In this document: positions 1-24,710 of the stretch, piece after piece
Position numbering within the stretch: the first letter of the stretch is position 1
Layout of the letters: every line of letters begins with the position of its first letter
Assembly (NCBI GenBank): GCA_028288945.1
Contig: JAQGHH010000601.1
Span: forward strand, 1 to 24,710
Direction: 5' to 3'
Length of the DNA stretch: 24,710 nt
From: Phycisphaerales bacterium
GTDB lineage: Bacteria; Planctomycetota; Phycisphaerae; Tepidisphaerales; Tepidisphaeraceae
The notes under the pieces: model-generated
What the model was told of the DNA's origin: nothing
The model's input: the letters and a program-made list of their open reading frames with translations, nothing else
Database searches by the model: none
Program-made: the position numbers and the translations under genes

Positions 1-270
1 ACGGCGCAGGGAGTCCCCCGCGCTGCCCAATAGTTTCGACGACAGAACCTTCCGCGGCCGAGGAGGTGGATGAAACAGGAGACATGTGAAGAGAGATTGT
101 CAGCGCCGCGGCGCGGACTTGCAACTACTTCGCGCCGCCGTGCCGCTTCCTGATTCCTTGGCGCCCACGGCATCATCCCATGGCATGGGCGGCCCGGCCG
201 GGGCCGTACTCCGCGTTGGCCCGTACTCCGCGATTGGGCCACAACCTGACATCATCGGTATCATGCTGCG

Positions 271-438
271 ATGCCGGAGCCGCGACCGCTGGATTACGCC
301 ACGCCGCGTCCGCGAAAGAAGCGGCGGACTCCGATGTTCGAGCAATGGATTCTGATCGGATGCATTATCATTCCATGCTCGCTGCTTCTTCTCATGCTTT
401 TGTTTTTCGCTTTGGTAGGATGGCTGGAACGCCGCTGA
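271..438 (+). CDS. Small single-pass membrane protein, 55 aa (MPEPRPLDYATPRPRKKRRTPMFEQWILIGCIIIPCSLLLLMLLFFALVGWLERR); not in the ORF track
   Basis: Translated by hand: ATG 271 to TGA 436-438. Basic N-terminus with a PLDYATP motif, then one long hydrophobic helix. TATCAT (-10-like) lies 6 nt upstream of the ATG. Confidence 0.65.
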   Translation: MPEPRPLDYATPRPRKKRRTPMFEQWILIGCIIIPCSLLLLMLLFFALVGWLERR

Positions 439-498
439 ACGCGCGGGCAATGGCCGGCGCATTTCTGGCCGCCCTTGTGTCGAACCCAGGAGTTTCCG

Positions 499-1155
499 AT
501 GCCCGATTGGCATTACACGTCCGGCGGCCAGCAGCACGGGCCGGTCAGTGAAGATCAATTTAGAGCACTCGTCGCCGCCGGCTCGATCCGGCCTTCGGAC
601 CTGGTCTGGAACCAGTCGCTGCCGCAATGGGTCCCGGCGGGGCAGGCCGGCATGGTCATGCCTGCGCAAGACGCCGCGCCCAATCCGGGCTACGCCGTCG
701 CGGCTGCGCCGGCGTCCTATGGTGCACTCGGCTATGAAGCGCCCAGTGCCGACGCGATCCCGTTCACAGACCACTCACTCCAGCTACTCAGGCAGACCCG
801 CCCGTGGGCGATGTTTATCGCGATCATGTTCTTCATCTTTGGGGGCTTGTGCGTGATCGCGGGGGTGACCGTCGCGGCGGCCGCATCCTTCGTCAAAGGC
901 GGCGGGGTGGGCATACCGGTCTGGCTCGGCCTCATCTATGTCGTCCTGGCGGTTGTTTACATCCTTCCCGCCATCTACATGTCCCGTTTTTGCTCGCGAG
1001 TGGGCCGGTTGGCGCGGTTGCGCCAAGCCACTGACCTCGAGGGGGCGCTCGCCGCGATGAAAAGCACCTTTCGGGTGAGCGGAATTCTGATGATCATCTT
1101 CATCGTCGGCTATCTGGTGGTGATAGCAGGTGCCATTGCATTCCACTTAAAATAG
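499..1155 (+). CDS. GYF_2 (DUF4339) domain membrane protein with a DUF5362-like C-terminal TM region
   Basis: N-terminal WHY..GGQQHGPVS...L...G.I.PSDLVWNQSLPQWVPA is the GYF_2 pattern, followed by three hydrophobic helices. SD CAGGAG precedes ATG 499, so the track start at 475 is probably too long. Confidence 0.85.
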   Translation: MPDWHYTSGGQQHGPVSEDQFRALVAAGSIRPSDLVWNQSLPQWVPAGQAGMVMPAQDAAPNPGYAVAAAPASYGALGYEAPSADAIPFTDHSLQLLRQTRPWAMFIAIMFFIFGGLCVIAGVTVAAAASFVKGGGVGIPVWLGLIYVVLAVVYILPAIYMSRFCSRVGRLARLRQATDLEGALAAMKSTFRVSGILMIIFIVGYLVVIAGAIAFHLK

Positions 1156-1211
1156 TGAAGGAAGAGACAAACTTTTGATGACCGGCCTGCCGCGCGGGTA
1201 TAACTCGGGCC

Positions 1212-2039
1212 ATGAAACCAACACTTTTTGCCGCGCTGCTACTTCTCTCAACCGCCGCCTTTGCCGCCGATCCCGGCACACCGGGCGGACTGCCGCCCGG
1301 CGAGCAGGGGGCCAAGGCGACTCTCGAAAAATCTCCCCGCCACGGCGAATGGGTCGACGTAACCGTTCCCAACTCCAAGACCCCGCTCCGCAGCTACATC
1401 GTCTACCCCGAGCGCAAGGACAAAGCGCCCGTGGTCATCGTGATCCACGAGATCTTCGGCGAAAGTGATTGGATCCGCTCCGTCACCGACCAACTGGCCG
1501 CGGACGGGTTTATCGCGATCGCGCCGGACATGCTTTCGGGCCACGGGAAAGACGGCGGCGGCACCGACACCTTCGCGAGTCGCGACGATGTCACAAAGGC
1601 GATCCGCGGCCTCACGCCGGAGGAAGTGACGGCGGACCTGAACGCCGTCCGCGACTACGGCAGCAAACTCCCCGCCTCCAGCGGAAAGACCGGGACGATC
1701 GGCTTCTGCTGGGGTGGCGGGCAAAGCTTCGCCTACGCCGCGGCCCAGCCGGGCCTCAGCGCCGCCGTCGTCTATTACGGTGCGCCTCCCGCCAGTGATG
1801 TATTGGGAAAAATCGCCTGCCCCGTCCTAGGCCTTTACGGCGGCAACGATGCCCGCATCACCTCCACCGTCGATCCCACCGTCGCCGCCATGAAGAAGCT
1901 GGGCAAGCCGTACACGCCGCACGTCTACGACGGCGCAGGCCACGGCTTCCTCCGCGCCCAGGACAAGGAGGCCAACAAGAAGGCCGCCGACCAGGCCTGG
2001 CCGGCGACAATCGAATTCCTCCGCACGAACACGAAGTAG
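1212..2039 (+). CDS. Secreted dienelactone hydrolase family protein (alpha/beta hydrolase)
   Basis: Signal peptide; VIHEIFG, nucleophile motif GFCWGG, YGGND and catalytic-His motif GAGHGF. Confidence 0.93.
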   Translation: MKPTLFAALLLLSTAAFAADPGTPGGLPPGEQGAKATLEKSPRHGEWVDVTVPNSKTPLRSYIVYPERKDKAPVVIVIHEIFGESDWIRSVTDQLAADGFIAIAPDMLSGHGKDGGGTDTFASRDDVTKAIRGLTPEEVTADLNAVRDYGSKLPASSGKTGTIGFCWGGGQSFAYAAAQPGLSAAVVYYGAPPASDVLGKIACPVLGLYGGNDARITSTVDPTVAAMKKLGKPYTPHVYDGAGHGFLRAQDKEANKKAADQAWPATIEFLRTNTK

Positions 2040-2082
2040 CTGAATGCGGCAGCCATTCGTTCCGCGCAAAAACTGGCTTCCT

Positions 2083-2415
2083 CAGCCCCGGAGGGGCGTA
2101 AGACCTTAGCCCACGACGCGAGTCGTGGGTGTTCATCGAGAAGGGTTTACAGCCCCGGAGGGGCGTAAGAAGCGCAGGACGAAGTGTGCGTTGTTCGCAC
2201 GGATCGGACCCGCGGCTTCGGGTGTTTGACCCGGGGCGTCGAAATGGACGACACGGCCGGGCTCCAACCACTCGTACGATCGATACACCTTCTGATCGCC
2301 GACAACCGCTTGGTTATCCGATGCTTCTTACGGCCCTCCGGGGCTGGTTGTATCTACTACATTTGTCACCCACGGCTTACGCCGTGGGCTAAGGTCTTTC
2401 GCCCCCCCGGGGCTG
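2083..2415. repeat. Nested REP-like inverted repeats: outer pair 2083-2130/2368-2415, inner pair 2150-2173/2323-2346
   Basis: The CAGCCCCGGAGGGGCGTAAGA unit occurs 4 times (2 forward, 2 reverse). Outer copies also carry a CCCACG(A/G)-N6-(T/C)CGTGGG hairpin. Located between convergent genes. Confidence 0.85.
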
Positions 2416-2474
2416 GGGAGCCGCCATCGGCTCGGTGCACTGAATTGTAATTACTCCCCGGCGCACATTATTCA

Positions 2475-2975
2475 TCAATCTTTCCACGCCCCCAAGAGTC
2501 GCCGGATGATGATCAACTGCCCGAGGTGATACGCGTTGTGATCGGCGACAAGCAGCGCCTCGCGGAGGAGGGTTTGCCCCTGCCCGCCGGGGATGGGGGC
2601 TAGGAGGTCCGTGGCTTTGTTCGCCACGAGATCCTGCATCGCCGTCGCGTCCGCCTTGAACGACTCGACGCTTTGATCCCACGCCTTCTCGTCCGGCGGC
2701 CCGTCGCCCACCGGCCAGTACCCTTCGGGCCAATCCGGCGAGACATGCGAACCGTCCCGGCTGAAATCCAATATGTCCCGCTGCGCGATGCTCATGTGCT
2801 CGAGCAACCGCCACGGCGTATGCGGCTGTCCCGGCGGCTTCGCCCCGCGCAATTTCGCCGGCAGGCCGCCAACCGCGCGATCGAATTCCACATGCGCATG
2901 ACCGCCGCGTAACAGTTCCAACAGATGTTCGCGCAGTGCGCGATCGCGATCGGTGAGTGAATCGTGCTTGGCCAT
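2475..2975 (-). CDS. DinB family protein (DinB_2-like)
   Basis: GGHAH near the N-terminus, WRLLEHM and C-terminal DHNAYHLGQ metal-binding His motifs. Start set at MAKHD (2975); the track gives 2987. Confidence 0.9.
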   Translation of the reverse strand: MAKHDSLTDRDRALREHLLELLRGGHAHVEFDRAVGGLPAKLRGAKPPGQPHTPWRLLEHMSIAQRDILDFSRDGSHVSPDWPEGYWPVGDGPPDEKAWDQSVESFKADATAMQDLVANKATDLLAPIPGGQGQTLLREALLVADHNAYHLGQLIIIRRLLGAWKD

Positions 2976-3034
2976 TGGAATCCCCATTTTGATTCCAACG
3001 ATATTCGCATGACAAGACGTGCGTGAACATAGGA

Positions 3035-3071
3035 AAAACGAAAACGGGCCGCCCGGAATTGGGCGGCCCGT
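3035..3071 (-). terminator. Rho-independent terminator of the 3124..3714 gene
   Basis: Perfect 11-bp stem ACGGGCCGCCC (3044-3054) / GGGCGGCCCGT (3061-3071), followed on the minus strand by TTTCGTTTTT. Confidence 0.85.
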
Positions 3072-3123
3072 CGGTCTGCTTTACATGCCGGCAATCAAAC
3101 GCCGGCGCTATCGGTAGATAAGT

Positions 3124-3714
3124 TCAGTTCCCCGCCGCGCCGGCACCCGCGCCGCCGCCTCGGCGTCCCCCCTGGCCACCGCGGCCGCCGCCGAACTGCG
3201 CTGCGGCGTCCTGACGCGCCTTGGCGATCTTCGCCTGCTCGTCGGTGAGCCGCTGCACTTGCTCGGTGGTGAGCACGGCCTGGATCTGCTTGGCCGCTTC
3301 GTCGGCGTTCGGGGCCGAGGCGAAGAGCTGTGTGCGGGCCGTGTTCAGTTCCTGCCGCTTGTCCTGGGCATCCTGCCCGGCGTTGCGCAGCTCGGCGAAC
3401 TGGTCCTGGATTTTCTTGATGTCGGCGGCGTGCTCGGTTCGCCACTGGTCGGATTGCTTCTTGAAGTCATCGCGGATGCTCTGGATTTTCGTTTTCTGGT
3501 CGGGGGCCAGGGCAAAATCCGGCGCGAGATTCAGCTCGCCCAGTGCCGACACCAGCTCATTGAGCGCGTTGCGCCCGAATCCCCGGTTGCCGCGGGGCGG
3601 CTGTTGCTGAGCGGGGGCCGGTGTGGGTGCGGGATCGTCCGCCCCGAAGCTCCAAACGGGCATGGCGAGCGCAAAAGCAGCCGCGGAAACGAGTAACGTC
3701 TTGCGAAGTTTCAT
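3124..3714 (-). CDS. Secreted helical protein, Spy/CpxP (LTXXQ-motif)-like
   Basis: Signal peptide MKLRKTLLVSAAAFALAMPVWSFGA; LAPDQKTKI and LTTEQ motifs; Gly/Arg-rich tail; SD AAGGAG upstream of ATG 3714. Confidence 0.75.
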   Translation of the reverse strand: MKLRKTLLVSAAAFALAMPVWSFGADDPAPTPAPAQQQPPRGNRGFGRNALNELVSALGELNLAPDFALAPDQKTKIQSIRDDFKKQSDQWRTEHAADIKKIQDQFAELRNAGQDAQDKRQELNTARTQLFASAPNADEAAKQIQAVLTTEQVQRLTDEQAKIAKARQDAAAQFGGGRGGQGGRRGGGAGAGAAGN

Positions 3715-3902
3715 AGCCAATCGCTCCTTCACCAGCCGGGCGTCCGCCGGGCGTAGGGTGAGATGTTGGGCGGTCGCAAGCCATCGGCCTTTAGTCCCAC
3801 CCCCGGGCGGGACACCCGCCCTGACATGCCGGTGCGATCACCTCTGGATGCTTAGCACCCCGGCCCCGCGGGAATATTCCGGGAAAAGTGCGGAAAGAAA
3901 AA

Positions 3903-4153
3903 TGCAGAATGAAGAGTGCAGAATGCAGAGTAAGGAAGCAGCGAATGGCCAGGAGCCATGCGCCCAAGCCCGGGAATACCCATACACGCCGGGTACGAGC
4001 GCCAGCGAGGCCCCGGATTCTTGGGGACGCGATTCTCCGATCCACCGAATCCGGGGCCTCGCTTTCAGCTCGTACCCGGCGTGATGAACGTACACACAGC
4101 GCGCAAGACTGACCGCTCAACCCTTTTTATTCTGCACTCTGCACTCTTCTGCA
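3903..4153. repeat. Inverted pair of heptamer tandem repeats (TGCAGAA/TGCAGAG)n at 3903-3930 and 4130-4153
   Basis: Left: TGCAGAA-TGAAGAG-TGCAGAA-TGCAGAG. Right: TTCTGCA-CTCTGCA-CTC-TTCTGCA (reverse complement). Confidence 0.75.
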
Positions 4154-4169
4154 CTTCCCGAGAATTCAA

Positions 4170-4212
4170 TTGCATTGCCCCCATCACGACTGTACCATTG
4201 AACTAGTACAAT
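4170..4212 (+). promoter_or_regulatory. Promoter and YtrA-type GntR operator
   Basis: TTGCAT (4170-75), 17 bp, TACCAT (4193-98); alternative -10 TACAAT at 4207-12. The palindrome TGTAC-N10-GTACA (4191-4210) overlaps the -10 and resembles YtrA-family operators. Confidence 0.7.
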
Positions 4213-4224
4213 AGGCCAAAGCCC

Positions 4225-4620
4225 ATGCAGATCCACATTTCCCCCAGCGACGGCGTCCCGATCTACCTGCAGATCGTCAATCAGGTGAAATACCTCGTCT
4301 CTTCGGGCCGCCTCGCCGAGGGGGAGGAGCTGCCGCCGATCCGGGTGTTGGCGGAGAAGCTGGTCATCAATCCGAACACGGTCGCGCGGGCGTACCGCGA
4401 GTTGGAACTCGCGGGGATCGTCGAGAAGCGGCGAACCAGCGGTACGTACGTCTCGGGCGCCGGCCCGCGGCTCGTGCGGCGCGACCGGCTCAAGATCATC
4501 ACGCAGCGGATCGACGGCCTGCTCGCCGAGGCCCGACAGATGGATATCCCGCTCGACGAAGTCATCGCCATTCTCCGTCAACGCGACGGGGTCATGCAGG
4601 CACACCACGCGGAGGACTGA
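4225..4620 (+). CDS. GntR family transcriptional regulator, YtrA subfamily
   Basis: PIYLQI..Q.K..V.SG.L..GE.LP.IR.LA..L.INPNTVARAYRELE winged HTH with a short C-terminal domain; first gene of an ABC operon. Confidence 0.95.
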   Translation: MQIHISPSDGVPIYLQIVNQVKYLVSSGRLAEGEELPPIRVLAEKLVINPNTVARAYRELELAGIVEKRRTSGTYVSGAGPRLVRRDRLKIITQRIDGLLAEARQMDIPLDEVIAILRQRDGVMQAHHAED

Positions 4621-4623
4621 ATC

Positions 4624-5592
4624 ATGGTCGCCCCCAACACTCTGTTAGAGCGCGCGGAACCCGAACCGATCGCCGGGGATTCAGTGGTCGAAGTGCGCAA
4701 CGTCTGCCGGCGATTCGGCGCGAAGCTCGCGCTCGACGATGTGAGCCTCTCGCTCCCCGCCGGCACGGTGCTGGGCCTCGTCGGCGAAAACGGCGCGGGC
4801 AAAACCACGCTCATCAAACACATTCTCGGGCTTCTCAAAGCGCAGGTCGGGACCGTGCGCGTGTTCGGGCTCGATCCGGTGGCCCAGCCCGTGCGCGTGC
4901 TGTCGGGGATCGGCTACCTTTCCGAAGAGCCCGACCTGCCCGGCTGGATGCGCGTGCGAGATCTTCTCCGATACGTCGCGGCGTTCTACCCGTCGTGGGA
5001 CCACGCCTACGCCGAGCAACTCCGCCAGGAATTCGCGCTCGATCCGATGGCGAAGGTGAAGCATTTGTCCAAGGGACAAAAAGCGCGTGCGGGATTGCTG
5101 GCGGCGCTGGCGTATCGGCCGCAATTGCTGGTGCTTGATGAGCCGTCGTCCGGGCTCGATCCGATCGTCCGCCGCGACATCCTCGGCGCGATCATCCGCA
5201 CGATCGCGGACGAGGGGCGCACGGTTCTTTTCTCATCGCATTTGCTGGCCGAGGTGGAGCGGGTTTCGGATCGAGTGGCGATGATCCGCGCCGGCCGCAT
5301 TTTGTTTTGCGATTCGTTGGACAAAGTAAAGCAGACGCACGCCCGGCTGACGTTCCGATTCGACAGCCCGCGCGAATCGCCGCCCGTGCTGGCGGGAGCG
5401 CTCACCTGGGACGGCGCTGGTCACGACTGGACGGCCGTCTACGCGGGTTCGCCCGGCGACCTGCCGACTCAGACCCAACAGTGGGACGCCCGGCTCGTTG
5501 AACAATCCGGCCTCTCCCTCGACGAAATCTTCCTGGCCCGCACCAGCAGCAAAACCGCCACGGCCAACGCGAGCGAGGAGGACGAAGCATGA
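4624..5592 (+). CDS. ABC transporter ATP-binding protein (ABC-2 exporter type)
   Basis: Walker A GENGAGKTT, signature LSKGQ, Walker B LLVLDEP, H-loop SSH. Confidence 0.96.
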   Translation: MVAPNTLLERAEPEPIAGDSVVEVRNVCRRFGAKLALDDVSLSLPAGTVLGLVGENGAGKTTLIKHILGLLKAQVGTVRVFGLDPVAQPVRVLSGIGYLSEEPDLPGWMRVRDLLRYVAAFYPSWDHAYAEQLRQEFALDPMAKVKHLSKGQKARAGLLAALAYRPQLLVLDEPSSGLDPIVRRDILGAIIRTIADEGRTVLFSSHLLAEVERVSDRVAMIRAGRILFCDSLDKVKQTHARLTFRFDSPRESPPVLAGALTWDGAGHDWTAVYAGSPGDLPTQTQQWDARLVEQSGLSLDEIFLARTSSKTATANASEEDEA

Positions 5593-7259
5593 ACTCTCCA
5601 GCCCTCGGCATCGGGATTTACCTCTGGCTGCGCTTTCGCTGGGTGGTCGGCGGAATGCTGGCGTATCTGCTCGCGCTGGCCGTCGCGGCACGCATTCCGC
5701 GCGTTCATGCGTCGCCGGATTTCGCCCTGCCCATTGTCGCGTTGCTGATGTTCCCGCTGGCGATCCCGTTCACTTACCTCGTGCACGCCTTTACCTACGG
5801 GCCGACCGACCTCGCCGCCCGCACCTCCGGATTTCCCAGGCACATGCTCTCGCTCCCGGCGTCCGCGCGCGCCCTGGCCGGATGGCCGATGCTCATCGGC
5901 TCGGTGATGATCGGCACGTTCTGGGCGCTGGCGGCGGGTTTGGTGCTCAATGCCTGCGGGGTGGGCGTCCCGGTCCTCTGGCCGGCGTTCATGGCCGGCG
6001 CGGTCATCGCCTGGATTCAGGCCATCGCATGGGTGCCATTCCCGTTCCCGATCGGCCGGGCCGTCGTGCTCATCCCGATCATCATGGGGCTCATCGTGTG
6101 CGGCTTGTACGCCGGCAGCCTGGGCGTTTCCCCCGTTGCGATCGCGGCGGGATACGCGGCGCTGGCCCTGCTCGCGCATGCCCTGGCCGCGCGAGGCGTC
6201 GCCCGCTTCCGTCTCGGCGACGGCGGTGGGAATAGGCTCGCTGAATCGTTGCGCCGCCGGGTGTTTTCGACTTCAGATTCACAAAGCGCCGTGCGGCGTC
6301 GCGCGAAGCCCCCATTCCGTTCCCCCGCGGCGGCCCAACTCTGGTACGAATGCCGCCGAAACATCGCCTTCCTTCCCGGAATGACTGCGGTCACTTGCAT
6401 CGCCATGTTCGTTCCGCTCGTGAAGGCCGCGCGGGCCACTCCCATCCCCCGGAGCGCGATCGGCGCTTTTGACGTCCCCATACCGATCTTCGGCCTCTGC
6501 GCGTGTCTCGTCAGCCTGTACGCCATTTCAGGCATGGCCGGCGGCGGCCTGGGCAAGTCCGACTACTGGGGAAAGGTCGCCCAGTGGCCCGCGTTCCTGA
6601 CCACGCGGCCCCTCCCAACCGCCGACTTCGTGCTGGCGAAGCTGAAAGCCGCCGCCATCAGCACGGCGATCGCTTGCGCGATCATATTTGGGTTTGCCTC
6701 CCTCGGCTCGATCCTGACGCCCAACCCGTTCGATCGCAGCCAATCGCTCGCCGCCTGGGCGATGCATCACGCCACACCCCAGCTCACGATGTATGGCGTT
6801 GCGGGGGTGGTCCTTTTCGTATTCGGCATATGGCGCAACCAAGTCGGCGGCCTTTTCTTTCCGCTCAGCGGCCGACCCTGGTTCATGACCGCCTTCGGCG
6901 TCATCCCCTCGATCGTGTCCCTGCTGGTCATCAGCTTGGGCGGCGTGGTCGCATATCGGCACCCCGTAATTCTTCCGGTCGTCCGGCGGGTTACCCCCTG
7001 GGTGTTCTCTGGCGTCGTCGCGATCAACCTCGCCGTCGGGGTGGCGCTTGCGGCGGCGCTCCGCCGCACCCGCATGATGCAGCCGCGGACGATCGCTCTT
7101 CTGGTGGCCGGTTGGCTGGTGATCGTGCTTGGCCTGCTCGTCATTCTCCACGGCCAGGTCCGCGCGCACCCCATTCTGATTCCGGCGATCTTGTTGTTTC
7201 TCCCCGCGACCCGGCTGGCCGCCGCTCCGCTCGCGCTGCGTTGGAACCGCCACCGATGA
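5589..7259 (+). CDS. Polytopic membrane protein, probable ABC-2 permease of the GntR/ABC operon
   Basis: ATGA overlap with the ATPase gene; about 12 hydrophobic segments in two similar halves, ending in the shared RWNRHR-type motif (compare WYECRR in the first half). Confidence 0.8.
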   Translation: MNSPALGIGIYLWLRFRWVVGGMLAYLLALAVAARIPRVHASPDFALPIVALLMFPLAIPFTYLVHAFTYGPTDLAARTSGFPRHMLSLPASARALAGWPMLIGSVMIGTFWALAAGLVLNACGVGVPVLWPAFMAGAVIAWIQAIAWVPFPFPIGRAVVLIPIIMGLIVCGLYAGSLGVSPVAIAAGYAALALLAHALAARGVARFRLGDGGGNRLAESLRRRVFSTSDSQSAVRRRAKPPFRSPAAAQLWYECRRNIAFLPGMTAVTCIAMFVPLVKAARATPIPRSAIGAFDVPIPIFGLCACLVSLYAISGMAGGGLGKSDYWGKVAQWPAFLTTRPLPTADFVLAKLKAAAISTAIACAIIFGFASLGSILTPNPFDRSQSLAAWAMHHATPQLTMYGVAGVVLFVFGIWRNQVGGLFFPLSGRPWFMTAFGVIPSIVSLLVISLGGVVAYRHPVILPVVRRVTPWVFSGVVAINLAVGVALAAALRRTRMMQPRTIALLVAGWLVIVLGLLVILHGQVRAHPILIPAILLFLPATRLAAAPLALRWNRHR

Positions 7260-7268
7260 GAGGCGGTT

Positions 7269-7724
7269 CTATTTATGTGGCGAATTTACTGGCATGTTGA
7301 CTGGTTCATTGTTTTCCCCCGCATCGGCCACGGCGCACGAGTGCAAAAGCCCTTCAGCCATCGCCGGCTCAACCCGCAGGGCCAAGGGGGGCCATTGCCC
7401 GACGGTCACGGTGACGATGCACTCCGCCGCGTGCCCCGGGCGGGCCGGCTCGCAGATGACGCTCGACACGTGCTTCAAATCAATCGCCCAGTTCCCATGA
7501 AATAAAAGATGCGGCGCAAGTCCGTTCTTGAGCGCGTGCCACACGGTGTTGGCATTGATGGATTGATGGCTCAGCCGCAACGTGGGGGCCGCGGCGGGGT
7601 CTTCGGTGTCCATGTAGATCCGAAGCTCTTGAATCGCCGCACTGTGGGGAAAGTGCACCGACTGAATCGCATAAACCCGATCCAGCTCAACCGCGACGCC
7701 GGCTCCAAGCCTTACCAGTGCCAT
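7269..7724 (-). CDS. Hypothetical protein with two similar beta-rich halves
   Basis: SD AAGGAG 6 nt before ATG 7724; protein-like composition; no family recognised. Confidence 0.65.
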   Translation of the reverse strand: MALVRLGAGVAVELDRVYAIQSVHFPHSAAIQELRIYMDTEDPAAAPTLRLSHQSINANTVWHALKNGLAPHLLFHGNWAIDLKHVSSVICEPARPGHAAECIVTVTVGQWPPLALRVEPAMAEGLLHSCAVADAGENNEPVNMPVNSPHK

Positions 7725-8037
7725 CGGCATCTCCTTCCCGTTCACGCCCGCGGCTCGGCAAAATCAACGACCATCACCGCGCCGCGGGTTTCCCCCTTCG
7801 ATATGAGGCGGCCGCGCAAACGTTTCCGCCGACCGTGAGATTCTACCCGCCAATGCTGCTGCCATGGACGGGGAAATTCACTGACGTTGAGCGATTGCGC
7901 ACGGGGACGCCGCTGGAGTCGCCGAGGTCTCCCAGCAGCAGGCAGTTTGCGGCGCGTTTTCTTTTCGCTGGCGCGAAACGCGCCCCGCAAGCGGGGCGGC
8001 TAAACGGATGTGGCCGGTCCCGCTCATCTGCGAGGAC

Positions 8038-8526
8038 TCAATCCGCGTGGGGAGCAATGGCGCCCTTATGGGCAAGCACCTGTTCCAGCTCGGCCACGAA
8101 CGCCGCCTGCGCCGGGTTCATTTTTTTCTTCGCCGTTTCAAGGCCGAACCACTCCGCCCGGTCCACTTCCGGAAACTCCGCCTGCTTCCCCGATCGCGGC
8201 GGCCATTCCATCATGAACGTGTTGCTCTTGATGGCGGCAGCATCAATATCCCCTTCCACCGCCCACGCATGAACGACCTTCCCCGACTTCTGTTTCACCG
8301 GACTGAGCGCAATTAATCGACCGGCGGGCGCGAAGCCCGTCTCCTCCAGAAACTCACGCCGGGCGGCGTCCAGCAGTTCTTCACCCGCCGCCACAACGCC
8401 CTTGGGAATCGTCCACGCCCCCTCGTCCTTGTTCCGCCAAAACGGCCCGCCGGGATGAACGAGCAGCACTTGCGGCTTGCCCTGGCGGACGCGGTACATG
8501 AGTAGACCGGCGCTGAATTGCGGCAT
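8038..8526 (-). CDS. NUDIX hydrolase (COG4119-like predicted NTP pyrophosphohydrolase)
   Basis: SAGLLMYR..VLLVHPGGPFW..KDEGAWTIPKG, Nudix box AARREFLEETG, FPEVDRAEWF. Confidence 0.95.
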   Translation of the reverse strand: MPQFSAGLLMYRVRQGKPQVLLVHPGGPFWRNKDEGAWTIPKGVVAAGEELLDAARREFLEETGFAPAGRLIALSPVKQKSGKVVHAWAVEGDIDAAAIKSNTFMMEWPPRSGKQAEFPEVDRAEWFGLETAKKKMNPAQAAFVAELEQVLAHKGAIAPHAD

Positions 8527-8532
8527 GCCGGG

Positions 8533-8541
8533 ATTGTATCA
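8533..8541 (-). promoter_or_regulatory. Extended -10 promoter (TGnTACAAT), probably giving a leaderless NUDIX mRNA
   Basis: Minus strand reads TGATACAATCCCGGC-ATG: 6 nt between the -10 and the start codon, with no SD. Confidence 0.55.
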
Positions 8542-9014
8542 TTCGGCGGGGCTCACTGCCGCTTAGGTAGAGGTCATTTGTTGACGCCAAAACCTTTGTA
8601 AGCCGCAGCACCGGATCCAGCTCAGCTCGTCTTTGTCTCCGACTGCTTTCTACATTGTCTCGACCATTTCGTCCCGCTAGATTGAATCTCCATTCATGGA
8701 TGGTCGGACGTTTGTGGAAAACCCTCCCCAAACGCCATCGAGAAGTTCGGGACGATGACCGCCGACAACGACGCCTGCCGGGCGGCCAGTATCGAGCGGA
8801 ATTCTTACCCTTACGAGCAAGAGCACCACCCGATCTGACGATCGATTCAGCGAGCAGATCCGTATCAGTCGAGAACCAATTTAGTCACACAGGTCGGTCA
8901 GCGTCTAATTAGAGTGAGGAACAACTCATTACTCGCGACAGCTGGCAATCGGTGAATGACGTCGTTCCGCACGGATCCAGTCTTTCAGACTCCGCCGCCA
9001 AGGGAATAGTGAAC

Positions 9015-10340
9015 ATGAAAATGCTCTTCTATGCCGCCCGGTGCGCTCCTGGCGGTATTAATACCTTCATTCAAACCATGTATCGATCGTTAGGAAGCAT
9101 TGGAATTGACGCAGAATGCTACTTTGAGCGAGACGAGGGAGGTTACCAGGAGCTTTCAACGCTGTGCCGGGCGCATTTAGGCACGGTCATTTCTCTGAAG
9201 AGCGTGCTCGGCACATCAAAATGCGAGGTAATTCAAACAACCCTGTCTTCGGTGGATAATGGCGTGCTTGCCCGCAAACTGCGGAATATTGCGTGGTCGG
9301 GCAAGGTCGTTGTTACCGCCCAGGGCGTTGTCTTGCCGGGATGGAACTCAAAAAACTGCTTTGCGCTAACCAGTGTAAATCGGCGGCAAGCCCTGGAATT
9401 GGAATCGATGACTGACTTGAAGGTCGACACGATCTACAACGGGGTTGATACCTCGCTCTTCTCTCCCTCAGAATATGTCGGCGGCGCCCCGATCATCGCT
9501 TGGGTGGGAAGGGCCTCTGACCTTCCACAGAAGAGATTTGATTTGTTCGCCCTGATGGTTCCTCACCTCAAGGCCAGGGGGATCCGTGTATGGATTGCAG
9601 ATCCTGAGGGTTGCGCTAGCGTCTCAGCCTCCCTCAGGGAAGCCATCCTTCCTCACGTCGAATTGTGGAAGTCCGTGCCGAGAGACCGGATGCCTGATTT
9701 CTACCGGCGCGTATCCGAGAGTGGCGGATGTGTGGTTTCAACCACCCGATACGAGGGACTGTCATTTGCTTTGATTGAAGCACAAGCCTGCGGTTGCCCG
9801 GTTGTTGCTGCCACGGCAGTTGGAGTCGACGAGAGCGTTCGAAGCGAACACGGAGGAGTATTATATCCGCCGGAGATCACGGCAACGGAACTGTGTGATC
9901 TGGTCTCGACGGTTATATCCGCCAAGCAGGCGATGGCCGAGCGGCGAGAAATGTGCAGAAGGTTTATCGTCGATAACTTTAGCCAGGATGGCATTGCCAA
10001 ACACTATGCTGAACTATATAGCCGGAGATCACAAACGTTTAGTTTCGATGTAAAGGACAGGCGCCTGGTTAGTGAGCGAGCACGGCTGATCTTATCGACG
10101 ATGAATAACCCTCTATATTCGTTCAGGGAAGATCTGGCCGCAGTACGCTCTGCCACAACCTTGGATCCAAGCCTCACGAGAAGGCCACATGTTTGGAGGA
10201 AGGTGGCGACGAGCATCCTAAAGCTTTGGGTTTTCGCGGCGATTGGGTGCCTTAAGGACTTTAGGACGAATGCGTTGCGGCTACGGAACGGCCGCGGACG
10301 CCGTGCCCATCGCTCGGAGCAAGTCGACTCGCGACGGTAA
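9015..10340 (+). CDS. Glycosyltransferase family 4 (GT-B fold)
   Basis: IYNGVDTSLF, IAWVGRA..QKRFD and EGLSFALIEAQACGCPVVA motifs. Start set at ATG 9015 (track 8952). Lower GC than the flanks. Confidence 0.9.
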   Translation: MKMLFYAARCAPGGINTFIQTMYRSLGSIGIDAECYFERDEGGYQELSTLCRAHLGTVISLKSVLGTSKCEVIQTTLSSVDNGVLARKLRNIAWSGKVVVTAQGVVLPGWNSKNCFALTSVNRRQALELESMTDLKVDTIYNGVDTSLFSPSEYVGGAPIIAWVGRASDLPQKRFDLFALMVPHLKARGIRVWIADPEGCASVSASLREAILPHVELWKSVPRDRMPDFYRRVSESGGCVVSTTRYEGLSFALIEAQACGCPVVAATAVGVDESVRSEHGGVLYPPEITATELCDLVSTVISAKQAMAERREMCRRFIVDNFSQDGIAKHYAELYSRRSQTFSFDVKDRRLVSERARLILSTMNNPLYSFREDLAAVRSATTLDPSLTRRPHVWRKVATSILKLWVFAAIGCLKDFRTNALRLRNGRGRRAHRSEQVDSRR

Positions 10341-10594
10341 CGGGGTCGTGTATCGGCTGGCATTCTTGTCGTGATGGGGTGGTGAAGGGCGGTCAGGGGG
10401 TGGAATCCGAGAATACCAGGTTTCCGAATTTCGAGCATCTCGAGGTCGAGGGGCGGGCGGACGAGAACGACGAAACCGAGTCGTGACGACCCCAATCCCA
10501 AAAAGAAACGGAACAACTGAATGGGCGTTTCCGGCTTCATGCCTGAAACTTTGCCCGCTAGACCTCGACAGGCATTAGGGCTAAAAACCAGCCC

Positions 10595-12349
10595 ATGCAC
10601 GATCTGCCTCTCGTCACGACCATCGCGGCTGCGTTTACCGCCGCGTGGGTCTTGGGGCTGATCACTCAGAGGCTCAGGCTATCGCCCATCGTGGGGTATT
10701 TGCTTGCGGGTATTGCGATCGGCCCGCACACCCCGGGGTTTATCGCCGACGTCAAAATCGCCGCGCAGCTCGCCGAGCTGGGCGTCATCCTCTTGATGTT
10801 CGGCGTCGGCCTTCACTTTCATTTGCGCGACCTGTTGGCCGTCAGAAACGTCGCGGTGCCCGGAGCACTGGGGCAAAGCCTGGTGGCGACGCTGCTCGGG
10901 ACGGCGGTCGCCGTGGCGTTCGGAATGCCCGTGAAATCCGGGGTGGTGCTCGGGATGGCGATGGCCGTCGCCAGTACCGTCGTGCTGATCCGGGTATTAA
11001 CGGACAACCGCCTGCTCGACACGACGGCCGGGCACGTCGCGGTGGGGTGGCTCATTGTCGAAGACGTATTGACTGTCATCGTCCTCGTGCTGATCCCGGC
11101 ATTGGGGACGGCCTCGCATTCCGGCGGCGGCCATTCTCCGCCGGCAAGCCTCGGGTGGGGGCTTCTGATCGCGCTGCTCAAACTCGCGGCGCTGGTGGCG
11201 CTGCTTCTCGTCGGCGGGTCGCGGGTCATCCCTTGGGTGATGGTGCGCGTAGCGCGATTGCGGTCGCGCGAACTGTTCACGCTCACCGTGCTGGTGATGG
11301 CGGTCGCCGTGGCCGCGGTGTCGGCGTACGTCTTCGGGGCGTCGATGGCGCTGGGGGCGTTTCTCGCGGGCATGGTGGTCGGCCAGTCGCCCGTCTCCCA
11401 GCAAGCCGCGGCGGACGCCTTGCCGCTCCGCGACGCCTTCGCGGTCCTGTTCTTCGCGTCGGTGGGAATGCTCTTTGACCCGACATTCATCCTCCGGGAA
11501 CCGTGGCTGGTGCTGGCCGGGCTGGCGGTCGTCATGCTGGCCAAGCCGATGGCCGCGCTGACCATCATTGCGTTAATCGGCTACCCGGCGCGGACGGGGC
11601 TGGTCGTCGCACTGGGGCTGGCGCAGATCGGCGAGTTCTCCTTCATTCTCTCCGAACTCGCCCGGCGCCACGGGCTGATGAACGAGGCGGGGCATAACGT
11701 GCTGGTTGCCTGCGCGCTGGTCTCCATCACGCTAAACCCGGTCCTCTTCCGGCTGCTCATCCCGCTTGAGAATACGCTCAAGCGCTGGCCCGCCCTGTGG
11801 GGGTTCATGAACCGAAATACCGCCCGCCGTGAACGGGAAATGAACGAGCGGGCCGGCCGCGATCTCGAGCAGTCGGACAAGCCCGTTGCCGTCGTCGTGG
11901 GGTACGGGCCGGTGGGCCGCGCGGCAGACTCAATCCTCCGCGGCAGCGGCCTCGAAACGGTGGTCGTGGACCTGAACATGGATACGGTGCAGTCGCTGCA
12001 GCGGGAGGGCAGGCGTGCGCTTTACGGGGATGCGTTCAATATTGAGGTGATGCATCAGGCGCTGGCGCGTGCCAGTCATTTGATCATCGCGCTCCCGCAC
12101 TCCGCGAACCGCAACCCGCTGATCGTCGCCGCGAAGCTGATCAACCCGGCGATCCGGGTGTTCGTGCGCGCCCGGTACATCGCTGAGCGTGACGAACTCG
12201 TTCAGGCGGGCGCTGACGGGGCGGTATATGAGGAAGCCGAGGCGGCGGTCGCGCTGGCGCGGCTCGTGCTTTTCGACCGGGGCGCCGATCCGGAGACCGC
12301 CCGCCGTGAGGCCACGCGCATCCGGCAGGAATTCACGGCCCGACCTTGA
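10595..12349 (+). CDS. ybaL: CPA2 monovalent cation:proton antiporter, YbaL/RosB-like, with C-terminal TrkA-N (RCK) domain
   Basis: LSPIVGYLLAG..GPHTPGF.AD..A.QLAELGVILLMFGVGLHF, GWLIVED, LRDAFAVLFFASVGMLFDP and LAQIGEFSF motifs; VVGYGPVG Rossmann motif. Confidence 0.93.
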   Translation: MHDLPLVTTIAAAFTAAWVLGLITQRLRLSPIVGYLLAGIAIGPHTPGFIADVKIAAQLAELGVILLMFGVGLHFHLRDLLAVRNVAVPGALGQSLVATLLGTAVAVAFGMPVKSGVVLGMAMAVASTVVLIRVLTDNRLLDTTAGHVAVGWLIVEDVLTVIVLVLIPALGTASHSGGGHSPPASLGWGLLIALLKLAALVALLLVGGSRVIPWVMVRVARLRSRELFTLTVLVMAVAVAAVSAYVFGASMALGAFLAGMVVGQSPVSQQAAADALPLRDAFAVLFFASVGMLFDPTFILREPWLVLAGLAVVMLAKPMAALTIIALIGYPARTGLVVALGLAQIGEFSFILSELARRHGLMNEAGHNVLVACALVSITLNPVLFRLLIPLENTLKRWPALWGFMNRNTARREREMNERAGRDLEQSDKPVAVVVGYGPVGRAADSILRGSGLETVVVDLNMDTVQSLQREGRRALYGDAFNIEVMHQALARASHLIIALPHSANRNPLIVAAKLINPAIRVFVRARYIAERDELVQAGADGAVYEEAEAAVALARLVLFDRGADPETARREATRIRQEFTARP

Positions 12350-12498
12350 CGGGACCGCGGCGTGCGCCGGTTCGCCCGTGGATTTGTCCACTCAAACCGA
12401 TGGCGTCGGCCTGCCGGGCGTGAGTGATTGTTTGTTTGCCGGTAAAGAGCTAACGTGTTCCAAGAAGCAACGAATTCTTACACGAAAGATGAAGTCAC

Positions 12499-12630
12499 AT
12501 GGGCGACAAATCCCCGAAGTCGATGCACAAACAAGCCTCGCAGAAGAAAGCCAAGACCGATAGCGCCGACCAGAAGAAGAAGCAGGACCTGGCAGCCAAG
12601 GCGAAAGTAGCTGTGGGGAAAAAGAAGTAA
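12499..12630 (+). CDS. Small Lys-rich protein, 43 aa (MGDKSPKSMHKQASQKKAKTDSADQKKKQDLAAKAKVAVGKKK); not in the ORF track
   Basis: Translated by hand: ATG 12499 to TAA 12628-30. Purine-rich upstream region and GC3-biased codons. More plausible than the antisense ORF 12478..12729. Confidence 0.65.
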   Translation: MGDKSPKSMHKQASQKKAKTDSADQKKKQDLAAKAKVAVGKKK

Positions 12631-13049
12631 GAAAAGAATTTCCCACATCCCAATGAGGCCGACGATGATCCGCAGCCAAGCGGTCACGTCGGACAGCCCG
12701 GAACACCCGATGTTCTGTCGGGGAAGCACGCCTACACATCAGATCATCCCCCGTCGGCCCGGATATCCTGGCCAGCGAACCTTTAGCCCCCATTAGCCCT
12801 ACAGCCGGCAAGCCCGGCTTAGCCGGCCAAGCCGGTGCCGGCGACGATTCGCAAGGGTCGCAAGAGTCTCGGATATGTGGTGATCAGTCGGCTGAACAAC
12901 GTCTCGCAGGCGAGCATCGCACTTGGCGAGGAGTTCCACGTGAACACTTACGGACAGTAAAACCCGCGGCATGTGTCCAGATGGGCCAATCCGTTCAATT
13001 CCAGAAAACGGCAATGTTTTACGGCTCAAGGTTGGCAAAGGTACCGCGC

Positions 13050-13076
13050 GAGCAATGGACTGAAAATCCATGTGTC
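13050..13076 (+). pseudogene. tRNA-Phe(GAA) internal fragment (3' D-stem, anticodon arm, variable loop), inverted relative to the 13229-13274 fragment
   Basis: GAGCA-ATGGA-CTGAAAA-TCCAT-GTGTC; the 21 bp at 13056-13076 are the exact reverse complement of 13254-13274. Confidence 0.75.
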
Positions 13077-13185
13077 TCTGGTGAAAGCCACCGGATGGCA
13101 ACGATCGATTTTCGCCCTAAAAACGCGGGAATCGGGCAGGGCCGGGCGGCCGGGGCCGGCTTCGACAGACGCGGCGGCGGTTGTG

Positions 13186-13220
13186 GAAACGAAACAACCC
13201 CCGATGATTTCGGGGGTTGT
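13186..13220 (-). terminator. Terminator downstream of the tRNA-Phe 3' fragment
   Basis: 11-bp stem ACAACCCCCGA (13194-13204) / TCGGGGGTTGT (13210-13220), followed on the minus strand by TTCGTTT. Confidence 0.75.
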
Positions 13221-13228
13221 CTTCCAGA

Positions 13229-13274
13229 TGGGCAGAGCCGGGATCGAACCGGCGACACATGGATTTTCAGTCCA
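13229..13274 (-). pseudogene. tRNA-Phe(GAA) 3' half = att site (displaced tRNA fragment) of an integrated element
   Basis: Minus strand: TGGA-CTGAAAA-TCCAT-GTGTC-GCCGG-TTCGATC-CCGGC-TCTGCCC-A (anticodon arm, T-arm, acceptor 3' strand, discriminator). No D-arm or 5' acceptor strand upstream. Confidence 0.9.
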
Positions 13275-13423
13275 GTAAAAACACCGATTTTGACGCAGAA
13301 TAGCCAATGTCCAAGACGGGTCAAGACCCGAATGGACACGAAAAACGGGGGTGCGGGTGTGCAGCACACCTGCGAGCAAACTTCAGAAAAGCGTTGGTGA
13401 GGCGTACAGACCAACTGACTACA

Positions 13424-13930
13424 TCACGGAGCTTCGGCCGAACTCCCATCAGTCGGCCGGTACCTCGCTGCCAATTCGAGTACTGACTTGCTTGACGGTC
13501 CGTGACCGAGGGCGGTCAGGTCCGTGGTCGTGAAAATCTCGTGAACCGCACGGAAAAGATGGTGCCCGACAAGGGCACCGACTTTTGGAGAACCATTTAC
13601 GGCAAAGTCACCCGTATCGAAGTCCTCGATGTGCTCCGCGATGTACTGCATTATCAGGATGAATCGGGACATCTTCCACCGCGCTTCATCCTGATCCGGG
13701 CAGACCCGCTGCATGTATTTGAACACGCGGATGACGTTCCCCTCGAATGAGCCACGACGATCACCGCCGGCGCTCAGGTCATCATGATGCCGAAGAAACT
13801 CGTCGAACGGATAGGCATATGAAGTAGCGATCACGGGGGAATCGTACACCGCCTCTGCCGGACAAACAAAAGCCCCCGGAGCGGCACCCGACGTGGGCGG
13901 CACGAAGCGTGTGGACCGGTGAGAATTCAA
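13424..13930 (-). CDS. Hypothetical protein (start uncertain, probably downstream of 13930)
   Basis: Globular, helical-looking C-terminal 130 aa (ARWKMSRFILIMQYIAEH...); the N-terminal 25 aa look non-coding. Confidence 0.55.
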   Translation of the reverse strand: MNSHRSTRFVPPTSGAAPGAFVCPAEAVYDSPVIATSYAYPFDEFLRHHDDLSAGGDRRGSFEGNVIRVFKYMQRVCPDQDEARWKMSRFILIMQYIAEHIEDFDTGDFAVNGSPKVGALVGHHLFRAVHEIFTTTDLTALGHGPSSKSVLELAARYRPTDGSSAEAP

Positions 13931-13961
13931 CCCGACAGTCGGCTGCCGGTCTTGGCCTCGA

Positions 13962-15206
13962 TCAGTTTGCCTCGGGCGGTTCGTCGTCGCCGACAGGGGG
14001 GAAGTGAAAGCACAGAACCGCCAACATTACCCGGCGCGTATTGTCGTTTGGCAGATGAAATTCAAAGTCGAACCATCCGGGGTTCGGATTACCCCGTGGG
14101 GCGACGTGTGCGGCATGGTCCTTTGTCTTGTCGCGTACCTCGTCTAAGACCGGCTGAAGGTTTTTGCCCTTTACGAAACACAGAACCGCAGCTTTGGAGT
14201 CTCGCCATGTCAGATAGGAAAGTGCTTGATCGATGGTGGTGTGATATCCTTTCAATCCCTTCCAAAACTTACACTCCGCCACGAAGAGGGTCTTGCCGTC
14301 CTCCCGCACGAGGATATCGGTCTTTCCAACCCGGTTGAATGTCTCGCCGGTCACGCTTTGGAAATGCGGTGCCAACTGCATGATGAGCAGGTCGCGGAGG
14401 GCCTCCTCGCCCCTACCCGCGTAAATGCTCGGCATGCGTTCCATGCTCACGCCAAGGTCATGTAGCACCGTAAGTATTCCCCGGTAGGTTGCCTCGTCGA
14501 TTGTCGGCTCAGGTTTGTAGGCCGTCGATGGCGCTGAGGGTTTAACCACCAACGGCTTCGGCGTGATCGGTACGCTAAACGTCGCGGGGACATTGCCAGC
14601 CGGCCTTAACTTAACGCCCAAGGATTGGAGCGTATTCGTGCGGCGGAGTAGTTCCGCCCTCCTGCTCTTCACCTCTTGAGCTACCTGCTGCGGCAGCACG
14701 TTCTGATTAAACGCGTTAAGCTCGTTCGCGAGACTTTGTGCGTTGAACTGCATCTGCTCGATGCAGTTGTCGAGTTCTCGCTTTATTTCGACTGAATCGT
14801 CGCGGTAATTAGGAATCGTAAAGGTGATCGTCTCACCCTTCACCTCCACTTCCATGGTCCACATACGGCGGTGTCCCGGTGCGCACTTCAGCAAATCCCG
14901 CTCACCGACGAACGGGATGTAAAACGTGATAATTTGGCGCTTGATGGTCTGTCCGCGTTCAAACCCGCGGAAGTCGAAATCGCGCATCCGCTCAACCCGA
15001 ACTGATTCCTCGTGCTCCCCTGCGGCCATTTCGGCATAATCGAACACCAAGGGATCGACTCGGTACTTGGCAACCAGATAGTTGATGTATTCTGTTTCAT
15101 TTATGTTCAGCAGCTTGTTCTGATCCTCCGCTGACACCTCCCGCTTGATCTGCTGAAGCCGCGCGTTAACGAACTCTGATGCCTCGATTTCCGCAAAGAT
15201 ATTCAT
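13962..15206 (-). CDS. Protein with C-terminal PD-(D/E)XK restriction-endonuclease-like domain
   Basis: E..LRD...GETFNRVGKTDILVREDGKTLFVAECKFWKG (D...ExK catalytic pattern); N-terminal 250 aa of unknown fold with a coiled-coil-like stretch. Confidence 0.8.
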   Translation of the reverse strand: MNIFAEIEASEFVNARLQQIKREVSAEDQNKLLNINETEYINYLVAKYRVDPLVFDYAEMAAGEHEESVRVERMRDFDFRGFERGQTIKRQIITFYIPFVGERDLLKCAPGHRRMWTMEVEVKGETITFTIPNYRDDSVEIKRELDNCIEQMQFNAQSLANELNAFNQNVLPQQVAQEVKSRRAELLRRTNTLQSLGVKLRPAGNVPATFSVPITPKPLVVKPSAPSTAYKPEPTIDEATYRGILTVLHDLGVSMERMPSIYAGRGEEALRDLLIMQLAPHFQSVTGETFNRVGKTDILVREDGKTLFVAECKFWKGLKGYHTTIDQALSYLTWRDSKAAVLCFVKGKNLQPVLDEVRDKTKDHAAHVAPRGNPNPGWFDFEFHLPNDNTRRVMLAVLCFHFPPVGDDEPPEAN

Positions 15207-15631
15207 CCGGTTCTCCGCTGCCCAAGGCCCTCTACTGATCCCAGCGGCACGCGGGACTATGCGCCCCCGTACGGTGTGGTGATGCGGATCATATCTAAAG
15301 GAAATGCCCTACGTAAGTGCAGGGACCTTCGTATGTGCGGCTCGGTGGATGGTTTAGACGCTCCACGGCTGCTGGGGGCCGGATCGACACCATCTTAACG
15401 CTGCTTCGTCTGTTCGGCGTGGGCGGGGGCTGACAGTTCTCCAGCGGGCGGGCAGCTTTTGGTCCGCCGCGGCCGATAAAGTCTCCTGTCGGCTCTCAAC
15501 TCCGGTCGTGGTCGTGCCGACGTTCCATGATGAGCATGAATATGACATAGGGGGCGTGTGCTTGGGTTGTCAAGTCTGTACGAATCTTCATTCGGGGAGA
15601 CGGGCGGAAATCGCTTTCGGTCTCGGCAGGT

Positions 15632-16016
15632 GTGTCGATCTTCGTTGCGATCATAGCTGCGCTCGTGCTCGTTCATACCGGGTGGGAGAACATCCCGACT
15701 TATGCGGAAGTGCAATACCCCAACAAAGCAGTGCTGCATCAGGGCGGATGGTTCTTCAACGAAGATTCTGAAACTGAGAGTCTGTGAGGGAGAGTGGTAT
15801 AACGAGTGGGGGGAGGAACTGGCGGTGCCGATCGAGGGGTCGTGGAACAATCACATGGTCATTCGCTTCGCTGAGCACGGCAAGGTGTTCCGGGTCAACA
15901 AAACAGATATGACTCGGACGGAACTTCGAGTCGTGAACGGTGAATGGTCGGCGCTGTGCTCTGACGGGGAATGGGCGTCAGTCTGGAGACATGATGACAT
16001 TGACGCCGGCTACTAA
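15632..16016 (+). pseudogene. Probable frameshifted small secreted/membrane-anchored protein (frames 15632..15787 and 15702..16016)
   Basis: GTG 15632 opens MSIFVAIIAALVLVHTGWENIPTYAEVQYPNKAVLHQGGWFF. Removing one A at 15758-15759 joins it to TKILKLRVCEGEWY...DAGY. Confidence 0.45.
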
Positions 16017-16028
16017 CCGATCGGCCGA

Positions 16029-16268
16029 TCACGACGACGACTTCTTCGGCGGCGGCGCTGGCGAGGACATCGGCCTGTTGATAGGAATTTGATTGGGAAC
16101 TTGACCGGCAGGCGCAGCGCTCAACGGGTTCGCCCCATTCTCACTTCGCCTTTCCGGTGGCGCATTTTCGCTCGCTTGTATCCAACGTACACCATTTGCG
16201 CTAAGCGCCGTTCTGCTTTCAGCGGCAGGCGGTGGCGCAGGGTCTTGTTTTGGATTTTCGTCTGCCAT
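16029..16268 (-). CDS. Pro-rich peptide P3 (79 aa), ends RPMSSPAPPPKKSSS
   Basis: SD AGGAG upstream of ATG; shares the C-terminal motif and PLSAA with the neighbouring peptides. Confidence 0.8.
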   Translation of the reverse strand: MADENPKQDPAPPPAAESRTALSANGVRWIQASENAPPERRSENGANPLSAAPAGQVPNQIPINRPMSSPAPPPKKSSS

Positions 16269-16310
16269 TCTGGAATCTCCTAACGAAGAGGTTCTTCCTT
16301 TTACGACATT

Positions 16311-16508
16311 TTACTTCTTCGGCGGCGGTGCAGGGGAAGTCATCGGCTTGGTTCCCGGCGATTGATTTGTCTGCGCAGCACTTAGAGGTTTGGCCATGTT
16401 CTGAACGCGGGTATCTGGATTTATACTCCCAACGACGTTCCCCGTCTGGCAGATGGTGTGCAGGGACTTCGACGAGCGCACCACCCGCTTTGTATTTTTA
16501 CTGGCCAT
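16311..16508 (-). CDS. Pro-rich peptide P2 (65 aa), ends GTKPMTSPAPPPKK
   Basis: SD GGGGAG upstream of ATG; motif conserved at the amino-acid level with synonymous codon differences. Confidence 0.8.
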   Translation of the reverse strand: MASKNTKRVVRSSKSLHTICQTGNVVGSINPDTRVQNMAKPLSAAQTNQSPGTKPMTSPAPPPKK

Positions 16509-16532
16509 GAAAGAAGGCTCCCCTGAATTAGC

Positions 16533-17465
16533 TCAACGCTTCTTTTTCCTACGGTTTTTTACTTTTTGGGGGGCGGGGCGGGCGATGCCATCGGCTTCGT
16601 TCCCGTTGTCGCCTGCGGTGCCTGCCCATTCGCCGACTTCTGGGCCACCATTCGCGTCGGCGCTGGCCCGTTGTTGCTTTCCGTCAGCGGGGGACAATTT
16701 GCCGTTTCCGTTCGCGGGGTCGATTGATTCGGTGGAGGGTTTGGCATTGGCTGCATCCTTGTTAAACAATTCGATTAGCGGCTTCTGATTTTTCTTGATC
16801 TCGTCCTCGGTGACGGTCACTTCCCCGGTCATGTTCACAAACTCAACCGATGAAACGTCCGATGCTGGAACAAGCATTTTGTAAACCTGAATGAGTCCAA
16901 CGGCCGTTCCATCATCCAGAATCCAAGCAGGATCATCGAGAATGAAATGGCCCTTGTCGCATTCATCCGGCCACTCTTCGGGCCATCCTCTAAGTCGCCT
17001 CTCGCCATCCAGGTGGAGAATCACATATCGGTCATACCGGTGAAAGGCCGTGTACCACTGGCTTGGTGAGGCCGTCCGCCTGCTGCACGACGCCCGTTGC
17101 ATCCATTTGAAAATGGCCGTCCGCTTATGGACATTTCGGCTAACGACGATGCCAACCAAGACAGCAACGATCAGGGACCACAGAAGCCCTGAATTCGATG
17201 TCCAAGGCCCGAGCGCCAAATAATGTGCGTCCCACCGGATGTGCTCCCCGATGAGGTACATGAACCATCGTATACTTACGACGATCCCCTGAATCACCAC
17301 CGTATAAATCAGCGCCTGCACCACCCGCTCGAAAGAATTGCCCTTCGGGTGGGCGGTAAGAGTATAGACCACCGCCGCAGTCAAGAATCCGGGCAGCAAA
17401 AAATAGAAGATCGGGATCGCCTCTTTGGGCAATAGTTCCGTTGCGTTTTCTGCAAGAATGAACAT
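16533..17465 (-). CDS. DUF6338-like membrane protein (310 aa): three N-terminal TM helices, a small beta-rich domain and a low-complexity tail
   Basis: FLLPGFL...FERVVQALIYT N-terminus and YVILHLDGERRLRGWPEEWP..GHF.L..P.W...V..IEF-type C-domain recalled as DUF6338. Start set at ATG 17465; the track extension to 17747 looks non-coding. Confidence 0.75.
   Translation of the reverse strand: MFILAENATELLPKEAIPIFYFLLPGFLTAAVVYTLTAHPKGNSFERVVQALIYTVVIQGIVVSIRWFMYLIGEHIRWDAHYLALGPWTSNSGLLWSLIVAVLVGIVVSRNVHKRTAIFKWMQRASCSRRTASPSQWYTAFHRYDRYVILHLDGERRLRGWPEEWPDECDKGHFILDDPAWILDDGTAVGLIQVYKMLVPASDVSSVEFVNMTGEVTVTEDEIKKNQKPLIELFNKDAANAKPSTESIDPANGNGKLSPADGKQQRASADANGGPEVGEWAGTAGDNGNEADGIARPAPQKVKNRRKKKR
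16559..16747 (-). CDS. Pro-rich peptide P1 (62 aa), ends GTKPMASPAPPPKK; overlaps the 3' end of the DUF6338-like gene in the +1 frame
   Basis: SD AAGGA 8 nt before ATG 16747 (alternative ATG 16756); same C-terminal motif followed immediately by TAA. Confidence 0.75.
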   Translation of the reverse strand: MPNPPPNQSTPRTETANCPPLTESNNGPAPTRMVAQKSANGQAPQATTGTKPMASPAPPPKK

Positions 17466-17509
17466 GCCCACACCCTTCCCGCCGCCCACTGCCTGCAATT
17501 CTACCTTGC

Positions 17510-17539
17510 AGCTTAGCACCCGAATTGTCGCAGCGTCAA
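17510..17539 (-). promoter_or_regulatory. Sigma70-type promoter of the DUF6338/peptide operon
   Basis: Minus strand TTGACG, 18 bp, TAAGCT, with TG immediately upstream of the -10 (TGnTAAGCT). Confidence 0.5.
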
Positions 17540-17792
17540 ATTGCAAAAATGAAAATATCTTGCAACGCTGTCCGGAGGATGGTCCCCGCTCCCTGTGGGG
17601 GGCATACGGCCGGCAGATCGGGCCTAGGCGGGCAACGGGGGGCCGGGCTGATACCCTCTGTGGAAGTTGGCAGAAGGGACGGGGCGGGTGCTGCGGCTTA
17701 CGGGCTTGCGGGCGAAGAGATGCGGGCGCGGGTATGGTAGATGCCACCCAGCATCCGATATCGCTGCATGGCGCTACCGCGACGGCGGGGCG

Positions 17793-18983
17793 TCAAACGG
17801 AGACCAACTCCGGGGCTTTGGCGTCCGCATTGTTTGTGGACCGCGAGTAGGGGAAGAATCGCTTTAGGTTGTTGATGGGATTTTCAAAGAATCGGAAGCT
17901 GAGCACGGCAAGGCCCACGGACATACCCGTCCCCGCAAGCATAATCACCAACACGGTGAGCAGAGGGGAGGCGGCGAACGGCCGGGCAACGCGAATCGCA
18001 CCGCGAATCAAGAACGGATGGAAGAGGTAAAGTCCGTAGGCGTGTCGGCCAAAGAACCGCAACCAGCGTCGATCGAACGCGCGCTCGAAGAGGCCGCCGC
18101 GAGGCGTGAGGATCGTAAGGAAGATCAGCGACCCGAAGAAAACGGGCGTGAGCGACATGCCGACGACTTGCACCCAGCGGTCTCCGTTTACGTCGAGGCC
18201 GCGGCGGGACGCGAAAAGCACCAGCAGGCCCAGGCCGCACGGAACGAAAAGCAGCACCGTCAGCCGGTGGCACAGTGCAATGCCCTCCGGGGTTCGTAAT
18301 AGCAACGCAATCCCCGCGCCGATGGCAAGGCCGTCCATCCGGCAGGGCGTGAGGATATAGGCGGCGTGATAGTCAAAGCCCGCAAGAAGCAGCCCGTTGC
18401 GCAGTACGAACGCAGAAGCAATGGCGACGATGCATGCGATGAGCAGTCCGCGACGGCCGAGCAGGAACACTGCCAGCGGCCACACGAGATAGAATTGCTC
18501 CTCGACCGCCAGCGACCACAAATGCCCAAGGTCGAAGTGCGGTGTTCCCCTCACGAAATCCCCGATCATCGCGCCCTGGATATTGCTCAGATAGAGCCAC
18601 ACCCACCACGCCCCGCGGCTCGGGATAGTCTCGCGGGTCAGGATCGGAACGCCGACGTAGAGGACGAGCAATACGCCGTAATACAGGGGGAAAATGCGTA
18701 GCGCCCGCCTGGCATAGAAGGTGGAAAAAAAGCCGTTCGACCCTTTTGCATCCCACAGAATTCGGGTGATCAGGAAGCCCGACAGTACGAAGAACAGATC
18801 GACTCCCATCCATCCGGCACTCGCCGCGCGATGAATGATCTGGACTCCGGTTGAGGTGCCGGAACCTTGGACGCCGAAGTGCCTGAACATCACCAGCAGG
18901 ATGGCCACGCCACGCAGCCCGTCGAGCGAAGGGATGTGACGTGAAGAATCGGCAGCCGCAAATTGCTTTCTCATCGGGGTCAT
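17793..18983 (-). CDS. Acyltransferase-3 (OafA/AT3) family membrane O-acyltransferase
   Basis: HIPSLDGLRGVAILLV, GVDLFFVLSGFLIT, FYARRALRIFPLYY, HLWSLAVEEQFYLVWP, GRHAYGLYLFH, SFRFFENP. Confidence 0.95.
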   Translation of the reverse strand: MTPMRKQFAAADSSRHIPSLDGLRGVAILLVMFRHFGVQGSGTSTGVQIIHRAASAGWMGVDLFFVLSGFLITRILWDAKGSNGFFSTFYARRALRIFPLYYGVLLVLYVGVPILTRETIPSRGAWWVWLYLSNIQGAMIGDFVRGTPHFDLGHLWSLAVEEQFYLVWPLAVFLLGRRGLLIACIVAIASAFVLRNGLLLAGFDYHAAYILTPCRMDGLAIGAGIALLLRTPEGIALCHRLTVLLFVPCGLGLLVLFASRRGLDVNGDRWVQVVGMSLTPVFFGSLIFLTILTPRGGLFERAFDRRWLRFFGRHAYGLYLFHPFLIRGAIRVARPFAASPLLTVLVIMLAGTGMSVGLAVLSFRFFENPINNLKRFFPYSRSTNNADAKAPELVSV

Positions 18984-19238
18984 GTCTTCCCTCACGAGCG
19001 GGACTTAGGCAAGCGTTTGCCTCCGGCAGAGTGCTGACACTAAACTCATTGTCTTCGACACCCTGCTGACGTGGGTGAGCGGGAAAGTTCGCCAGCGGCA
19101 TAGGGAAGTTTGTGGCTTCTGCCTTCCTGCGGCTTCGACCTCCGTACCACCCCTAGCCGATGCCTCCGGGTGCAGAGCCATACCGGCAACCGCCAATGGC
19201 ATGACCCGCGACGACCTCGCGTGCGACCATAAGCATCC

Positions 19239-19652
19239 ATGTTCTACCGCACGTCTACCCTTATCTCGCTAACGCTCTTGTGCTACCTGCTGAAGGTCGG
19301 CGTCTTTGGCGGCGGCTTTGACTATTGCAGCGGCACTAAAGAGAGGCCCAAAGGGTACAACATCCTCGTGCGGCTGGACACCACCGGGCTGTGGTTCTCG
19401 CGGTCCCGAACGCGGTATTTCTATATGACGCATAAAATTCCGTTGGGTTCGCTGATCGGCTTCGCGGCGGTCCTTCCGGCCGTGTGGCTTGTGCGACAAA
19501 CGCTGCCGGCCCGGCGTGAGGGGTTCTGTGCGAAATGCGGCTACGACCTGCGCGCCACGCCCGACCGTTGCCCGGAGTGCGGGGCGGTGCCGACGCACAT
19601 GCCTTGCCCACCTGTCCCTCGCGCGCACAATGCCCCGAGTGAAGAAGCCTAA
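19239..19652 (+). CDS. Membrane protein with C-terminal zinc ribbon (CAKCGYDLRATPDRCPECG)
   Basis: Two hydrophobic segments plus a CxxC...CPEC motif, a paralogous family typical of Phycisphaerae genomes. Confidence 0.8.
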   Translation: MFYRTSTLISLTLLCYLLKVGVFGGGFDYCSGTKERPKGYNILVRLDTTGLWFSRSRTRYFYMTHKIPLGSLIGFAAVLPAVWLVRQTLPARREGFCAKCGYDLRATPDRCPECGAVPTHMPCPPVPRAHNAPSEEA

Positions 19653-20055
19653 CCCGAGGGTTCTGAATAAGCCCAAGCGTTCTGACCGGAACCCCATCCG
19701 CCCGGAAGAGGTTCCCAAACTCGAAGCCGCGATGCGATTCGTCCGCAAGAACTTCGCCAACGGGATCGACCTACAGGACGCGGCCGACGCCGCAGGACTC
19801 TCCCGGTTCCACTTCCTCCGGCGGTTCAAGCTGCACTTCGGGAAGACGGCCAAGGCGGTCGCCGCGGAGTGTCAGATCGAGGCGGCCAAGCGGCTCCTGC
19901 TGTCCGGGGTGAGAGGCGATCAGGTGGCCAAGGCATGCGGGTATTCCCACCAGCCGCACTTTTGCTCGCGCTTCGTGAAAACCGTTGGGATGACGCCGGC
20001 GGCCTGGGCGACGGCGCAATGGGCGGCGAAGAGGAAGAGCGCCGGCGAGCAATGA
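19630..20055 (+). CDS. AraC/XylS family regulator, DNA-binding domain only (141 aa)
   Basis: LQDAADAAGLSRFHFLRRFKLHFG...AAKRLL...VAKACGYSHQPHFCSRFVKTVGMTPAAW double HTH. Start set at ATG 19630. Confidence 0.88.
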   Translation: MPRVKKPNPRVLNKPKRSDRNPIRPEEVPKLEAAMRFVRKNFANGIDLQDAADAAGLSRFHFLRRFKLHFGKTAKAVAAECQIEAAKRLLLSGVRGDQVAKACGYSHQPHFCSRFVKTVGMTPAAWATAQWAAKRKSAGEQ

Positions 20056-20133
20056 CTGAAACTTCCGTGCGGCGCGAAGGGCTTGGCAGTGGCGGCGGAT
20101 CGAAAAAGGCGATTAGGAAAGGGAAACGGTGAG

Positions 20134-20637
20134 ATGGCGAAGTTGTCCCGGCGCGAAAAGGCGCTCGTCGTTATGCTGGCGGCGGCATTGGCATTGCTCT
20201 TTTCAGTGATCATAGAGAGTCTCGAGCAACGTTCTGGAAGAACCCACGGCCTGAATACAGCCATCGTTAACGTGCCGCCCGTGAAGTTCGATGTCTCGCC
20301 CCAACTCGATTGGCAGGACGCCGGGGTCGTGGTCCACGCCAATGAGACTTATCGGATCGTGGTCAGGGGCGCTTGGCGGATCGATGGCGAAGAATGCGGC
20401 GCGGAGGGGATTCAATCGCGCCCGCCGTGCAACGAGTTCGGGTACGACGGGCAGCTTCTTATGACATGGGGTGACGACCATCGCCCCAGGCTCAGCTTGC
20501 ATTCCGACCAACTGGTGACGTTTGGGGGCCGCGAAGGCGCTGTTGGCAAGAGGCTTAAGTTCGGCCCCAACGGGAATGTGGCAGGAAAGCCGCTGAACCG
20601 CGGGATGCTCCACGTCGTCATTCTGCGGCAAAATTGA
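20134..20637 (+). CDS. Membrane-anchored protein with a LecA/PA-IL-like beta-sandwich (tentative)
   Basis: N-terminal TM helix; V.PQLDWQDAGVVV...YRIVVRGAW...CGAEG...N.G.L.V.I pattern resembles PA-IL-like domains. Confidence 0.6.
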   Translation: MAKLSRREKALVVMLAAALALLFSVIIESLEQRSGRTHGLNTAIVNVPPVKFDVSPQLDWQDAGVVVHANETYRIVVRGAWRIDGEECGAEGIQSRPPCNEFGYDGQLLMTWGDDHRPRLSLHSDQLVTFGGREGAVGKRLKFGPNGNVAGKPLNRGMLHVVILRQN

Positions 20638-20821
20638 CGCGAGTTCTTGATTCCGGAAGTTGGATTCTGCGAATTTCAGCCTCTGAAGGTTCCCGCAAGC
20701 AATTCCAAGAAAATCGCGAAGGCAGTGACGAGGGTCACGACTTTCAGAAAAATAATTACCGAGTCACGCGGTTGCAATGGTTCTCTCTCTTCCATGCTGC
20801 ACCTGTTCAACACAAGTGACT

Positions 20822-22351
20822 TCATTCAGCAGCAATATTGGCCAGAGATCGCCGCGCGGCGGCCCCACGCAGGAGCGAAGCCCGCTCGCCCTTCGTGACA
20901 CCGATCAGCGCGGCGGCCGCACAATGCAACACGCCGAAGGCCGCGGCATCCCCAATCAGGGCCGACCAGTCCGTCGGCGGATTCAGCCGCAGGATTACCA
21001 GGACGCCGACGCCGCTCAAGACGGCGGGGGCGGTTCCGCGCACAAGGGATTGCAGTGCCTCGGGCACCGTAACTCTGAACTCCTTTGCCGCAAACCAAAC
21101 CATGTAGGCCGTCGTCGGCAGGTTCGCCAGCAGCGTCGCGAGCATCACGCCCTGCACGCCCATCCGCCTTCCAAGCCAGATCGACAGGCCCAGGTTTATT
21201 ACGCCCTCCGCGACCGCAAGGGTCGATGTCACCCGCATCCTCCCCACGGCGGCTACGAAAATGAACGCGACATGGCCAATGCACATGAGCACGATGAACC
21301 CTGCAAGCGATGCCGTGAGGAGCATGCCCGCGTACTGCCCCGGCCCGAGCCACAGGCGGACGGTCGGGCCGTTAAACGCGATGAGTCCCACGGCCGCCGG
21401 CAGCACGATTAAGAGGTTGTACCGGTGCAGTCGGAGCATGATCGCGCCGAGTCTGTGTGATTCGTGCCGGGCATAGAGTTCGTTGATCGCCGGGGAACTA
21501 AAGTCGGGCAGTCGGGTAATGATGACCCAAAGCTGGCTACCGATGAGTTGAGTCGAGTAATACACGCTCACGGCGGCCGCACCAAAGAGGGACCCGACGA
21601 CAAGGTTGTCGGTGAAAAGGCAGAGCCGGACGGCGAGGTTGATGACCGCCAGGTGTCCGCCGTAAGAAACCAACTCTTTGAGCAGCTTCTTATCCGGTGC
21701 GCCCCACTCCGGCCGGAACTGAGGGAAAAGCTTATGAAAGCGGACCGCGCAAGCGCCCGTCAGCGCTACTTCAGCCAGCACGTTGGCCACGGTGATCCCG
21801 ACGAGTCCGAAACCTTTGATCAGGGCAAACAGGGTAAGGCCAAGGCGCAGCGCGTTGGCGGCTAATGCGGCAATGCTCGGGAACGAAAGGTCCTGGACGG
21901 CCAACAGTGCGCTGGGGGCCAGTGACCACGGGCTTCGCACCACGGTCCAGGCGGCGAGAATGACGAGGGCCAGCCGCGCTTGGCCGGCGATGGCCGGCGA
22001 AAGCTTAAACCATCTCTCAACAAATACGGTCATGATCGCGATGCTGGCGGCGCTGAGGAGGTTTGTGGCCAGTTGGAACATGCGGCCACTGGCCATGACG
22101 CTGCGGAAGCGGTGACCGCCGTCGTCTGAGCCGAATGCCTGCGGCAGATACCGCGACATGCCCGCGCCGATCCCCAGGTCGAGCAGCGCCGAATAGCCGA
22201 TCACCTGCATAAGGATGGCGTAGGTGCCGAGAACTTCTTGGCCCGCACAGCGGAGCACCACCGGTGCGACGGCGGCCGCCATCACGACCTGAATCAGCCA
22301 CGCCGCCCCGCCCGTGACCGTGCCGGAGATTGCCCGTGCCGTGCGGCTCAC
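20822..22351 (-). CDS. Polysaccharide/oligosaccharide flippase (Wzx/MOP superfamily)
   Basis: About 14 TM segments; LG.Y......IGYSALLDLGIGAGMSRY, KELVSYG, TDNLVVGSLFGAAAVSVY. GTG start overlaps the upstream stop. Confidence 0.9.
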   Translation of the reverse strand: MSRTARAISGTVTGGAAWLIQVVMAAAVAPVVLRCAGQEVLGTYAILMQVIGYSALLDLGIGAGMSRYLPQAFGSDDGGHRFRSVMASGRMFQLATNLLSAASIAIMTVFVERWFKLSPAIAGQARLALVILAAWTVVRSPWSLAPSALLAVQDLSFPSIAALAANALRLGLTLFALIKGFGLVGITVANVLAEVALTGACAVRFHKLFPQFRPEWGAPDKKLLKELVSYGGHLAVINLAVRLCLFTDNLVVGSLFGAAAVSVYYSTQLIGSQLWVIITRLPDFSSPAINELYARHESHRLGAIMLRLHRYNLLIVLPAAVGLIAFNGPTVRLWLGPGQYAGMLLTASLAGFIVLMCIGHVAFIFVAAVGRMRVTSTLAVAEGVINLGLSIWLGRRMGVQGVMLATLLANLPTTAYMVWFAAKEFRVTVPEALQSLVRGTAPAVLSGVGVLVILRLNPPTDWSALIGDAAAFGVLHCAAAALIGVTKGERASLLRGAAARRSLANIAAE

Positions 22352-23313
22352 CGGGCCACCTTTTCCAAGACAAGGAGCAGTTCGTCTTTGGGGGATCGAC
22401 CGGCCGCAAGAGTCCTCTCGATGGGCAGGAGGCTAAACCCCTCTCGGTTTTGCGCAAACGGTGTTGCCGCGGCCGTCATCATTTTGGACGCCAATTTGCC
22501 GACTTGGCTCGAAGGCTCGCCGCGGTGAAGGCGAATGCGGTGCAACTTGGCGTGCACCATGCTCGGGTAGTGTATCGATGCGGGGGCAACGTCTTTGCAT
22601 TCCACGACCCTCAGCCCGAATTTCGCGAAATACTCCGGCGGGATTTTCGTGGAAAGGAACTCGTAATGCTGATTTGGACAGGCCCAGCCCCATCGCTCAC
22701 CGGAATTTATGAATGACTTGGAGGAGGCGTTAGGCGTGAGGATCGAGATTCTGCCGCCCATTCGCAAGACTGCGGAGGCGTCGGCTAAGAAGGGGCCAAG
22801 CCGCTGAAGATGCTCCGTCACGTGAAATGCGAACGCGTTATCGTAAGTTTCACACCCACGGAGTTCGGCAAGGGACTCCACCAGCTTGCCCTCGCGTCCG
22901 CTGCCATGACGGCGTAGGATGAAGTCGCGGCACGATTGGCTCGGCTCGACAACGTCCAGCCGCATACCGAGTTTTGAAGGGACCAGGTCGGCAAAAAATC
23001 CGTACCCTGCCCCGATCTCCAGGGCCAGCGAGTTGCGAGCACCCGCCCGAACCACATGAGGGCGGACTTTTTCCAAGTAATCGAAGGCCAGAACTCGGGC
23101 CTTATGTAGCTCCCAAGGTTGCTCGGAGAAGTAGCTGGTACGGTAAAATTCTTCCAAGTCCGCGGCGGCAAATGGGGTCTTGATTTGGCAACTGAGGCAC
23201 TTCTCGCAACGGTACATATCGCCGCGACGTTGCCCCAAAGACAAATCGTAGAGCCTGACCCCCGAAGAGTTGCAGAACTCGCACAGCCACGCAGGCGATT
23301 CAGTCGAACTCAT
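22348..23313 (-). CDS. Class I SAM-dependent methyltransferase with N-terminal Cys cluster (paralog A)
   Basis: CEFC...RCEKCLSC, motif I LEIGAGYG, FHVTEHL, LTPNASS. Start set at MSSTES (23313) by alignment with paralog B; the track gives 23364. Confidence 0.88.
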   Translation of the reverse strand: MSSTESPAWLCEFCNSSGVRLYDLSLGQRRGDMYRCEKCLSCQIKTPFAAADLEEFYRTSYFSEQPWELHKARVLAFDYLEKVRPHVVRAGARNSLALEIGAGYGFFADLVPSKLGMRLDVVEPSQSCRDFILRRHGSGREGKLVESLAELRGCETYDNAFAFHVTEHLQRLGPFLADASAVLRMGGRISILTPNASSKSFINSGERWGWACPNQHYEFLSTKIPPEYFAKFGLRVVECKDVAPASIHYPSMVHAKLHRIRLHRGEPSSQVGKLASKMMTAAATPFAQNREGFSLLPIERTLAAGRSPKDELLLVLEKVAR

Positions 23314-23837
23314 TTTGTCACGGACCTCGGCGTCAAGGCCTGCCGTCTTTTCACGCCACCCCATGTGACCGCTCCTAACATACCCGATTTGCGAAGTGCG
23401 TCCAAACGGTGCCTCGCAAACCCTGCCTGGCCCTTTCCCAGTTTGTCCAGGCAGTGCAACCGTGCGATCGTGTGTGAATGAGTCCGTCGAAGCGTTTCCG
23501 TTGGCGGAGCCGCTGGGCGCGGTTCACTACGCCACCTTTTCCAAGACAAGGAGCAGTTCGTCTTTGGGGGATCGACCGGCGGTAAGGGTCCTCTCGATCG
23601 GCAGGAGGGTAATGCCCCAGCGGTTTTGGGCGAAGGCTGTTGCAGCGGCCGTCATCACTTTGGAGGCCAGCTTGCCCGCCCCGGTAAAGGGTTCACCTCG
23701 GTGAAGGCGAATGCCGTGCAACTTGGAGTGGGCCACACTCGGGTAGTGTATTGGTGCGGGGGCAACGTCTTTGCATTCCACGACCTTCAGCCCGAATTTC
23801 GCGAAATACTCCGGCGGGATTTTCGTGGAAAGGAACT
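22355..23837. repeat. Direct-repeat patches shared by the two methyltransferase genes (offset 1176 bp)
   Basis: 22355-22404 equals 23531-23580 (50/50); 22579-22661 vs 23755-23837 (82/83). Hand-aligned. Confidence 0.9.
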
Positions 23838-24489
23838 GAAAGTGCTGAGTCGGACACGCCCATCCCCATCGCTCCCCCAAGGCCAAAAAGGATTTGGACG
23901 AAGCGTTGGGCGTGAGCATCACCAACCGCCCTCCAGGGTGCAGCCTTGGCACGATATCAGTCAAGAACCCGCTGAGACGTTGGAAGTGCTCGACAACGTG
24001 GAACGAGTAAATGTTGGTGTACTTGGGCCGGGGTCCAAACTCTTTCAGCGACTTGGCAACGTGGCCGGGGTGGTTGTGAAGCCTCTCATCGTAGAATTGT
24101 CGGTATGCCTTGTTAGGCTCGACAACGTCCACGTAGAGGCCGTCCTTCCAGCGAAGCTTTAAAGAAAAAAATCCGTACTTGGAGCCAAATTCAAGGCAAC
24201 TTATTTCGTACGCGTCTTTGAGGCGTTTCACATAATACGGCTTCACCTTTCGGTAATAGTCTTCGGCGAGTAGCTGCGCCTTGTGAATCTCCCACGGTTC
24301 TGTCGAGAAGTGGGAGTTCTCGAAGGAATCGTAAACGTCGGCTTCCGGAAACGGCGTTTCGATTTGACAACTCGCACACTTCTCGCACCGGACCATCGAA
24401 CCGCGCTTCTCGCCCAGGTAGAGGTCGTAAAGAGGAACCCCCGGCGAATTACAAAATTCACATTTCCACTCGGGGGCTTCGGTCATCAT
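23527..24489 (-). CDS. Class I SAM-dependent methyltransferase with N-terminal Cys cluster (paralog B)
   Basis: CEFC...RCEKCASC, degenerate motif I LEFGSKYG, FHVVEHF, LTPNASS; C-terminal third nearly identical to paralog A. Confidence 0.88.
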   Translation of the reverse strand: MMTEAPEWKCEFCNSPGVPLYDLYLGEKRGSMVRCEKCASCQIETPFPEADVYDSFENSHFSTEPWEIHKAQLLAEDYYRKVKPYYVKRLKDAYEISCLEFGSKYGFFSLKLRWKDGLYVDVVEPNKAYRQFYDERLHNHPGHVAKSLKEFGPRPKYTNIYSFHVVEHFQRLSGFLTDIVPRLHPGGRLVMLTPNASSKSFLALGERWGWACPTQHFQFLSTKIPPEYFAKFGLKVVECKDVAPAPIHYPSVAHSKLHGIRLHRGEPFTGAGKLASKVMTAAATAFAQNRWGITLLPIERTLTAGRSPKDELLLVLEKVA

Positions 24490-24710
24490 TGCGCTTCCAC
24501 CCTCTGTATCAAAACGTGAAGGCTGCCGGAGTTTTGCGCCTTGGTCGCCGAGTTGCCGTTGGGACCGAACGACAGTTCTCCCCCGGTCGTGATCTTGATC
24601 GTGGTCTCCCGGCTCAAAGCGAACATGGCTTTTACACCGTCGGTCGTGGCAAGTAGCTGTCCGTCGTGCCCGTAAGCATTGTACGCTCCGCGGTCGATCA
24701 GGCCGTCCGG
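24486..24710 (-). CDS. Partial CDS (5' end outside the window), paralog of the 20134..20637 lectin-like protein; not in the ORF track
   Basis: Translates to PDGLIDRGAYNAYGHDGQLLATTDG...GELSFGPNGNSATKAQNSGSLHVLIQRVEAQ*. Its TGA overlaps the ATG of methyltransferase B. Confidence 0.8.
   Translation of the reverse strand, partial: PDGLIDRGAYNAYGHDGQLLATTDGVKAMFALSRETTIKITTGGELSFGPNGNSATKAQNSGSLHVLIQRVEAQ

Follow-up and report, generated by a model that had tools for sequence, protein, structure and literature searches.

Proline-rich microprotein genes accompany the gene of a predicted DUF6338 membrane protein in many bacterial phyla

The window, a 24,710-nucleotide stretch of DNA from a soil Phycisphaerales bacterium (contig JAQGHH010000601.1), contains three small open reading frames, pepA, pepB, and pepC, which are almost certainly genes of small, basic, non-globular proline-rich proteins partnered with the product of the neighbouring DUF6338 gene. 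Judging by sequence comparison with other loci, the conserved unit is DUF6338 plus the peptides, with two kinds of gene only. The locus was taken in the initial annotation for a candidate new system; it is no one-off, but belongs to a widespread cassette with a large and nearly unannotated peptide family, and one instance of this cassette has been published in Pseudomonas stutzeri (PMC10433244).

All four genes are on the minus strand. The DUF6338 gene (16533..17465) codes for 310 aa from an ATG at 17465; a GTG at 17519 is a possible alternative start, with a product of 328 aa. The pepA gene (16559..16756) codes for 65 aa, or for 62 aa when read from a second ATG at 16747, and its product has a pI of 10.0. 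The pepB (16311..16508; 65 aa, pI 11.2, start MASK) and pepC (16029..16268; 79 aa, pI 8.3, start MADE) genes are preceded by gaps of 50 and 42 nt, respectively, and both have already been called as genes in public collections (P0002 and P0001, respectively), where they are unnamed. SD-like sites are AAGGA, 7 nt 5' of the second ATG of pepA, GGGGAG at 16518-16523 in front of pepB, and AGGAGA at 16276-16281 in front of pepC. The C-terminal ends are GTKPMASPAPPPKK in pepA, GTKPMTSPAPPPKK in pepB, and INRPMSSPAPPPKKSSS in pepC, and all three ORFs finish in PMxSPAPPPKK. The initial description of three same-strand ORFs of 62-79 aa, with these endings and an SD-like site each, was accurate. Their placement downstream of the membrane-protein gene was right for pepB and pepC, but not for pepA, which is inside the 3' tail of DUF6338. 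No signal peptide or membrane segment was found in pepA-C (the maximal 19-residue hydropathy was 0.23 or less), so the peptides should remain cytoplasmic. An AlphaFold2 model of pepC had no secondary structure (pTM 0.18).

The pepA gene is contained wholly within the open 3' tail of DUF6338, in the +1 frame, and the DUF6338 stop codon is located 26 nt beyond that of pepA. The tail (16533..16760, minus strand; residues 236-310 plus the stop codon in the ORF list) is basic and predicted to be disordered, with pLDDT below 50 at residues 261-293. This stretch is thus read twice, and presents a clear case of coding in two frames: the tail of DUF6338 harbours the complete gene of its microprotein partner. 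At other DUF6338 loci, the first peptide gene also often overlaps DUF6338, and in 54 of 57 overlapping first peptides the frame is likewise +1. The basic tail sequence shared by homologues (QKV...KKKR) is no proof of selection on the tail itself, for it is largely a shadow of the embedded peptide gene and of a purine-rich spacer in another frame. Tail motifs common to homologues (QKV... and DGSQ...) correspond to the peptide PKK-TAA and MGSKAPQ, read one base earlier. A programmed frameshift that would fuse DUF6338 to pepA was also rejected: CCCCCCAAAAAG is not kept in pepB, pepC, or relatives, none of ca. 120 homologues ends in a peptide box, and sequencing of the P. stutzeri peptides showed each to be a chain of its own (PMC10433244).

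The pepA and pepB copies are 76% identical in DNA over 66 nt, with the similarity extending 19 nt beyond the stop codon, which fits an origin by tandem duplication. Their last 14 codons differ at nine bases, distributed 1/0/8 over codon positions 1, 2, and 3, and in the shared end pS is 0.73 and pN is 0.03. Since the differences are nearly all in third positions, they point to selection on the peptide, as had been proposed at the outset from synonymous differences in the SPAPPPKK codons. These differences were borne out, with one correction: the pepA codons are CCC CCC AAA AAG rather than CCC CCA AAA AAG. An antisense frame (plus strand, FFGGGAGE.IG), which shares its wobble positions with the peptide frame, was discarded because its ORFs are short, their starts are inconsistent, and the position of the motif varies from ORF to ORF.

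Could the ORFs have arisen by chance, as open frames in tandemly repeated, decaying copies of the 3' end of DUF6338? The 66-nt repeat does cross the stop codon, pepA does lie inside another ORF, and proline-rich frames readily stay open in G+C-rich DNA. However, the copies differ at third positions of the peptide frame, while the DUF6338-tail frame is decayed in the pepB copy, and each of the three ORFs has an SD-like site at its start. Moreover, when DUF6338 loci were collected and small ORFs downstream were translated, the family recurred at other loci, with no case on the other strand: by a broader criterion, a same-strand proline-rich small ORF was present behind DUF6338 at 115 of 122 foreign loci, on the opposite strand at none of the 122, and upstream at six. 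Of 4538 ORFs downstream on the same strand, 130 matched a strict C-terminal pattern, as against none of 21407 other ORFs from the same 160 loci. Sequence evidence thus already contradicts the chance-frame reading, to which we give almost no credence, and upholds the initial proposal that the peptides are partners of DUF6338.

The same conclusion was reached with a profile built of 130 peptides from other loci, none of them from the window. Out of 633 window ORFs, the three best by this profile were pepA, pepC, and pepB, with E-values of 3.7e-5, 2.1e-4, and 0.01, respectively, compared to 0.71 for the next-best ORF. Positive loci come from about 12 phyla, including Planctomycetota, Pseudomonadota (Vibrio, Serratia, Pseudomonas, and Stenotrophomonas), Chloroflexota, Acidobacteriota, Nitrospirota, Desulfobacterota, Armatimonadota, Cyanobacteriota, Myxococcota, and Bacteroidota; the nearest relatives, which have an identical PMSSPAPPPKK box, are from Phycisphaerae (locus L016). 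The number of peptide copies varies between loci, with arrays of two to six.

Three boxes are recognized in the family: N-terminal M-G/S-S/K-K-x-P/S-Q/N-PPP, central G-x-N-G-x-P-P, and C-terminal K/R-P-x-x-PPP(P...)-K-K. The C-terminal box, in the form K/R-P-x-x-P-rich-K-K, is present in all window peptides, as KPMASPAPPPKK in pepA, KPMTSPAPPPKK in pepB, and RPMSSPAPPPKK(SSS) in pepC, where the terminal sequence is RPMSSPAPPPKKSSS. pepA (NNGPAPT) and, in its middle part, pepC (ENGANP) show the central N-G-x-P box clearly; in pepB it is weak. A second shared motif had been noted upstream of the C-terminal one at the outset; the pepC version stands, while pepA aligns better, in the family alignment, as NNGPAPT than as the TANCPPLTES given originally. 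The N-terminal box is degenerate: pepA has PNPPPN, pepB has MASK, and pepC has MADE...PAPPP, which belongs to a second class. Runs of seven to ten prolines are found in many family members, while in the window subfamily the run is three (SPAPPPKK).

At loci with several copies, the length of the proline run is locus-specific. Identity over the five residues that precede the last proline run is 52% within a locus, compared to 24% after shuffling (24 multi-copy loci; none of 5000 shuffles reached the observed value). Synonymous sites of within-locus paralogues are saturated (pS 0.67, pN 0.10), and the sameness of the C-terminal box is therefore kept by selection and not by recent duplication or gene conversion. 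A box that is locus-specific despite such saturation would fit a common binding partner, though paralogues share descent, and their likeness within a locus could partly be inherited.

The family was revealed only through DUF6338 loci, and not through direct searches with peptide profiles. A profile of window peptides alone recovered only their own pepB and pepC, together with long repetitive proteins, from 1.84 billion representatives, and only pepB and pepC from 5.8 billion proteins; a six-frame search of 60 relatives yielded nothing significant. The wider family profile produced ten weak, unnamed matches among 5.8 billion proteins, a scale at which E-values are uninformative for such short, low-complexity peptides. 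No model of DUF6338 or of the peptides was found in PADLOC, PHROGs, or NCBIfam, and comparisons of DUF6338 and the peptides with the PDB (by sequence), the ESM Atlas (by features), and a phage collection returned nothing useful. The locus is present in no run other than its probable source DNA run, and two metatranscriptomes from that study contain none of its sequence words.

Operon 9 of Pseudomonas (Stutzerimonas) stutzeri ATCC 14405, in which the DUF6338 gene Pstu14405_12030 is followed by SEP1, SEP5, and SEP2, is the only instance in the family with evidence of translation (PMC10433244, Anal Chem 2023). SEP1, SEP5, and SEP2 were detected intact by mass spectrometry (85, 114, and 44 spectra, respectively; coverage 98-100%). 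They were judged not to be conserved beyond P. stutzeri and to be possibly de novo genes (PMC10433244). Comparison of DUF6338 loci shows, contrary to that reading, a family whose distribution over many phyla indicates that it is old and widespread.

The P. stutzeri data bear on two other interpretations. The peptides might be precursors of RiPPs, or secreted signals, whose maturation enzymes are encoded outside the locus, and variable regions combined with conserved motifs do look like precursor arrays. As initially noted, the window contains no RiPP maturase; no protease or exporter was found among the window ORFs scanned either, and the conserved two-gene unit lacks all three. In addition, the conserved part of the peptides is C-terminal and is not an N-terminal leader, and the P. 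stutzeri homologues, sequenced with 98-100% coverage, are intact and unmodified (PMC10433244). We therefore consider RiPP-like precursors, suggested in the initial annotation, very improbable. The small ORFs could also act in cis, as translational sensors, with stalling at proline runs unless EF-P is active tuning operon expression or mRNA fate, and with the product being irrelevant. This idea is in line with the runs of seven to ten prolines in many family members and with ORFs that often overlap the DUF6338 stop codon, a layout suggestive of translational coupling. It is nevertheless quite unlikely: the window subfamily has just three consecutive prolines, conservation in all three boxes extends to residues other than proline, as many as six copies occur in tandem, the ORFs are located downstream of the gene that they supposedly control, and the P. 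stutzeri products are abundant and full-length (PMC10433244).

The partner of the peptides, encoded by the single DUF6338 copy of the genome, matches PF19865 in Pfam with 56.4 bits (cut-off 26.5; E 3.9e-15), and the match covers residues 20-213 of the protein and positions 12-203 of the 205 in the profile. Hydropathy and an AlphaFold2 model (mean pLDDT 80) indicate three transmembrane helices, at residues 16-36, 44-75, and 90-113; a further helix is modelled at residues 220-240. An alignment of the protein with 124 homologues was prepared. TSYPSEW and RRLxGWPxEW motifs, both found in the window protein, are nearly invariant across homologue alignments. No MscS or other channel family was detected through weak Pfam matches over 93 DUF6338 homologues.

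Between the membrane helices and the tail, residues 130-212 (16830..17078, minus strand) are modelled as a domain of the Sm/LSm fold, with a helix at 136-143 and strands within 148-209. Top Foldseek matches of the domain in the PDB were all Sm/LSm proteins (E 1.4e-5; TM-score by target 0.74-0.81), and VIA-align superimposed it on 1loj_A, archaeal SmAP1, with Z 9.7 and an rmsd of 2.4 A over 75 residues. The best matches over the structural searches were Sm, LSm, or Hfq proteins, in support of the initial expectation of a small, beta-rich cytoplasmic domain. The prediction for DUF6338 is accordingly a protein of the inner membrane in which three helices are joined to a cytoplasmic Sm-fold domain, and, to judge by the fold, this domain probably forms a ring like those of Sm proteins. 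In a 93-sequence alignment, a nearly invariant cluster was found in the domain (R156, R157, G160, W161, P162, E164, W165, P166, G172, H173, F174, and W181). Its conserved W, F, H, P, and R residues map to beta2-loop3-beta3, the ligand-binding region of Sm rings. Proline-recognition domains, too, are rich in conserved Trp, Phe, and Pro residues. The usual ligand of Sm domains is RNA, and the conserved patch could therefore serve nucleic acid instead of a peptide.

In our preferred reading, which we hold to be an evenly balanced proposition, the peptides would remain in the cytoplasm as ligands of the DUF6338 Sm domain, within a mobile accessory cassette. Direct binding of the peptides to the domain, which we infer from the features above, seems a slightly less than even prospect; a complex prediction for Sm-domain residues 115-240 with pepC, run without controls, gave a score of 0.00, which speaks neither for nor against it. 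Such peptides would dock as extended polyproline ligands, chiefly via the C-terminal box, at the aromatic-rich conserved patch in beta2-loop3-beta3, and binding would set the activity of the DUF6338 membrane assembly. Multiple peptides at one locus might then be alternative or additive ligands of one receptor.

The peptides may, alternatively, themselves be active agents, similar to cationic proline-rich antimicrobials, that act on the ribosome or nucleic acid in the producer or after export, with DUF6338 as an exporter, immunity protein, or sequestering partner. They are basic, proline-rich, and unstructured, divergent peptide arrays beside one membrane protein recall bacteriocin loci, and an antimicrobial role of the SEPs was raised by the authors who described them (PMC10433244). 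Yet signal and leader sequences are lacking from the peptides and a transporter ATPase from the two-gene unit, PRP repeats of known proline-rich antimicrobial peptides are absent from the window peptides, and the homologues are intact in cell extracts (PMC10433244). A C-terminal box that is specific to the locus also suits a receptor of equal specificity better than the ribosome or another universal target, and an active-agent role is, in our estimate, unlikely.

We take the cassette as a whole to be mobile accessory DNA, with a plausible part in conflict or defence. Only one of 60 relatives had a DUF6338 score above the cut-off, and four same-genus genomes had none; the G+C content of the locus is 0.55, compared to 0.63-0.67, and one copy of the cassette is carried on a plasmid of Paludisphaera borealis PX4, adjoining an integrase; the plasmid-borne peptide is not annotated in RefSeq. 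The tRNA-integrated island proposed in the initial annotation was not substantiated, as ARAGORN and Rfam revealed no tRNA gene in the window. The next same-strand gene downstream (13962-15206, minus strand) matches PDC-S54, a PADLOC defence candidate, with an E-value of 5e-127. PADLOC matched only this neighbouring gene, and no known anti-phage model was found there for DUF6338 or the peptides. A role of the cassette in defence or exclusion is suggested tentatively. Equally speculative is a more specific scheme, in which polyproline ligands, multivalent and matched to the locus, would gate or arm an Sm ring anchored in the membrane, as a new class of mobile two-component membrane system for phage defence, exclusion, or other conflict between elements; arrays would diversify the ligands, and the +1 overlap would enforce coupled expression. 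Whatever their role, these microproteins, tied to a membrane protein across bacterial phyla, well-studied genera included, are overlooked by gene callers and annotation pipelines. If they do bind the Sm domain, they would constitute a bacterial instance of membrane signalling by polyproline ligands, and a candidate for a new conflict system.

The Pfam entry for PF19865 assigns no function, fold, or partner to the family, from which window DUF6338 differs by an additional tail of ca. 75 residues that overlaps pepA. P. stutzeri operon 9 likewise has three basic proline-rich microproteins (36-47 aa) behind DUF6338 on the same strand, and these share with pepA-C the architecture and the boxes, in the form of central NGANPPAP or INVNPPAP and terminal RPA...APPPPKK sequences. 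The window peptides are, in contrast, longer (62-79 aa), their proline run is shorter (SPAPPPKK), and an elongated DUF6338 tail contains the first of them. With apidaecin-, oncocin-, and Bac7-type peptides the likeness, namely being short, cationic, proline-rich, and unstructured, is one of composition only. Peptides of those types are of animal origin, secreted, and equipped with PRP-type repeats, whereas the window peptides are bacterial, leaderless, tied to a membrane Sm-like protein, and conserved in other boxes.

The initial annotation also compared the pair to an SH3 domain and its ligand. PAPPPK does fit the class II consensus PxxPx(K/R), and the DUF6338 domain is likewise a small beta-barrel, of the SH3-like/Sm kind, with conserved Trp, Phe, and Pro residues. 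The fold of the domain is, however, Sm and not canonical SH3; its top structural matches included no SH3 protein, with a designed SH3-like barrel at rank 50 as the sole entry of that kind. The modelled fold lowers the likelihood of an SH3 pair as such, and does not speak against an SH3-like mode of working. SH3-like barrels are relatives of the Sm fold, so that a proline-rich ligand stays a reasonable idea. With Sm, LSm, and Hfq proteins, the domain shares an N-terminal helix and five strongly bent antiparallel strands in residues 130-212. It differs from them in a sequence identity of just 9-20% and in being fused to three membrane helices. Eukaryotic SmB, which has proline-rich basic tails of its own, offers a loose parallel only.

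The DUF6338 membrane-protein gene is located on the minus strand at 16533-17465 (Pfam PF19865, 56.4 bits versus a cut-off of 26.5), with a possible earlier start at a GTG codon (17519), as a homologue, P0006, has an N-terminus similar to the residues encoded upstream of the ATG. The three small proline-rich ORFs, pepA (16559-16756; 65 codons, or 62 from a second ATG), pepB (16311-16508; 65 codons), and pepC (16029-16268; 79 codons), are on the same strand. An ORF listing confirmed the shared endings reported in the initial annotation (GTKPMASPAPPPKK, GTKPMTSPAPPPKK, and INRPMSSPAPPPKKSSS, respectively), and each ORF is, as claimed there, preceded by a Shine-Dalgarno-like site at normal spacing. 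Placement of the ORFs downstream of the membrane-protein gene is correct for pepB and pepC; pepA is instead embedded wholly in the open 3' tail of the DUF6338 gene; its reading frame is +1, and its stop codon precedes that of DUF6338 by 26 nt. The encoded peptides, with pI values of 8.3-11.2, are basic as well as hydrophilic, neither signal nor membrane segments were found in any of the three, and an AlphaFold2 model of pepC is without secondary structure (pTM 0.18).

A profile of the three window peptides alone revealed nothing convincing in 5.8 billion proteins, in an exhaustive HMMER scan of 1.84 billion representatives, or in six-frame searches of 60 related genomes. Therefore, 160 DUF6338 loci were collected, 80 each from genomes and metagenomes, and all surrounding ORFs were translated. 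A strict C-terminal pattern (a proline run, then K, then K/R/Q/D/N/E, inside the last 16 residues) was present in 130 of 4538 same-strand target ORFs, i.e., those whose ends lie from 350 nt before to 2.5 kb after the DUF6338 stop, versus 0 of the 21407 remaining ORFs at these loci. Almost every pattern-negative locus nevertheless contained a proline-rich ORF, whose ending is a variant one. Under a broader criterion, 115 of the 122 loci with enough flanking sequence were positive, as compared to 6 upstream and none on the opposite strand. Copy number, whose variation the initial annotation had suggested following, ranged from one to six per strict-pattern-positive locus (one in 59 loci, two in 13, three in seven, four in two, five in two, and six in one), with arrays found mostly in Planctomycetota. 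Other hosts include members of Gamma-, Alpha-, and Betaproteobacteria (Vibrio cholerae ATCC 14035, Serratia, Pseudomonas, Stenotrophomonas), Chloroflexota, Acidobacteriota, Nitrospirota, Desulfobacterota, Armatimonadota, Cyanobacteriota, Myxococcota, and Bacteroidota. In a reciprocal comparison, a profile of the 130 foreign peptides ranked pepA (E 3.7e-5), pepC (2.1e-4), and pepB (0.01) first to third among 633 window ORFs, the next-best scoring 0.71. The nearest locus, L016 from a Phycisphaerae MAG, carries three copies, each ending in PMSSPAPPPKK, the first of which overlaps the DUF6338 tail, as in the window. Thus, the association of a peptide array with DUF6338 is confirmed and generalises, and the module, initially put forward as a candidate new system, is not unique. 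We conclude that the peptides are selected, partner-linked products.

Alignment revealed three boxes common to the family: N-terminal M-G/S-S/K-K-x-P/S-Q/N-P-P-P, central G-x-N-G-x-P-P, and C-terminal K/R-P-x-x-(P)n-K-K, in some cases with a few further residues after it. A second paralogue class, to which pepC belongs, starts with MADE or MSDE. At a locus of a relative (L175, 396-626, minus strand), where a divergent DUF6338 gene adjoins a tyrosine integrase, an overlapping 76-codon ORF retains a GGVNAG-type central box, has few prolines, and ends in QQKK; this ORF could represent a form of the partner family that is poor in prolines.

Overlap of the first peptide gene with the DUF6338 3' end is seen at many loci, and 54 of 57 distinct overlapping first peptides are, like pepA, in the +1 frame. 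Elsewhere, the overlap is between a few bases and 170 nt long; in the window, it reaches 224 nt. Several long-tailed homologues, as well as the window DUF6338 protein, have QKV...KKKR-like ends, which correspond to P-K-K-TAA and the purine-rich spacer read one base earlier, and the peptide start MGSKAPQ casts a similar shadow in the tail as DGSQ or HGKQ. Since the tail motifs (DGSQ/HGKQ and QKV/KEV) are the start and end boxes of the peptide read in another frame, the apparent conservation of the DUF6338 tail is largely borrowed from the embedded gene, and the partner gene may be part of what alignments or profiles of the DUF6338 C-terminus describe. A frameshift fusion of DUF6338 and pepA was considered and rejected, because no peptide box was found in frame at the DUF6338 end among homologues, and the homologous peptides of P. 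stutzeri are separate chains. A 49-codon proline-rich ORF that lacks annotation is present on plasmid PALBO2 of Paludisphaera borealis PX4 (NZ_CP019084.1; L182, 3698-3847, plus strand); it ends in PPPPPPKQS and overlaps the annotated DUF6338 gene (WP_076351848.1) at its 3' end.

Selection on the peptide, as initially proposed, is indicated by the last 14 codons of pepA and pepB, where eight of nine base differences are at codon position 3 (pS 0.73, pN 0.03 for the shared end); pairs with pepC gave pS 0.45-0.69 and pN 0.16-0.18. A plus-strand frame with the same wobble positions was rejected, its ORFs being short and inconsistent. The array is probably a product of tandem duplication, because the 76% DNA identity between the pepA and pepB copies (66 nt) extends 19 nt past the stop. 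In copy B, the frame matching the DUF6338-tail frame of copy A has decayed, and the peptide frame is intact.

In 24 multi-copy loci, paralogues diverge widely upstream, while the C-terminal box remains locus-specific: PMSSPA (L016), VPLPPA (L028), VQPS (L020), RPTS (L162 and L167). Identity over the five residues preceding the last proline run is 52% within loci versus 24% with shuffled labels (0 of 5000 shuffles), and the length of the run is also locus-specific. Recent duplication or gene conversion is ruled out as the source of this sameness because within-locus synonymous sites in the box are near saturation (mean pS 0.67, pN 0.10); judging from these substitutions, it must be held by selection. 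The simplest reason, on this indirect evidence, would be that all peptides of a locus fit one locus-encoded partner.

The DUF6338 protein was modelled with AlphaFold2 from 93 homologues (mean pLDDT 80). The model contains three membrane helices (residues 16-36, 44-75, and 90-113), a short amphipathic helix, a helix and, after it, five strands (136-209), a helix at 220-240, and a disordered tail. The C-terminal domain is predicted to be cytoplasmic because positive charges follow helix 3. Residues 130-212 of the model appear to form an Sm/LSm fold: Foldseek hits in the PDB were topped exclusively by Sm proteins (E 1.4e-5, TM by target 0.74-0.81), an independent all-against-all aligner matched SmAP1 (Z 9.7, rmsd 2.4 A over 75 residues), and Swiss-Prot models agreed. 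AlphaFold DB clusters with the full DUF6338 architecture are all uncharacterised. The nearly invariant residues (R156, R157, G160, W161, P162, E164, W165, P166, G172, H173, F174, W181) would map to strand 2, loop 3, and strand 3, a region that faces the ligand-binding pore in Sm rings. The beta-rich partner domain of the initial annotation can thus be specified as a predicted Sm/LSm barrel, for which a receptor role is plausible. In the most likely mechanism, the module would be a mobile accessory cassette in which cytoplasmic polyproline peptides act as ligands of the Sm domain of DUF6338, a membrane protein that probably forms rings. For direct binding itself, a putative step, we put the chances slightly below even.

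The contig is part of a soil-metagenome MAG, and its G+C content falls from 0.63-0.67 to about 0.55 over 8.5-17.5 kb. Among 60 relatives, DUF6338 exceeded the cut-off in a single one, and it was not detected in any of four same-genus genomes (85-89% complete), in which the 13.3-19.5 kb stretch had no DNA match except short dispersed repeats. Elements of ~50-70 nt at 7947-8017, 13219-13274, and 19536-19592, scattered over these four genomes in dozens of copies with 80-95% identity, look like REP- or MITE-like repeats; two of the three flank the variable stretch with the cassette and PDC-S54. The latter, encoded ~800 nt past pepC on the same strand as the next gene downstream (13962-15206), is a 414-aa protein that matches PADLOC defence candidate PDC-S54 almost end-to-end (E 5e-127), with no match in Pfam, PHROGs, or NCBIfam. 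A Trp- and Glu-rich 104-aa plus-strand ORF (15702-16016) in which GEW motifs recur is convergent with pepC and ends 12 nt from its stop; gene calls in a second assembly (L007) include it, and its only family match was a weak PHROG hit (E 0.007). Two inverted Acido-Lenti-1 RNA motifs (Rfam RF01687, 52-53 bits) lie ~240 nt apart at 2084-2129 (minus) and 2369-2414 (plus) and point to a possible host in Acidobacteriota. The related cassette of plasmid PALBO2 is located between an ATP-binding protein and S8 peptidase pair and an integrase (tyrosine recombinase). No tRNA gene was found in the window, at odds with the proposed tRNA-integrated island, and no RiPP-type enzyme was found there, as already noted initially, which speaks against RiPP-like precursors, one of the resemblances proposed at the same time. 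The cassette is neither tRNA-linked nor RiPP-like, and the initial interpretation was partly right.

In the literature searched, DUF6338 was mentioned only in PMC10433244, where digest-free mass spectrometry of P. stutzeri ATCC 14405 revealed three new proline-rich small proteins encoded in an operon with a DUF6338 gene. The number of spectra (85, 114, and 44) and coverage of 98-100% (PMC10433244) show that translation of these homologues yields stable products without heavy processing. The authors of that study saw no conservation of the proteins outside P. stutzeri; contrary to this view, our survey of DUF6338 loci finds the family elsewhere and shows that it is conserved beyond this species. 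The P. stutzeri proteins have the central box of the family (NGANPPAP, INVNPPAP) and end as its other members do (...APPPPKK, ...PPPPPKR..., and ...PPPPPKKGG).

Follow-up and report, generated by a model that had tools for sequence, protein, structure and literature searches.

The DUF6338 gene at positions 17465-16533 (minus strand, 310 amino acids from the ATG) contains a complete second gene, P1, encoding a proline-rich peptide of 62 amino acids in the +1 frame (16747-16559, minus strand). The window, that is, the whole stretch of 24,710 nucleotides analysed, is an entire contig of a Phycisphaerales bacterium. The favoured explanation is that the DUF6338 (host) gene lost a stop and reads through the older peptide gene, and that this read-through has been retained because a cluster of basic residues at the C-terminus, carried on a free linker, is useful. 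We put the probability of this explanation at about 0.55; for this particular copy the case for selection on the tail would be drawn from one sequence.

P1 has its own initiation signal within the host gene, a Shine-Dalgarno box AAGGA at 16760-16756 (minus strand) that precedes the ATG at 16747 by 8 nt; the homologs show the same offset. The start at 16747 is likely, since the alternative in-frame ATG at 16756 overlaps the Shine-Dalgarno box, and since 16747 lies 94 nt past a conserved VE anchor, the commonest offset in close homologs. The distance from this ATG to the host stop is 215 nt. Two paralogs follow on the minus strand: P2 (65 amino acids, 16508-16311), whose ATG lies 24 nt past the host stop and which has its own Shine-Dalgarno box at 16524-16518, and P3 (79 amino acids, 16268-16029), preceded by AGGAG at 16281-16277. 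All three are short proline-rich ORFs with a Shine-Dalgarno box behind a DUF6338 gene, as in operons of the Pseudomonas stutzeri type, and they share the terminal motif PM.SPAPPPKK in the peptide frame only. The nesting, the internal Shine-Dalgarno box and the restriction of the motif to the peptide frame had all been proposed in the initial annotation and are borne out. It had also asked whether homologs normally stop near 16760; they do not stop before the peptide, and most of them stop 8-150 nt past the peptide ATG. The first peptide is missing from annotations, gene callers having skipped it in every nested locus fetched; this absence is explained by the nesting.

The host protein matches Pfam PF19865 at residues 20-213 (E 3.9e-15; 56.4 bits against a gathering cut-off of 26.5; profile positions 12-203 of 205). 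The AlphaFold2 model (pLDDT 87.8) contains three membrane helices at about residues 16-114, a cytoplasmic Sm/LSm-like domain (about 129-215; 16821..17081, minus strand; Foldseek, VIA-align), a helix at 220-233 and a tail of 76 residues. The modelled domain has the N-terminal helix and the bent five-stranded barrel of the Sm fold, and superposes on archaeal SmAP and eukaryotic Sm chains (for 1th7_A, Z 9.6, rmsd 2.8 and 74 aligned residues; Foldseek E 2e-5). It differs from the Sm, LSm and Hfq proteins in being fused to three membrane helices, in its low identity (8-22%), and in being acidic rather than basic (13 D/E vs 6 K/R over residues 146-210). No sequence-level match to the host protein was found in the PDB, and searches of PADLOC, PHROG and the ESM Atlas yielded no informative match, either for DUF6338 or for the peptides.

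The host-frame shadow of P1 (16560..16748, minus strand) is predicted to form a disordered linker, and its sequence is not conserved. In the nearest relative, L102 (protein P0122; 57% core identity, support 100), an orthologous peptide gene is present and the host frame has three stops within it. P1 and its L102 counterpart agree at 27/37 residues when read in the peptide frame, as against 8/35 when read in the host frame; 25 of the 39 differences between the window and L102 fall on the third position of peptide codons. In clade X, a group of nested loci without the basic end whose close sequences allow dN/dS to be estimated, this ratio is 0.14 for the peptide frame, 1.10 for the host frame and 0.09 for the core. 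Both comparisons indicate purifying selection on the nested frame. The host stop appears and disappears in clade X by silent changes of a proline codon.

Since the peptide frame is conserved in identity and dN/dS and the host frame is not, P1 is, on these alignments, the older gene, and the 66-residue host linker is its shadow. The term "overprinted peptide", used in the initial annotation, thus points the wrong way: it is the host tail that is new. What stands of that proposal is that the host frame runs over an older peptide gene, with the motif under selection in the peptide frame only. The nearest relative shows the reverse of the contrary pattern it had named, a conserved host-frame tail over a broken peptide frame. 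An origin of the peptide de novo by overprinting was also rejected: the peptide is present family-wide, including in 21 loci that have a gap or a 4-nt overlap, and the tail is the restricted part.

A peptide gene was found in 82 of 91 non-redundant loci: 49 peptides partly overlap the host end in the +1 frame, 12 are nested (most nested loci of this set were fetched on purpose), seven overlap by ATGA and 14 are separated by a gap. A peptide start within the 3' end of DUF6338 is a family-wide trait. The suggestion that the overlap couples translation is accordingly modified: an overlap of the start does exist as a trait of the family, and it is not special to this locus. The host frame of one locus (L108, G640) extends across two +1-frame peptides, completely over the first and over the greater part of the second.

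Read-through in this copy may also be neutral, in which case a lost stop exposed the shadow frame and the purine-rich spacer behind P1 reads as lysine and arginine by chance. We consider this explanation unlikely but a serious competitor. A host stop requires a T before an AA, AG or GA peptide codon, and P1 has ten such junctions; by synonymous recoding, the probability of an open host frame over P1 is 0.03-0.075. The open frame alone is uncommon, not remarkable. Nesting among the overlapping peptides of unbiased loci (3/50) agrees with the neutral expectation of 2.8-3.0. The family-wide nesting rate fits chance, and by openness alone the finding would be ordinary. Two gains of the host stop in clade X also agree with neutrality. 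Some caution about the neutral model is in order, as the shadow frames of later peptides are open in 9 of 45 cases, and 2.6 are expected by the codon model.

What the neutral explanation accounts for poorly is the end of the tail. The host frame continues past the P1 stop into the spacer and ends with the cluster KNRRKKKR and the host stop (16533..16559, minus strand). Seven of the eight host codons past the P1 stop encode lysine or arginine, compared with three and two in the other frames; the shuffle p-value is 0.0003, and none of 114 control flanks has six or more such residues. The run includes two CGT codons and contains no glutamate or glycine. The same frame-specific excess, with mixed CGN and AGR codons, occurs in L028, L104 and L121 (p 0.002-0.01). 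Basic ends were found in 39 of 80 long-tailed homologs and 8 of 239 shorter ones; for independent pairs, long tail and basic end went the same way in 4.1 pairs and the opposite way in 0.3, with a median p of 0.125 in what is an underpowered comparison. On the neutral side, the untranslated 3' flank of P2 is basic as well (5/8 lysine or arginine, p 0.004), yet it is not joined to the host frame. This flank is similar to that of P1 (repeat D2, 76% over 66 nt). Within 16548-16509 (minus strand), the purine run encoding the cluster could form a 7-bp pairing with a pyrimidine run just before the P2 ATG, enclosing the Shine-Dalgarno box of P2; the pairing is not stronger than in shuffled sequences.

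A second indication of selection comes from a group of homologs, clade Y, delimited after inspection of the tree (SH-aLRT support 86-93). As tail words might have biased the query, the search was repeated with core domains only, and the clade was recovered. It has 37 members with a median core identity of 56%; 32 of the 37 have tails of at least 65 residues, and 25 have at least five lysines or arginines in the last 12 residues. Over the last ten residues, lysine and arginine account for 156 of 320 positions and glutamate and glycine for 29 of 320; an excess of this size disfavours a merely purine-rich spacer. Seven loci were examined at the DNA level, and all of them proved to be nested. For four of these, the probability that the frame would be open under neutrality was calculated as 0.04-0.29 per locus; even with a chance of 0.4 and ten effective lineages, nine open frames would have p 0.002. 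Purely neutral stop loss across the whole family is weakened by this clade, confirmed as it is with the core-only query. The overlapping part of the host frame is thus unconstrained in sequence (dN/dS 1.10), while its openness and basic end are conserved in clade Y and absent in L102. The description of the host gene as having lost a stop needs a corresponding correction: the stop was not merely lost, since a basic-ended read-through is conserved in clade Y and recurs elsewhere.

The window gene itself groups outside clade Y. Its placement alone inside the clade was rejected (p-AU 0.003), whereas a joint placement with P0122 was not (p-AU 0.28). The window gene would either have gained its tail convergently or have kept an ancient one that L102 lost. 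Early host stops occur in L102/P0122 and in a genome of the same family (L131, with the same peptide motif), that is, in the nearest relatives, as the neutral explanation would have it; they imply that the protein can do without the tail, which the window's own lineage has not conserved. The P2 shadow frame (16508-16230, -1 relative to P2) has one stop just past the start and then about 90 open codons, and P2 may have arisen by copying a P1 unit that was nested already. The basic P2 flank and this nearly open frame hint at an ancient tail with loss in L102, or at an effect of composition. No close ortholog of the window gene was found in 60 relatives by a one-protein search; a profile search matched 3 of 140 same-family genomes, none with a close ortholog, and the core-only search gave no match closer than P0122 and P0002. 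A DUF6338 copy in a genome of the same family (L133, G923) has two internal TGA stops and is probably a pseudogene.

The following scheme is consistent with these data. P1 is the first and ancestral member of the peptide array behind DUF6338 genes, and would be made from its own internal Shine-Dalgarno box; the ancestry and the box are supported by conservation, and translation of P1 is suggested by the P. stutzeri homologs. The P1 start normally overlaps the last DUF6338 codons in the +1 frame, and any host-frame stop within P1 can be removed by a change silent in P1, whereupon the host frame reads through. The product would be an Sm-like membrane protein whose linker, free in sequence, is set by P1 and whose terminal lysine/arginine cluster comes from the P1-P2 spacer. 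P1 would be initiated internally, while host ribosomes would cross it in the other frame and terminate 24 nt before P2. As disordered linkers have few sequence requirements, the P1 codons could serve as a linker at no cost, and selection would only have to keep the frame free of stops and the end basic. The cluster is probably selected at the protein level, which would keep the frame open, as the conservation in clade Y indicates and as we infer for this copy. Its most likely action would be electrostatic, through contact with the anionic membrane or with the Sm domain, which is acidic. The cluster resembles the PPPKK termini of the free peptides, and it would also shield the disordered tail from C-terminal proteolysis; C-terminal lysine and arginine are known to increase protein levels (PMC7246954). 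Tentatively, such loci could be repeated cases of true dual coding in a widespread bacterial module, in which the partner gene serves as a sequence-free linker carrying a cis-regulating lysine/arginine cluster beside the free PPPKK peptides, and single mutations silent in P1 toggle the state.

The main functional rival to a protein-level role is coupling to P2. Here the frame would be kept open so that host ribosomes cross P1 and terminate by the P2 start, and the basic end would be a secondary, anti-degron adjustment. The host stop overlaps the P2 ATG (ATGA) in the clade Y loci L028, L106, L121 and L122, precedes it by 3 nt in clade X and by 24 nt here, and at least three peptides are present in each of the eight long-tailed loci, from clade Y or the window, with DNA available. 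However, P2 has its own Shine-Dalgarno box here, most multi-peptide loci do without read-through, and a basic run of 7-11 residues exceeds the reported effect of the last two codons (PMC7246954). We consider this explanation rather improbable.

A programmed frameshift had been suggested in the initial annotation as a source of a host-PAPPPKK fusion in cis. A +1 shift would produce this fusion, and a -1 shift at the P1 end would give P1 a basic extension. For 189 nt both frames are indeed open, two fusions that occur naturally in frame show that a cis form is possible, and in L028 a heptamer with an A run lies where the peptide ends. However, a scan limited to -1 heptamers and local folding detected no conserved slippery heptamer in 13 loci and no significant structure nearby, nor any significant RNA fold at the start sites. 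In the window P1 ends in C AAA AAG, where a canonical site would read A AAA AAG, and it is preceded by a Shine-Dalgarno box of its own at the family-typical offset. This makes frameshifting very improbable.

An assembly or sequencing error that removed the stop or shifted the frame, a doubt raised earlier, would be conceivable in a metagenome-assembled genome (soil, 61% complete, one sample), but is practically negligible: an independent Logan assembly contig is identical to 15900-17600 without a difference or gap at depth 17.6 (being probably from the sample behind the window, it rules out a slip of the assembler, though not an allele specific to that sample), the P1 start offset agrees with the homologs, and the nested architecture recurs across dozens of independent assemblies.

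In-frame C-terminal peptide fusions occur in two of about 350 homologs (P0236 and P0256, single sequences known from protein only). The neighbours of the modules, listed here without a background control, include integrases, restriction-modification genes, a CBASS-type cyclase and SLATT; two clade X modules (L095 and L099) lie directly behind type I restriction-modification genes, and Patatin and JAB genes flank L099 on the other side. One possibility, which we advance with considerable reserve, is that the module is island cargo resembling a toxin-antitoxin system, a putative membrane Sm ring. The ring would be restrained by labile peptides made in excess, which fits the abundant peptides and undetected host of P. 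stutzeri and the two in-frame fusions. The patchy distribution, the lower GC content and the defence-type neighbours, including a PDC-S54 gene, fit the role of island cargo. The GC content of 13000-17500 is 0.54-0.59, compared with 0.634 for the genome. No PADLOC or PHROG model matched DUF6338 as a described toxin-antitoxin or anti-phage system.

In P. stutzeri ATCC 14405 a DUF6338 gene forms an operon with SEP1, SEP5 and SEP2, and the SEP peptides were detected by mass spectrometry with 44-114 spectra and 98-100% coverage, the host being undetected (PMC10433244). As in the window, DUF6338 is followed there by three proline-rich peptides ending in PPPP-K motifs; the difference is that SEP1 starts 28 nt past the host stop, with no overlap and no long tail (PMC10433244). 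The SEP peptides were thought to be species-specific and possibly de novo (PMC10433244), whereas here the peptides are a family-wide partner of DUF6338. The pair itself is thus known from one proteomics paper (PMC10433244); the nested basic-tailed form appears to be new, and we found no description in the literature of a conserved nested basic-tailed variant or of a membrane Sm/peptide defence system.

The window locus can be compared with same-strand nested genes in which a small gene lies wholly within a larger one in a shifted frame. In the rpmH/rnpA pair the large protein gains a terminal extension, as the host does here, and the small gene is the conserved one. Known cases are rpmH in rnpA of Thermus (PMC9841429), gndA in gnd of E. 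coli and comS in srfA of B. subtilis (PMC11230408); conserved cases are rare in bacteria and few have been characterised (PMC11230408). The present locus differs in that the extension is C-terminal and arose by stop loss, with a separate Shine-Dalgarno box and start for the nested gene. Moreover, both genes belong to one module, the nested state is polymorphic in the family, and the end is basic. A model of neutral same-strand overlaps formed by stop or start changes, with phase-1 overlap upon loss of the upstream stop (PMC2542354), fits most of the family, but does not predict the retention in 32/37 members of clade Y or the frame-specific basic end.

The family spans a gap, a short overlap, nesting and in-frame fusion across hundreds of loci, so that one can trace how a gene overlap arises and is retained, and single mutations silent in P1 allow both to be tested. 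The basic tail is a clue to the role of the uncharacterised DUF6338/peptide pair, and the locus would be one of the few bacterial examples in which coding a gene within a gene seems to be useful.

A search of the window found no promoter or terminator above shuffled sequence and no whole tRNA. The PDC-S54 match in PADLOC (E 5e-127) is a gene of 414 amino acids at 13962-15206 (minus strand); located 0.8 kb downstream from the array of peptides, it is a candidate defence gene. At 22348-23364 and 23527-24489 (minus strand) there are two tandem paralogous methyltransferase-like ORFs whose C-terminal halves are nearly identical.
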